This document shows, in pieces, positions 1-64,000 of a stretch of DNA of 64,000 nucleotides. This stretch comes from Giardia intestinalis. Taxonomy: Eukaryota. The notes beneath the pieces were generated by a model. That model was not told the origin of the DNA. It saw only the letters and a list, made by a program, of their open reading frames with translations, and did no database searches. Position 1 is the stretch's first letter. The number at the start of each line of letters is the position of its first letter. Both the position numbers and the translations under genes were made by a program. The stretch is from assembly GCA_000002435.2 (NCBI GenBank), contig CM018793.1; one strand, given 5' to 3'.

Positions 1-2110
1 GCATTCTCGGTGACTGGCTCTGCAGGGGACGGCTGCTCATTGATCGGTTGACGCCTATATTTGTTAATAATCTGCCGCACTGTTGTTGGTGAATGAGTAA
101 GCACCGTATTCAATTTCTGTACGTCCACATGAGTGTGTGACAGTTCCACCTGGGTAGAGGAATCTCTTCTGTTTGCTGTGTCTTCTTTACACATGCTATA
201 GAACCCTCCACATGATCTGCTCATCACCAAGGGTGGCTGACATGGTTGGGCATGAAAATCAACTGGGAGGACCTGGACTCCAATCTCAGCGTAGAGGGCT
301 CCAGATTCCATTGTAGCATCTTGCTTGTTCTTAGCTTTATACCTATGAGCATCTAAAAAGATTAACTTAGGTGTGTCTGTGCAAAGACTATTACTCTCCG
401 GCACACCTTTAACATCTAGCTTGTCCAATTCATGAGTAGCTGCATCCTCTTGACCCTTCCAATTAATAGACGTCTCCCGTTTGCAATACGCCAGCACAAT
501 CCTCTCAAAAACCCTCCTCTTAAGTATTATAACAACAAGCTTTTCTTTTATCAGCAGAAGGCGGGCTCTGTCACGTAAGTACTCGAACGCACCTCTAAAT
601 ATCGTCTCAACCCGTGGATGAATGCCTCTATATGTACAATTGTAGCCTGCCTCATCATCACTTAGGCAACTAAATCTGCTCGTCCCAGAATACCTTCTGA
701 TAAGAAACCGGGCTGTGCATAGCTTTCGCCATCTGCGGAAGGCTACTGATATTCTCAGTTGTTCATGCCACATAGTAAATGCCAAGAGTAATGAGCGCTT
801 AGTGACGATGGAGGAAACAGCATCATAGCTCGCATACACACGAAGACGCCTAAAAAAGACATATTGCCAGCAGTCTAGAGCCCTCTGTGTTAACGCTAGA
901 GATCTACGATGAGCAAGGTTGCGAATTGCCGCGTGAATCTTTATTATAGAGTAAAAGGATGTTGTAACTAGATAGGTGGCCCGGAGAGATACGCAGGAGT
1001 TCTCGCAGGCTGAGAGATGTCTGGTCTTGCAGCACATACTGCGAAGTGATACCCTACGCAAGAGCGAACAATGGTGCAGCGCTGCCTGTGCACACGCTCC
1101 CACCAGTTCACGATAAGCAAAGATCAGCCCGTGGCAGAGGCATCGCCGCATCACTATCGTTCGGTAGTGCAAGGAGGCCTGCATACTCAGTGTACTTATC
1201 AGCAAAGCCTTGGATTGAAAGCTCTTAAAACTCTTCCGAAGAAGGAAAGCCTCATGCAACGCTTTACATGTTCTGAAACGGTACGCACTAGTGTATCTCT
1301 GCCGTAGGGTAAACCATGCCCAGTGAAGAAGCATCTTATTGCAGATATTCTTTGCATAAGCTAGCTTGACAGATGAGAGTGCCTCGCCCATCAACCTTTT
1401 CTTTATGGAACTCTGGAGTACCGACACTCTATCTTTTCTAGAAACGTACCACGCCTTCCAATATGTAAAATAAAGAGAGCATATCCTCCCCTTGATAACG
1501 TGTCCAAAGGAGACATGCATACCTGGAGTGGCCCTGGGCTCACAAGCGAAGTGCGCACAAATGGGGGATATTACCAAAATGTTTTCATCATCCGACAAGA
1601 TGCATCTGGATCTATTGTCAGAAGATGAGGCGGCGGATGGAGAGCGCAAGAAGGGAGAGCGTGTTCGCAAGGCTGTTTCGGGAACGTCTTCTTGACAGTC
1701 TTGTTGGCACCGTTGGCCAGATGAGTCCGCAGTGTTGTTGCTGAGCAGAGAAGTTGTAATAACAGCGGTGTCGGTACCTACATCGTTAGCAGAAAGAGAA
1801 AGAGAATTCCTCGCTAGCTGAGATAACCTGACATCTTTGCCATCATAGGTGGTAGGCATAGCAAGGGCAGACGCAGAAAGGGACAATGAATTTGCTTGAA
1901 GGTCTACCGCAGGGGCGCCTAGAGACGAAGGCAAGAAGATACCCGATGACGATGAGGACAGTGGCGAAATAGATCTAAGAGGAAGTGGGGCCGGCCTGCT
2001 TGAAATGCGAAACCGCAGCTGCATGAGAGTAGTCTCGGTGCTTGGCAAGGAACTTGGCAAGGAGCTTGCACTCAATTCTGTCGCCACAGCTGTAAAGTCG
2101 TTGGCCTCCG
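1..2110 (-). CDS. hypothetical protein, 3' end truncated by window edge (>=703 codons; Ser/Leu-rich N-terminal region)
   Basis: Hand translation of the reverse strand gives one uninterrupted frame from ATG (complement of 2108-2110) down to position 1. The nearest upstream in-frame stop is near 2293. Chance of >700 stop-free codons at ~50% GC is negligible. The ORF is absent from the supplied track because it has no stop inside the window. An A/T-rich stretch (caaaagtattt) precedes the ATG. Confidence 0.55.
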
Positions 2111-2355
2111 CTAGGGCAGAGAGAGTCATCGGGGCTGAAATACTTTTGTGGGAAACAACGGTGTCTGCAGGCACCAGTGCAGACTGACTCTGCCCATTAA
2201 ATACAGAATGAGCATCTCCGGCGCCACGAAAGTCAGAAAAAACAGGGGAAAAGTCTCTTGGTGGCTCTCTAGGCCGTCTCTGCCGTGAAATGGCGCTGTA
2301 AAAACCGGTATGGAGAGCAGCTATGGGTTAAATTAAAGGAACAAACTAAAAAATA

Positions 2356-2811
2356 ATGACCGTGTTGGGTGGCGCCGCTCTCCCCCCGTTCGTAAGGATC
2401 GGAAAGCTAGTATCCTTAGACACAAAGACTACCTATGCCAAGCCAGACTACGACGAAGCGAAACTTCTGACATACGTTGTGACATTCCGCAATGGCATCG
2501 GAGTGAAGGTTCCTACAGACCTTAATATTAACTATGATAAGCTGGAAATAACGCTGACAGAGCCTGATAATGGGAAGAACGTCGCGACGATCCCGGCGTC
2601 CCAAATCATCCAAGCTATCCCATCTCAGAACGTGGCGAGTCAGGTGACAATACTGGTTGCAAACGTCAAAGGGCGCGAGTCTTACAAGGTCTGGGTCCCT
2701 CTCGATGAGATCCGTCGCGTCAATTACATTCTCCGTGACATCAACAAGATGGTGGAGCTCTATCGCGACCTGTTGGAAGAAAACGCAAATCCATTCATGA
2801 CAGCGTACTAG
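2356..2811 (+). CDS. hypothetical protein (151 aa)
   Basis: Complete ATG-initiated ORF. Very A-rich sequence (aaactaaaaaataATG) lies immediately upstream, as is typical of this genome's initiator regions. No recognisable domain. Confidence 0.5.
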   Translation: MTVLGGAALPPFVRIGKLVSLDTKTTYAKPDYDEAKLLTYVVTFRNGIGVKVPTDLNINYDKLEITLTEPDNGKNVATIPASQIIQAIPSQNVASQVTILVANVKGRESYKVWVPLDEIRRVNYILRDINKMVELYRDLLEENANPFMTAY

Positions 2812-2955
2812 GCTCGTACTATCTAAGGGCAGCCTTGCATGCCGAGGCCTAGCAAAGGTGTAAACTCATCCGTGTCATGCTGTTCATAGTTCACTCGATC
2901 ACTCCTTAATTATCTGAAACCGATACCTTCAGTCGCTGATCGGTAGGCGCCAACA

Positions 2956-3477
2956 TCACTGCTGCACGCAAATGTTCCCACCATTGCTGCCGCTGAAGTT
3001 GAGAATTAGGGCAATGATAAGACCATAGAGGGCCAGAGCCTCGCCAAAGACGAGGGTCAAGAGCATGACAACAAAGAGCTTGGGCTTTCGCGCCACAGCA
3101 CGGACACCAGCGTTACCAGTCACCCCAATGGCTATCCCAGCTGCAAGCGCAGACAGACCCGTGCAGAGCCCGGCTGCAAGGTGAGCAAAGCTGCGGAAGA
3201 GAGGAACCTCAGTCCCAAGACTGCTGAGGCTTGTATTGGTGACTATAGCGTTGATGAGCCCATAAATCCCAAGGATACCTGCCATGATGACCGGAAGAGT
3301 ATTCTTCATGGCTGCGCTGGGCTTCATGACCCCAGAGGCCACAACTCCTTTCCCAGATTTCGCGGTGCCATATGCGCTTCCAAGACACGAAAACGCAAGA
3401 CCGCAGGCTATCCCCAGGTACGAATAGAAGACAGATGTGTAGGGGCAGGCCTCGAGATTCCTGGATGTTGTCGACAT
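2956..3477 (-). CDS. V-type H+-ATPase 16 kDa proteolipid subunit c
   Basis: 173 aa with four hydrophobic helices. Motifs GSAYGTAKSG, VIMAGILGIYGLI and GNAGVRAVARKPKLFVVMLLTLVFGEALALYGLIIALIL are typical of V0 subunit c, including the conserved Glu in the last helix. ATG confirmed (cat at 3475-3477). Confidence 0.9.
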   Translation of the reverse strand: MSTTSRNLEACPYTSVFYSYLGIACGLAFSCLGSAYGTAKSGKGVVASGVMKPSAAMKNTLPVIMAGILGIYGLINAIVTNTSLSSLGTEVPLFRSFAHLAAGLCTGLSALAAGIAIGVTGNAGVRAVARKPKLFVVMLLTLVFGEALALYGLIIALILNFSGSNGGNICVQQ

Positions 3478-3554
3478 CGACTTTTAATTTTCCACCTTTC
3501 CACTATGCGTTGTCACATATTCCATTTTACGATGCGTAACTGGTGCTTGGCAAA
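3478..3554. promoter_or_regulatory. short AT-rich divergent intergenic region between the V-ATPase c gene (-) and the macro-domain gene (+)
   Basis: 77 bp AT-rich spacer between two divergently oriented start codons. A-rich sequence (ggcaaaATG) is immediately upstream of the + gene ATG. Confidence 0.35.
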
Positions 3555-4649
3555 ATGACAGAATCCGCAGCCTCGGAGGCGGTCGCTCAATCCCCACAAA
3601 GGGAGGCGCCCCCGGCTCAGCCCAGCGCGGGGGTGGACTACTCTATGGAGGTGGAGGTCAATCAGGCCTTTGCAAATGCACAAGCAGAGCAACAGCAGCA
3701 GCAGATTCAAATGGACGAACTGCCTGAAAAGAAGTTCAGCCACTGGGATAACCTCCCTATTCTTTTACGGCGCACCCTAATGGATTCGGGAAATGTGCTT
3801 TGGTCCGAAGCCGTCAAAGCACTTACCAGGGCAGCGAAGCTGCCGCCCCTCTACCAACCGATGCACTCATATGCCAAGACGGCCAACCTGGGCTCACTTG
3901 TTAACATTCCAAAGCCCAACAACGAAATAAATAAGCGCATCTGCGTGGTTCAGGGCGATCTGACGGCTCTACGGACCGAGGCCTATATAGTCCCGGTGTC
4001 CCCCTCCCTCTCGGGCGCAGATGGAAGCGAGGTGAACGCTTTGGTTCATGCTAAGGCAGGACCGCAGCTTCACACGGAGTTGAAGCGAGTGGGAGCCACA
4101 TTGCGTACCGGAGAAGCGTGCTTGACCCGGGCATACAACGTAGGCGCCGATGACCCCGATGAGGAGACAGGGCTCCTTTATCCTATGTTCTTGCTGCACA
4201 CGCTCACTCCAAAGACAGAGGACGCGGCAGCATTAAAGTCTTGCTATGAAAGAACTCTTTACATAGCTCTGTCCGAAGAGCTGCGGACCATCGCCACGCC
4301 CATTCTTGCTGGGGTTCCGTATCCCCGTGCTGGAACGGAGTACTATCCGTTAGTTGGCAGCATTCACGTCATGCTCTCTGTTCTCCGGTCTTGGCTAGAT
4401 CGGCAGGATGTAAGAGATAGGGTCGATCTCTTCATAATCTGTTGTGCAACTGACAGGGAGACCCATATTCTTCAGGAGCTTATGCCCTTATACTTTCCGC
4501 GTGACTATGAGGCAGAGGAGGATGACATATTGAACGACCCACCTCCACCGCCTGTTGAGGAAGCTCCTCCTCCTCCACAGGGTAAAAAGTCCCGGAAGAA
4601 TAGCAAACAGGGAAGTCGCAAGAGTTCAAAGAGTAAGAAGAAACGGTAA
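3555..4649 (+). CDS. macro domain (ADP-ribose-binding) protein with Pro-rich, Lys-rich C-terminal tail
   Basis: The track ORF begins with GTG at 3543; the first ATG is at 3555. Macro-domain signature order: ICVVQGDLT, VNALVHAKAGPQL, GEACLTRAYNV, LLHTLTP, YIALSEELRTIATPILAGVPYP. A poly-Gln stretch and a KKSRKNSK tail are also present. Confidence 0.7.
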   Translation: MTESAASEAVAQSPQREAPPAQPSAGVDYSMEVEVNQAFANAQAEQQQQQIQMDELPEKKFSHWDNLPILLRRTLMDSGNVLWSEAVKALTRAAKLPPLYQPMHSYAKTANLGSLVNIPKPNNEINKRICVVQGDLTALRTEAYIVPVSPSLSGADGSEVNALVHAKAGPQLHTELKRVGATLRTGEACLTRAYNVGADDPDEETGLLYPMFLLHTLTPKTEDAAALKSCYERTLYIALSEELRTIATPILAGVPYPRAGTEYYPLVGSIHVMLSVLRSWLDRQDVRDRVDLFIICCATDRETHILQELMPLYFPRDYEAEEDDILNDPPPPPVEEAPPPPQGKKSRKNSKQGSRKSSKSKKKR

Positions 4650-4655
4650 TTACCT

Positions 4656-4662
4656 AGTAAAT
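4656..4662 (+). terminator. putative poly(A) signal AGTAAAT (AGTRAAY class) 7 nt after the macro-domain gene stop
   Basis: Sequence match to the Giardia-type AGTRAAY motif just downstream of the TAA at 4647-4649. Confidence 0.4.
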
Positions 4663-4690
4663 ATCAGTACTTACACCGCTCAAGCTCTGC

Positions 4691-7108
4691 ATGAGCTGGA
4701 CCGCGTTCGAGCAGGGATCAGCTCTTTCAGAACCCCACCAGGCTCCTGTCTCGTTCATGGAGCTCACACGACCCAAATTCAAGAGCTACCAGCCTTTGCC
4801 CTCCAGCAGCCGTAGGTTCAGCGATGGTATGCCCTTAGCCCCGTTTCAGACAGAACTGAATAGAGACACCAGACATACTGAGCTTGGCAACGAACTGACC
4901 GATCTCCTCCGCCTAGTGACTGCGCGGCCTGGTGCTATACCTAAGCTAGTGCATGCACGCTACCAGGAGAAGCCGCGACTCAGCTCTGCGCCCCCTGCAG
5001 TTCCTGAGGCAATACGTGCGCCCCCTATTGAGGAAACGAATCTTGCACTCTCGGTATCCACAGTTCCTATCGTGACTCCGCAGTTTCTGCAGTTCAAAAC
5101 GATGAGTCCAAAACGGCTCAGAAGCCCGCAACACAAAAGGGGAAAGACAGACAAATCCAATAGATCCCCTACCAGTACATTAGAAGAGCTTGAAGACCGG
5201 ATTCGTCAGTTGGAGGCTGACAGAGATGCTATCACCCTGAAGTACCAACATAAACTTCAAAGCGAGCGTAATCAGCTCACCTGTGACAGATTAGACGCGC
5301 AGAAGACAGCAGTTATGGACACACAGCAGGAGTCCCAGATACAGCAGCCAACATCAGCTACCACCCACCTCACCACCTCACAACAGGAGGAGCTACGCCT
5401 CATGTCGCAACATGCATGGAATCCCCAGCAATTCTGGGGCACAGTTGACGCAGTTAAACCTCTCATCACACAGGACGCAGACCTTTCACCGACTCCAGAG
5501 GCAGAGAGTGTAGTGCTTGCAAGTAAGGGCATCACTCCGCCTTTAACACACGATGTTCACTGTCATCTTACAAAGCAATTCCTCGTTTCAGATGAGCACA
5601 GTGCTTTGGGGCTTTCTCTTGGTCCCAAGTCTGTCTCGCCAAGAGAATTCAAACGTCAGCAGGAAAAACAAGTTGTCCCAAATGTTGACATACATGCACA
5701 CAGATCTCGCGTTCCAAGGCCTCGCGATCCGCAAGATGTCTACATGGATGTCAATGTGCATGCTACACCCCTATATCCACAGCCTGTGACATGTCCCGCT
5801 AGAAAAGATCAGGAATCTTCTCAGTCACAGACAAATCCTCTTACGTATGATGAGTCTCACTTATTATTTGCAAGTTGGGGCGATGGACACCGTCAAAGGG
5901 AGCATTCTGTCAATACCAATGATATGGTATCTTCATCTGGTGGCGGATTGTCACCGGTTCAACCAGACATTAAGAAAACAAAGAGACGCAGTAAGAAGAG
6001 CGCTGTTGAACGAGCCACGACGCCATCTGTCGATGCTCTCGAAGATGCCCAGAAGTCCCTAGAGCAACTGTACCGCAACAAGCTGCGCCCCATGAACAAG
6101 CCCACAAAACCTTCGAATAATCATGCCGTGCCAGTTTATTCTGAGTTTACTGAGCTGGAGCCTCAGGAACAGCCACAAATTCTGGCACATCTGAGGAAGA
6201 CAATCACACCGCGTCTCTTGGACGCGACAGAAATTTACAATCAATATGCTCCAGTTAATACACCCGAGCAGGACCAACGAATGGCCAAGACGCTGACTCA
6301 ACGACACGAATTCATTCCCATTATATCGTCTGCACTGTTTGAGGACGGCGATGCCATTCAAATGAAGCCAACCCTCCAGGAATCTCAGGGAGGGTGTGTG
6401 TCTCAAGGAAAAGTGGCGACTGCATCCAGCGTCCTCGGCACAAGTGGCCTCATTGGCCAAAGCACGCACACACAGTTTTTTGCTAAGAGCATTCTAGACA
6501 AGAATGTCCTCATCGGAAGCACGTGCTATCTTGCTGAACGAAGCACAAGTCACTCAGACTATCGCAGTGACTGTATCTTGCCTCAACTAGTTCCGGTCAA
6601 GATAGACGACATAAACAACATAGAGGAAGCGCTCACAGAATCCGTTATTGACATCACCAAAGATGAGTCACCAATCTTTTCCGGGGCAACTGTGCGGATG
6701 GATGCTGGTCGGGGAAAGCAAACAAAGCTGTTAACCCGAAAGCAGGTGACTATAGACAACACGTCTAGGCAAACCAAGAAGCCTCGAAGCCGGAGCCGTG
6801 TGATGTTTGCTGGAATTGACATGAGTGAGACAGGCAGCGCACTGTCCTCGTCACCGCAAGTCCAGCGCGAACTTGTGCCCACCACTACACAACCGAAGAT
6901 CGCTGCACATGTGACACGAAGGCTGGAGCCAAACGAAGATAACTTTCAGCGTGCCATCGCGGTGCCCGATGCCATGGCAGGTTCAACCTCTGAAGTCTCA
7001 AGGATTGAATTGCTGGGACCGGTACCTATGGCCACTAGTTTTAATTCACAGTTACTCACCGATGACCTCGGAGCGCACAATTACACTCTCTTGCTGGAAT
7101 CTCATTAG
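4691..7108 (+). CDS. hypothetical protein (805 aa), low complexity with a short coiled-coil segment
   Basis: Long ATG-initiated ORF (ATG verified at 4691). LEELEDRIRQLEADRDAITLKYQHKLQ is coiled-coil-like. No recognisable domain. Confidence 0.6.
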   Translation: MSWTAFEQGSALSEPHQAPVSFMELTRPKFKSYQPLPSSSRRFSDGMPLAPFQTELNRDTRHTELGNELTDLLRLVTARPGAIPKLVHARYQEKPRLSSAPPAVPEAIRAPPIEETNLALSVSTVPIVTPQFLQFKTMSPKRLRSPQHKRGKTDKSNRSPTSTLEELEDRIRQLEADRDAITLKYQHKLQSERNQLTCDRLDAQKTAVMDTQQESQIQQPTSATTHLTTSQQEELRLMSQHAWNPQQFWGTVDAVKPLITQDADLSPTPEAESVVLASKGITPPLTHDVHCHLTKQFLVSDEHSALGLSLGPKSVSPREFKRQQEKQVVPNVDIHAHRSRVPRPRDPQDVYMDVNVHATPLYPQPVTCPARKDQESSQSQTNPLTYDESHLLFASWGDGHRQREHSVNTNDMVSSSGGGLSPVQPDIKKTKRRSKKSAVERATTPSVDALEDAQKSLEQLYRNKLRPMNKPTKPSNNHAVPVYSEFTELEPQEQPQILAHLRKTITPRLLDATEIYNQYAPVNTPEQDQRMAKTLTQRHEFIPIISSALFEDGDAIQMKPTLQESQGGCVSQGKVATASSVLGTSGLIGQSTHTQFFAKSILDKNVLIGSTCYLAERSTSHSDYRSDCILPQLVPVKIDDINNIEEALTESVIDITKDESPIFSGATVRMDAGRGKQTKLLTRKQVTIDNTSRQTKKPRSRSRVMFAGIDMSETGSALSSSPQVQRELVPTTTQPKIAAHVTRRLEPNEDNFQRAIAVPDAMAGSTSEVSRIELLGPVPMATSFNSQLLTDDLGAHNYTLLLESH

Positions 7109-7237
7109 AATCCGGCCACCTCGATTTGAACTGATAGAAGTAAGCGCATCAGGTTGTTTTCAGGTGTACCTACTGTGCTGCGGATGCCTGAGTTAAAGTG
7201 AATGTGACAAGGGCAAATTCCCATGGTCCAACATTAA

Positions 7238-10200
7238 ATGTTATCAGACAGCGCTTCCCAGAGGTACACAGTGCCGTCTATCTTGGGTCAAGGAGCGCTA
7301 GGGAGAACGTATGTTGCAGAACGAACAAGCGATGGACGGCAGGTAGTAGTCAAGGAGATTGACTTAGGTGCCTTCTTTACCGATGAAGCAATCGCCATTG
7401 AGACAGAGCTGAACGTTTTATTAGACGGAAATAGCGATTATTTGGTTAATGTGTATAGCATTTTTCGTGATAGCGCGCTTAATTACTTATATTTGGAGTC
7501 AGAGTATTGTACGGGCGGCTCTCTCGAGGATCTTATCAAGCAGCATCGAAAAGGTGGCACTTCTGCTCCAGAGCCATTTGTCTGGGAGGTCCTATCGCAG
7601 ATGGCCTATGGACTCCGCGACCTGCATAGACTGTACAAGCAGACAGAAAGAAAAGTGCTTATACGTCTTAGACCTTCGAGTGTGTTATTTACCAATGCTG
7701 GAAGGCTAAAACTTGGTGACCTAAGCCCTTGTTCTCTTAGTCACAGTCTTCCGATGCGTGTTACTTCCTCTCTGCCACCTGAGCTCTTTGAAGATAAGAG
7801 AGCGCCTCGTGGGCCAGACGGCGGTTACGGATTTACACCTAGTTCAGATATATGGTCACTGGGCTGCATACTTCTTGAGCTGTGTACGCTTCAATCAGTT
7901 ACGGCACTAGCAGACCCTATAGATGATGTGATCACCACGAAGATGGATCACTACTCGGAGGATCTTAGAATAATGGTGCGAATGTGTCTTCGAAAACATG
8001 CATCTGATCGTATTTCTAGCGAAAATCTTTGCTTGCTACCCCAGGTGAAGCAAGCCCTTTCTCAGTTTCAATCTATCACGGCATCGTGTGCCTCCCCACC
8101 CTCCCCCGGAGTTTTACGGTCAGAGTCGCGAGGACAACGGTATAACATGGTAGAGGGAGACACAGAGCTTATCTTGGCTGCGGCAGTTGGAAAAGCATTT
8201 GCAGTTCAACAATACATTATGCAAGCAGGTGTATCTAACGCTCAGGGCCAAACAGCCATGATGTTGGCAGCCATGTACGGCCATTCAGATTGTGTTGCTT
8301 TGCTCCTGGAGTGTGAACACGGTTTACGAGATGCAGCAGGCAAAACCGCCCTCATGTATGCTGCAGAACATGGGCATGCGGGGTGTGTAGGACTTCTTAA
8401 AGAGGCAGAGGGCGGTCTGACCAGCTCCATCGGGCAAACAGCCCTTATGCTGGCGGCTACAACCGGCTCCGAGGTCTGCGTTCATCTACTTCTTACCCTT
8501 GAAAGTGGTATGAAGGATGCGGCAGGGATGACAGCACTGATGCATGCTGTCCTCCACGAGAAGCTCTCTTGTGTTAACATTCTGATGCTTTGTGAGGCAC
8601 GTATCACCAATCTAGAGGGTGAAACGGCCCTGATTTCTGCTATTCGCTTTGAGAACATAGAGTGTGTTAAGAAGCTAGCTGAGCTGGAAGCAGGCATCTC
8701 TAGTGTCGAAGGAAAGTTGGCCATCATTATAGCACTTGAGCAACACTATTTGGAAGGCTTCACTATTCTTCTAGAACATGAAGCAATGACAGAGGAAGGT
8801 TGCCGTCTTGTACTTAGGTCTTTGATGCAAAGCGAAAGTGAGGAGTTCTATCAGACCCTAGAGGCACACGCGGCAAAGCATAGTATTGCGCTCGGAAGCG
8901 GACTAAGAAACCCCAAGTCTGTATGTAAGAACAAGACAGACCTGATGCTTGCAGCAGAGGCAGGAGACACGCAAAGAGTCAAGCAGTACCTCGAGCAGCA
9001 GGGCCAAATCACCACTGATGGTTGGACTGCCTTAATGCTTGCAGCCAAGAACAACCACCTACAGTGTTGCGAGTTACTTCTGCACGAGGGAAATATCGGT
9101 GTGAAGGGCAGAAACACTGCACTTACCCATGCCATGGCAGCGAATGCTGGACCTTGTGCAGACATCCTTTATCCTGTAGAAAAGTACAGTAGCAATGTTA
9201 CTAGCTTGATGTGGCACTCTTACAAGGGAGATATAGAATTTGTCGTCCAAAACCTCCGAGATGTGCGCAAACAAACTATTACGGGAGTAACAGCGCTGAT
9301 GTATGCTGCACAACAGGGTCATATTGCATGCGTCCAAGTTCTGGTAGACTATGAGCTCAAGCTGCGTAGTCAAGCTGGCTGGACGGCACTCATGTATGCA
9401 GCCGCCTTTGGGAACGCCGCTTGCATCTGGCTTCTCTTTGCAGAGGCCCGGCTTGAAAATAGAGACGGAGAAACTGCACTTATTCTGGCCACCAAGGGCG
9501 GCCATTCGTCGTGTCTCGATCGTCTCTGCCAGTATGAGCACAGGCTTCGAAACAGACACGGGTGGACTGCGCTGATGCACGCTGCTGCACAGAACGACAT
9601 CGGTGCAGTGAAACTACTGGTTCAGCACGAAGCAGGAATTCAAGACAGAAAAGGTCAGACAGCCCTCATGATCGCAGTGACGAATGGCCATCTGGAGTGC
9701 GCAGAGATACTTCTGATGGAGGCTCAACTAACAACGCATAAGTCGCTACCATTTACGGGAGCGTTGTCAGGATCATCAGATACTAAGGGAACAACTGCCC
9801 TTCTAATTGCCATGAGAATGGGCTTTGCCGAGGGAACGCGGCTATTAGGACGGCTAGAGGATAAATCCACTCCTGTTACCAATTTGATGATTGGTGCCAG
9901 TGCGGGAAGCGTTGACCAGGTTCGGTATTATATCAATCAAGCAGGAATGACAGATGAAATAGGCGCAACTGCTTTGATGTACGCCGCAGCCGCCGGGAAC
10001 GCTGCATGTGTTGAGCTCTTGATGGACATCGAGGCAGGAAGAAAGACAGATGCGGGAGATACGGCGTTGATGCTGGCCCTAAGGCAGAACCATCTGGCAT
10101 GTATGATGCTCCTGTTGGATAGTGAAGAGCACCTTCATGAGTCCTCAAAGCAGTCAATTATTCGCACAGCAATAGCACTAGAGAGGCGACTCTGCTTTGA

Positions 10201-11677
10201 TACAATTATTGACTATTATTTCGAGAAGGGGAAAATGGATATAAAAGAAGTGCTTAGTACCGTGGTATCCATGAGGAAGACAGAATATATGACTTCCCTT
10301 GGTGCATCTGCACGGAAGTATGGGCGTCCAGTCTGCTCAGAGCCTTTGCTACCTCGGGAACGTGTTAGACAGCCCACTGAGCTCATGATTGCCACTCGGG
10401 CAGGGGACACAACAGCAATTGCTAAGCACATTTCGCAGTTAGGAGCTCTATGTGAAGGGAAGCTGCTTGCAGGCGGGGGAACTGCCTTACAATGGGCAGT
10501 CTGTGCAGGACACATTGAAGCTGCCCGGCTGTTGCTGGCGGAAGTGGGTATTCTTAGTGATGATGGATATAGCTCTCTGCTGCGAGCATGTGAAAGAGGG
10601 GACCGGGACATGATAGCCCTTTTGATCCCTTACGAGTTGGACTTAGTTGGAGTGACCCAGCTTATAGCAAACGCGAGTATGGGTAACTGTAATGCGTGTG
10701 AGCATATTTTAGGGGCTCCAGAAGGTGTTAAACTGCTGGGTCGGGCTACAGACACAGGCCTCACTGCCTTAATGCTAGCAGCCAGGTACGGGCATGAAGA
10801 CGTTATTGCCCTCTTGCGTTCCCACGAGAGCAACCTTCGTAATCCAAAAGGTGTCACAGCACTGATGGAGGCCGCGGTGAACAATCACGTCGAATGTGTC
10901 AGGCTTCTGATTGATGACGAAGGGGGAATACAAAACAGTGATGGGTTCAGTGCACTTATGCTGGCGGCTTCGCTAGGACATCTGGCTATCATAGAAGCTC
11001 TTATCCCAGAGGAGCATGGGATGCAAACACACACAGGAACAACCGCCCTAATGCTGGCAGCAAGCAGCGGTCATGCAGAATGCGTGCAGAAACTCGCAGC
11101 CCATGAGGCGTGTATCCAGAACGAAACAGGCTGGACTGCGTTGATGTATGCTGCATCAAGGGGGCATGCAGATTGCTTATTTCATCTTTTCGCGGAAGCG
11201 TTCATCCGAAATAGGGACGGTCAGCTTGCGCTAGATATAGCTCTGCAACACAATAAGTATAAGTGTTTTGAGATACTCCAGGGGCGTGAGGCACGAATTC
11301 GAGGGATGACTGACCTGATGCTGCTAACCATTCGCAACGATGTGGACGCCGTGGCGCTATTAGCAGAGTTGCAATCCAATTGTGAAGATGCTGAGAGATG
11401 CACGGCATTAATGTATGCGTGTAAGTTTGGACACTTAAAGTGTGCAGAGATCCTGGCCAAGTATGAAGCTGGGCACCTGGATAAGCGCGGATATAGCGCC
11501 CTTATGTATGCAATTGAAGAAGGAAACGTGGCTTGCATTATGGCTGTTATTGCTCTAGAGATCGACGTTTGGCGAGAAAACGGTCCCAGTCCCCTTGATA
11601 TTGCCATCACAAAAGGGGACCACGAGCTAATCCGGCTTGTGAATGAAAACCTCGGATCTAATGTTTATCCTGCATAA
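7238..11677 (+). CDS. NEK-family protein kinase-like protein (probable pseudokinase) with a very long ankyrin-repeat array
   Basis: N-terminal kinase fold: GQGALGRTYVA, VVVKEI, and NEK-like SDIWSLGCILLELCTL. The catalytic HRD loop is degenerate (LIRLRPSSV) and DFG reads GDLS. About 1200 aa of repeated TALM.AA..GH..CV.LL ankyrin units follow. ATG verified at 7238. Confidence 0.8.
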   Translation: MLSDSASQRYTVPSILGQGALGRTYVAERTSDGRQVVVKEIDLGAFFTDEAIAIETELNVLLDGNSDYLVNVYSIFRDSALNYLYLESEYCTGGSLEDLIKQHRKGGTSAPEPFVWEVLSQMAYGLRDLHRLYKQTERKVLIRLRPSSVLFTNAGRLKLGDLSPCSLSHSLPMRVTSSLPPELFEDKRAPRGPDGGYGFTPSSDIWSLGCILLELCTLQSVTALADPIDDVITTKMDHYSEDLRIMVRMCLRKHASDRISSENLCLLPQVKQALSQFQSITASCASPPSPGVLRSESRGQRYNMVEGDTELILAAAVGKAFAVQQYIMQAGVSNAQGQTAMMLAAMYGHSDCVALLLECEHGLRDAAGKTALMYAAEHGHAGCVGLLKEAEGGLTSSIGQTALMLAATTGSEVCVHLLLTLESGMKDAAGMTALMHAVLHEKLSCVNILMLCEARITNLEGETALISAIRFENIECVKKLAELEAGISSVEGKLAIIIALEQHYLEGFTILLEHEAMTEEGCRLVLRSLMQSESEEFYQTLEAHAAKHSIALGSGLRNPKSVCKNKTDLMLAAEAGDTQRVKQYLEQQGQITTDGWTALMLAAKNNHLQCCELLLHEGNIGVKGRNTALTHAMAANAGPCADILYPVEKYSSNVTSLMWHSYKGDIEFVVQNLRDVRKQTITGVTALMYAAQQGHIACVQVLVDYELKLRSQAGWTALMYAAAFGNAACIWLLFAEARLENRDGETALILATKGGHSSCLDRLCQYEHRLRNRHGWTALMHAAAQNDIGAVKLLVQHEAGIQDRKGQTALMIAVTNGHLECAEILLMEAQLTTHKSLPFTGALSGSSDTKGTTALLIAMRMGFAEGTRLLGRLEDKSTPVTNLMIGASAGSVDQVRYYINQAGMTDEIGATALMYAAAAGNAACVELLMDIEAGRKTDAGDTALMLALRQNHLACMMLLLDSEEHLHESSKQSIIRTAIALERRLCFDTIIDYYFEKGKMDIKEVLSTVVSMRKTEYMTSLGASARKYGRPVCSEPLLPRERVRQPTELMIATRAGDTTAIAKHISQLGALCEGKLLAGGGTALQWAVCAGHIEAARLLLAEVGILSDDGYSSLLRACERGDRDMIALLIPYELDLVGVTQLIANASMGNCNACEHILGAPEGVKLLGRATDTGLTALMLAARYGHEDVIALLRSHESNLRNPKGVTALMEAAVNNHVECVRLLIDDEGGIQNSDGFSALMLAASLGHLAIIEALIPEEHGMQTHTGTTALMLAASSGHAECVQKLAAHEACIQNETGWTALMYAASRGHADCLFHLFAEAFIRNRDGQLALDIALQHNKYKCFEILQGREARIRGMTDLMLLTIRNDVDAVALLAELQSNCEDAERCTALMYACKFGHLKCAEILAKYEAGHLDKRGYSALMYAIEEGNVACIMAVIALEIDVWRENGPSPLDIAITKGDHELIRLVNENLGSNVYPA

Positions 11678-11685
11678 GTTTTAAA

Positions 11686-14600
11686 ATGAGGGTGCTCTTG
11701 CTCCTCTGCTCTACTCTAGCAAACTACTCTTTTGTTTCCCCGCCCATTGCTGCGAAGACGCCGATTAGCCTCGTGGTCTATGAAAGAACAAATACGGATA
11801 TGCTTCCTCAGGAGTCTCCAACGTGTGGTTCAAAGTCTATAACCTGTCCAGGATATACGGATCCTGCCTCTCAAGTAATCTCGTCGTCTACTTGTGTCTA
11901 TACATATCCCTACACTGCATCATCTGCCTCTTCACCTAGCACCTGCACTATTGATAGTGTGAGTATTCCCATTGCTAATAAGGTTGATGGGTACATAGAC
12001 TATCTTCCTCTGCTCCACAATACGTCGTTCTTTGACACGGACGAAAGTTACAGTAGTATGTACGCGTCTTTTAAAACGTATGAAGTCAACGGAAAGACGT
12101 ATGCAAACGTGAGTGAGCTGCCCATCTATGGCACCGCTATCTCTCCGTCTGGGAGAATAGCAGCATGCTACACAGCCAACAGGGTCACTGTCTACTTCGA
12201 CCAGGATACGTCTTCAAGCAACTTTAAAGTTCTCTCAGGAGCAGACCTATTTCCAACTGAAATTCTCCCAGGAGAGATGACCGTCATGTCAGTTGACATC
12301 TCGGATGAGTTTCTTATCATCATGTTCGGCCAAACCAATGGTGGGTCCCAGATTGGCTTTAGAATATTTGAATTAAACATAACCGAAAGTACATTGGATA
12401 AAAAGATTAAGCAATTCTCTGTTAAGACCAAGACAACAGACATGCTATTTCGTGGGAGCACCAGCGGGACAAAGATAGGGTCATTCACTGCAAACAGCTG
12501 TCATAAAGGGAGTGTCGCCCTGGACAAGGTAGGCACAAAAGAATACATCCTGGGGGCAATAGTAACTTGTCCAAACAGTAGCTATACGCACAACTTCATC
12601 TTTACGGCCACAAACGTTGGGACCGCGTTTGCCTTTGTCCTAAAGAAGGATGGCACCTGGCTGGGTCAAACCACACCTCTGCTCCTTGTCCCCGACATAC
12701 CCTCAGACGCTCCACTGACAGAAATAATGAGGAATTACCAATTTACTACAGCAGCCATTCAAAACGGACGAGTGTTTCTTTCTGGAGGAAGCCAGGTGTT
12801 ATACTACACATTTCTGAGCTCTGGTGACTATGGTAGCCTTCAGGGTAAGACAAAGACCCTGAGCTCAATCACTGTTTTTCAAGACAACGCTTCTCCGTTG
12901 ACGCCTGGCCCGGAACCAAGGGACAGAACGTCAACCGTTGGTCCAGCAATGACCTTCACGTACAACAACACCTTCCTCGTTGGAATAGACTCTGGGCAAT
13001 CTCCTGCTGTCGTTTTGGAGTACAATCTAAGCGATTCCACAAACGTAGTCAAACTGGGAGCTATCGTTAACATGTCCACTCCTCATATATTATCCCCCCT
13101 GGGATTTGGGCTAGATAGCGTGGCCATTATAGACAATCAAGATAGAAGTCAAGTGAGGTTTGCTCGTCTTCCGAGCGCGCAACCAGTTACAGCCGACACA
13201 GTGCTCTCCACGACCTCCACCATTGAGTGGATGACCATTACAGCACCTACCACCGTAGAAACAACAGAAGAAGACTCAGACTTTCAGGTACAGTCAGATA
13301 AGATTATTCCCCGGTCGAGAAGGAACCTTGTCTCCCTCTCCTACAGCAATGGCCGGATCGTTGCGTTTAATCCGACCAATATCAGAACTCAAACGCTATA
13401 TCTTGGAAACCTAAGCATGTACAGTGTTCTTGTCGGCGATAAACTTCCAGAACTTGAACTCAACACAAGTACAGCTTCTGCGGGTAGTAATATCACCATC
13501 ACGTATAACACTTTATTTTCAACTACCTCACCACCCAGTGGAAGCGGCACAGACTCGGCCAAGTGCTTGCTATTCAGTTTGCAATATACTGGCAGCAACA
13601 TCGGTCTTTTGCCGAGTGATATCTCTACTAAGTCATATACCAGCACTACATCAGCTAATGCTGGTACATACCTCTCATGTGTGTACACGTTTCAGGTCCC
13701 TATATATGCACACAACTACCAACTGGGCCTGTATTCAGCAGGAGTATTGGTTGCAACTGGCAACCTTTCTGTCACTCCCACTGAGCAAACTACTGTCAAC
13801 GCGGTGATATTCAACCCGTCTATACTACGAAAAGATCGGCAACTCAGTGTCTCGGTCATACCCGGAGACAAGTACGGAAACAGACTAGTGTTTGCAGACA
13901 CTCGCGCGGCTGCTTCTCTACCGAACTGTGACTTTTTCAAGCTTATAGTGTACAACATCTCACAGTATCCCGAGGACGTTGATTACTCTACCGTTAGTAG
14001 CGCGCAAGGACTCGACGAGGTGGCAGAGCTACACTTTGTCAAAAACGGGACACATTATTGCACAACAAAACCGGTTGTTATTAATGCCCAAGGCCAGTAC
14101 CTCTTCAAATTGACAGATAAAGATGACCATGACCTGGAGCTTTCTCCAAGCGTTATGCAACAATTGGTGACGTGGGTGAACGAGCCAGCGGGGCTTAACC
14201 ACCCAAAAATGGCGTGGGGAGTACTTGTTTTGGCGATTGCATTACTCACGCTGGTTATCTTCATTGTACCATTCCTCCTGTATAGGTTTTTCAACAGGCC
14301 TCCGGAGACTATCTTCAAAGGGTCTTACGTGTCTGCAAATAAAGGGGCGACCATAGAAGAGCGCGAGGCCATGCGCAAAAAGTACCAGAATGCAACCCTG
14401 AGTACATCTGGCCAGAGAGTATTGTCGGGAATCCCGTTACTTTCTGTCCTTAGAAATGAGCTGGGAAAGAATCTGTTAGCAAAAAACACAGACGAAGCAG
14501 CAGCATCTATATCTGTTGTTGATGAGCCCAACAAATCAAGTTCTGCATCATTCACGGCTAAGTTCGCAAGACAACTCCATGAGATCCGCTCTACAATCTC

Positions 14601-15390
14601 ACCGAATGTAATCAGCCAGCTCCAATCTGTGAGGAAATACATTAGTACCGGCGCAAATCAGTACGCTAGTACTGATGATTGTTCTGGTTGTAGTAAGTGG
14701 ACGCAAGAAAGCGGGACCTTTTTCATATACACATTTCCCGCAATGGTAGGAGAACCCCCCGAGCCTGCCCTTGTTTTCGCATCTGAGTTTTCTTCTGCTA
14801 ATGTGGTAGAAACATATGTAGACCAGCTCACTTTATGGACGTTGTTGCCAGATGTAGAGGGCCGCCTCGCCATCAAGGGGATCTTTACCTACGAAAACAA
14901 ACCAATTGCAGGCAATAAGTGTGATGGTATTCAATCAGTCCTCAATGCAATATCTTTGACCTCCTCGCACTTCGTCATAGTGCTAGCAGAACCAGCCTCA
15001 CTCTTGAGCAGCCCATCCAAGGCCGATGTTCAGTGTGTTGTTCACGCTCTCAGAGCAGCCATATTCAACTGCATCCCGTCCAGGGGGCTTGGAGGAGCTG
15101 TCCCTTCGTCCCTTTGGAGAGACCGGACAGGAGCTGCCAAGCTCGGCCCGCCAACTATTATGAGCAAGGCCTATATGCTCCAGGGACTTTCAAGCGAGAG
15201 TTCTGCCGACTACGAATTACGCTGTTTGATTGTAGCGCTAGTAGTCTTGTCGTGTGTTCCAGCTGTGGATTACAGAGAGGCACTTGAGTGCAAGATCAAC
15301 AGTGCAGCGATCAGAAACCCTTATCTCGCTGGCTTGTACTCCCAAATCCAATCGGTAGGATGGGCAACCCTGCGTGCTGAGACAGAGTAG
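11686..15390 (+). CDS. hypothetical type I membrane protein (N-terminal signal peptide, single TM near residue 850, cytoplasmic tail)
   Basis: 1234-aa ORF starting 8 nt after the previous stop. N-terminus MRVLLLLCSTLANYSFVS is hydrophobic. TM segment WGVLVLAIALLTLVIFIVPFLLY is followed by basic residues. Confidence 0.65.
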   Translation: MRVLLLLCSTLANYSFVSPPIAAKTPISLVVYERTNTDMLPQESPTCGSKSITCPGYTDPASQVISSSTCVYTYPYTASSASSPSTCTIDSVSIPIANKVDGYIDYLPLLHNTSFFDTDESYSSMYASFKTYEVNGKTYANVSELPIYGTAISPSGRIAACYTANRVTVYFDQDTSSSNFKVLSGADLFPTEILPGEMTVMSVDISDEFLIIMFGQTNGGSQIGFRIFELNITESTLDKKIKQFSVKTKTTDMLFRGSTSGTKIGSFTANSCHKGSVALDKVGTKEYILGAIVTCPNSSYTHNFIFTATNVGTAFAFVLKKDGTWLGQTTPLLLVPDIPSDAPLTEIMRNYQFTTAAIQNGRVFLSGGSQVLYYTFLSSGDYGSLQGKTKTLSSITVFQDNASPLTPGPEPRDRTSTVGPAMTFTYNNTFLVGIDSGQSPAVVLEYNLSDSTNVVKLGAIVNMSTPHILSPLGFGLDSVAIIDNQDRSQVRFARLPSAQPVTADTVLSTTSTIEWMTITAPTTVETTEEDSDFQVQSDKIIPRSRRNLVSLSYSNGRIVAFNPTNIRTQTLYLGNLSMYSVLVGDKLPELELNTSTASAGSNITITYNTLFSTTSPPSGSGTDSAKCLLFSLQYTGSNIGLLPSDISTKSYTSTTSANAGTYLSCVYTFQVPIYAHNYQLGLYSAGVLVATGNLSVTPTEQTTVNAVIFNPSILRKDRQLSVSVIPGDKYGNRLVFADTRAAASLPNCDFFKLIVYNISQYPEDVDYSTVSSAQGLDEVAELHFVKNGTHYCTTKPVVINAQGQYLFKLTDKDDHDLELSPSVMQQLVTWVNEPAGLNHPKMAWGVLVLAIALLTLVIFIVPFLLYRFFNRPPETIFKGSYVSANKGATIEEREAMRKKYQNATLSTSGQRVLSGIPLLSVLRNELGKNLLAKNTDEAAASISVVDEPNKSSSASFTAKFARQLHEIRSTISPNVISQLQSVRKYISTGANQYASTDDCSGCSKWTQESGTFFIYTFPAMVGEPPEPALVFASEFSSANVVETYVDQLTLWTLLPDVEGRLAIKGIFTYENKPIAGNKCDGIQSVLNAISLTSSHFVIVLAEPASLLSSPSKADVQCVVHALRAAIFNCIPSRGLGGAVPSSLWRDRTGAAKLGPPTIMSKAYMLQGLSSESSADYELRCLIVALVVLSCVPAVDYREALECKINSAAIRNPYLAGLYSQIQSVGWATLRAETE

Positions 15391-15618
15391 CGACCACGAG
15401 TGCCTCGGCAGCTTAAGTAAAGGGTCAGAGCATTGTAAGACGGCAAACGTCACAAGGTAAGACGGGCGGCCGTCGTCCTCAAGATAGGTCGCTCCCAATC
15501 ATCATATCTCATACGAATGGATCGGAGGGCGATGAATTTCAAAGTCTAATTCCAATTCTAAATAGATGACTCCAGCTGTAACCTTTACAGCGTCACATGG
15601 GTCGGGTCTTGGAACAAT

Positions 15619-17646
15619 ATGCTTATATGGACACTACTCTTCTCTGCAGTGGCCCAGCAGGCTGCTCTTCTTGACATATATTTGCGAGGCCAAAAGGCAT
15701 ATGGGGACATCGCTGCGGCCGCAAGTGAGCACAACTGCATAGCAGAGGTGAGCAAGGATATGGTCCCCATGTGCAAGAAAATCCTACTCCAGTCGGACCA
15801 CGAAGCAGAAGGCGAGACCATTCAAAGAATTCTTGCACTGCGATTGACAAACTGCTACCTCGAGATGGCAGGAATGTCTCCAATAAACTGCTCTGTGACT
15901 GGCTGGAAAGGCACTATTTTGGGAAGCTTCGGGGTATCTAAGGCAAAGAGTGTGAGTCGGGCCATGGCAGAATGCCTCAAAAGGATTGGTGAGCAGAACT
16001 CTGGTGCTGCCTTTCAGGTGTTTGTACAGCAGCTAGGGCGCGTCTTTGATATTTGCATGTATCTAGATGCGAAAGACTTCCAGCGACAGTCAGCCGAGGC
16101 GGCAGAAACCCTCCTTAGGTCATCCAAGGACGCGTCTGCTTTGATAACATCGGTTCTCGGAACCGTCCAAGGCAGTTATGAAATTCTTGAGGGGTATGTC
16201 CGTCTGCTTGACACTCTATCCAAAAATCTTACCCGCGTTGAGACTACTGCCCGAGAAGATCAAGACCACATACTACGCTCTTTAATGGCGATTCGTCTGA
16301 GCATGCAAGATGGCGAGAAAGAGCTCAACGACCTAATGCTGCATACTGCATCGCTCCAAGAGCAGGTCTTGCACAAGGTTGACTACTCCGTCACGACTCT
16401 CTATTCTCGTTTAGACACCATCAATGACCAGCTTGAAGTTCTTGGAGAAGGAGCCAAGCAACTCACAGACAACGTGAGTGCAATTTCCCAGAGGCTAGAA
16501 ACGGTAAGCAATGACACAGATGCATTGTCAGAGAAATTCCAGCATCTATCGGAGGCTGTAGATGAGAGCAGAAAGGTGATTGAGGCTAACCAAGAAGCTA
16601 GCAGAGATATCATGGTCAATACGCGATTAGCAATGGAATCTATAGAGCAGCAGGCCAAGAAGCAGGCAAAAACACTATCTAACATAAATAGTGCAGTAGG
16701 CAGCATTAGCAGTGGATTAGGAGGTGATGGCTCCTCAGAGTCATCTTGGAAAAGAGTAGGGCCATTGCAACTGCTATGGAAGCTAGAAAGAGCTGCTCCC
16801 GGTGGAATCCTTTGGTATCTTGCACTGCACATATGTGCACAGACGCTGATTAAGCTAGGAGCCAGCGGGAGACATGCTGTATCAGTAAAGCGTGTTGCTC
16901 TTCTGGTCGTTCTCCTTTCATACGGTGCAGAACTCCTGATAAACACGACACTGAACAAGATCCTGACGGCCATATGGCTTTACGGTTGTGCACCGTTCAT
17001 AGCTTTGTTCGGGCGGGTTGCCGAGTGGTTTCGAATCCGTCGCATTCGGAGATTTCTTTTTCTAAGCTGCGAAGGCAATGAGCCTTGCCTGCGGTCCTAC
17101 GAGTCACAGGTTCGCATCACTCCCGGAATGGGATATAAAGAAATATTCTATGGCTACATGTATGGTTTGTGGGAATCTGACTATGTGGACGTACTGAGTG
17201 CTACGTCCCTGCACAGTAAGTTTGGGTGCTCTAGTGAGACTCACGACTGCTTTTTACAGTACGCCCACGATGTGACCAAGTTCAGCATCAGTTCAGGAGC
17301 TGTTTCTACCGTTGTACGGCTAGTATCATCCGCAGGTCTTGCGCTTTATGTCCTTACAGCGGTGCTTAATATACCACGTCTGCGCTTTCCCTTCGAGAAT
17401 ATATACACAAGCTTTATACAGGAAAGAGATGCAATTGGTGAACCAGCCGCCGGATTACAGCGTCAAAACTTTCGCATTAATGAAGAGACTCTCCGATTGT
17501 CTACCTTGGAAAGTCAGCGCCGCACAGAACCGGGAGTTTCCGACCACTCTGTAGTAGCCGCCAAGAAGGGAAATGTACGTGCTGCACGAAGAGAGTACAC
17601 TCTTGCACACAAAAAGCGTTCCAGAGCGAGCTCGGTCTCTCTGTAA
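15619..17646 (+). CDS. hypothetical membrane protein with signal peptide, central coiled-coil and C-terminal hydrophobic helices
   Basis: 675-aa ATG ORF with a hydrophobic N-terminus. A heptad-rich middle section (e.g. QLEVLGEGAKQLTDNVSAISQRLETVSNDTDALSEKFQHLSEAVDESRKVIEANQEA) is followed by C-terminal hydrophobic stretches. Confidence 0.6.
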   Translation: MLIWTLLFSAVAQQAALLDIYLRGQKAYGDIAAAASEHNCIAEVSKDMVPMCKKILLQSDHEAEGETIQRILALRLTNCYLEMAGMSPINCSVTGWKGTILGSFGVSKAKSVSRAMAECLKRIGEQNSGAAFQVFVQQLGRVFDICMYLDAKDFQRQSAEAAETLLRSSKDASALITSVLGTVQGSYEILEGYVRLLDTLSKNLTRVETTAREDQDHILRSLMAIRLSMQDGEKELNDLMLHTASLQEQVLHKVDYSVTTLYSRLDTINDQLEVLGEGAKQLTDNVSAISQRLETVSNDTDALSEKFQHLSEAVDESRKVIEANQEASRDIMVNTRLAMESIEQQAKKQAKTLSNINSAVGSISSGLGGDGSSESSWKRVGPLQLLWKLERAAPGGILWYLALHICAQTLIKLGASGRHAVSVKRVALLVVLLSYGAELLINTTLNKILTAIWLYGCAPFIALFGRVAEWFRIRRIRRFLFLSCEGNEPCLRSYESQVRITPGMGYKEIFYGYMYGLWESDYVDVLSATSLHSKFGCSSETHDCFLQYAHDVTKFSISSGAVSTVVRLVSSAGLALYVLTAVLNIPRLRFPFENIYTSFIQERDAIGEPAAGLQRQNFRINEETLRLSTLESQRRTEPGVSDHSVVAAKKGNVRAARREYTLAHKKRSRASSVSL

Positions 17647-17674
17647 CCAAATCTAAATCAAGAGCCATTAAAAA

Positions 17675-18475
17675 ATGGGGTCCTCTGCATCTCTTGCCAA
17701 GGCATTTAAAATTAACAGTGGGGGATATAATACGTACGAGCAGTTTATTAGCGCTGTTAGAGATGCTAAAATAGAGTGTGCTCGCTTTGTGGTGGCTGTT
17801 GATTTCAGCCGGTCCAACATTAGTAGGGGTCAGAAGGACCCCAAAAGGGGCGCAAGCCTTCATAGCTCGAAGGACATATATGGGAATGTAATCCCAAACG
17901 ATTATAGATACGCTCTAGAGAAGCTCATCGAGGTCATACAGCTCTTTGACTCTGAAACAGAGATCAAGTTCCTCACCTTCGGGATGAAAAAGAAGCTGAC
18001 CGCCGAGCAGATCTCTGTCGATGACCTTGTAAAGCATTATGATGTCATGACTGCAGAGTTCTTTTCACGGATTGAAGCCAACGCAGAAGCGGAGAGCAGC
18101 ACCATCGCCCCAGTTATATATGAAACAATCAAGGACACAGTGAAAAATAAGGACTACCAGATTCTCATTATCCTCACGGATGGAGACCTCACAGATATCG
18201 GTCGAGATGCACAGGCTATCATAGACGCCAGTAACTTCTCCATTTCCATAATTGCACTAGGCATCGGAATCGGGCCTTTCACATCTTACAGCGAGTTTGA
18301 TAACGTCCTTTTCCAGAGAAGATTTGATAACTTTAATTTTGTCAATTTATCAGAACTTCTACGAACAAAGGAGCGAGCAGACGAACCACCCTTGAATGCA
18401 CGGGATTTTGCAAGAATAATCTTATCAGAATGCCCCGCCCAGTATCGCGACATCCGGGAGTTGAACATAGTTTAG
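17675..18475 (+). CDS. copine-like vWA-domain protein, N-terminal MG (myristoylation-type) motif
   Basis: MGSSAS N-terminus. VAVDFSRSN...SLH..., FGMKK and ILIILTDGDLTDIGRDAQAIIDASNFSISIIALGIGIGPFTS match the copine C-terminal A-domain (vWA-like) pattern. No C2 domains. Confidence 0.55.
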   Translation: MGSSASLAKAFKINSGGYNTYEQFISAVRDAKIECARFVVAVDFSRSNISRGQKDPKRGASLHSSKDIYGNVIPNDYRYALEKLIEVIQLFDSETEIKFLTFGMKKKLTAEQISVDDLVKHYDVMTAEFFSRIEANAEAESSTIAPVIYETIKDTVKNKDYQILIILTDGDLTDIGRDAQAIIDASNFSISIIALGIGIGPFTSYSEFDNVLFQRRFDNFNFVNLSELLRTKERADEPPLNARDFARIILSECPAQYRDIRELNIV

Positions 18476-18527
18476 TAAGAAGCTGAGATTTAAATGTATT
18501 TTTTAGGGACCGCGTGTAATTCTTGCC

Positions 18528-20342
18528 ATGCATTCTGCCGGCTTCCACGTACAGGACCCAGCTGTATCTTCGCAACGGTTTGTCCCAATGCCTCTCAAGT
18601 TCATCGAGAAGGCTATTGGGCAGCACGAAGTTTCGTTGGGAGCAGACCAGGGCCTTTTTAAGATTACCATCGCAGACCAGGACTCGACGTGTCTGACATC
18701 CGATGCTCCTCGTCCCACGTGTTATGTCACGTCCCCCGAACTGGTGCGTGATGCTCTTTCTGGACCGCTTCTCGGACCCGCGGAATTGTCTAAATGCTTT
18801 GTTGTCGGAATGCACAACCATGGCGTTACATGCTATGTTAATGCATGCATCCAGATGTTACAGGCTAGCGTCCATGCAATGAAGTTGCTTATCAGCACGC
18901 AATATCGCGGACTACTCGCAAAGGATCAGCTTTCTCGTGCTGTTTTCAGCACCCTTGACGATCTCCGTGATGCAGCCAGGAGCTCTCACAGGAGCTCCGG
19001 TGCGTCGTATGGGACGATGTATCCTAAGCAAATCATCAACCAACTGCCGCGCTTTCACATGTCTCCGTACTCAATGGGCGATGCTTATGAGCTTCTTCTG
19101 CTGATCCTGGACAATATTTCCACTGCAGAAATCCGAGTAGCCAGGGCAGATGAGTACGTTCCCCCAAATCGCGACACAACAGCGATTGATCAGCTATTCG
19201 GGCAGCTACAACGAACAACAATTTCCTGCAGCACATGCAAAAAGGATACTATCAGCTACTCTTTGACACGGTCCCTCCAGCTTCCTCTGAACACCTCGCT
19301 CTATGGGGCGATGAAGAAGTATTTTAGGGGCAGCGAGGTGGACGGATATCGATGTGAAAAGTGTGGACAGAAGACAAAGATATCTATGGTTCAGAACATA
19401 TGTAATACACCAACGATTGCCCTTTTCTGCATTTCGCGGTGGGACAGCTATGGAATGAAGAACTCTCAGCCATGTGCGTGTCCGCTGGAGCTTGACATGT
19501 CTCGAGGTCTGTCACGGGATATAGTTGAGCCTCTTGCTCCAAAGCATAGCAAACAGAAGAAGCACGGTAAGCAGAGGGGTTCGTTGGCAAGCATGCTAGC
19601 CAACCCTGACAAACATATTGGCGCCCCATCCACTGTGACTCATCGGCTTGTTGCAATGATAAATCACCACGGTTCTACCATGAATTCGGGCCACTATACC
19701 GCGTTTGTTCGAGATGTCACCTCGGGGGTCTGGTACCTTGTGGATGACTCGATAGTCACGCGGGCATCTGAGGCAGAAGTTTCAGCAGGAACCGATGCAT
19801 ACGTGCTACTGTACGAAAAAGCAGACATATCTGTAAGAGGGGCTGCTGTAGCTCACGAAGTTATTGCATCTGTACATGAGGACGAGGAGATCTTAAGTTC
19901 CCTACCCTCCTCAGCTCAGCAGAATACAAAGAAGACGTCAACTGTTGCGGCTAGCAGCATTGTAGAAGGCAACAATCCAGTTGACACACCCCCTAGGAGG
20001 AGTTCTAAGATGTGTACCGATCCAAGTTCACTTGAGAAAGTCCTCTATCCAAACAAAGTGGAAACATGGACCGGCGAGGACCTTCCACCAGAAATATTGA
20101 CAGCCAAAGCACCGAATGGAGAACTTGCACTGGTAAGCGACTACTTGCATAGAGGTCCCGATGAGATGGACGCCGAAATTGATCGAGGTAGGCGTCGGAA
20201 AACTAAAGCTATCAGAGAAGAGAACCACCGGCAACACACGCTCGAGGCAAGAAAGAAAAAACACGAGCGGACGCAGCAGTGGAAGAAAAGGATTGCTTCG
20301 CGTACGATAGTTAATATATTTAAGAGAATACGCAAGCAGTAG
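18528..20342 (+). CDS. ubiquitin carboxyl-terminal hydrolase (USP/UBP, peptidase C19)
   Basis: Cys box GMHNHGVTCYVNACIQML. His box HRLVAMINHHGSTMNSGHYTAFVRD plus WYLVDDSIV. ATG verified at 18528. Confidence 0.85.
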   Translation: MHSAGFHVQDPAVSSQRFVPMPLKFIEKAIGQHEVSLGADQGLFKITIADQDSTCLTSDAPRPTCYVTSPELVRDALSGPLLGPAELSKCFVVGMHNHGVTCYVNACIQMLQASVHAMKLLISTQYRGLLAKDQLSRAVFSTLDDLRDAARSSHRSSGASYGTMYPKQIINQLPRFHMSPYSMGDAYELLLLILDNISTAEIRVARADEYVPPNRDTTAIDQLFGQLQRTTISCSTCKKDTISYSLTRSLQLPLNTSLYGAMKKYFRGSEVDGYRCEKCGQKTKISMVQNICNTPTIALFCISRWDSYGMKNSQPCACPLELDMSRGLSRDIVEPLAPKHSKQKKHGKQRGSLASMLANPDKHIGAPSTVTHRLVAMINHHGSTMNSGHYTAFVRDVTSGVWYLVDDSIVTRASEAEVSAGTDAYVLLYEKADISVRGAAVAHEVIASVHEDEEILSSLPSSAQQNTKKTSTVAASSIVEGNNPVDTPPRRSSKMCTDPSSLEKVLYPNKVETWTGEDLPPEILTAKAPNGELALVSDYLHRGPDEMDAEIDRGRRRKTKAIREENHRQHTLEARKKKHERTQQWKKRIASRTIVNIFKRIRKQ

Positions 20343-20374
20343 CGTCCCAACATCTAAGGATCTTATGGGGAGGG

Positions 20375-20767
20375 CTATCGCAAAGGGTCGTTCAACAGTT
20401 CTCTTGGTGGGGTTTTATCAGTACTACCTGCGCCTGGGCTCTGTTTGGCGTATGACGGTGCTTGTGCTTCTCTGCCTTTCATTGGCTCTATGCCCTTGAA
20501 AATACTCAAATCCATTTGAGCAAAGGCCTTCCTGTTATCGAATACAAGTGTAAATGACTCTGCGGCGGTATTTTCCAGAACCTTATGAAAGTCTTCTTTG
20601 GCCGCGTTGGGCTTGTTCATTAACTGGTCTAGTTTATTTAGAGATAGTAGCTGGTTCCCCAGCTCTTTTGTAAAGTAGTGGAACGCTGGATTGTGGGCAT
20701 GCTCTAACGAAGACTTTATGTTAATAAGAGACGAGCGCAAGGCTTTAATTTCTCTACTAATCTCCAT
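20375..20767 (-). CDS. hypothetical small protein (130 aa)
   Basis: ATG-initiated (cat at 20765-20767). Diverges from the 20859 gene across a 91-bp spacer. No recognisable domain. Confidence 0.45.
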   Translation of the reverse strand: MEISREIKALRSSLINIKSSLEHAHNPAFHYFTKELGNQLLSLNKLDQLMNKPNAAKEDFHKVLENTAAESFTLVFDNRKAFAQMDLSIFKGIEPMKGREAQAPSYAKQSPGAGSTDKTPPRELLNDPLR

Positions 20768-20858
20768 GCACAGAACTACTCTCGCTCTAGTACGCTCTTA
20801 GGACAGAAAGTGAACAGCAGAGACTCTGGCTGTTTTCCAGGGGACTCAAAAATAAATC
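20768..20858. promoter_or_regulatory. short divergent intergenic region with an A-rich initiator (aaaaataaatcATG) for the 20859 gene
   Basis: 91-bp spacer between divergent starts; the A-rich sequence abuts the + ATG. Confidence 0.3.
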
Positions 20859-23800
20859 ATGAATTTAGTACATCCGTCAATCAAGCCACTGGCATATGCT
20901 TTAATCGATCAATCATTCGCAGACAAATGTTCGCAGATATGCAGTGGGTCTGCACTGTTATTTGCTCTGTGTGGTACAAGCAAACTTTTCTTTTTTCAGA
21001 GGCCTGAGATTAACGAGGAGCTTCTTAACAACGATGAAGCGGTTACAGGTTCCCCTTTGCTAGCACTAAAACTACCGTGCATGGCTGATGCTGCCACCAT
21101 TGTTTGGCCCTATTGCGTGCTCCTAAACGAGCGAACAGTCTCTATTCTATCAATTAATGTCAGTGACACAAACGTCACGTTGAAAAGCGTCTCTACTATA
21201 CGCCTCCACCATTCAGCTGCGCACCTCGTGGGCCAGAAGCTTCCAGAAGGGTGCATATTTATGGCGTACTCGTCCATCGGTATGTACACGATCTTCAAAG
21301 GAGATACTATACTTGCACATGCTTCTATTCTCAACCCTATTCTAGGTTGCTATTTTTGGAACGATCTTCTGGCTATCATTGGTCCAGCGGAGATAAGACT
21401 CTACGGAAAGCTCACCGATCTCTATTCTGGAAACACCGAGGGAAAATTAGAGTGCTTTGCGACTTACTCATTCGCAACCATTATCCCCACACCTATACGT
21501 TCTCCGATAAACGTACAGTTTCATCCATCAAATGAGTCCAAAGAATTATACGTGATAATAGGTAACAACTTGTTACTACTTGACGCTAACCAGTTGAGGG
21601 AAATTTCTTATGCCAAAGAACTTTTCCCTGATGAGACCCCCCAGATTCGCGGTCTTTCCTTCATTCAGAGCTGGGCAGAACAGGACATGCTCCTTGCCCA
21701 CACCGAAGATACAATGATTGTTTCTACTGTTACACACATGCGTCCACTGCTAAAGCTTAGCGCTGATGGTGACATGTCAGTTACTTTCTCTGCAGCCGTT
21801 GCAGATGATCTTCTGCTCTGCATTTCGCGGACAACAGGTGCCTTCTATATCCCCACCTTTCAGCCGCTACCGAATATTCTCTCAGAAAACAGCCTTAAGG
21901 AGCTGGATTATGTCTACACTGATAACCTTATTCTTTCAGACACTATATATGGCACGTTTATTACAGCTCCTGACCTGCCACTGCACTATGTTTTAATAAC
22001 GGAAAATGAATCGGTTCTACTTTGTGAAACGCCCAATGTCAACGCAGAATTTCTCGGATCCATGGTTCTCCGTGATACAGAAGGTGTCAGCGTCTTATCT
22101 GCAGGACAGCTTGTTATTTGTGAACGGAATATCTACTGCCGAGGCTATTGGCAGTACCCTATGCAGGAGCCCACCAGAGACACTGTTCAACAAGTCTATG
22201 CACTCGAGGGCAATCATGCAGCACCGACCGACTACTACTTATTTGTTACAAACAATCAGCTCGTTGTCTACAGAATCATCTTTATAGAAGTAGATGATGG
22301 AGGTGGCAAGCAACCAAGTCTCAAACTCATCACACAAATAGACATCCCGCATAGCTACGGTCATGGCATGGTTGTTCACAACATGGTCAGCAAAATAGTG
22401 TATGAAGAGATAGATATCATCTCTATAGCCCTGCAATCAGACGAGAAGGGCCAGATACTCGACTTCCCGTGCGCATGGGACCCCGTCTCTGAAACGTATA
22501 ACTTTATGGAGCCTAATAGCCTGGACAACTTTCAATTCCCCCGTATACTGACAGAAAAAAGCATGAATAGGATGCTCTATGGCTTTCCGAACAACTCCGA
22601 TGTTGCGTTCTTTGTCTCTACGCTAAACGGAGAGGTCCTGTTTAGATATTCTAACCCCGACTCCAAGTCCTTCGACAGTAGATGCGTAGCAGAGCACATA
22701 GATGTGAGTAATAGCGGTGAAACAGATATCCTCATCCAGCTTAAGGACAAGGCTGACAAGATCCCCATATGCTGTCAGTTCTTCTGTGACAACCTTCTCT
22801 GCATGATGAAGCTGTCCCACACTCTCATCGTGTTTGACTTCCAAACGTTTCAGCAGAAGGTCTATGAGCTTCGGGAGATTGTGTGCACAGTAACGGATGC
22901 CAAGATGGACATCAAGTCGTTGGGTGTGCCAAAGGCAATCATGCAAACAAGCGATCGTTTGGTAGTCTTTATAGGCTCTAATCTCTACTATGTCAGCTGG
23001 TCAGAAACGGATGGGTATTACGATCTATACTACATTTATTCTCAACCAATCCTAGGGATACATCGTATCAACTCTGTGGCTACTCGGTTTGTTGCTCTAA
23101 GCTCCTTCAATGAAAAGGTCTGCTTCTTCGAACTTTCGATAGCTCAATCCAGCAACGGTCTTTTCTTTGAGGACAAGTGGACATTTGAAGGTCATCATCT
23201 ATTTATCGATGACATCAACGATCGCGTGCAAGACATAGACATCCAGATGCAGACAGTTCAGGTCTTTCAAGCCGCCAACACGATGCTGCTGTATCTCCCC
23301 AAAAAACAACAGATTCTAACCTACAGTGTCACCACAAAGGCTAGAGAGATGGACCTAACAAGCCTGGATGTCCCAGCTGATGACGCAGGTGGGAATCTTT
23401 GCAATATCCTCATGAAGAGGCGAAAGTATCGCAAAGTACAAATTAATCTGGAAGCAATCAATCACATACACAAATATGAGCATCAATTTGTTCACCTACA
23501 CTTCTTCAGTACACAAAACCCAAGGCTTATGTCAACTATTTTCAAGCACCTTGACCTGAACTTGCCTGAGATAATGAAGCTCCATGACTCTAGCACCAAC
23601 CAACGCGTTCAGACGGAACTTACTGTGTTGCAGGACGCGCTTTCGCGCGGAGAAGACCTCAGTCAGAAGAGTGCTATCCTCTATGGCGTCTTTGGGTATT
23701 GTAGCAGGGCTCGACGGCTCTTTCTTCTGGCGCTTTTTCTAGATTGCGTGGCATGTCCCTTCTTGTTTTTAAAGGATAAGAGCTTTGAATACGCACGAGA

Positions 23801-24548
23801 CTTGAGCATGCAAGATTGCAAAGGCTACATGACTGCAATTAAAAAGGATCCCGCATTCATATTTCTTCAGACCTCTGCTCGGAATTGCTCTCCTGAGCTC
23901 AGCGAAATCACTTCAGGACAAACAGAAGTACTTGACAGTTGTCAGATTAACGACAAGGTTATTGTTTTTACCTCTGCGGGGCACTGTTATATGTACGAGT
24001 TGATTGAAAACCCCACCTTGAACAACCACGGGGGTGGCTCTAAGCAAGCACTTTCGCTCGTGACTGATTTGATAACCTTCCGCCTTAATAGCCACGTAGA
24101 TGTTTGTGGATTGGTGCGTACTTGCGCGACTGGAAACCCGTCATTGGTTTGTGTTGGTAAGCCGGCCGTCGCCTTGCCAAATGCATCCACTGATCCACTG
24201 ATCAATTACAGCATACACAGTCTCCATCTTATCTTACGCATAGCAGATGGCTACTATCTCCTCATTGTGGACTTTTATGATACATTGCACACAGCAACGT
24301 ACAGCTCACTGACGCCGCTCTTGTGTGCAAAGCCCACAGCCATGCTCATTCTAAAAGATTACGCAGTCATAGCCTGGAAGAACAAAATCCTACTTCTACA
24401 CCTCCCAGAGGCTGTTCTGCTCAAGACGTACATCGTTTCAAATGAAGTACTCAATGTGCACTATTCTGGGGGATACATTATAATCTTTACTATGGAGGGG
24501 AAGATATGGCGGTTAAACCTTCTCGATGACAAGTCACTTGAAAACTAA
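20859..24548 (+). CDS. hypothetical large protein (1229 aa)
   Basis: Long ATG ORF verified at 20859. Composition suggests beta-rich N-terminal two-thirds and helical C-terminus. No motif I can name. Confidence 0.65.
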   Translation: MNLVHPSIKPLAYALIDQSFADKCSQICSGSALLFALCGTSKLFFFQRPEINEELLNNDEAVTGSPLLALKLPCMADAATIVWPYCVLLNERTVSILSINVSDTNVTLKSVSTIRLHHSAAHLVGQKLPEGCIFMAYSSIGMYTIFKGDTILAHASILNPILGCYFWNDLLAIIGPAEIRLYGKLTDLYSGNTEGKLECFATYSFATIIPTPIRSPINVQFHPSNESKELYVIIGNNLLLLDANQLREISYAKELFPDETPQIRGLSFIQSWAEQDMLLAHTEDTMIVSTVTHMRPLLKLSADGDMSVTFSAAVADDLLLCISRTTGAFYIPTFQPLPNILSENSLKELDYVYTDNLILSDTIYGTFITAPDLPLHYVLITENESVLLCETPNVNAEFLGSMVLRDTEGVSVLSAGQLVICERNIYCRGYWQYPMQEPTRDTVQQVYALEGNHAAPTDYYLFVTNNQLVVYRIIFIEVDDGGGKQPSLKLITQIDIPHSYGHGMVVHNMVSKIVYEEIDIISIALQSDEKGQILDFPCAWDPVSETYNFMEPNSLDNFQFPRILTEKSMNRMLYGFPNNSDVAFFVSTLNGEVLFRYSNPDSKSFDSRCVAEHIDVSNSGETDILIQLKDKADKIPICCQFFCDNLLCMMKLSHTLIVFDFQTFQQKVYELREIVCTVTDAKMDIKSLGVPKAIMQTSDRLVVFIGSNLYYVSWSETDGYYDLYYIYSQPILGIHRINSVATRFVALSSFNEKVCFFELSIAQSSNGLFFEDKWTFEGHHLFIDDINDRVQDIDIQMQTVQVFQAANTMLLYLPKKQQILTYSVTTKAREMDLTSLDVPADDAGGNLCNILMKRRKYRKVQINLEAINHIHKYEHQFVHLHFFSTQNPRLMSTIFKHLDLNLPEIMKLHDSSTNQRVQTELTVLQDALSRGEDLSQKSAILYGVFGYCSRARRLFLLALFLDCVACPFLFLKDKSFEYARDLSMQDCKGYMTAIKKDPAFIFLQTSARNCSPELSEITSGQTEVLDSCQINDKVIVFTSAGHCYMYELIENPTLNNHGGGSKQALSLVTDLITFRLNSHVDVCGLVRTCATGNPSLVCVGKPAVALPNASTDPLINYSIHSLHLILRIADGYYLLIVDFYDTLHTATYSSLTPLLCAKPTAMLILKDYAVIAWKNKILLLHLPEAVLLKTYIVSNEVLNVHYSGGYIIIFTMEGKIWRLNLLDDKSLEN

Positions 24549-24564
24549 AAAATCACTGAGCAGC

Positions 24565-25980
24565 CGGATGGATGGGCTCACACAGCCGTTCACCGACCAG
24601 CCAATGGAGGTCATGACCGATGAGCAGCTCAAGGAAATACATGAAAAGAAGATCATCGACGCAATCAACGGCTCCATTTTTGGACTTGCCAAAGTGGTCA
24701 AGGAAACTCAGCACATCGAAGTCCCAGTGGCCACTCTGGATCAGGGGTTGCCTCTGAAGCCGTCAAGCGTCCTTGCAACCCTTATGATGTTCTACAACAC
24801 AGCATATCTCCTTCCCTTGTCCAAAGTTATCGATGACATCCCCCCGCAATTTAAAGCGCTTTTCAGCGAGCATTACGCCGAAAAGTATCAATATATCCTC
24901 AATATCTATGCTCAATACGGTATTTTGAAAGAGTTCCTAGCCGATTGCAAGTATCCGGGCTTTTCCTTTACTGACATCTTTATGCCTGCATTCAAGCGCT
25001 ACAAAGCCCAGCTGCACAATATCTCTGAATTTTTATGGTTCCGTGAGGCGGTAATTGAAATCCTTCACTCAGCCCTAACAGAATACAAAACTGCGTACAC
25101 TCAAAATAAGCCTGTTTTGGAATCTGCATCAGCCCTTAAGCTAGGAATTAGTCGCATAACAGATGAAACTGTAAAGCTCCGGGAGACGGCCTCTCAGCTG
25201 CCATCGCGGATCGATCCCCTTATTCAACGATACAACAGAGCACTCGAGAGCCAACAACGTCTTGATAAGGAAAATAGCGAGTTCACCAACCGGATACTTG
25301 TGCTGACTAACGAACTAGTTGAGCTGGAAGGTCAAGTCAAGAAGAAAACCGAAGAATATGAATCTGAAAAAAGCACTCTAATCACTAAAAAACAAAACGA
25401 TGCCGTTCTTCAGGACATACAAGCTGCTGAGGCCTTAGGAAATGACCTGAGAACTCAGTGCGATGCTCTCTTATCATCGATCAATATTTTTGAGCAGCAC
25501 AACAATGATCTTCTGGGGATAACCGACAAGATAACCGAACTGATTGACACAGCTGATCAATATAGTAGCTCCAGTGACAATCTGCAGGCACAGTTGGAGA
25601 GCCTACAGGTAATGAAGGATACCGTTAATACCCTGGACGCGCAGATTAATGCATCCAAACAAGAAATAGAGAATATGAACAATGCAATGCAGTATGGATC
25701 TGCCGTAGAGCAAGAACAGGACAACCCTAGTCTTCGCGCAGATGAAGAGGAGCTTCGGCGACTCACCGAAGATTGCGAAGGCCTGGAAGCCACATATGCT
25801 AAGAAGCTCAGTCAGGTTAGAGCCCTACAGCAAGAAATCAATGACGAGAATGCAAAAATAACCAGGGTGAGAGTGGATACCGCTGAAAAGATCGACCAGC
25901 TGTCTGACAAGGCCAATGAAATGATGTCAATGTTTGTAGCGCAACTCACAGGAATGATAAGCAAGCTCAGCTCCATGTAA
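24565..25980 (+). CDS. coiled-coil protein (alternative upstream ATG at 24526 would overlap the previous gene by 23 nt)
   Basis: The track start 24526 is an ATG but overlaps the stop of the 20859 gene. The ATG at 24565 is preceded by A-rich ctaaaaaatca. The C-terminal 250 aa are strongly heptad-like. Confidence 0.55.
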   Translation, partial: RMDGLTQPFTDQPMEVMTDEQLKEIHEKKIIDAINGSIFGLAKVVKETQHIEVPVATLDQGLPLKPSSVLATLMMFYNTAYLLPLSKVIDDIPPQFKALFSEHYAEKYQYILNIYAQYGILKEFLADCKYPGFSFTDIFMPAFKRYKAQLHNISEFLWFREAVIEILHSALTEYKTAYTQNKPVLESASALKLGISRITDETVKLRETASQLPSRIDPLIQRYNRALESQQRLDKENSEFTNRILVLTNELVELEGQVKKKTEEYESEKSTLITKKQNDAVLQDIQAAEALGNDLRTQCDALLSSINIFEQHNNDLLGITDKITELIDTADQYSSSSDNLQAQLESLQVMKDTVNTLDAQINASKQEIENMNNAMQYGSAVEQEQDNPSLRADEEELRRLTEDCEGLEATYAKKLSQVRALQQEINDENAKITRVRVDTAEKIDQLSDKANEMMSMFVAQLTGMISKLSSM

Positions 25981-25989
25981 TCATGTAAA

Positions 25990-28797
25990 CTAGATATTCA
26001 GCGCCTCCATAGCCTTGGCGAGGACCAGATCTTCTTCTGGCGTCAGGGAACAGTTCGCAAGCTCTACCAACGAAGGGATATCATGTTCACCTTCGACAGA
26101 AGGGATTGAGCTAGTAGTCGGATTGTGGGAAACATAGGTGTAGCTAGGGGGTAGGAATCTCTCATGAATGTGCTGGTAAGTTGGAGGGATTTCCCCCTCT
26201 TCCAGATTAGAAAAGGTTTCTTCCCGCATGTCAGGCGTAAATAACCCTCCTGCAATATAGAATGGTTGGTTAGGGGACAGATAGGAGGACGCATGCTGTA
26301 AGGACCCGCCCATAATGGATGAGTCGCTGTGGTAGTGCTGAAAACGCTCTGGTGTGTCACTGACAGCGGAGACAGAGTGCAGGTCCATGATGTTATTTAC
26401 GCACGAGAGATAGCTGAGATCAGAAGGCGTTTTGGGAACAGGCTTGGCGACTATTGGAGCTCCGCTGGGACGAAACGGGTGGGCAAGAATGGCCTGAACT
26501 TCTTCCCGACTATCTATAGAGTGCTTTTCAGAGGGCTGTGCTTGATGCGGTGTAACCTTTTTTGAAACGTTAGGAACCTCCTGTTGAATGGAAGCAGAGT
26601 TGTAGGCAGGCGTTGATATAGGGGGTGACAAGTCCTTTACTGTTCGTGGAGGAAGCCGCCCCCTCGTAGAGTATGGAGTGGAGCTAGGTGTGCTGTCAAT
26701 ACATGCACTACTCTTCTCTCGTGAGAGTACGAAAAGGACTTCGTTATAATCTGTACTATCAGGGTCCTGAATCGTAAAGCCGCTAGCGTTATAATTCAGA
26801 TCTACTGTAGGTGCAATATGATTAGATGCATGGGCCAGATTATCAGCAATTGGTGTGTTAGAGGCAGGGGCTACTTCAGGGCGACGGATAGCTGTAACGA
26901 TTATCTCTTTAGCTTGCGGTCCTGACTCTTTTGCAGATGTTCTTTTCTGCGCTATAGTGTGCTGGAGGCGTGTTATTTGATGAGCATGGACCGGCTCGCC
27001 AGTACAGTTATCTTCGTATGAGTGTTGTGGAGCTGCTTGGTGAACAACTAGCTGAGCAGAGGGAAGTGATGCTTCCAGTGTGATATCTTTTGGAGCAATC
27101 CTGGTAAGAGAGCTTCTATGTAGATAGTTCAATTGCGGCTCTAAGGAAGGTGAGTCGCTGGGAGGAGGCTGTGCATCTACCTGCTTCAAAGCCTCAGAGG
27201 CACACTCTATTGGGTGATTACCTGATAATATCCCAGCCTTATGTTGGCATTTCCCACAAGGGGCGTATTTGGTTACATATAAAGGATAATTGGCAAGGTC
27301 CTTACCCAGAGATAGCCACTTTACCTTTTCATTGCTATCCTCAGAATAACTAGAATAGTAATATGACGAAGAGCTGCTCTCTGTACTAGAGGATCTTTTG
27401 GAGCAGGGCTTTTTGCTTGATCTTCTCTTAGACTTCGTGCTAACTTTTGGCTTGGCTGATGTCTGGGTCGTAGATATAGATTGATCAGTTTTAGAGTTAG
27501 ATTCCCTGTTAGAGTTAGAGAATGTAACCGACGAGAGATGCTCATTCGCTTGTCCAAAACATGGCGTCAAAACGCTGGCAGGTTGAGACAATCTGTTTTC
27601 TATATCATAAGCGTTTTTCATCTGTTGTGCTCGAGCAGCTATCTCTGTCATTTTATCTGGAGCCTTATCCAGCTTCTCTTTGTGTTGTCTTAGTATGGCT
27701 TTTTGAATGAGAACACTCAGCGGCTCTGGTTCCTGCTTATCGTTATAAGAATTTTTGACTGAAACAATCTCCACGATATCTGGTGATGTAGCGGATTCAT
27801 TTGGATTTAGTTCCCGCTGATCAATTGAAGGAGCTGACTTAGCAGATGGCATCATAGGTAGTAGCTCTGGTTTAGAAATGACAGGAATGATACCAGAAGG
27901 TACAATAGATGGAGAACTTGTGGCGCGATCGAAGTAACTCGGCTGAATAGCTGCAGGTGCTGGTATCCGATTGGCTAAAACTGTTCTTGTTATGCTCAGT
28001 ACTTGTCCAGCACCAGTGGGTAAAGGTACAGTTTTCGTGTCTCTATCTACATGTGCTATGACGCCAGGGAGATCTACACTATCATTGCTGAAGGACGATA
28101 AAGTCTCCTGTATCCCAGCCTTGTTCAAAGCCGGTGATATCGCATATGGAGGTGGAGTTTGATTGGGTGCATGTGGAAACATTCTACCAGGAGGTGTATG
28201 CGCGTTAAGGACCTTACATGAGGTCTCATTATTCTCGGCAAGACTTTCCCCCGCGGTGGGAAGATACTTAGCGGTAATTGGCCGCTGAAATTTCGTATCT
28301 AGTACATCGTGGTGATTGAGGTGAACAGAGGGGGCAATATCCTCTGGTATCTTGTCTGCTGGCTGACGCGTCTTGTTGTGAGGAACAGCAAGAAGCTCTA
28401 ATGGACCAGCTCTATAGTGTTGATGCCACGGAGGCAAGTTTCCAGCAGTTCTAGCTATTGAGATATCAACCACTGCATCCGATATCCCAGAATTGTCTTG
28501 AGTCATAGTGTGTCTGGGAGCGATGGGTGACATAGATGAAACTGTTCGTAATGCTTGTGAAACAGCACTTTGCGCAGAATTACTTACAAGATCTGCCTGT
28601 ATCCGTCTTGAAATTAGATCAGAGAGGGTTGTTGTGGGAGAACTATGGATGTCATGTAGATCGGGTTCTGGACTTGTCGGTTGGCCTGATAAGGAAATTG
28701 TGTGCACAACAGATGCTACCACAGGATCTGAAGATTCGCTGAGGGATGGAGTGTTCGTAAGCCTTGGCCGTGTGCGTGCTAAAAGTCTACTTGACAT
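25990..28797 (-). CDS. hypothetical Ser/Pro/Thr-rich protein (935 aa)
   Basis: ATG verified (cat at 28795-28797) with an A-rich upstream sequence. It converges on the 24565 gene with a 9-nt gap. Low complexity, no named domain. Confidence 0.6.
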   Translation of the reverse strand: MSSRLLARTRPRLTNTPSLSESSDPVVASVVHTISLSGQPTSPEPDLHDIHSSPTTTLSDLISRRIQADLVSNSAQSAVSQALRTVSSMSPIAPRHTMTQDNSGISDAVVDISIARTAGNLPPWHQHYRAGPLELLAVPHNKTRQPADKIPEDIAPSVHLNHHDVLDTKFQRPITAKYLPTAGESLAENNETSCKVLNAHTPPGRMFPHAPNQTPPPYAISPALNKAGIQETLSSFSNDSVDLPGVIAHVDRDTKTVPLPTGAGQVLSITRTVLANRIPAPAAIQPSYFDRATSSPSIVPSGIIPVISKPELLPMMPSAKSAPSIDQRELNPNESATSPDIVEIVSVKNSYNDKQEPEPLSVLIQKAILRQHKEKLDKAPDKMTEIAARAQQMKNAYDIENRLSQPASVLTPCFGQANEHLSSVTFSNSNRESNSKTDQSISTTQTSAKPKVSTKSKRRSSKKPCSKRSSSTESSSSSYYYSSYSEDSNEKVKWLSLGKDLANYPLYVTKYAPCGKCQHKAGILSGNHPIECASEALKQVDAQPPPSDSPSLEPQLNYLHRSSLTRIAPKDITLEASLPSAQLVVHQAAPQHSYEDNCTGEPVHAHQITRLQHTIAQKRTSAKESGPQAKEIIVTAIRRPEVAPASNTPIADNLAHASNHIAPTVDLNYNASGFTIQDPDSTDYNEVLFVLSREKSSACIDSTPSSTPYSTRGRLPPRTVKDLSPPISTPAYNSASIQQEVPNVSKKVTPHQAQPSEKHSIDSREEVQAILAHPFRPSGAPIVAKPVPKTPSDLSYLSCVNNIMDLHSVSAVSDTPERFQHYHSDSSIMGGSLQHASSYLSPNQPFYIAGGLFTPDMREETFSNLEEGEIPPTYQHIHERFLPPSYTYVSHNPTTSSIPSVEGEHDIPSLVELANCSLTPEEDLVLAKAMEALNI

Positions 28798-29124
28798 TTT
28801 TTAGATATCCAGAGCAAGATGCCGAGAGGTATCTTAGAAGATGCAACTAGGTTACTGATGAATGGCTTAGGGGCTTGCGTGCGCCTGCTGAAAAGGATAG
28901 GTACTTGAAGCCGTCCAAATTTTCAAATTGAAAGAAATATTCTTGATGCTGACATACGTTTGCAACTTATAGAATAAGCGTGCACGAACATATTGATGAA
29001 GTAGAGGAACAACTGTGGCTAATGCCTTGTTGTGAAAACTAATCGGTATCGAACAGATGACTGGACAACAAAACCTATCGTACTTGGCAACCTATTCTCA
29101 CGCTAACCAGCTGGACACGTGACC

Positions 29125-29786
29125 AACAACACTGGCAGCAACTTGGAGTGCCGGGAGTCGAACCCGGGTCGTAACCGCATACGTAGTTGATAGCCATGCC
29201 ATCAAAGGCCACTGTGCTCCCGCTGCACCACACCCCACGGGGAAGGGCAGCAGCGTAAACGTGTGTGTGTCGTACTTGGAAGTGGAGGGACGCGGATAGC
29301 ACTGGTTGCTCAGACGTGGGGGCTCACCGAGGGTAGCTGGCCAGCCCTCATCGCCCCAGCTCCCCCCACCTCACTCACCGGCCGGCCTGCTGTGGAACCC
29401 AGGTGACCGCGACTGTAGAGCACTGCCCGGGACACAGCCGGACGGACACCGAGGGGCCCAGCCAGCGGAGGGCCCGATGGCAGACGGGGCATCTAAAAAG
29501 GACGGCGACCAGAGCTTCACCCACCGTGAAGGGAGACCAAGGAGAGGCGCCACCGGTAGAGCAGAGGGTCTGCGAGAGGACCCGAACCCCTAAAGGACCG
29601 ACGTGCACACTCGGACCGAGTACACCTCTGCGGAGCGACCAGGGAAGGTGCCAGGTTTTAGATATACTAAAAGAGAGGAGCTCCTCGTTATATCATCCAC
29701 AACCAGCCCTCGTCTCCGGACACGACCACAGGAGCGAGACTTACTCCTGGGATTTCTGGGTGCCCCTACAGGTAATCCCAACAGCA
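29125..29786. repeat. left arm of a perfect 662-bp inverted repeat flanking the VSP gene
   Basis: Base-by-base reverse complement of 31991-32652. Checked at both ends and mid-arm. All six-frame ORFs in this arm are mirrored with identical protein sequence on the other arm. GC-rich (>60%). Confidence 0.9.
29144..29237 (-). other. tRNA-like 94-nt module (mirror copy of 32540-32633) at the outer end of the left repeat arm
   Basis: Reverse complement of the right-arm element described under 32540-32633. Confidence 0.3.
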
Positions 29787-30100
29787 CAGCGCTTCTTCCC
29801 GTCCAGGCAGCTCTTGTGAAGAGCATCGGTCCAGTTTCATAGCAGTGGGTGCATTCATTATTTGAGTGGACCATTCGTGGGGTGATGGCTACTGTCGTAA
29901 GCACCGGTGATGTGCGAGGGGCCGTTCTTGAGATGCCACAACGCCCATTCTCTCCTTGGTCCCTAGAGACACCACACACAGGAGAGGCCGCTAGGACACC
30001 AGAGATCCGCTACACCGGGGTAAGCCTGTAGGGTGCACATTATCCTCACTCACCACGTGGCAGCGTCGCCTGGTGTTGCGTGCTCTATGGGCTGCCGGCA

Positions 30101-31948
30101 ATGTTCGAGAAAATCATCTTCGGAATCGCCATCCTGCAAGTGGTATGGGCAGCAACGACATGCACAGAGGCTAGCAGTGACCCGCAAACAGGACAGTGCG
30201 CAACAGGAAAGTGCGACGTCTGGATTGGGGGCTCAAACTTCTGCTCCCAGTGCTCGACAGCAGCAGAGCATCTTATCAATGGAAAATGTGTGCCTGAAGG
30301 TGAAGACACTGAAGGAAAATGTACAGCAAAGAATGATGGCACATGTGAATCTTGTAAAGCCGGCTTTTTCCTGCACAGAGGAGGGTGCTACGAGATGGGA
30401 AGCGATATCGGGCTCCTTGTGTGCAACGATAGAACTGCCACGGCTGATAAGGATGGAATATGCATAGCTTGCCACGACGGGTACTTCAAGAATCCTGCAT
30501 CTGACGCTGATAAAACGAAGGAGTCCTGTATTGCATGCAACAACACGGCCGGCGTGGATCATAATAAGGGGGTTCAGAACTGTGCGACGTGCGACGCCCC
30601 GAAAACTCCCGGACAAAGCAGTGCAGAACAGACGGCCACATGTAAAAGCTGTGTGGACGGATACTATGGCACTACAAGCTGTCAGCAGTGCCATGCAGAT
30701 TGTAGAACGTGCACCGGCAACGGTGAGGATAAATGCACCTCCTGCAAGGATACTGGTAAGCAATACTTCAAAGAAGGGGCCAATAGCGACGGGACAGGCA
30801 CGTGTGTTGACGAAAACGGATGTGGTAACACACACTTCCCAATAGCAGAGGACAAAAAGTGCCATCTCTGCGGTAGTGTCAGTGAGGGCGGTGTGGCCGA
30901 CTGCAAGACGTGCTCAAAGACTGGAGATTCCGTTAAGTGTCTTACCTGCGAGGGTACTAAAAAACCCAATGAAGCCGGAACAGGCTGCTTTGTGTGTCCC
31001 ATGGAGCATTGCGAAAAGTGCAGTAAGGACAACGTCTGCGAAGCTTGCGGATCAGAAAAGAAGCTGAGCCCCTTGGGAGACGCGTGCTTAGATGCCTGTC
31101 CCGCGGGAACTCGCACTGACGCTAACGTTTGTAATCTGTGCCACGAATCGTGTGCAAGCTGTAGCACTAACGCAGAAGCGTCGTGCACGGCCTGCTATCC
31201 AGGGTATGTGTTGAATCGGTCATCTGATGACACAGGAACGTGCATAAAAGAGTGCACGGGAGACTTTATGGCCCACTGCAAGGCCGACGGCTGCTCACTG
31301 AACGTCGGAGGCTCGAAGTACTGCGATCAGTGCGAGGAGGGGTACGCCCCAGTCGACGGCGTTTGCACATCCATACCTGCAGCAGCGAGGGATGCCTCCG
31401 GATGTAAGGCAAGTGGCGGGAAATGCACTGAGTGTGGAGCAAACTACGCTCTGTTATCGGGCGGATGCTACAACACACAGAAGCTTCCTGGTAGCTCTGT
31501 GTGTACGGCTGCACAGAATAAGGGACAATGCCAAACGTGTGCCAATGGACAAAGCCCAGCTGGAAGAAAATGTCCGGCGTGTACTGAAGGATGTGTGAAG
31601 TGTGCGGGTAGTAAGGAAACCTGCACAGATTGCTTAGCAGGGTATTACAAAGATGCCGGTGATAAATGCTTCAAATGCACGGATAGTGATAAGGCTAGCT
31701 CTAATGCAATAACTGGTGTAGAAAACTGCATAAGCTGTGCCCCGCCAGCTGGTGGCAATGGCCCTGTCACCTGTTACGTAACGCAACAAAAGGCTGACGA
31801 TGGCACCGGCGGAGATACTGGAGGAGACAGCACGAACAGGAGCGGCCTCAGCACGGGGGCCATAGCAGGGATCTCCGTCGCTGTCATCGTCGTGGGGGGC
31901 CTCGTGGGCTTCCTCTGCTGGTGGTTCATATGTAGAGGGAAGGCGTGA
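30101..31948 (+). CDS. vsp: variant-specific surface protein (VSP)
   Basis: The track ORF starts with GTG at 30080; the first ATG is at 30101 (MFEKIIFGIAILQVVWAA signal peptide). Cys-rich ectodomain with dozens of CXXC motifs and a GGCY motif. C-terminal TM GAIAGISVAVIVVGGLVGFLCWWFI followed by the invariant CRGKA tail. Confidence 0.9.
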   Translation: MFEKIIFGIAILQVVWAATTCTEASSDPQTGQCATGKCDVWIGGSNFCSQCSTAAEHLINGKCVPEGEDTEGKCTAKNDGTCESCKAGFFLHRGGCYEMGSDIGLLVCNDRTATADKDGICIACHDGYFKNPASDADKTKESCIACNNTAGVDHNKGVQNCATCDAPKTPGQSSAEQTATCKSCVDGYYGTTSCQQCHADCRTCTGNGEDKCTSCKDTGKQYFKEGANSDGTGTCVDENGCGNTHFPIAEDKKCHLCGSVSEGGVADCKTCSKTGDSVKCLTCEGTKKPNEAGTGCFVCPMEHCEKCSKDNVCEACGSEKKLSPLGDACLDACPAGTRTDANVCNLCHESCASCSTNAEASCTACYPGYVLNRSSDDTGTCIKECTGDFMAHCKADGCSLNVGGSKYCDQCEEGYAPVDGVCTSIPAAARDASGCKASGGKCTECGANYALLSGGCYNTQKLPGSSVCTAAQNKGQCQTCANGQSPAGRKCPACTEGCVKCAGSKETCTDCLAGYYKDAGDKCFKCTDSDKASSNAITGVENCISCAPPAGGNGPVTCYVTQQKADDGTGGDTGGDSTNRSGLSTGAIAGISVAVIVVGGLVGFLCWWFICRGKA

Positions 31949-31955
31949 CTTAGGT

Positions 31956-31962
31956 AGTAAAC
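31956..31962 (+). terminator. putative poly(A) signal AGTAAAC 7 nt after the VSP stop codon
   Basis: AGTRAAY-class motif just downstream of the TGA at 31946-31948 and 29 bp before the right repeat arm. Confidence 0.45.
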
Positions 31963-31990
31963 GCGTCACCGTATATGGCTTATTGCACTA

Positions 31991-32652
31991 TGCTGTTGGG
32001 ATTACCTGTAGGGGCACCCAGAAATCCCAGGAGTAAGTCTCGCTCCTGTGGTCGTGTCCGGAGACGAGGGCTGGTTGTGGATGATATAACGAGGAGCTCC
32101 TCTCTTTTAGTATATCTAAAACCTGGCACCTTCCCTGGTCGCTCCGCAGAGGTGTACTCGGTCCGAGTGTGCACGTCGGTCCTTTAGGGGTTCGGGTCCT
32201 CTCGCAGACCCTCTGCTCTACCGGTGGCGCCTCTCCTTGGTCTCCCTTCACGGTGGGTGAAGCTCTGGTCGCCGTCCTTTTTAGATGCCCCGTCTGCCAT
32301 CGGGCCCTCCGCTGGCTGGGCCCCTCGGTGTCCGTCCGGCTGTGTCCCGGGCAGTGCTCTACAGTCGCGGTCACCTGGGTTCCACAGCAGGCCGGCCGGT
32401 GAGTGAGGTGGGGGGAGCTGGGGCGATGAGGGCTGGCCAGCTACCCTCGGTGAGCCCCCACGTCTGAGCAACCAGTGCTATCCGCGTCCCTCCACTTCCA
32501 AGTACGACACACACACGTTTACGCTGCTGCCCTTCCCCGTGGGGTGTGGTGCAGCGGGAGCACAGTGGCCTTTGATGGCATGGCTATCAACTACGTATGC
32601 GGTTACGACCCGGGTTCGACTCCCGGCACTCCAAGTTGCTGCCAGTGTTGTT
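31991..32652. repeat. right arm of the perfect 662-bp inverted repeat flanking the VSP gene
   Basis: Reverse complement of 29125-29786. The first mismatches are at 31990/29787 and 32653/29124. Confidence 0.9.
32540..32633 (+). other. tRNA-like 94-nt module at the outer end of the right repeat arm (possible tRNA-derived element or 3'-processing signal; not a canonical tRNA)
   Basis: Acceptor stem TGGGGTG (32540-46) pairs with CACTCCA (32627-33): 6 Watson-Crick pairs plus 1 G-U. T at position 8. D-arm GTGC / AGCGGGA / GCAC. Perfect T-arm CCGGG / TTCGACT / CCCGG. The candidate anticodon arm GTGGC / CTTTGAT / GGCAT (anticodon UUG) has one G-G mismatch. It is followed by a 28-nt insert before the T-arm. 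Confidence 0.3.
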
Positions 32653-33045
32653 TTCGCCGCTTAGTTTCCCTTGCTACCGCACGTCCACCATGCTGGCCGT
32701 CCGTGCATGGTTGGGACGATGGGTGTGGCTGCATAGGGTGCTAATGCACGGGGGCAGCGGCTGCCCAGCCGGCTGGTCTGTAACCTCACCAACCATGGAA
32801 CATGCGATCTTCTTTACACTAATAATAACATAGCATGAGCCCTTACTTTCCAGCCCCAGATTTAATGCAAAGGCACTCTGATATGCTCGACATTTCTTGT
32901 CTCATAGCTGTGTTAGGAGCTATCATTAGCTAAAAGGTATTACCGCTTGAATACGCCTTTCTCCTGGAGTCTCTTGATATAGATTTAACCCGATCCAGTA
33001 CAGCCGTTCAAGTTGATAGTTGTATCAAATCAAAAAATTTTTACT

Positions 33046-34332
33046 ATGGATGCTTTTGCATTTGAGGATCTGGCATCGTTTGATCTCATTAAGGCTATTT
33101 ACAAATATGGTTTTGAAATACCGTCTCCAGTACAACAATACTCAATCCCAAAATTGATTCAAGGCCAAAGTATCAGTGTCAATGCACAAACTGGCAGCGG
33201 GAAAACTGCTGCCTTTGGAATCTCTTTGCTGTCATTAGTGAATCCACAAAAATCAATCTGTCAAGCAGTGATTATCTCGCCAACCAAGGAATTGTCCAAT
33301 CAGACATTAGAAGTAATAAATACTCTGGGTACTCGGTCAGGCATAAGGGGTGTGTGTCTCACAAGTGGAGTGATGGCGAAGGAACAGTTTGAGAAGATCA
33401 CAAAGGGTAGCGCTCACTTTGTCTGCGTGACCCCAAAACGTCTGAGTGGTTTATGTGCAGCCATACAGCTCTCAAAGCTCCAGTTAGTAATATTGGACGA
33501 GTGTGACAAGCTCCTAGAGGAGCAGAGCTATCGCGGGGTTGTCTCTTTTCTACGAGACCTGGCACCAGAGACAATCATAGGATGCTTTTCAGCGACCGCC
33601 ACCGATATATACAAACGAACAATTAAGGAGCTCTGCCCAGCAATCAACCACATCAGCATAGTACCAAAGCACAGCAGTGTAACAGCTATTCGCCATGTTT
33701 GTATCCGCATTTTCAACTACACAGATGCTGACGTTGAAAGGGCTGTCTCTCATAAGCAGAAACAAGACCAACTTAAGACTGAAGATAGCGATGACTGGCT
33801 AGAGCCTCGAATTAAACGTCGATCAAGACGGAAATCATACAAAGGATTGCAGGCTCTTGACGAAGACAAGAATGACATGGGCTCATCAAAAGAGGAAATT
33901 TATGCCGAAAAGGTTAGAGTATTGTCGAGTCTTCTGGAGTCAGTACCTATCGTTCAAGGTGTAATTTTCTGCAACTCCAAACACACCGTTGATTGGTTAC
34001 ATAACGCTCTTCGCAAGCAAAAGCACCCGTGCGAGCGGATACATGCGGATCTTCCTGCATTTGATCGTGAAACAACGGTTGCAAATTTCCGCGCAGGAAA
34101 GACACGACTGCTTATCAGTACAGACCTGCTTGCACGCGGATTTGACGTTCAACAGGTGACTTTTGTGTGCAACTATGACTTTCCTCGTGATCCACACTCT
34201 TATATGCATCGGGCTGGGCGGTGTGGCAGATTTGGTCGCAAAGGGTTGAGTGTCTCCCTACTTATAGCAGAGAATCAGAAGTGCATGGACGATGTGGTTC
34301 AGAAGTACAAGATCGAGGTAGAGACAATCTAG
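33046..34332 (+). CDS. DEAD-box family ATP-dependent RNA helicase, DECD variant (UAP56/Sub2-like pattern)
   Basis: The track start at 33013 is TTG; the first ATG is at 33046 (MDAFAFEDL...). Q-motif/motif I AQTGSGKT, Ia PTKELSNQ, TPKRL, II DECDKLL, III SAT, V LISTDLLARGFDV, VI HRAGRCGRFGRKG. Length is 428 aa. Confidence 0.85.
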   Translation: MDAFAFEDLASFDLIKAIYKYGFEIPSPVQQYSIPKLIQGQSISVNAQTGSGKTAAFGISLLSLVNPQKSICQAVIISPTKELSNQTLEVINTLGTRSGIRGVCLTSGVMAKEQFEKITKGSAHFVCVTPKRLSGLCAAIQLSKLQLVILDECDKLLEEQSYRGVVSFLRDLAPETIIGCFSATATDIYKRTIKELCPAINHISIVPKHSSVTAIRHVCIRIFNYTDADVERAVSHKQKQDQLKTEDSDDWLEPRIKRRSRRKSYKGLQALDEDKNDMGSSKEEIYAEKVRVLSSLLESVPIVQGVIFCNSKHTVDWLHNALRKQKHPCERIHADLPAFDRETTVANFRAGKTRLLISTDLLARGFDVQQVTFVCNYDFPRDPHSYMHRAGRCGRFGRKGLSVSLLIAENQKCMDDVVQKYKIEVETI

Positions 34333-34349
34333 ACAATGCTTTATAGACC

Positions 34350-34356
34350 AGTGAAC
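34350..34356 (+). terminator. putative poly(A) signal AGTGAAC 18 nt after the helicase stop and 12 nt before the next ATG
   Basis: AGTRAAY-class motif in the 35-bp spacer. Confidence 0.35.
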
Positions 34357-34367
34357 TAAAAAAATCG

Positions 34368-37247
34368 ATGTATGTGAGGCCGCATAACCACGACGGAGGC
34401 TCTCACCAGGGATCCTCTATCAACGGAGACGGCCGATCATCCAAAACAACGTTCCAATATGGTAATATCAGCCATACTGATCGGAACTTGCGATATTATC
34501 TCACAATGATAATGAAGCGCCAAAAACTCTATGGCAAGTTAGACAAAGAACTCATACGGCTTATTTTGCGCGACGGACCGCAAGCAGAGTCGCAGAACAT
34601 GAGCTTAATCATCAAGACTCTTTGGAATGAAATTGGCATACAGCTAGCTGAACGAGAAGTAACAGCTCAGTACATAAGATCATCTTCGGCTGCAAAGCGA
34701 GCATATGCAGAGCGCTTAGCGTGGTTTCTCTTATTGCGGACCCGCTTTATCGGACTACTCTCTGCGCGAGATCAATATGTGCGCCGCATTCGCAGCATGG
34801 TGAATAGTGGAGGAATACTGCGTCGAAGCTTTATTACAAGCTTTGATGAGATACGCCTCATCACACTAGCGTTGATTGAGATCTGTTTAAAGATCTATAT
34901 ATGCACTGGAAAGAGGCATGAGCCGTACAAGCTTGGCTTCGATGCTCCCCGGGGCCAGGATATCCTGGGGGCCATTTTGGCTGAGGAGCTCTTCAATCCA
35001 GATATCATGACATATATCTCCGAGAAGTATATAGATAGACCTGATTTGATTGAGAAGTTTGTTATAACCGCTACCGACCGCTCCACTATTCCCGACGATA
35101 ATACTATGAACAAAACCCTCAATCTTAGTGATCTGTCGCCGCCTCCGCGGACGATGGCCTCTCCTTCCCAGAATCCTCGCGACAAACTGGTTGATTCTTA
35201 CCACATCCATGATATTTATGAGCTAGACCTATCATCCCACGATTCTCGAGCTGAGAAAACTGTAGCTATGCTTCTCAACGTTTCTGCAACATTGACTCAA
35301 CTGCTAGAACTTCCATGCACGATGGAAAGCTTAGCTTCGTTAATGTTTCTAACTGGGGCCAGGCCGGCCAATATACAGTCACACGTTGGATCAGACTTGA
35401 TACAGGTGTTCGGTAACCTTATGCCAGGAGCGCTGGTCGACCCGGCACGTTATATAGAGGCTTCTCCAGATCAGACAATAGACGCATTATTAGAGTATTT
35501 TTCAGGGCATAAGAGATTGACACGATATTTGATGCCATATCCGCATACATCTGAGTTTGTTCGGCGTCGAGCCGCGTCCTTAGACCAGTACTTTGTTTTC
35601 TCCTTGCTCATCTTTGATAAGTTCCGCCACAATGCAGAAGCAGAGTGTCAGCGGCGCATGAGCGACGCCCATGCAGCAATCTCTCCGCTGGATAAGTATC
35701 CCAAATCCCGGTCTAGTTCACGGCAGCATAAATCTGTTTATAGTCGAGCAATTTCTGCACATAAGAAGGAAAATAGTCTGCAGGTGCAGAACATGCTTAA
35801 CAATGAGCTGTTTTACTCCCAAAATCACGATGTCCACTCCACTCAGTCGTCCTTTATATCTCCCTCCATCAATGCTCAGCAGCAGCCAAAAAGAGCAGCA
35901 TCATCTTGCAAGCCCCGTACAAAGCAGCCTGCGAAGTCTTCACATAGGTCCCGTGCCCCCTTGCGGACTCAGGACACTGAGTCCCGTAGCGTTTCTACCC
36001 GTGTCTCGAAACAATATACACCCCAGTTAGGGACTCAAAATAAGCCACGGTCGACGACGCGATCAGCTTCTACTGCTAAAAAGCCCGCCCGGTCAGGCTC
36101 TACTCAGAGTGGTAAGGCCGGCAAGCGAAAGCTTCTCGAAGCTCGCCGGCCGTCTGCTGTTATAGCCGGCGAGTATGTCGGCACGTCCAACGCATATGTG
36201 GTGCATCCCCCTCCCAAGTACTATCCTATGAGTACCTCGAGATCTGGAAGTCCATCACTCAAAGGAGAGTCTCCCACAACCAAGAACCTTAAACTAGACG
36301 AGATTTCTCCGACAAGAAAGAGCGTTCAACACATGTCACTAGAAGAAGACCAACACGCTGATGCTTCTAGCAAAGATGTGCAAGATCACAACACTAACGA
36401 TACACCAGATGCACATTGTATTGATAAAACCCCCGGTCTTACAAATAGCCTAGTTAGTGATCATATATTCCCTGATTGTGCGCAGACGCCATCTGAGGAG
36501 TGTGCTCAGCAGACGCCTGCTGTTGGTAGTGTTGTTCATAATGCTGAACCTTTCCACAATGGAGAGGATCTTCAAGATCACTTGGATGTAGAACCTCAGA
36601 AACTTGCGGTAACTGATTTTCAGCCAGCGAAGGAGTATGAAGCTAATACGGTAGATTACGTAGCGTCTTCTATTCAGGAGTCTGCAGATGGCGCTGATTC
36701 TCTTCAGGTTCATAATCTAGAGATTTACCCGGACAACTTGCAGGATTTGGCTCCTCAAGATTTGATGGAAGCTGATGCACCGGAAGAGACATACGAGGTG
36801 CCTGCTGATTTCGAATCAACGGACGAACAGCCGCTGGAGCTGCAATGTGATGCTAAGGCTTCATCCGAGCAAGAATACGACTTGAACGACTTTGCTCAGG
36901 AGGCCCCGGGCTCTCTTGACATTGCTGTTGAAAGTGAGGAGAATGTGTTTGATGAGATAGGTGAGCCTGCAGAGGAGGCGATAGTGGAAGATGGCAGGCT
37001 GCGGCATACAGAAATGAATGTCAACGTAGTTATCGATGGGCGACCAGTCAGTCGTGGCATAGGACGATCTGTGACGCGGGCACAACCTGTTAGGAATCAG
37101 GATCAAACCGTTTCCCCTCCTGAGAAAACTGATAAAGAGGAAGAGCAATACCAAGATGATTTTTCTGATGGAAATGATGACGCCCCGGGAGTTTCCCTTG
37201 GGCTCAACGACACAGGTGCAGACTTTGACGATTTCGAGGCATTTTGA
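34368..37247 (+). CDS. hypothetical protein (959 aa) with basic, Ser-rich middle region and strongly acidic C-terminus
   Basis: ATG verified at 34368 with an A-rich upstream sequence. No recognisable domain. Confidence 0.6.
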   Translation: MYVRPHNHDGGSHQGSSINGDGRSSKTTFQYGNISHTDRNLRYYLTMIMKRQKLYGKLDKELIRLILRDGPQAESQNMSLIIKTLWNEIGIQLAEREVTAQYIRSSSAAKRAYAERLAWFLLLRTRFIGLLSARDQYVRRIRSMVNSGGILRRSFITSFDEIRLITLALIEICLKIYICTGKRHEPYKLGFDAPRGQDILGAILAEELFNPDIMTYISEKYIDRPDLIEKFVITATDRSTIPDDNTMNKTLNLSDLSPPPRTMASPSQNPRDKLVDSYHIHDIYELDLSSHDSRAEKTVAMLLNVSATLTQLLELPCTMESLASLMFLTGARPANIQSHVGSDLIQVFGNLMPGALVDPARYIEASPDQTIDALLEYFSGHKRLTRYLMPYPHTSEFVRRRAASLDQYFVFSLLIFDKFRHNAEAECQRRMSDAHAAISPLDKYPKSRSSSRQHKSVYSRAISAHKKENSLQVQNMLNNELFYSQNHDVHSTQSSFISPSINAQQQPKRAASSCKPRTKQPAKSSHRSRAPLRTQDTESRSVSTRVSKQYTPQLGTQNKPRSTTRSASTAKKPARSGSTQSGKAGKRKLLEARRPSAVIAGEYVGTSNAYVVHPPPKYYPMSTSRSGSPSLKGESPTTKNLKLDEISPTRKSVQHMSLEEDQHADASSKDVQDHNTNDTPDAHCIDKTPGLTNSLVSDHIFPDCAQTPSEECAQQTPAVGSVVHNAEPFHNGEDLQDHLDVEPQKLAVTDFQPAKEYEANTVDYVASSIQESADGADSLQVHNLEIYPDNLQDLAPQDLMEADAPEETYEVPADFESTDEQPLELQCDAKASSEQEYDLNDFAQEAPGSLDIAVESEENVFDEIGEPAEEAIVEDGRLRHTEMNVNVVIDGRPVSRGIGRSVTRAQPVRNQDQTVSPPEKTDKEEEQYQDDFSDGNDDAPGVSLGLNDTGADFDDFEAF

Positions 37248-37295
37248 CGTAAATTTCAACCTGGCGTTGTTTACAGGACAGGTGCATTATAGAAG

Positions 37296-39809
37296 TCACT
37301 GCCCATAGTTTCTTATTAGAGACCAAATCTCGCTTGTCTTAGCATAATCAAGCGCAGTCTTTCCGGTGCCTGTTGTCATGTGGGCTTCCTGAGCAAGCAG
37401 CATTTGGACAGAAGCATACTTTCCATCAGCGGCCGCCATCATAAGGGCTGTCACGCCCTGGCCCATATTATGACGGTGATTGGTAGTCATGGTTGCTTCC
37501 TTTGGAGCAAGAAGCTCGACGATATTGGCGTGATCACTCTTTGCAGCCCACATAAGAGCAGTTCCGTTGTCGTTTTGCCGCATTCCACCTTCACGCTTCA
37601 ACAATAACCTTGCACAGTTAATGGCACCGTTGCGTGCAGCAGCCATAAGCGCCGAAAAGCCTGCTCCATGGGTGTCTTTGTCGTTGCTGCACATTCCTCC
37701 TTCGGTCTCCAAAAGGAGCTCTGCACAGGCTAGATGATCACGGCTACATGCATACATCAACGCAGTCCAACCGATCTTGTTCTGGATACCCGTCTCTTTC
37801 TCCATAAGCACCCGAACAATCTCTGTGTGGCCTTCCTGAGCTGCATACATTAAGGCCGTCCCCCCATCAGTTTTCTGGAAGCATGCTTCAGCTTCCAAAA
37901 GCAACTGTACAGAGTCTATGTGGTTATTCTGTGCTGCCCACATGAGCGCCGTGGAGCCCCAATTTGTGGAAATCCCTGCCTCCTTCTCTAGCAGAATACG
38001 CACAACCTCTCCGTGGCCCCTTTGAGCGGCAAACATGAGAGCAGTGCATCCTTCCTGATCGACAAGCCCGCCCTGTAGAGGAAGAAGGGACCAGACGCGA
38101 ACAATATTGTTTTCCTTGGCAGAGATCATTAGCTCGGTCATACATCTATTTTCTGTGCTTACGTCCTCTACACTGATACCCTCTACTCCGGTAAGCACCT
38201 CAGCAACAGAGAAGTATCCACGGAGTAGAGCAATCTCAAGTGCAGTACTACCATCTGGACGCTTCATCCCACCTTCGCGCTCGACAAGGTACCCGGTGAC
38301 TTCAACATTATTACACTCCGCGGCAATCATCAGCGCTGTCTCCCCGAAGTTGTTGATCATTCCGCCCTCCAATTCAAGTAATAGGCTCACAACGGGAACG
38401 CTGTTGGCCTCTGCAGCAAACATAAGCGCAGTCATACCATCGTTATTAGACATACGTGCCTGTGAAAGGAAGGACTTAGCAAGTTGGAGATCTCCTGCTG
38501 CAGCGGCCGTCATCAGCGGGGTCGTTCCAAATTCATCAAGCTCAGGTGGGGATGAGAGAATTTGTTCGATCCTCTGTGCTGACTCTGTCTGAATTAATGT
38601 TACACGCTCTGTGAGCTGTGTAACCTCGTTACGACTTATCGAGAGGTCCTCCATAAGTTCGTTCTTCTCTACTTCAAGACGGTGGAGTTTCTTCTCCAGT
38701 ACCAAGCGCTCTGCCTCATTAGAGTCAATTATACTGAGAAGTTCCTTCTCGTTGGACTCCAAACGTGTTTTTGCGTCCACGACCTCATCAAGAGTAGTCT
38801 TGTAGGCCCTGATATCTTCTTCTGCACGAGCTAGATATATTTTCAGTCTGGAAAGCTCTTCCTCGAGCTCTGGGGCCGACCTTCCTGTCTGAGACGTAAA
38901 TTGGTCGCGCTGAATCTTGGTCTGTGTCAGTTCTTGTGTTAAAACGAGGCTTTCTGTTTTCAGCTCCATGTTTTCTCGTTCGTAAAAAGCAAGCTGATCC
39001 TTCAAAGGCTGTATCTCTTGACAAATCTGTTCGTGCTCTTTCTTTAGGTCATCGTAACGCTTCTTGATTGTAGACACATCGGTGTCTAATTGCTTGAGCA
39101 CTACATTCAATTTTCTTATCTCGTTCTGCTGGCTGAGTACATTTTCGTCCCCTTTTTCTATCATAACTTTTAGAGATGCATTAGTGCTGCGTAACTCATC
39201 TAGCAGCTCAAGCTGTGCTACACAATTAAGACAATAGCGCACACCTGACTGGAGCCCGCTCTTAATTACAGAAAGAAAGGTAACGATGCGCTCATGATTA
39301 CAAGCAGACGCTAAGGATAGCGCCTTGGAAACATCGTCAACGGTAAGCCCTGCAGAGCGAGTTGCAATGAGCTTTACTGCATCAAGCTTGCCGCTGGCTG
39401 CTGCGTGATCCAAAGATGTATACCCGTTTCTGTCTCGTTCAAACCCAAAATGATTCAGTAATATAGTAAGGGACTCGACGCATCCTGCTTCTGCTGCCAG
39501 CATGAGGGCATTCCTTCCGTCTGGTAGAGTAATACCTTTCTCCAATGGAGCAAGGATGTCACAGGCTCCTGCGTTGTCTCGCAGGGCGGCCATCATGAGG
39601 GCGGTCTTATTATCCCTATTCGTTACCCCAGACTCCTCTGGAGCGAGTAAGCGGATCATTTCGAGATCATTGATGCGGCACGCTAGCATGAGACCTGTCT
39701 CTCCATCTCCGTCATCAGAACCCCTGAATCGCGGAAGTGCAGCACGGATCTCTGCGTACTGCCGGGATGCGATGGAGTCAAACCACTCCTTGCGGCTATT
39801 AACAGGCAT
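37296..39809 (-). CDS. ankyrin-repeat / coiled-coil protein (ANK - coiled coil - ANK; Giardia Protein 21.1-like)
   Basis: ATG verified (cat at 39807-39809). N-terminus MPVNSRKEWFDSIASRQY followed by GETGLMLA ankyrin units. About 250 aa are heptad-rich. The C-terminal ankyrin array carries TALM.AA motifs. Confidence 0.8.
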   Translation of the reverse strand: MPVNSRKEWFDSIASRQYAEIRAALPRFRGSDDGDGETGLMLACRINDLEMIRLLAPEESGVTNRDNKTALMMAALRDNAGACDILAPLEKGITLPDGRNALMLAAEAGCVESLTILLNHFGFERDRNGYTSLDHAAASGKLDAVKLIATRSAGLTVDDVSKALSLASACNHERIVTFLSVIKSGLQSGVRYCLNCVAQLELLDELRSTNASLKVMIEKGDENVLSQQNEIRKLNVVLKQLDTDVSTIKKRYDDLKKEHEQICQEIQPLKDQLAFYERENMELKTESLVLTQELTQTKIQRDQFTSQTGRSAPELEEELSRLKIYLARAEEDIRAYKTTLDEVVDAKTRLESNEKELLSIIDSNEAERLVLEKKLHRLEVEKNELMEDLSISRNEVTQLTERVTLIQTESAQRIEQILSSPPELDEFGTTPLMTAAAAGDLQLAKSFLSQARMSNNDGMTALMFAAEANSVPVVSLLLELEGGMINNFGETALMIAAECNNVEVTGYLVEREGGMKRPDGSTALEIALLRGYFSVAEVLTGVEGISVEDVSTENRCMTELMISAKENNIVRVWSLLPLQGGLVDQEGCTALMFAAQRGHGEVVRILLEKEAGISTNWGSTALMWAAQNNHIDSVQLLLEAEACFQKTDGGTALMYAAQEGHTEIVRVLMEKETGIQNKIGWTALMYACSRDHLACAELLLETEGGMCSNDKDTHGAGFSALMAAARNGAINCARLLLKREGGMRQNDNGTALMWAAKSDHANIVELLAPKEATMTTNHRHNMGQGVTALMMAAADGKYASVQMLLAQEAHMTTGTGKTALDYAKTSEIWSLIRNYGQ

Positions 39810-39840
39810 CCGGTGTTTGCTTTTCAGAATTTACATCAAA

Positions 39841-42753
39841 TCACAGTCTTATTCTGTTCTGCAGGTCCGTTAGGAAGTTCACAATCGATGCCTTTACCTC
39901 TTGGGGTATCTCTCCACCAAGAGAGGCGGCGATATCGATGGGGGACTCCCCTCTTACTGTGCAGATGCTATACTCGGCGAAAAAGAGAGCACCAACACAC
40001 GCTATGTGTCCACGCCTGATTGCCTTGATTAGGGCTGTCTCTCCAAGGCGATTAGACATACCTGCCTCGCCCTTCAGGATCTCGACAAGGTCTTGATACC
40101 CCAGTTCGGCTGCATACATAAGAGCAGTGTTTCCGTACTTATCTCGGCACTGCAACTGAATTGGCACTAAGAGTCGTGCTGCAGAACTAGCTCCGTTCAT
40201 AGCAGCGTACATCAGTGCCGTTCTTCCACTTTCATCGACAAGCCTTCCTTGGAGGCTTATAAGAAGATAGCAGGTGACAATGTCATCCTGTGCTGCCGCT
40301 TCCATCATTTCATTGAATCGATAGTTGAGGGTGGAAACGTCCCGTACATCAATACCCTCATATCTCGCCAGCATACGAGCTGCGACCTCATTGTTTGAAT
40401 TAATGGCGATGTAAAGAGCTGAAGTGCCGTCGGGCTTGGTGCACCGGGCCTCTTTCATGGCGAGCAGATTGACGCCTTCATGGTAGCCTGTCCTAACAGC
40501 TATCATGAGCGCTGTTTCACCGTCATTATTCTGCATCCCAGACTCTTGGGAGATAAGGTTGATAATGGCGTCCCTCTGCTTGTTTAGAGTTGCAAGCATG
40601 AGGGCGGTCATTCCGTTAGAGTTAATGCGCCGTATCTCGTGTGCCATTTGTTGTATGACACTCAAGTCTCCTGCGGCTGCTGCTTGCATCAGCAGTGTGT
40701 CATCTTGTGTCTGGCCTTTGTATGTAACTGTTCCCATTGACATACCTATACCGGGCTGTCCGTGTATTGCAGACACGGCGATTGGATTAAGCATCGAAGC
40801 TGTGAGGCTAGCATCCATCCGCCCTCGTGTATTCGTTCGAGGCCTGCTGGTCACGGCTGAGGCAGAAAGTGGTCTAGTTCTCCGGCTTCCAACTTGCACA
40901 TAAGTATCTGTGTTACCTCCAATAGATCGACGATTATTGTTATGAGTAAATGCAGGCTCTTCTTCATCACCGTCAAGATTGACCGAAATGTTGGACATAT
41001 TGGATGCGCTGAAGTTGCTCAAATGGCTCATATTGGTAGGCGGCAAAAATGCTTGTGCTGGATTGATGACTACGCTAGAGATGGGCATAGATAATTTAGA
41101 ACTTCTTGATTCGTGAAGTTGCTGATGAGACGATGCGGCTCCCAGCTCAGCTGTGCGTCCAACCTTCAGCTGAGCAAGCTCTGTGCTTTTTGCTCCAAGG
41201 ACATCATCTTTCAGCTTGATCTCCTCTACGTAAACCGCTACTTGTCCTTCCAGAATGGAGATCTTTGCCTTTAGATTTACCTTGTCTGCCTCAAGCTCTC
41301 TGATCGTGGCGGAAAGCCTCATGCTCTCCTCTGTTTTCTCCTGAATAATGCGAAGATACTCCTGCTCTGCTTCTCGCAATGCATTTACAGTCCCCTGTAA
41401 CTCCTCACATTCCCTTATGCTCTGATAAAGTTGGTTACTGGTTTCTAACGCTTCTCTTTGCATCTCTTTGTATTCCGGAGGGCCAGCTTCCAATATATTC
41501 ATGAATTCTGCCTTCTCTGTGGCAAGCTGGGTCACTGTAGTTGTCAGCGTGTTCAAGCTCTGTTCCTGACTTGCAACGGTACCGGCAAGCTGCTCGTTGC
41601 TCTCCTCCAAGACATGCAGGGATCCTTGCAACGACCTAACCTGAGATTCCAAGCTGTTACACTTTTCCTTCTCCAGGCTATGGATCCTCGCCAAGGCTGA
41701 ATTCGCCCTGGATTGCTCGGCCAATTGTGTGGATATGGTTAAAACTCTTTCGTCACGCAGATGAAGTTGTGCGCGGACGTTTTGGAGAGTAGCCTCAAGC
41801 GACAGGTTATCTGCTTGTAGACTCTCAATTTTTGTCGTTAGCTCCCGTATGATTCTGTCCATGTCTCTTACAGTGCGACCGTCGCCCGATATATACTGCT
41901 CGCGGATTTCTTGCATTTGAGTTTCTGCTTGTACAACGGCACGTTTCGACCGTTCGGACTCGCTTTTCAACAACCTGAGCTCACTATTGAGTGCATCCTG
42001 GATCTTTGTCTTCTCCTCCAGTTCAGCCTTGAATGCCCGCATAGCTGCTCGCGCAGCATCTAGCGGTGTGCCTTCTGATTGTAGGAGAACCCGCTTGATG
42101 TCTTCGCAGTAGCGCTGCTGCTTTCCTAGATCGCGCCTTGCTTCTTCCAATCGCTTCTTGAAATAGTTGCAATCCTTGCATCGAGAGATTGCTTCACGTT
42201 CTAAGCGCACCACTGCGCGGTCAATGAATGTGATGCTTTCTGAAAGACCTGTTTCTCGAAACTTCTCCTCCAAGTGATTAAGTTCTGAAAGATCTAAGGG
42301 AAATTGCCTTAATAAAACGCCAGCAGCATCGATCTGTGAGGAAAGCAACGCACTTTCCAGGGCTGTGTTTCCATTGCAGTCACACTCATTGGGAATCTTT
42401 GGTGCAACAGCTTCAAGTTCGCTTGCTAGTCCCCGCTCTGCAAGAATGTGAAGTATTGTCTTATTGCGGTTTGTCTTGATGTCTCCTTCAAACTGGTAAA
42501 GAAATTCCGCTGCCTCCCAATGGCCATTAATAACAGAGAGCATGTATGCAGTTAATCCATCTGGTGTTAAAATTCCCTTTTCGGTAGCAGCCAGTATGCG
42601 CACTATCCCAACATCGCCAATTTGGGCTGCCAAGTGAAGCCCCGTTAGTCCGTCTGAATTTACCGAACCCTTGTAGATTCCCAAGTCACTCTTAATCTTC
42701 TCGTAATCTCTGGCAAAGATGGCCGCAAACCAAGCGTCAGAGCTCCCCTCCAT
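39841..42753 (-). CDS. ankyrin-repeat / coiled-coil protein (Protein 21.1-like), tandem paralog of 37296-39809
   Basis: ATG verified. N-terminal ankyrin units, a long central coiled coil (LESQVRSLQGSLHVLEESNEQL...), then a C-terminal ankyrin array. 31-bp spacer to the downstream paralog. Confidence 0.8.
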   Translation of the reverse strand: MEGSSDAWFAAIFARDYEKIKSDLGIYKGSVNSDGLTGLHLAAQIGDVGIVRILAATEKGILTPDGLTAYMLSVINGHWEAAEFLYQFEGDIKTNRNKTILHILAERGLASELEAVAPKIPNECDCNGNTALESALLSSQIDAAGVLLRQFPLDLSELNHLEEKFRETGLSESITFIDRAVVRLEREAISRCKDCNYFKKRLEEARRDLGKQQRYCEDIKRVLLQSEGTPLDAARAAMRAFKAELEEKTKIQDALNSELRLLKSESERSKRAVVQAETQMQEIREQYISGDGRTVRDMDRIIRELTTKIESLQADNLSLEATLQNVRAQLHLRDERVLTISTQLAEQSRANSALARIHSLEKEKCNSLESQVRSLQGSLHVLEESNEQLAGTVASQEQSLNTLTTTVTQLATEKAEFMNILEAGPPEYKEMQREALETSNQLYQSIRECEELQGTVNALREAEQEYLRIIQEKTEESMRLSATIRELEADKVNLKAKISILEGQVAVYVEEIKLKDDVLGAKSTELAQLKVGRTAELGAASSHQQLHESRSSKLSMPISSVVINPAQAFLPPTNMSHLSNFSASNMSNISVNLDGDEEEPAFTHNNNRRSIGGNTDTYVQVGSRRTRPLSASAVTSRPRTNTRGRMDASLTASMLNPIAVSAIHGQPGIGMSMGTVTYKGQTQDDTLLMQAAAAGDLSVIQQMAHEIRRINSNGMTALMLATLNKQRDAIINLISQESGMQNNDGETALMIAVRTGYHEGVNLLAMKEARCTKPDGTSALYIAINSNNEVAARMLARYEGIDVRDVSTLNYRFNEMMEAAAQDDIVTCYLLISLQGRLVDESGRTALMYAAMNGASSAARLLVPIQLQCRDKYGNTALMYAAELGYQDLVEILKGEAGMSNRLGETALIKAIRRGHIACVGALFFAEYSICTVRGESPIDIAASLGGEIPQEVKASIVNFLTDLQNRIRL

Positions 42754-42940
42754 GAAAGCTATAACGTCTGCAGAACGATTTCCGATTTTTGCCTTTCTAG
42801 TTTACTAGTCCTTTACTGGCTCTTTTGGTTTCAGTCACAGGATAGTTTGTCCTATAGATGTAGATCTTGGTAACAAGATAATTGCATATAAGATCAGTGT
42901 GGACGCGGCACACCTGCACTACTCTCCAGCTGTGGCCGGG

Positions 42941-44197
42941 ATGTTCATCAGCCGGGAGGTTGTGGACGAGTGCTTCCACTGCCTGGACTTGCTGGGAACA
43001 AATAACTACATGACCTCCAGCGACTCAACCGCGTACATCGTCCAGCCGCTCTCGAGCCGCTTCGTCGCGGCCCTGTACAGAGGGACGGTCTACTCCCAGA
43101 CACACAGCATGGATCCGTGCAACCGCTACGCCATGTCCAACGCGGAGGCGCTGGTCTTCATGATGGCCTACGTGACCCATCTCTTCACCCTTCCCCTTAA
43201 CGAGTCCAAACAGGTTGAGTGGGACGTGCTGCGCGGGTGCCCCGTATGCCTCGTCAACGGGGGCTGCCGGTGCGTACGAGTGAGCTGGCCTGCCGTCAGG
43301 AGCCCCGACTCAAAGTCTGCCCCACAGAACTACGTGACCGTTCGGTGCCTGACGTCGGACTTCTTCTGGACATACGAGCAAAGCTCTAGCAGCTATGCTA
43401 GCCTTGAGGAGTACTTCGATAAGCATTACGTGGCCCAGGACCCCATCACAGCCGCAGTGTTTGAAAACGGCAGGCTGGTCAACGCCCACTTCAATCCCAA
43501 GAAGCGCTACGACGCGGTCCTGTTCAGACGAGCGGACAGGGCGGACAGAGAAGACAATAGCACAAACCCCGAGCCCCGGGCGAGCTCGTGTTACCCGGAA
43601 TTCATGCTTCCGTGCCTCTACAACCCGACCACGCGCATCAACTATCCCGGGTACCTATTCAGACAGTGCCTCTTCGACGCAGCGGGCTGCATGATCGGGC
43701 AGTCTGTCGCATCCCGGCTCATCGACATGCTCTTGTATCCGGCAGGGCCCCGGGTGCAGCAGAAGGAGGAAGCCGGCGATGCTTGCACTCCCGCTGCCTT
43801 AGAGTTGTTCAAGAGAGCAGCAGGGTTTGGAGAAGACATGCCACTGCTTATCCTTAACGCCATCAGCACGCTGCACGGTGTGAATCTCCTTAGGACTCTG
43901 CCGCCCTCTCAATTCGACAGCGAGGCAGAGATCGAGGCCCTGGCAGAGCACCAGAGGACGGCATCTTTCAAGGACGCACTGCTGGCAGCAACGCACAGCC
44001 ACAGCGAATACGTCAACGTTATGACGACGTTCTGCGAAGAGAATGTCACGCTGAAGGCGGGAATGAACGACAACGTGTGCAAGATGGAGCACAACATGGG
44101 GTACCTCATCCACGCGCGGTATGAGTCGTCCAACGACCAGGTTCGAGGAACGGTGCTGCGGTTCGCTGGATTTGTAATAGGTTACATGCCCAACTGA
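42941..44197 (+). CDS. hypothetical protein (418 aa from first ATG), GC-rich gene
   Basis: The track start 42899 is GTG; the first in-frame ATG is at 42941. Antisense and alternative frames stay open because of high GC. No named domain. The 3' end overlaps the convergent TatD-like gene by 16 nt. Confidence 0.5.
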   Translation: MFISREVVDECFHCLDLLGTNNYMTSSDSTAYIVQPLSSRFVAALYRGTVYSQTHSMDPCNRYAMSNAEALVFMMAYVTHLFTLPLNESKQVEWDVLRGCPVCLVNGGCRCVRVSWPAVRSPDSKSAPQNYVTVRCLTSDFFWTYEQSSSSYASLEEYFDKHYVAQDPITAAVFENGRLVNAHFNPKKRYDAVLFRRADRADREDNSTNPEPRASSCYPEFMLPCLYNPTTRINYPGYLFRQCLFDAAGCMIGQSVASRLIDMLLYPAGPRVQQKEEAGDACTPAALELFKRAAGFGEDMPLLILNAISTLHGVNLLRTLPPSQFDSEAEIEALAEHQRTASFKDALLAATHSHSEYVNVMTTFCEENVTLKAGMNDNVCKMEHNMGYLIHARYESSNDQVRGTVLRFAGFVIGYMPN

Positions 44198-44985
44198 GCA
44201 GCACTGAGACCAGGAGGCAGCAGCTCGTGCCGGCGCCAGTTGTCCCTCACAAGAGAAAGCGCCTCGTCCCTGGATAGGCTGCGCTCAGACGCAAGAACCT
44301 CAATCGCGGTCGCCATTGACCTGTCCCAGTCGTCCTGGTCCTCGCGGTACCAGTCCGTCTCCAGAAGCAGGCACTCCTTGTCAGACTTCCGTATGCACGC
44401 CCGGGTGGCCTTGTTTGCCTCTGTGAAGTGGGACACGGAAAGGAGCACGCGTCCGTGGCATGTAGAGACGGCAGCCTGCAGCTTGCGGAATGTCTCGTGG
44501 GTCCCGTTGTAGGAGTGCATTATAATGCTGCGATTGTAGCTGGCATACTTCCTGGCCATGGCCTCCAGCTGCTCCGTGAAGATAGGCCAGAGGCCAGGCT
44601 TACGAGAGATGATGTGGACGTTGCAGTCCCTGTTCATCTCGAAGGCCATCTCCAGCTGCGGGGAAAAGTAGCGGGTCTGTGTGTCCAGTGGAGAGTCAGC
44701 CAGCGCGGCCGGCCGAGTGTCCAGGCCTATCTCCCCCACAAACGCGGTCTGGTCCGCAGCCAGCCTTGCTCTGACTTCAGCCAGTGTCGCTGCAAGATCG
44801 GGGTGCATGTGCAGGTAGTACGGGTGCACTCCGTACCCGACTCGTACAGAGAGGGGATGGATCCTCCTGAACTCGGCAAGGTCTTCGAACTGAGTCGGAT
44901 CTGTGGCGTTCAGGAGATAGACGTGGTCCGGCCTGAACCAGGTGCCGATAAACGCCGGACTGAAGTGGCAATGGGCGTCAAGCAT
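44182..44985 (-). CDS. TatD-family metal-dependent hydrolase / DNase-like protein
   Basis: Motifs in order: LDAHCHF, VGEIGLD, VHIISRK, LLLETDWY. The track start at 45009 (MPPGATLK) is an ATG. I prefer the ATG at 44985 (MLDAHCH...) because ttaaaATG precedes it and TatD proteins normally start at the first metal-binding His motif. Confidence 0.75.
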   Translation of the reverse strand: MLDAHCHFSPAFIGTWFRPDHVYLLNATDPTQFEDLAEFRRIHPLSVRVGYGVHPYYLHMHPDLAATLAEVRARLAADQTAFVGEIGLDTRPAALADSPLDTQTRYFSPQLEMAFEMNRDCNVHIISRKPGLWPIFTEQLEAMARKYASYNRSIIMHSYNGTHETFRKLQAAVSTCHGRVLLSVSHFTEANKATRACIRKSDKECLLLETDWYREDQDDWDRSMATAIEVLASERSLSRDEALSLVRDNWRRHELLPPGLSAAQLGM

Positions 44986-44986
44986 T

Positions 44987-45250
44987 TTAAGTGTCGCCCC
45001 TGGGGGCATCGGAGAGATCAGCGTGGGTCTGGAAGAACTGTCGGACGTCCTCAGCAGTAGCAGGGGGCTCTTCGAGCTGGCCGCTCCGCTGGCGGTGGGC
45101 CTCGGACGACAGGTGTTGCACCAGGGTTAGGGAGTCCTTGAAGGCGAGATCGCACAGCGTGCACCTCAGACAACCGCTGGATGCACGCTTCCCGTCGTCG
45201 ATGACGGTCTGGGTGCCAGAGAGGGCGACCAGCTGCGCATACCTCGACAT
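44987..45250 (-). CDS. small C2H2 (U1/matrin-type) zinc-finger protein, ZNF593/Bud20-like pattern
   Basis: The track ORF 44987-45292 begins with GTG; the first ATG is at 45250. The single finger LRCTLCDLAFKDSLTLVQHLSSEAHRQR has the C-x2-C ... H-x5-H spacing of the zf-met/JAZ class. Its stop TAA lies 1 nt before the TatD ATG (TAAAATG). Confidence 0.4.
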   Translation of the reverse strand: MSRYAQLVALSGTQTVIDDGKRASSGCLRCTLCDLAFKDSLTLVQHLSSEAHRQRSGQLEEPPATAEDVRQFFQTHADLSDAPRGDT

Positions 45251-45294
45251 GCGGACGGTGTCCGTGCGGTCAATTTTCGTTGGTCCATTCACTC

Positions 45295-48200
45295 CTATAT
45301 CTCCGGACGCTTCACCGCGCCAGGACCCAGAGGGGCTCCGGAAACAATGCTCTTGGAAACTATCAGAGGCGGTAGTTTGGAGTTATTGGAAGAGCCCTGC
45401 AAGCTAACACCGTCCGCAAACGACCTCGTGTTAGGTGTGCTAATGTTTGAGTCTCCAAGGAACGAGTTGTTCCGGCTGAGCGGTAGCGTCTTCTTGTGCT
45501 CGTCCTCTGCGTGCTTTCCAAGAGAATTGTCGGGAACCTTTGTAGTGGACTTGCTCTTGCCTGGTGCGCGGAACTTGAACTTGTCCATTATGTTCTGAAT
45601 CCACTGTGGTCTCGGGTTCTTCTTGCGATATACTAGGAAGTACCAACATAGCACGCCGACAATCGCCCCAATGATGAGAACCGCAGCGATGCTGCCTCCT
45701 ATAGCTGCTCCAGACTGCTTTTTAGTCACTGCTCCTGGTCCAGGAGGGTTTGGCGGTACATCTGGATTAGGATTGGGCTGTGGATCAGGGACAGGATCCA
45801 ACGGCACATCCTCTTCATCATTGTCTCCGTAGATTGGGCCCGTATCAGTTATCGTATTATCAGCTTCTATTTCTGCATCAATCTTTTCTCGCACTTTGGG
45901 TGTATCATCAAGAGCCGCTTCCTCTGGAGTCTTGATGTTCAAAGAGACACAACCGTCGCCGTGCGTATTAACAATCTGGCCAGCCGGACATGTGGTGCAC
46001 TCGTTTGAGCCTGGCGCTGAGTACTCAGAGACTTTGCAAGGCGTGATAGTAACGTATGTGGAGTTGCTATTGGGTTGAGATGCGTCTCCAATATCAACGA
46101 CGTTTTCGTCAGACAGTGCACGGTTAAGCCTCACAGGACCGTTGCTCCATTTGGCGCGGAGCTGCTCCAAATGATGCAGGCGATCGAACGCACTGAACCT
46201 GTGGAACTTCTTCTCAAAGTGTGGAAGACCAAAAACAGGCGCTGCCCAGTGCAGGGAAAGAGTCTCAAGTACTTGCAGCAACTTTGCACGACGGAGAAGG
46301 CGTTGACCGGCAGGGGTCACCTCGCACTTGTGCCCTCGGGGACATTCGCGACACCCAACATTTGGTTCCTCGACTGCCCAGTATGAGAGGTGCTCCAGGC
46401 CTGGCCTCCTCCAGCGAGCATCGCCGGTGCTGGACTTGCCTGATACCATGATTGTGCCATCAGCACTCTTGATTGGACATGCTTGGAATGACAGAGGAAG
46501 GCAAACAGACATGCGATCGCGGTGCGAATAGTAATTTCCATAGCACGGGTACGCAACGCCGGAGATGCAACGGAATCCAGCTGGACACGGCTTGGGGTCC
46601 TCTCCAGAAAGGCAATAATAGCCTGTGCGAGGGCACGGGCGACACGTCTTCGTATCCTTGTCGTAATACATGTTTCCATTACAGGGATAGAGGCCCTTTG
46701 CAGTCCCGTCAGCGTTGTACTGGAAGTAGAAGGGCGCGTCGTATGTGAGCTCCTTTTCATTGGCTGCCGACGGCGAGTCGAAGCGGTCAATATTGGTATA
46801 AGGAGTCTTGCATACAGATGCACCATCTTCGGAGTAGTGCCCAAAGGGACAGCGACGCATCACACTGTCTTTGCAATAATACCCGGCGTGACACGGCTCA
46901 CAGGCATACGTCCCATTCGCATGAAGCCAGAGATACTTCCCATTCTCACAGCGAAGGTTAGTGTGCTGGAATCCGTCATCAGAGAATTGGTGCGGAGGAA
47001 CATGGACAAGCTGCTCCTGTTTGAGGCTTTCCGGAAGAGTCATCTGACACTCTGTATACGAAGTTTCAAAGTTACATACTGCACTTGACCTAGAAGACGG
47101 GGCAGCGTCAAACACAGTAACCTGGAATGGCTGATACATATACCCAGTGATATTGCGCCATGCCTCGCCCTTAAAGTTGGCTGAGCGGACCCTGAAGTTT
47201 ATAGTGCCATTCCTAAGATCCTGTTGCTTTCCATATCCGTTCATGACGTGGCGGACTCCGACAAGATACACATCCTTATTAAACGCAAAGCGAAGGGACG
47301 TGCTGGTTATCCCGCCTCGAATGCGGAACTCTGTGTCCTTATAGAGAATGCTGTAGTTAAAGCGAAGACTCGTAGAGATAAAGCGCTTATTCCCAGGCTG
47401 TGAGTTAATAGACTTCTGCACGACCTTCATCATGCGCGTATCAATAACGTGGGTCTTTTCAACCGTGTCAATGTAAACCACGAGGCCGCTAGGAAGGTCG
47501 CTATCAAAGTCAAGATAGAACTCGTAATTGGTATTGTCTTGGCCACGCGCATAGAGGTTGTGCCAGCGGTGTGCGCGATAAAGAGTTCTGCGGTTGATCT
47601 GAGACCAGCACTCCTGGTCAAGTGGTTGGCCCACTTTCAACGCTGCGGGGGTAAGCAAGAAAGTCCCAGCAGTGTAATTCATATGCGAGAACGCAACACG
47701 ATCGACGTCATTAATTGAGTTGGCGATTATCCTTGCCCATCCCCTGCGTGCGTTGGTTCCGTTGGCAAAGAACGCTGCCGAGGAAGCTGAAAAGCCGCAC
47801 TGGACGTTTGTCCACTCCACACGAAAGACGTCCGAGTGGGGTTCCATATCACGATCGGCAAGTGTCCTAGAGTTAGAGTCGTACACAATCTGCATCGGCA
47901 AAGCAGTCCAATCAGCACCAAAGACAGCTAAATACCCATTTGTGCCAAGAGATTGAAGGACATTGTTGTTAGTTCCGTCCCACCAGTAATAATACGGGAT
48001 AACGGTACGGTTATATGTAGACAGGCCTTTGAAGACATAGTATTGGTCGCCACGTCCTCCCGATTTGGCAGTTATATACTCAGTATAAAACTGATAAGCT
48101 TCCTCAAAGCTCGGGTTGACTATACTTCTGTCTTTCCACTGGAACTCGACGTCAATACCATACTCCCCAAGGCCGCCCATGCGATAGAGCCTGTGATCAG

Positions 48201-50280
48201 TGGTGCCCTGACTGGCAGTAGAACGGAGGGTGTACGTATATGTATTCTTTGTAACGACAAAATCATCGTAGAAGAAGCGCAGGGGACCCTGATCAAGACG
48301 CGAAGCTGCGTAAAACATACCAGCAAGCTCGCAATAAATATGATAACATGATAGTGTCACACTGCAAACTACTGTATCGACGCGAGGACTCTGAGATGAT
48401 TTTATGAAGCAATCTGTTCCATAAGTTGTCTGGATCTCCAGAGAGCGGAACTTGATTGCAGAATCGGGATGTGGCCCAGCGTATGGAGTGTTGGGTATAT
48501 AGGTGACTTCAACATCAAGAGAAGGAATCTTGGTGACATCGTGGTAAACAAATGGCGTGGTCATGTGTGTAATGTCATTCTTGTCAAAGATGCCAGTGTT
48601 AACGGCGGTGGCCCGTACAGTGAAGGTTCCGCGGTCGCAATCAGGGCAGACCCAGAGGCGTCCAAAAGCGATGTTGACGTTTGGAAGAGTGCGTGATTTC
48701 CATTTTCCTGCGTTGTCACGCTCAGATAGAAGATTCAAAGAAACAGAATGGAAGTCTCTGTTGCCTAGTCCCTTAAAGTATCCCGTGTTGATCTTGAAGG
48801 ACCCGCGATCATGGAAGATTCCATCCGCTATAGCAGCACGGTATTCAATGATGACAGAAGGCTCCTCCTTGTCCATAGTCGAGATGAAGGAATCAGCGGG
48901 GAGGAATAGCTCTACGCCAATAACATGCTGGCTGCGCTTGAGACCGTTATAGACGTCATCGGGATTGTATGTGTATGTCTGCCCAGTGTCATTGGCTGTG
49001 TATGTTGCATACCCGGTGGCAACGGGGACAGGGTCAGTCCTGACAATATCTAGGTCAGGGTAATAGTAGGACTTTGGCTGCTTTTCTATCACGTATGCCT
49101 GGGCATCGTTCATGAGGAACGGGCGAGAGTACTGAGAGTCAGCGGCCAGAAGCCTGTACTTGAATGTCCCGCTCGCCGAGGTGTCGTTGGGCATGTGAAT
49201 AGGCATCCAGCGATTTTCTACTGCCTGATACATGTACTTCATTCCCTTAGGAAGCGTCATGCCGGCCGGGAAGATCACTCCATTATCCCTTGTCACAGTG
49301 TGCTGATCATTGGCATTTCCATTCATCAAATACGTCTTGAAAAAGCTGTCCTTGGTGCCCTGTGTCCTATCCTGGACAGTACCAGTGTTCCTGAGGAAAA
49401 ACCAATACAGGTAGCGCTGATTTATCTCCTTATTCAAGTGCACAAGAACATGCACAGGCCCTGATTCGCAGGTCTTTCCACTACGCGTAAAGCCGTATTC
49501 AAGTTTCCCGACTCCTCGCAGAGATGCCCATTTGTCAAAAAGCTCAGCAGAGTAAAAAATCATAGTGGGATTCTGTACCATGCTTGTGAGCCAATCAGCA
49601 TGGCTTGTTTTAACAATTTCGAAGATCCTCTTTGGAACATCGTTTTCTGTAGCATAGTAGTTTGCAAACTCAACAAATTTTCCAGCAGGATTATACCAGG
49701 AAGTTGTGTTATCAATGTATACACGCCCGTTGGTCATCATCCGGATAAAGGCGTCAAGCTTTCTGACTCCATCGTCTCTAATTGTTTCTGGCACGTAGTC
49801 ATATCCCATCTCCGTTTTCGTCTTTGGAGAAAGCTCAATACTCAGACAATTGATGACGATGGGGATAGCCCTGTCCAGGAAAGAGTTTGTCAGGTTCGCC
49901 GAGAATCCCTCTTCAGCTCCCTTGAGAGCATTCCTTCTGTCTAAAGGAGCGTCGCGGAGAAGAAGCGGCTCCGAACCGGTATGGCGGCTAATGACTTTGC
50001 GGAACTCATGGTAGGTGGCAGTGTCATTTGCGTTAACGATATCCTCATGGGTGAACGCGCTTATCCAGGCCTCGCCACTTTCCTCGTCAAGCGCAAAGTG
50101 CGCGTGGCCGAAATTGGCTGCCACAAGGTCAGCATCTCCGCTGTCGACAACAACGTACTCCTTGCCGAGGTAATGGAGCGTCTGCTGACCCCGAGAGCCA
50201 GGGGCCACGAAGACCTGCGCAAAGCGCCAGGGCCCCTGCGCCGCCAGAGTCGCGGCAACAGCAACGAGCAGGGTAATCAT
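45295..50280 (-). CDS. large type I membrane glycoprotein (1661 aa) with ephrin-receptor-like/TNFR-like cysteine-rich repeats next to the TM segment
   Basis: ATG verified (cat at 50278-50280) with an A-rich upstream sequence. N-terminal signal-like MITLLVAVAATLAAQG. About 1200 aa of ectodomain with many N-glycosylation sequons. Cys modules of the form C..C..G.Y......C..CP.G.Y (CEPCHAGYYC, CRPCPRTGYYC, CTTCPAGQIV). TM AAIGGSIAAVLIIGAIVGVLCWYFLVY, then a cytoplasmic tail. Confidence 0.7.
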   Translation of the reverse strand: MITLLVAVAATLAAQGPWRFAQVFVAPGSRGQQTLHYLGKEYVVVDSGDADLVAANFGHAHFALDEESGEAWISAFTHEDIVNANDTATYHEFRKVISRHTGSEPLLLRDAPLDRRNALKGAEEGFSANLTNSFLDRAIPIVINCLSIELSPKTKTEMGYDYVPETIRDDGVRKLDAFIRMMTNGRVYIDNTTSWYNPAGKFVEFANYYATENDVPKRIFEIVKTSHADWLTSMVQNPTMIFYSAELFDKWASLRGVGKLEYGFTRSGKTCESGPVHVLVHLNKEINQRYLYWFFLRNTGTVQDRTQGTKDSFFKTYLMNGNANDQHTVTRDNGVIFPAGMTLPKGMKYMYQAVENRWMPIHMPNDTSASGTFKYRLLAADSQYSRPFLMNDAQAYVIEKQPKSYYYPDLDIVRTDPVPVATGYATYTANDTGQTYTYNPDDVYNGLKRSQHVIGVELFLPADSFISTMDKEEPSVIIEYRAAIADGIFHDRGSFKINTGYFKGLGNRDFHSVSLNLLSERDNAGKWKSRTLPNVNIAFGRLWVCPDCDRGTFTVRATAVNTGIFDKNDITHMTTPFVYHDVTKIPSLDVEVTYIPNTPYAGPHPDSAIKFRSLEIQTTYGTDCFIKSSQSPRVDTVVCSVTLSCYHIYCELAGMFYAASRLDQGPLRFFYDDFVVTKNTYTYTLRSTASQGTTDHRLYRMGGLGEYGIDVEFQWKDRSIVNPSFEEAYQFYTEYITAKSGGRGDQYYVFKGLSTYNRTVIPYYYWWDGTNNNVLQSLGTNGYLAVFGADWTALPMQIVYDSNSRTLADRDMEPHSDVFRVEWTNVQCGFSASSAAFFANGTNARRGWARIIANSINDVDRVAFSHMNYTAGTFLLTPAALKVGQPLDQECWSQINRRTLYRAHRWHNLYARGQDNTNYEFYLDFDSDLPSGLVVYIDTVEKTHVIDTRMMKVVQKSINSQPGNKRFISTSLRFNYSILYKDTEFRIRGGITSTSLRFAFNKDVYLVGVRHVMNGYGKQQDLRNGTINFRVRSANFKGEAWRNITGYMYQPFQVTVFDAAPSSRSSAVCNFETSYTECQMTLPESLKQEQLVHVPPHQFSDDGFQHTNLRCENGKYLWLHANGTYACEPCHAGYYCKDSVMRRCPFGHYSEDGASVCKTPYTNIDRFDSPSAANEKELTYDAPFYFQYNADGTAKGLYPCNGNMYYDKDTKTCRPCPRTGYYCLSGEDPKPCPAGFRCISGVAYPCYGNYYSHRDRMSVCLPLSFQACPIKSADGTIMVSGKSSTGDARWRRPGLEHLSYWAVEEPNVGCRECPRGHKCEVTPAGQRLLRRAKLLQVLETLSLHWAAPVFGLPHFEKKFHRFSAFDRLHHLEQLRAKWSNGPVRLNRALSDENVVDIGDASQPNSNSTYVTITPCKVSEYSAPGSNECTTCPAGQIVNTHGDGCVSLNIKTPEEAALDDTPKVREKIDAEIEADNTITDTGPIYGDNDEEDVPLDPVPDPQPNPNPDVPPNPPGPGAVTKKQSGAAIGGSIAAVLIIGAIVGVLCWYFLVYRKKNPRPQWIQNIMDKFKFRAPGKSKSTTKVPDNSLGKHAEDEHKKTLPLSRNNSFLGDSNISTPNTRSFADGVSLQGSSNNSKLPPLIVSKSIVSGAPLGPGAVKRPEI

Positions 50281-51068
50281 TAAAATTTTTGGCTTCTATA
50301 ATGTTTATAAATACAGGTTATGATTACTGAGCCAACGAGAGCAACTTAAGCGACCCTCTGACGGCCCACTTAGGCACATTATGTTTTAGATTCTGGGAGC
50401 TACAGACCAAATTTTATGCAACGCTAATGAATTCATCAATTCGCGAAGAATATTCCCATAGACACGGCTGTCTAAAACGTGGCATGCTGGTGCACAGAAG
50501 TACAAACAATTCAAACTTTTTTGACAGATTCAGCCAAAAATACAATAATCTTCCTTTAGCAACAACCCGTGTGGAAGTGCTTTAGTCACCCACACTCTGT
50601 GTACTGTGCCGTGCAGACAGGAAGGCTGCCACCATACGTTCTGTTTCAGTATTTGAACCTGCCCGCGTAACGATCGCTCCTGTACGATCACTATCTTGAG
50701 TTTCAGTGGCAGTTGTGTATACAAAGATGTTGGTCATCTTAAGAGTAGCAGTACTTGTGTTCTGGAGGGGGTCTTTGTACCGCAACAGACACTAATATTG
50801 CCCCTCAGCTCTACATGTCAGTGACAGCTCCTCCTACCTATCAAACTGATCCTTTCTCATTTTCTCTAGCCGCGCACGGATTGATTGCTTTGCTTCTAGC
50901 TGGACCAAGCTACCCTCCTATTCTGCATTTCTTCCAAAGCGCTGTTTTACTTCTTCTTTGTCACCTCTGTCCAAGCATTCTTCAGAGCGTACATAGTCTG
51001 TACCATCTTATTCTAATTCTTTGGCTGTTTGAAGCACAAAATGAAGTGAACAAAAAACAGAAATCAGA

Positions 51069-51842
51069 ATGGAAGGACTCAATGAGACCCTGCTTCAGTC
51101 TCTATCTCGGTCGTTGACAGCTTCTGTGCGCCCCTATGACATCACTAAACCGGAGGTGTATATGGATGACCACTCCGGCCTGCTTCAGGCCGTCGCTCGA
51201 AAGAATACCTCGAAAGTTGGGGAACTACTTAGGTTTGCCAAGGCTTATGACAGCAACGGATTTACTGCCTTGATGTATGCCGCCCTTGATGGGTATGAGG
51301 ACGGGGTGCGCATGCTGATGGGACTGGAGCACGGAATGAGGGTGAGTGGCAGCTACTCTTACGGGGCATACACGTTTGTCGAGCCCACTGCAACTATGCT
51401 TGCGAGCATGCACGGACACCGTGGAGTTGTTGAGCTATTGAAGAGTCTAGAGGCCGGGCTGGCAGAGAGGGGGATGGGGGTAACCGCTTTGGTGATCTCC
51501 TCCATATTTAACAGAAGTGGGTGCGCAGAGGCTCTCCGTGATGTCGAGGCAGGGTGTATAGACGTGAATGGGCGCACTGCGCTCATGTGGGCAGCATATC
51601 GCGGGAACTCCATGCTTGTGAGGCTTCTCCATGACGCAGAAGCGGGTCTAGCAGATACAATAGGAAAGACCGCGCTGGTCTACGCTGCAGAATATGGAAA
51701 CCTGGCGTGTGTCAAAGACCTTGCGGATCTGGAAGGCAAGGCACACGGGTCCAGAGCCATCGCCGAATGCTGCAAGGGCTGGGGAGCTAGTTGCACTTTC
51801 AAGACAGCTATAGTCCAATTTTTAAGAACTTATAGTGAGTAG
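51069..51842 (+). CDS. small ankyrin-repeat protein (257 aa)
   Basis: ATG verified with an A-rich upstream sequence (aacaaaaaacagaaatcagaATG). TALMYAA...GYEDGV and TALMWAAYRGN ankyrin units. Confidence 0.7.
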   Translation: MEGLNETLLQSLSRSLTASVRPYDITKPEVYMDDHSGLLQAVARKNTSKVGELLRFAKAYDSNGFTALMYAALDGYEDGVRMLMGLEHGMRVSGSYSYGAYTFVEPTATMLASMHGHRGVVELLKSLEAGLAERGMGVTALVISSIFNRSGCAEALRDVEAGCIDVNGRTALMWAAYRGNSMLVRLLHDAEAGLADTIGKTALVYAAEYGNLACVKDLADLEGKAHGSRAIAECCKGWGASCTFKTAIVQFLRTYSE

Positions 51843-51878
51843 TGCTTAGAGCTATTTACATACGATGTGTTCTTTCGG

Positions 51879-54185
51879 TCAAAAGCGTTTAAGCAAGTTC
51901 AGTATCGCGTCGTTCTTTGCAAAGTCGGCAGCAGATTTTCCGCTTGAATGGCGCATAGAGTTTTCCATGTGGACTAGGAGGTGAACGATTTCCAGATGTC
52001 CCTCAATGGAGGCTGCCATGAGAGCAGTGAGCCCAGCACCCGCAGTAAACTTGCTATTGGTGCATAGTCCTGCCTCCCGGTCAACAAGGAGTTGAACAAT
52101 TTCTGGCTTATTGTTGCTGGAGGCTGTCATCAGAGCGGTCCACCCGTCGTATCGCTGCATCCCCGCCTCTCTGCTCAACAGGGCCCGCACGCAATCTACA
52201 TTCCCTATACAGGCAGCATCCATCAGAGCCGTCGATCCATCGTGTCTTTGAATTCCTCCTTCCTTTTCAGCCAAGACGCGTGCAACTGCACTGTTCCCAG
52301 CCTGCACGGCATACATTAGCGCAGTCGACCCGCTATGGTCTCGTATCCCCGCCTGAGTGTTCATTCTGTGCCAGACAGAAACTATGTCATTGCTTTCAGC
52401 TGCTATCATTAGCTCTGTTTTCTGACCCGACTGACTCTGAGGAGGCTGATGCCTACCTCGGGCATCTAGAGCTATTGTTGTATCCATATGTGTCATGAAT
52501 CGAGTAATATTACCCAAAGTCCCCCTCTTTCTTATAGGGGAGGGCATCTTCTCAGACATGACAAACTCAGATTTGCTTTCTGGATTCAAACTGCTCAAGC
52601 CCATGCTACTTGTGCCCGTTCTCGATCCCATGGCGTTGGGCCCTCTTCGACCTTCTGCTGCTGAGCTAGTCCGTGGACGCTGGCTGGCAGACCGACCTGA
52701 AATCCCAGGACTAGTGTGTGTGCTGAGTGTGGGCGTTCCACTTGTTCCACGGACAGCCGACTTGGAAGGACGAGTGGATCCTGCTCTCATCCCCGGTGCA
52801 GGTGCGGTACTTTCGCGCCTTGTGACTGAGGCAGGTCTTTTTGAAGTATCAAGGGCTCGGCTATCTGAAATACGACTGCTGGCTCGCACACTTGAGGTTC
52901 TTGATGGCTGAGATGCACTGCTCGCTCGACTGCCCTGGGGGCCTCTAGTGTCCGCAGCTGTTGAAGCAGATCTCGCAGGCCGCTTAACCCCACCAGTTGC
53001 GTGCGGCGGCAAAAGGCTAGGCATTAAGCTATCCTTATCTACGTCAAACTCGTATTTGAATAGATTATATCCCGAGCCATTACCTCCCGGACCCTTTGTC
53101 ATCACATTCTCATAACGAGACCCAGGATCGTGCAACCAATCCTGTTCTCGCTGTCTTTCTCGCTCTCGCTGCTGCTGAATCTCTGTAAGCTGTTCGCGTA
53201 GAGAGGCACACTCGTGACTCTTGCTATTGAGGCGTTGCTGGAGCTGCTCGATCGTGTCGGCGTCTTTCCGCCGTTCATACGTTGAGTCGGACTTGGCCAA
53301 CTCCAACTTTATGCGGCTATTTTCTTCTAGGGACACGCGGTACTTCTCATGCATCTTGTTTAGCTCATCCTCGAGGGAGTTGCACTTATTCGTTAGCGAG
53401 GCCTGGTGCTCCTTGTCATACTTTTGCGTTTCCTGGAGCTGTGTGTCCAACATCTCAACCTTCGCCAAGAGCTTCTTATTCTCATGTCTCAGCGTTGAAA
53501 TTTCTTCCTGAAGGGATGAGATCTGTCCTCGATACGTCCTACAGTTGGCACATCTATCTGTAGAAAAATGTCCTTCAGGGTCCTCGACATCTGTAGAAAA
53601 TCTTACTTTGGGCTTCATCTGCTGGTCAAGAAGGTCCGCGAGAGCGCTCTGCAAATATTTAGTCATGTCTTCCTCCCCTGCCTGGGTCGCTTTGGATATG
53701 GCCGAATGAAAGTCTTCTTGCGTGTGTTTGAGTTGGGCACAAAGGAGCTTTACTGCCTCCAGCTCGCTATTGAGAACTGCATGGTCCAAAGCAGTGAGCC
53801 CTGCGTTGTCTCGATCAACCTCTGACTCCTGAATGATGGCCCTCATAGCTTCAGTGCTCCCTGATATCGCTGCTATCATTAGAGCAGTGCGGCCGTCAGC
53901 TGTTCGGACATCAGCTTCATAAGGTCCTAGTATGGCGCAAACCTCGTAAAAGTCCCGCGCAGCAGCCAACATGAGCGCCGTCTGGCCTTCTGGGGAGGTC
54001 ATTCGAGACTCTTCGTGGACTAGAAGCTTAACCATCGCGGCGTCATTGGTGCGTGCTGCAGCCATTAGTGCCGTCTCTCCCCCGCCATCTCTGGACTTTT
54101 TATAGACCGAAAGTGACTCTTCCACATTAAGAAGGTCATGGTTGAGCACCGCCTTGAACCATTCCTTCCTGTTATGGAGCAGCAT
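51879..54185 (-). CDS. ankyrin-repeat / coiled-coil protein (Protein 21.1-like)
   Basis: The track start 54236 is GTG. The first ATG at 54185 gives MLLHNRKEWFKAVL..., matching the conserved N-terminus of the paralogs, and leaves a 60-bp spacer to the upstream paralog. N-terminal ankyrin units, central coiled coil, C-terminal ankyrin array. Confidence 0.75.
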   Translation of the reverse strand: MLLHNRKEWFKAVLNHDLLNVEESLSVYKKSRDGGGETALMAAARTNDAAMVKLLVHEESRMTSPEGQTALMLAAARDFYEVCAILGPYEADVRTADGRTALMIAAISGSTEAMRAIIQESEVDRDNAGLTALDHAVLNSELEAVKLLCAQLKHTQEDFHSAISKATQAGEEDMTKYLQSALADLLDQQMKPKVRFSTDVEDPEGHFSTDRCANCRTYRGQISSLQEEISTLRHENKKLLAKVEMLDTQLQETQKYDKEHQASLTNKCNSLEDELNKMHEKYRVSLEENSRIKLELAKSDSTYERRKDADTIEQLQQRLNSKSHECASLREQLTEIQQQRERERQREQDWLHDPGSRYENVMTKGPGGNGSGYNLFKYEFDVDKDSLMPSLLPPHATGGVKRPARSASTAADTRGPQGSRASSASQPSRTSSVRASSRISDSRALDTSKRPASVTRRESTAPAPGMRAGSTRPSKSAVRGTSGTPTLSTHTSPGISGRSASQRPRTSSAAEGRRGPNAMGSRTGTSSMGLSSLNPESKSEFVMSEKMPSPIRKRGTLGNITRFMTHMDTTIALDARGRHQPPQSQSGQKTELMIAAESNDIVSVWHRMNTQAGIRDHSGSTALMYAVQAGNSAVARVLAEKEGGIQRHDGSTALMDAACIGNVDCVRALLSREAGMQRYDGWTALMTASSNNKPEIVQLLVDREAGLCTNSKFTAGAGLTALMAASIEGHLEIVHLLVHMENSMRHSSGKSAADFAKNDAILNLLKRF

Positions 54186-54245
54186 GCCGCTGTGATTGGT
54201 AAATTTTGTTAAAAAGCCTAATTTACACGGGTCCACACGCCGTGT

Positions 54246-56291
54246 TCACGCGCCCCAGTTGCTCAGGATGCGCTTGATCTCCTCGGTGCGTGCATAGTCA
54301 ATGGCGTTCTTTCCATTGGCGCAGCGCATAGACAGCTCCCTGTCTGCGAGCAGCCTAACGCACTCGACATGGCCTTCGTGAGCAGCGAGCATTAGCGCGG
54401 TGAGGCCCGCCCCAACGGTGTGTTTGGCGTTTGTGCACATACCGCCCTCACGATCGCAGAGAAGGCGGACCACGTTTGTATGACCGTTGCAGGCAGCATC
54501 CATGAGTGCGGTCGTTCCATACGGCGTCTGAATGCGGGCTTCCTTGTCCACTAGCAGGCGGACCATCTCCGTGTATCCCTTCTGGGCAGCATACATCATC
54601 GCAGTTCTTCCGTCCATGTCCTGCTCTCCGGCCCGCTGTGGAATAAGCTGCCAAACAGAGTGAATATCATTATTCAAAACCGCACTGATCAGCTCTGTGC
54701 GATGACCTGTAGTCGCCCCGGTGCTGCCGGCGAGGCCGTCGCGCTCGTTCAGCATCTTAGAAATATCGAGGTGCTTTGGAACCAGAGTCAAGTTGAGATG
54801 CTTAGTGTTTCCGCCCTTGATCATGGAAACGTCATCATCATAGATATCCTGTGTTGGCAGTGGGAGCCCAAGAAGCTCCCTAAGACCATCACAATCACCG
54901 TCAGCGATTGCGCGGAGGAGAGGAGTGAACCCGCGGGAATCTATATCAGAAATGCGAGCAGGGCCCTCAATGGATGCGGCACCCTGCTTGATGATCTGCA
55001 AAAGAGTCTTTGCTGATTGTAGCTCGTTGGTGAGTCTCGTGAGTGTCTCTTCGACCTCTTGTCGCTCATAAACGAGCTGCTCTGCCTCACGGTTGGATGT
55101 CTCGAGCTTAATTTCAAGCTCGCGATGCTCGCGCTCCTTATCGTACAGCTTCTGGCGCAGATCCTTGACGTCGTTGAGGAGGCGGGCGCGGTCCTTCTTG
55201 AGGTCCGACGCCTCCGAGCTCATGACGCGAGACTCCGAGATAACCTGATCTAGTGCATTCGAAACGTTGCGCAGATCCTCCTCGCGCGCCTTCACTTGCT
55301 CTCTCATTGTGTTCACAAGCTCGCTGACGCATTCCACAACATCACCCTCGCCTGTGTGGTTGATGACTTGCTTTAGGCGGCGGTCCATGTCACTGAGGTG
55401 TTTGTTCGTCTCTTTAAGGATATCGCGATCACTTGTGAGTTGGGCATTATTCTCCTTAAGGTTTTCCAGTGTAGTGCTTAGTTCGTCCATCACGTTGCGC
55501 ATCTCTAGATTCTCGCGAACCACCTTATTATATTGCTTACGCAGATTTCGGACGTCCACAACAATCTGCTCGTGCCACGACAGGGTGCGCCCACCCCCAG
55601 GCGAAAGGGAAGCCCCGTTTTCAAAGACCATGCGGAGGTCCTGGTCCTCCTTTAATAGTGCTGGTGGCATGCTTGAGACGCCCTGATTCTCCGCATGAAT
55701 ACACCCAACAGGAGTGTGGCAGGTAGGGCACTCTTCCACGCCGCGACTGCGAGATGCACTGAGGACCTCGCGCATTCCCGACGAACTGCGGCCTACACTG
55801 GCCATTGCAGATGCATAGTTCTCATCCGTGACGTTGTTCACCGAATTGATAAGTTGCGCGAAGTGGGGACGATCCGAGCGGACAGCGTAGTCAAGGGCGG
55901 TCAGATTATGGTTGTCCCGCTCCATACCGTAGTAATTCAACAGGAGCCGGACGCAGTCGATGCTCCCTGCCTCCACCGCAAGCATTAATGGCGTGCGCCC
56001 ATCCGGCAGAAACACGCCCTTTTCAAATGGAATGAGAATGCGGCATGCGTCCAAGTTGTCGCAGCACGCAGCAATCATGAGGGCAGTGTAGCCCTCCTTA
56101 TTTACCAGCGTTGCCTCCTGGATGCAGAGAATCTTGATCATTTCAACATCGTTTAGTCTTGCCGCGAGCATGAGCCCTGTTTCACCCATACCGTTGGCAG
56201 TCCCTGCAAAGCGTATCAAATAAGTCTTGACAAGGTCATATTCGTGCAGTGCGATCGCCTGAAGCCAGTCCCTTCGGTCATGGAGAGCCAT
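54246..56291 (-). CDS. ankyrin-repeat / coiled-coil protein (Protein 21.1-like), tandem paralog of 51879-54185
   Basis: ATG verified (cat at 56289-56291) with an A-rich upstream sequence. N-terminus MALHDRRDWLQAIALHEY, ankyrin units, coiled coil, C-terminal ankyrin units. Confidence 0.8.
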   Translation of the reverse strand: MALHDRRDWLQAIALHEYDLVKTYLIRFAGTANGMGETGLMLAARLNDVEMIKILCIQEATLVNKEGYTALMIAACCDNLDACRILIPFEKGVFLPDGRTPLMLAVEAGSIDCVRLLLNYYGMERDNHNLTALDYAVRSDRPHFAQLINSVNNVTDENYASAMASVGRSSSGMREVLSASRSRGVEECPTCHTPVGCIHAENQGVSSMPPALLKEDQDLRMVFENGASLSPGGGRTLSWHEQIVVDVRNLRKQYNKVVRENLEMRNVMDELSTTLENLKENNAQLTSDRDILKETNKHLSDMDRRLKQVINHTGEGDVVECVSELVNTMREQVKAREEDLRNVSNALDQVISESRVMSSEASDLKKDRARLLNDVKDLRQKLYDKEREHRELEIKLETSNREAEQLVYERQEVEETLTRLTNELQSAKTLLQIIKQGAASIEGPARISDIDSRGFTPLLRAIADGDCDGLRELLGLPLPTQDIYDDDVSMIKGGNTKHLNLTLVPKHLDISKMLNERDGLAGSTGATTGHRTELISAVLNNDIHSVWQLIPQRAGEQDMDGRTAMMYAAQKGYTEMVRLLVDKEARIQTPYGTTALMDAACNGHTNVVRLLCDREGGMCTNAKHTVGAGLTALMLAAHEGHVECVRLLADRELSMRCANGKNAIDYARTEEIKRILSNWGA

Positions 56292-56462
56292 AGGTTTTTT
56301 TGGAATGAGACAAATAAAAGGTGTTGGCGCTTTAAAGTTAGAACAGATGAGGACGCGAAGCGCGGAAAGAGCATAGCCAGCATTGGTGTGGCTCTTCCGA
56401 ATGCAGAGCAGCGATTTCCAAAAAGCGCGGAATTCCCAGCTAAAGCCCCTAATATCATATGT

Positions 56463-59400
56463 TTAAATTATTTTTACTGATCGGTACTTGTACAGCTCGC
56501 GGAGTGCACAGAAGCCCTCGCGAAGGTACCAAGCATTTAATTTTGTGGGAATTTGAAAGATGATACTATCTGGGACAGAAAACTCTGCAGCCAAGAGCTT
56601 GGCCCGAAGTAGCCGCTCGCGGGAAACAAGTATTCCACGGTTTGCGACCCAAGCTGCAATTTTAAGAAGGTAGTGCTCGTCTGCTATCCTCCTGAGCGTA
56701 AGTGCCCGGTTGGAGTCTTGTTGGTCTATATTGTACTTGCACGGATCGATAATCTTAGACTGGCCCACGAACGAGTTTAATCCCGGAAACTTTAGGTTTG
56801 GTTGGGCAGACGCGATGATAGCCTCTTCCTTGTCTATTTGCTCCACCAGCAGTAGGGCCTCCTTCCGCGTCTCTTCAGCTTGGAGCTGCTTAGCACGTTC
56901 CCGACGAATGTACGCATGATACCGCCATTCTAGAAAGCATGTTTCTTTGAGGAGATAGACGTGAAGTCTGTTGATTCGCCTGTAGCGTGTGGTTAGCATT
57001 TCAGTTCTAGTTGCCCACTCGTCGAAAACTCCTACTAGCAATCTCTTGCCAGGAAAAGCACGATAAAACTTCTTTGCTAGCTGCGCCTCGATGAAGTGTT
57101 GGCGCCAATAGCTGATGCATATGTGGCAGCTGACGCGCCTGTACCATATTTTTGCCTGCCGCAGCGTTGGATTGTTTGTATAGTGATGATCAAGTGTTAG
57201 TGAGATATCATTGTCAGAGTACACTGTCTTCATTTTTGGCTCATTTTGAGTAGCATCTTCCCGCCAAGAATCGTCAGCAAAGCGAATACTCTTCTTGCGT
57301 GTCTTTTCCTTTTGCTTTTCTATTGTGTGGTCTATCCTAATAAGCGCTTGGGTGCAGCACTCTCCGATGTCCCCGTCACAATCAGAGCCATCTGTCATGG
57401 TGGGTTCATTTGCTGCCATTTTGCCGTTACGCTCTAGTCTATCAAAGCGCCGTGCAACCTCATCTTTGAGCTGTGTCAGGTTCTCCTTGGATAAGACTTC
57501 TATGTGATGTGTAGGAAGGGGCTCGGCTACTCCGCTAACACGCTTTTCTTTCTGCTGAAGTTTAGCCAACTGGGGAACCACTTGGCGATACGCTTCCCGA
57601 AGCTCGGTGGCTGTTTGCGGAGAGTAGATAGACCAGTAGTCATCTCCTATATCTCCGAGGGTCAGATCTCCTTCCTTAGGCGCAGCTTCTGGCCCTTCAT
57701 AATCCTCATCATCACTGCTTTCTAGATCGAAATGAAGCGTCTTGTCCATGTCTACATGTCCATTAGTGTTGCCATCATAGGACCGCGTGTCAGTAGTAAA
57801 CTTTACCCTTGTCTGTGAATCTGAAAGATCCTCTAGAGACTCAGAGTCTGTATCTGACCAACCTTCGAAGTGGAGCGCTTTGCTGGACGGCTTGAGCGCT
57901 TTGGGTGCGTCTGTAAAGCCTGCTGTTTTAATAAAGGAACCACCAAACGTGAGCTCCTTCCAACTCGAAAAGATTGTCTTTAAGGTTTGAGTTCTGTAGG
58001 TACTCCCTCGGCGGTCTTCATCTTCCAACACTTCCTTCCACCGTAGAAGCGCTTGACTTACAACACTTCTCAGCACTTGCTTAAGTTTGCACTGATGACG
58101 TAGTGTGTGAAATGTTCGCTCTAATAGATCGGCATTCTGAACTTCTCTACATCTTCTTGATATTTCTGACTCAGCCAGGTTCTGTGCATGAAGGGTCAGT
58201 AAGGCGGCCAAAGCAGGACGTAGATAAAGCCGTTTTTCAATTTCACGCAATATGTGTGTCATCTGCTCCAATCTGCATCTCCGGTTTTGAACAAGAGCCA
58301 TCCAGTACTTCAGCTGCCTTCTCATGACGATGAATTTGAATAGATTGTCCGATCTGTTGTCCCATTCTTGCCCCTCGCGATCGATCTGCTTTTGCATTGC
58401 TCGAAATGCTGTACGCATTGTGAATCTAATGGAAAGCTCTCGGGCCATGTGGGTCTCACTGGCCTTCTGCAACATTATACAGTTCTGAAGCCTCCTCAAC
58501 ATGAAGATGGCAAATGACCGTCTGCCCAGGTACTTATTATAAAAAGAGGAAAGGAGGACCCTGTGTAGAATAAGCCGCATAGCCAGGAGTGCACGGGCTT
58601 GCAAAAACGCAAGACTAAAAAGTTCGGCAACCTCCAGGAGGGTGTATTCATTAATATTATTCGCTGCAGAAAAAGAGTCGATGTCAAACGTTTGGTACTT
58701 CACTAGCGCGCTCACTTGAGAGCTGCTCAGGTGGATAGGTACACACGAGGCCCCATAGAATAAAGTTTGTCCCCTATATAGCCTGTTTCTAATGAGGATG
58801 GTGGTGTCAAACAGCTTCTGAATCTGTGTGGAAGTTAAAAGAACTCTGTTAGAGCATTCTAATGATTGATCAGTGCCTCCAGTGGCCAGAAATGGAGTCA
58901 AGTAAGAGGCCTTGGCTGCAGCCCGTGCACTAGGCTTTGCGGTCAGTTGGTCTAATTGAGTAGAATCTCTGTTATACTGAATATACGCAGAATTAGTGTC
59001 CTTATGACCACTCAGTAAATGCGTATCAAAGGAATCGCTGGCCGTTCCGCAAGAAGACATACTAGTGAAGGCATCAAAGGACCTATCTTGAACCACTATA
59101 CGTTCAAATAGATTCGCCGTTCTCTTCCTGCCACTGATTGAGTAACTACCTTCTCCCTCATCTGGGGCTATTGCACTAAGGGTATCTAGATACGTAGGAT
59201 AAGGGGTCGTGCGCACTTCTGAATATGCTGCTTCTGAAGGCTGAGATAGGCCTTGGTTGGGCTCTGCTGGACAAGAGAAGTGATATGGCGGAAACAAGGG
59301 AAGAACTCGGTCATCCCAGAAGCGACGCTTCTCAGAAATAGCTTTGAGCATATGCTTATGCGTCAAACCCACCACCTGACTAGCGACACGCAGCAACTTT

Positions 59401-60473
59401 GCCGACGGACTCGCTATTTTCCGTAGATACTGCAGCACGCGTTTGTAGAGGCTTAATTTGACATACTCGTCTACGAATATAAGGCAGAGATGAGACTTAT
59501 AGTTAAATAGCATAAGCACAAGAGCTGTTCTGAGCGAAAGTGAACTGTCTAATCTTGCCAAGTCCTGCTCAGAGCGCCGTAGATGGAGGTACCGGTTCTT
59601 CAGGGACGAATAAGCTCGAGCAACAAGAGTCCGTGAATAGGTAGTAGCAAGGTCTTCTAAGGTGGTCTCGCCGTCAAAGCAGTAGGTATATTCATCGCTG
59701 ATTGAGTGCTGCCAGTCTCCGGAAGCCGGTAAAAGGTCTTCCGCTGATATCTTAGACTGGCTCTCCTCCGTTGCTGGTCTGAGCTTATAGAGAACAATCA
59801 GTGCTACTACCTTGCGATTAACCTCTGCTAGCGAGCGAAGCATGATTCTCCTGAGCCTCGCCAGCTTGCAATTGGACTGTAAGTACATAAAGATAACCTC
59901 CTTTGAGATTCTGACGATCGATCTACGTAATTGATGGAGATCCCTGTGCTGCTCTGGTGAAGCATTACTTTGTAGGAGCCTCAGGCTTTCTTCGTGAGTC
60001 CGCTTTCTATCTATCAGCTTTGTAATAGCCTCCTTGTACCGGTGGCTCTGAATCCGGAGGCAGTGTCGCGCTAGCCGCAGTCTGTAGATCTTGACATCGC
60101 AGACATACGGGATGGGACAAGGGAAGCCCTCATCAAAAGAGTGCACAGAGAGAATGCTACAGTCACAAAAAGCTAGCAGCTGATAAAGAGTGGTTATTGG
60201 GGGAAACTCCGGCTGGATCACGGCCATGCATTCTCGGACTGTAATCATAGACGGCAAAGGGCGCATAGAACCTTGCTGTAACGCAGTAGAGTGTGTCTTT
60301 GGTGTGCAGATAGATGATCTTGGAGGTAGTGCAGGCTTAGATGCCTTATTTGAAGATTGATCTTCATTGTCGACAGCGAGATCCAGAGCTTTCGAAGTGT
60401 CACAGAAACCGGTATCTGTCTGTGGAGGCAACTGAGCCATCATCTTTGCAATTATGCTACTCGCAAGTTGCAT
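56463..60473 (-). CDS. hypothetical large protein (1336 aa)
   Basis: ATG verified (cat at 60471-60473) with an AT-rich upstream sequence. Helical, Leu/Arg-rich. No named domain. Confidence 0.6.
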   Translation of the reverse strand: MQLASSIIAKMMAQLPPQTDTGFCDTSKALDLAVDNEDQSSNKASKPALPPRSSICTPKTHSTALQQGSMRPLPSMITVRECMAVIQPEFPPITTLYQLLAFCDCSILSVHSFDEGFPCPIPYVCDVKIYRLRLARHCLRIQSHRYKEAITKLIDRKRTHEESLRLLQSNASPEQHRDLHQLRRSIVRISKEVIFMYLQSNCKLARLRRIMLRSLAEVNRKVVALIVLYKLRPATEESQSKISAEDLLPASGDWQHSISDEYTYCFDGETTLEDLATTYSRTLVARAYSSLKNRYLHLRRSEQDLARLDSSLSLRTALVLMLFNYKSHLCLIFVDEYVKLSLYKRVLQYLRKIASPSAKLLRVASQVVGLTHKHMLKAISEKRRFWDDRVLPLFPPYHFSCPAEPNQGLSQPSEAAYSEVRTTPYPTYLDTLSAIAPDEGEGSYSISGRKRTANLFERIVVQDRSFDAFTSMSSCGTASDSFDTHLLSGHKDTNSAYIQYNRDSTQLDQLTAKPSARAAAKASYLTPFLATGGTDQSLECSNRVLLTSTQIQKLFDTTILIRNRLYRGQTLFYGASCVPIHLSSSQVSALVKYQTFDIDSFSAANNINEYTLLEVAELFSLAFLQARALLAMRLILHRVLLSSFYNKYLGRRSFAIFMLRRLQNCIMLQKASETHMARELSIRFTMRTAFRAMQKQIDREGQEWDNRSDNLFKFIVMRRQLKYWMALVQNRRCRLEQMTHILREIEKRLYLRPALAALLTLHAQNLAESEISRRCREVQNADLLERTFHTLRHQCKLKQVLRSVVSQALLRWKEVLEDEDRRGSTYRTQTLKTIFSSWKELTFGGSFIKTAGFTDAPKALKPSSKALHFEGWSDTDSESLEDLSDSQTRVKFTTDTRSYDGNTNGHVDMDKTLHFDLESSDDEDYEGPEAAPKEGDLTLGDIGDDYWSIYSPQTATELREAYRQVVPQLAKLQQKEKRVSGVAEPLPTHHIEVLSKENLTQLKDEVARRFDRLERNGKMAANEPTMTDGSDCDGDIGECCTQALIRIDHTIEKQKEKTRKKSIRFADDSWREDATQNEPKMKTVYSDNDISLTLDHHYTNNPTLRQAKIWYRRVSCHICISYWRQHFIEAQLAKKFYRAFPGKRLLVGVFDEWATRTEMLTTRYRRINRLHVYLLKETCFLEWRYHAYIRRERAKQLQAEETRKEALLLVEQIDKEEAIIASAQPNLKFPGLNSFVGQSKIIDPCKYNIDQQDSNRALTLRRIADEHYLLKIAAWVANRGILVSRERLLRAKLLAAEFSVPDSIIFQIPTKLNAWYLREGFCALRELYKYRSVKII

Positions 60474-60554
60474 CTTTTGTCGTCAAGATTGTGTCACGGT
60501 TACGAAATTTTGAAAATTTAATTTACTAGGTTGCATGTGAGCCGGCGTCCTGAG

Positions 60555-63500
60555 TTAGGTTGCAATGCCTTTTAAGCAATTAGTCTGAAAGTTTAGCAGG
60601 CACTGACACACCCTGTGTATATAACACGAAGCACAAACCATACAGGGACGTTTCTGTATCTTTCCTAGATAAACTCCACACTGTGCGCACATAACACGTT
60701 CGCAACAGATACATGGCTGAGCTCCACCGATGAAGCGCTCGATTATATTGCTCTCCTGATTACACACATGACAGAGAGACCCTACGCCTGCATGGCGCAG
60801 GAGACTCCATTCACGAACCACATCCTTCACAGTTTTGTTGGTAACTATGCGATGCATGCTTGACGCCTTTGTGCTAACAAAATAGCAACGAACTAGGTTG
60901 TCTATGGGATTTGGGTCAACGACGAGCTGGAGCTTCAAGGGGGACTGTTCCAGAAGAGTCTGTATAATGTGGACATGTGCAGATGTGAACATGCTAGTGC
61001 CTGTATTATCAACCTTGAAGTTGGTCAATAGATTGATAAGTGATGGATTGAACACAGAGACTGTTAGAAGCATATGGAGTGCATTTATTGTAGCTGCAGG
61101 AGACGCACTGCTACCCGCAGCTTCAATTCGTTTTATGAGTTGCGCTTCTATCTTAGCTACCTTAGAAGTGAAAGGATTCAAGGAAGGAGGTTCCTCCGAT
61201 TGAGCGTTAAAGCAGCACCCGTAAAGCATAAGCAAGAGGAAGCTTGTCGGAGACCCACATCTAACTGCTAGTTCAAAGGGTGTTAGGTTGTGCTCGTCCT
61301 CATCTGCTACAGTGCCTGCCGAGATGTGGCCAATGGTCTCCAAGCGTATTAAGCAGAGAAGTTGAATGATTTTTATATCGTCATAAGAAAACTCTATAGA
61401 GCATCCACCAAGAACTCGCGATATTTTGGATATGCGCTCATATATGAATTCTAGTTTGTACCGCAGGGAGGCTGTCCACGCTATAACAGCCGTAGTGATG
61501 GCAAAACATATTGACGCTATGTTCGCTGTTCCATCCTCATAGATACGCGCCGAGTCATTTGAAGTAGAAAGAACCATCTCCTCCACAGACTCTACGTCTA
61601 CCATGCTTGATCCAAATGCTGGAGGTGGATTAGGAGGCTCTCCATTAATTACGTGGCGGTTGTACTTGTGGCCCTCAAACAGTTTCATGGTCTTGACCTT
61701 CCTAGCTTGTTTGGTAACTTCGTCCATTCGCATCATAAAGCTCCGGTCCCTGACTCGAAGTTGCAAGGCTTTGGCCGATGCGTATATGCTTAAGTTATTA
61801 GATAGGTGCTGCCCAATACCATATGTTGTCACAAGATTCTTTGTTGCACGCCTAAAAAGCTCTGGCACAGGATAGAGAGGTTCCGATCTGCTCAGAGGAT
61901 TGTAAGATTCGCTGGAGAAGTAATGCCAGGCAGACGTACCTTTCCTTGCCTTGCTAGGCTCCTCTATGTCAGGTGCGTATGAGATACCTAGTTGTGTAAA
62001 CGCCAGCACATACTTCAGGAGTCCCTGTCCGAAGTCTTGTCCGCGGATGATGAGTAGCGCAAGAAATGGGATTTGTCTAGGGCTCGAGCTAGTATTCAAG
62101 CCCAAACGCTTCGGTGTGTGAGAAAGCGTAGGAGTTTCTGGCTTTTTCCCTATAAGCCGTTCTTGTACAGTGACAATTAATGGCAGTATGCTTCGAACGG
62201 CCCCCTTTAAGCCGCAATCATCCAAGGATGTTGAAGAGCTCGAGAATGTAGATAAGTCCTTCAAAATGTTAGTTGAGCCAGCAATAATAGTGGTTTGCGC
62301 TATAGCGATTCTAGCTGCTGGCACAGATGCCAGATGGTCTAGGATAAATTCAATATATCGGTAAACACTTTTTTGGAGCCGTTTGTACTTGTCATTGACA
62401 GCAGACTCATGCTTTGATGAATTCTCAAATTGTGCAAGCGCTAATGTTCCCAGCAAAAAGAGCAAAACATCACAGCGGTAATGGGTTGCGGGCATAAGGC
62501 TACATAAAATGCAAAATATTCCGTAGTTATTAGTAAATATGGATACAATCACGGCATTCATAATCAGCTCTGCTCTCCAAAGGGTCTCGAAACTCAGATG
62601 AAGATCTGAAAATAGTTTTGACACTATCCCTTCGTCTGCCACATTTGGCCCTTCGGAGAGCAGGCTCCACACGCTGCTGTCGCAAGAGTCACAAGCAGAT
62701 CCGTTGCGCACTAAGCTAAGATAGCTTTCTAGTGAGGCTGCAATTCTGCTATTTCCATACTTAGCCCCTATTCTAGAAAGAACTTCTTCTCGAGCTATGT
62801 TTGATAAAAGCAGCATAAGGGCAATCTTGTTATTATAAATTACGGCGTCTACAATAACAGTAAGTAACGGAGGTGCCTCTAACACAGCATTGTAAACTTT
62901 GGCATACTCATCTAGAAAGTAGTGCGAGGTCAGTGTCTGCTCAGAGGTCTCGTATGTAAGGTTCTTAGATATGTTAGCTTGTTTGGGATAGTCTTGCAAT
63001 ACTGATAAGATAGAGGCATACTGATCCTCTATGGCCTTTACAGCATTTGGAGGATCCTCTACGAGAGGTTGTGGAGCAGCCATGTCTTTGTTGGTGCAAA
63101 CCTGCTTAACTGGTCTCATGATCAAGCAACCGTAGGACTTCAGTATTTGCAGAATGGCAGAGTAAATAGTTCTGTCCTTGCTAATGGCGGAAACGAGCTG
63201 ACTCTTGTCCTTTGCCATCATATTCAGAGTAGTCTGCTTCCACTCACGCAAATGCACAACAGCAACAGATTCCAAGGACGTGGCAATAACCTCATTAGGA
63301 TTTGCACGTGCAGAAAAATCCTTTAGTATTGAATAGGCATCCTGGGTGGTAAGATGCTCATCTGGGGTGATTTGAAAGACCCCTGTGGGAAACAGCAAAC
63401 AGTATATATCGATTGGAATACCATCATACCAGTTGAAGACCATTGAAAAGATTTCCTCGATAATGGCTTCATCACTTTCACTACTATCCGAACGGGCAAG

Positions 63501-64000
63501 CAATGCCATTCGTGAGGCGGAACCAGTGGCCTTAATCAATGAGCGAAGAGGACTCACCTGAAGCAAAAAGAGCAGAAGCGATTGCGAGTCAAGAAGTAAG
63601 ACGAGCTTGTTGTATTCCGTGATGAGTGCGTGTACTTGGTGAATGGTACGATTCCCTTTGAATATCATCGCAAAAGAGGTCACACCGTTGTAATCCTTCT
63701 CAGTAAGAAAGTCCAGGAGAAATGTGCTCTGATCTCCACTACTCTTTAGTAACAGCATTCGTGAAACGGCTCCCACCAGTTCTGAAACTGTGTGAAGCGA
63801 CCCACTGCGAATGGCACAGTGGAGGGTATTCCCAAGGGCCTGTGTGTACGCAGTGACATCACAAACAGTAGAGAGGAGCTTAATCTTGGATGCAGCCACG
63901 CCACTCATGCATGCTAATTGAAGTGGGCCCAAGCCAGCGTTGTCTGGGTGTGCAAAGTAATGAAACCCAACTCCACCTTCTACAGCCAAGAACGGAGAAA
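60555..64000 (-). CDS. hypothetical large protein, 5' end beyond the window, with a C-terminal Cys-rich (FYVE/RING-like) zinc-binding module
   Basis: The track lists 60555-63989 starting at a TTG (caa at 63987-63989), but the frame stays open to position 64000, so the true start lies outside the window. The C-terminus reads CHVCN...CICCERVMCAQCG...RPCMVCASCY, i.e. four Cys pairs. Confidence 0.6.
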   Translation of the reverse strand, partial: SPFLAVEGGVGFHYFAHPDNAGLGPLQLACMSGVAASKIKLLSTVCDVTAYTQALGNTLHCAIRSGSLHTVSELVGAVSRMLLLKSSGDQSTFLLDFLTEKDYNGVTSFAMIFKGNRTIHQVHALITEYNKLVLLLDSQSLLLFLLQVSPLRSLIKATGSASRMALLARSDSSESDEAIIEEIFSMVFNWYDGIPIDIYCLLFPTGVFQITPDEHLTTQDAYSILKDFSARANPNEVIATSLESVAVVHLREWKQTTLNMMAKDKSQLVSAISKDRTIYSAILQILKSYGCLIMRPVKQVCTNKDMAAPQPLVEDPPNAVKAIEDQYASILSVLQDYPKQANISKNLTYETSEQTLTSHYFLDEYAKVYNAVLEAPPLLTVIVDAVIYNNKIALMLLLSNIAREEVLSRIGAKYGNSRIAASLESYLSLVRNGSACDSCDSSVWSLLSEGPNVADEGIVSKLFSDLHLSFETLWRAELIMNAVIVSIFTNNYGIFCILCSLMPATHYRCDVLLFLLGTLALAQFENSSKHESAVNDKYKRLQKSVYRYIEFILDHLASVPAARIAIAQTTIIAGSTNILKDLSTFSSSSTSLDDCGLKGAVRSILPLIVTVQERLIGKKPETPTLSHTPKRLGLNTSSSPRQIPFLALLIIRGQDFGQGLLKYVLAFTQLGISYAPDIEEPSKARKGTSAWHYFSSESYNPLSRSEPLYPVPELFRRATKNLVTTYGIGQHLSNNLSIYASAKALQLRVRDRSFMMRMDEVTKQARKVKTMKLFEGHKYNRHVINGEPPNPPPAFGSSMVDVESVEEMVLSTSNDSARIYEDGTANIASICFAITTAVIAWTASLRYKLEFIYERISKISRVLGGCSIEFSYDDIKIIQLLCLIRLETIGHISAGTVADEDEHNLTPFELAVRCGSPTSFLLLMLYGCCFNAQSEEPPSLNPFTSKVAKIEAQLIKRIEAAGSSASPAATINALHMLLTVSVFNPSLINLLTNFKVDNTGTSMFTSAHVHIIQTLLEQSPLKLQLVVDPNPIDNLVRCYFVSTKASSMHRIVTNKTVKDVVREWSLLRHAGVGSLCHVCNQESNIIERFIGGAQPCICCERVMCAQCGVYLGKIQKRPCMVCASCYIHRVCQCLLNFQTNCLKGIAT

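Follow-up and report, generated by a model that had tools for sequence, protein, structure and literature searches.

The window, a 64,000-nt stretch of DNA, belongs to Giardia intestinalis assemblage A and is matched at 99-100% by contigs from public Giardia read sets. Two divergently oriented genes, one encoding a protein of 935 aa (25990-28797, minus strand) and the other a DEAD-box helicase annotated as eIF4A (33046-34332, plus strand), bound an intergenic region in which a single VSP gene is enclosed by the two arms of an inverted repeat (Table 1). The arms are 668 nt long and identical at 666 of these positions, the only mismatches falling at 31987 and 31990. A tRNA-like module occupies the outer end of each arm and points outward, with 18 nt of its 3' trailer still inside the repeat, and upstream of it lies an arm body of 555 bp with 62% G+C. 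This is the arrangement that had been read from the letters alone: a module at the outer end of both arms, facing away from the VSP gene, next to a G+C-rich body of roughly 560 bp. Because both tRNA copies sit in one inverted repeat, they have to be counted as one observation.

Each repeat junction is found again in many independent read sets, where contigs break off exactly 30 nt inside the arm; contig ends are expected to behave in this way at a repeat boundary, and both outer junctions are therefore real. Two short-read contigs of 100% identity (L003 and L004) begin at 32325, within the arm and not at its boundary, and cross 32652 unbroken, a hint that the ~215 bp next to the tRNA may also exist as incomplete copies elsewhere in the genome, or that strains differ in the repeat. 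An AGTAAAC motif (31956-31962), a poly(A)-type signal of the VSP gene, lies 8 nt past the VSP stop codon and ~580 nt upstream of the tRNA, and exact look-up of the VSP protein, both from a start at 30098 and from the ATG at 30101, found neither version on record. Elsewhere in the window (15423-15522, minus strand), the Giardia box C/D snoRNA GlsR13 is matched over its full length at 129.5 bits against a gathering score of 100.

Table 1. Positions of the inverted repeat, the enclosed gene and the predicted tRNA features in the window
Feature	Position	Strand	Basis or remark
Left arm of inverted repeat	29125-29792		
Right arm of inverted repeat	31985-32652		
VSP gene, the only one between the arms	30101-31948	+	ORF list; ends CRGKA
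Inner arm, putative VSP 3'-flank module	31985-32429		Fast-evolving; common to another VSP locus
Predicted tRNA-Gln(UUG) gene, right copy	32540-32634	+	RF00005, ARAGORN, spliced-form calls, cloned small RNA
Acceptor stem, right copy	32540-32546/32627-32633	+	
D arm, right copy	32549-32563	+	
T arm, right copy	32610-32626	+	
Discriminator base A, right copy	32634	+	
Predicted tRNA-Gln(UUG) gene, left copy	29143-29237	-	Scores and sequence as for right copy
Anticodon TTG, right copy	32572-32574	+	Rfam alignment; ARAGORN on spliced forms
Anticodon TTG, left copy	29203-29205	-	Rfam alignment; ARAGORN on spliced forms
Candidate intron (25 nt, canonical 37/38), right copy	32576-32600	+	Constrained folds
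Candidate intron (25 nt, canonical 37/38), left copy	29177-29201	-	Constrained folds
Alternative intron (13 nt)	32576-32588	+	Constrained folds
B-box-like Pol III promoter element GGTTCGACTCC	32613-32623	+	Exact match to consensus GGTTCGANTCC
T4 run, possible Pol III terminator	32651-32654	+	+17 from right copy; straddles repeat boundary

Cloverleaf and anticodon of the arm-end module

The sequence-only reading had drawn a tRNA-like cloverleaf at both sites and named covariance models as the way to check it. The Rfam tRNA model RF00005 scores 43.2 bits at each copy against a gathering score of 29 (E = 7.7e-6 in the 64-kb window), and the bounds on which Rfam and ARAGORN agree, with the discriminator base counted (32540-32634 and 29143-29237), lie within 1 nt of those first drawn. 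The elements then described are all present. The acceptor stem has 7 bp (TGGGGTG/CACTCCA), one of them G-U; T stands at position 8; the D stem of 4 bp (GTGC/GCAC) closes a 7-nt loop (AGCGGGA); and the T arm reads CCGGG-TTCGACT-CCCGG. The acceptor, D and T stems thus have the 7, 4 and 5 bp that a cloverleaf requires, and sequence and Rfam alignment together place the conserved bases U8, A14, G18G19, U33, a purine at 37, T54-T55-C56 and A58. Folding stability relative to shuffled sequences is unremarkable (z = -0.44), so that the evidence for a tRNA is carried by the covariance model and not by thermodynamics. No other Rfam family came near its threshold within 32400-32760 (E <= 10) or 29100-30110 (E <= 1). 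The acceptor stem begins with U1-A72, G2-C71 and G3-C70 (32540-32546/32627-32634), a start that would be nearer to bacterial tRNA-Gln than to the G1-C72 of yeast and human tRNA-Gln.

What sets the module apart is its anticodon arm. Read contiguously, it runs GTGGC/CTTTGAT/GGCAT with anticodon TTG, and its stem contains a G.G mismatch, meaning that the gene lacks an uninterrupted 5-bp stem with a 7-nt loop, as would be expected if an intron were present. The extra bases that accompany this defect lie 5' of the T arm and number 25 in the Rfam alignment, or 27-28 when variable-loop bases are included, in keeping with the 28 originally counted. The sequence of the arm and the UUG anticodon were correctly read at the outset; the parse that went with them, combining a G.G-containing stem with a 28-nt variable region, turns out to be the least stable of those folded (-26.5 versus about -34.5 kcal/mol). 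Two further identities came from ARAGORN applied to the unspliced sequence: tRNA-His(atg) in its default mode (bacterial, no introns) and tRNA-Ala(tgc) with a 4-nt intron when introns were allowed. Each call requires the D and anticodon stems to be separated by 2-4 unpaired bases, and both were set aside as artefacts that arise when the insert is pressed into a long variable arm.

Gene class, expression and the alternatives to a working tRNA gene

Taken together, each site is very probably a genuine nuclear tRNA-Gln(UUG) gene with a short intron, doubled by a VSP-associated inverted duplication. Such genes are already known in Giardia. In strain WB, tRNAscan-SE reported five intron-containing tRNAs, four Gln-TTG and one Tyr-GTA, next to an isotype table with three Gln-TTG genes and two predicted pseudogenes overall (Franzen et al. 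2009, PMC2723961 Text S1). Comparison with Giardia tRNA-Gln and tRNA-Tyr had rightly been suggested from the sequence. One of the four Gln-TTG calls was apparently flagged as a pseudogene, and four intron-containing calls set against three non-pseudogene genes leave WB with no intron-free UUG gene. The GS isolate has six Gln-TTG genes with introns and one further in unassembled reads (PMC2723961 Text S1), together with one intron-free copy (PMC2723961, PMC3091692), and P15 has five intron-containing tRNAs. The long-read WB assembly lists 65 tRNAs versus 63 before, with 'more duplicated copies' (Xu et al. 2020, PMC7000408). As these papers give counts and not coordinates or sequences, the present locus is assigned to the published Gln-TTG class from its anticodon, its intron and its copy number; the class itself is already catalogued, and the match of this locus to the published calls is made by inference.

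Is the gene expressed? The B-box consensus is GGTTCGANTCC and that of the A box TRGCNNAGTGG; the former is matched exactly (Table 1), and the A-box region, TGGTGCAGCGG, comes close to the latter. In the left copy a T4 run first appears at +70, and the run downstream of the right copy is not conserved, being replaced by GCTTTC in contig L001 (ENA ERZ28528424; L001:2159-2164). A published small-RNA cloning study contains a 26-nt sequence, TGGGGTGTGGTGCAGCGGGAGCACAG, recovered in 5 clones and labelled 'Gln-tRNA', which equals 32540-32565 exactly and has its 5' end at the predicted RNase P site. An RNA end at 32539/32540, which the sequence-only reading had anticipated, would thereby be on record, and the clone agrees with transcription and 5' processing at 32540, although a different Gln gene that begins with these 26 nt could have given rise to it. 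The main text of the sitRNA paper does not mention Gln. CAA codons are common in the adjacent genes (9-22 per gene), and their frequency, combined with the lack of an intron-free UUG gene in WB, means that the intron-containing class would have to supply the decoder.

It could be argued that both copies are decayed tRNA-Gln pseudogenes, carried along by a VSP-associated duplication and giving rise to no working tRNA. The genomic anticodon stem is indeed imperfect, each mature model has its blemish (a 3-nt variable loop, a C.A pair with a long arm, or a G.G pair), the Rfam score of 43 bits is moderate, and tRNAscan-SE flags two pseudogenes in WB, where the Gln-TTG intron count exceeds the isotype count by four to three. 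However, every WB UUG gene has an intron, so the class must function; no flaw is seen in the acceptor, D and T arms or in the B box; a processed 5' fragment that matches has been cloned; and the tRNA has been kept at the same locus in a divergent assemblage (see below). With this evidence on the table, decay of both copies is improbable. The earlier verdict that the module is 'not a canonical tRNA gene' falls with the same observations, given that the module passes the tRNA model, fits the published Gln-TTG class and coincides at 32540 with the start of a cloned Gln-tRNA.

A second possibility is that the module serves primarily something other than decoding, either mascRNA-like 3'-end processing of an arm transcript or insulation of the VSP cassette by tDNA boundaries, and both ideas had been raised at the outset. 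The processing idea does not fare well: the mascRNA-menRNA model (RF01684) scores 13.3 bits against a threshold of 42.5, with E = 7.1 and agreement in the T arm only, and the VSP gene has its own AGTAAAC signal far upstream of the tRNA. The arm contains no other known RNA family, and no tRNA accompanies the homologous 3' flank of a second VSP gene. In yeast and mammals tDNAs serve as barriers, and two outward-pointing tRNA genes do bracket a single VSP gene here, an argument from position, with the bracketing geometry being what was seen; yet a boundary role would add to the role of a tRNA gene, not replace it. A primary role outside decoding is accordingly very unlikely. A third early suggestion, a tRNA-derived mobile element or SINE, is countered by the completeness of the cloverleaf, by its location at the outer, 3' end of the arm, where a SINE would have its tRNA-related head at the 5' end, and by its trailer, GTTGCTGCCAGTGTTGTT, which is no tail, A-rich or LINE-like; direct repeats or target-site duplications flanking the unit are absent.

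The insert and its predicted removal

If the sites are tRNA-Gln(UUG) genes, what are the extra bases? That they are retained, producing a 95-nt class-II-like tRNA-Gln with an unusual extra arm, is extremely unlikely: the Rfam model does put 25 nt in the variable region and inspection found no canonical anticodon-intron pair or bulge-helix-bulge, but this parse is ~8 kcal/mol less stable, a 4-bp D stem with a short 7-nt D loop is typical of class-I tRNA, the 12 unpaired bases followed by a 4-bp hairpin are unlike known long variable arms, a GS copy without the insert exists, and tRNAscan-SE handles the insert as an intron.

In the folding models, the extra bases instead appear to act as a pre-tRNA intron would. 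With folding constrained, a 25-nt intron reaches -34.4 kcal/mol, one of 13 nt -34.5 and the parse with no intron -26.5, the unconstrained minimum being -34.5 kcal/mol. In both the unconstrained minimum and the canonical-intron parse, 32572-32579 pairs with 32583-32590, joining the anticodon region to the insert in an 8-bp helix, and pairing of the intron with the anticodon is a classical feature of eukaryotic pre-tRNAs. When the insert was excised in silico in four ways (37-61, 37-49, 43-66 and 37-42 in tRNA coordinates counted from 32540), ARAGORN called tRNA-Gln(ttg) for all four products.

The two main candidates share their 5' site and differ in what they leave behind. Removal of 25 nt produces a perfect 5-bp anticodon stem (GUGGC/GUUAC) with two G-U pairs, and its 3' site falls in a 10-nt single-stranded stretch beside the stem; the same excision leaves a variable loop of only 3 nt (GAC), unusual for a cytosolic tRNA, and position 32 faces intron position -3 as C.U, a pair that is not formed. 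Removal of 13 nt leaves 31:39 as a C.A pair and gives a body with class-I D-arm features an extra arm of 15 nt, and its 3' site would lie inside a helix. Neither a bulge-helix-bulge motif nor a pair between position 32 and intron position -3 was found by eye, and string searches of the literature for possible spliced junctions, for the insert and for the 3' part returned no matches. On these models the 25-nt intron may be favoured over the 13-nt one, at a confidence that is roughly even.

The expected pathway, taken from general tRNA biology, would begin with transcription by Pol III from the internal A and B boxes, followed by RNase P cleavage at 32539/32540, trimming of the 3' trailer and addition of CCA. 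The splicing endonuclease and a ligase would then excise the insert, most likely the 25 nt at 32576-32600, just 3' of position 37, and the end product would be a 70-nt class-I tRNA reading CAA (and CAG). That Giardia must process intron-containing UUG RNA in some way follows from the absence of an intron-free UUG gene in WB. The insert is atypical in its isotype, in lacking the canonical anticodon-intron pair and, if spliced at 37/38, in the 3-nt variable loop left behind. An intron-containing UUG pre-tRNA would nevertheless offer a simple substrate for the study of intron recognition in a minimal eukaryote.

Origin of the duplicated arms and comparison with known systems

How did a tRNA gene come to stand at both ends of a VSP cassette? 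A search with the arm ORF had only one useful match, contig L015: the inner ~445 bp of the arm (31985-32429) share 74-76% identity with the 3' flank of another VSP gene there, and this second flank has no tRNA behind it (L015:1286-2015 versus window 31733-32429). Judged by this similarity, the G+C-rich arm body would be a recurring VSP 3'-flank module. In contig L001, whose flanking genes are 99.0% identical to those of the window, divergence shifts abruptly within the arm (L001:1481-2158). The inner ~425 bp (window 31985-32410) are only ~85% identical and the enclosed VSP gene is a mosaic with 64% protein identity, whereas from ~32410 outward the sequence is identical (~240 bp to 32652), tRNA included. 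By its evolutionary rate the tRNA therefore belongs with the conserved flank and not with the VSP unit; this conservation cannot speak for constraint, given that the flank around it is itself 99% identical.

Other lineages extend the picture. Among helicase orthologues from other assemblages, every short-read contig ends 118-420 bp upstream of the gene, and only L018, in which the helicase is 84% identical, keeps the end of the tRNA: its first 16 nt, CGGCACTCCAAGTTGC, comprise the final 10 nt of the tRNA and 6 nt of trailer and lie ~300 bp upstream of the helicase gene, after which the contig diverges at once. In G. muris and another distant Giardia (L014:7833-11263 and L029:1-3267), homologues of the two flanking genes are adjacent, divergent and merely 3-14 bp apart. 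Since the homologues abut there, the 4.2-kb intergenic tRNA-VSP-tRNA insert is specific to the G. intestinalis lineage. In JGI metagenome contigs, neither a two-part exon pattern with 8-38 nt between the parts nor the tRNA 3' end plus trailer found any match (0 in each case), and the three open frames that cross the tRNA likewise gave 0 matches in a protein-word search.

The simplest history compatible with these sequences might comprise four elements. The ancestral state would be a tRNA-Gln gene upstream of the helicase gene; a VSP gene and its 3' flank would have come to adjoin it; the segment made of 3' flank, tRNA and 18 nt would then have been copied, inverted, to the far side of the VSP gene; and the arms would since have been homogenised by gene conversion, unless the duplication is recent. 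That the arms end in a tRNA would mark where the duplication stopped, 18 nt past the tRNA, and points to no special function of the fold. The locus is a concrete case of how a tRNA gene can multiply: tRNA-Gln(UUG), alone among Giardia tRNAs in its variable, inflated copy number, stands beside a VSP 3'-flank module and is copied with VSP-associated inverted duplications. For tRNA biology as such the gain is small, as the gene class has already been counted in three Giardia genome papers.

The same comparison raises the question of whether the cassette can turn around. In L001 (1-2158) the helicase-side tRNA and arm are joined to the 5' side of the VSP gene, placing the cassette opposite to its orientation in the window (29125-32652), and the arm variants 31987 and 31990 stay with the end of the cassette, in line with what recombination within the arms predicts. 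This suggests cassette inversion by recombination between the arms, or else a choice made by the assembler across a 668-bp repeat; a short-read assembler cannot reliably phase an inverted repeat of that length, which makes the L001 orientation a lead only. The broader proposal that the arms make the VSP gene an invertible cassette, with the outward tDNAs as fixed boundaries of a VSP chromatin domain, is a long shot. Antigenic variation in Giardia is currently regarded as purely epigenetic or post-transcriptional, and an invertible cassette, if true, would add a component at the level of DNA.

Several known systems resemble parts of this locus. As in mascRNA and MEN-beta, a tRNA-like fold lies 3' of a longer sequence; unlike them, the module has a full anticodon arm and a B box, passes the genuine tRNA model and fails the model of that family. 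The pre-tRNA introns at 37/38 (yeast and vertebrate tRNA-Tyr and others) are likewise short inserts just 3' of the loop purine that pair with the anticodon; in contrast, Gln is not a usual intron-bearing isotype, the pair between position 32 and intron position -3 expected from yeast and Xenopus is absent, and the variable loop would be 3 nt. The identical inverted VSP pairs are, like the present repeat, near-perfect inverted duplications at VSP loci whose arms stand a few kb apart, and their flanks are identical until they diverge abruptly 139-729 bp from the coding region (Adam et al. 2010, PMC2996952; PMC7000408). In those pairs, defined by two ORFs head-to-head or tail-to-tail and 2-4 kb apart, the VSP ORFs are themselves the arms, whereas here the arms are non-coding, consisting of VSP 3' flank and tRNA, and the one VSP ORF lies inside, with none in the arms. 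The word 'tRNA' does not occur in the description of the pairs (PMC2996952), and the tRNA surveys cited make no link to a VSP-flanking inverted repeat. The closest relative remains the Giardia Gln-TTG class itself (PMC2723961; Jerlstrom-Hultqvist et al. 2010, PMC3091692), which shares with the present gene the organism, the anticodon, the insert and the occurrence in multiple copies, and from which it differs in nothing substantive.
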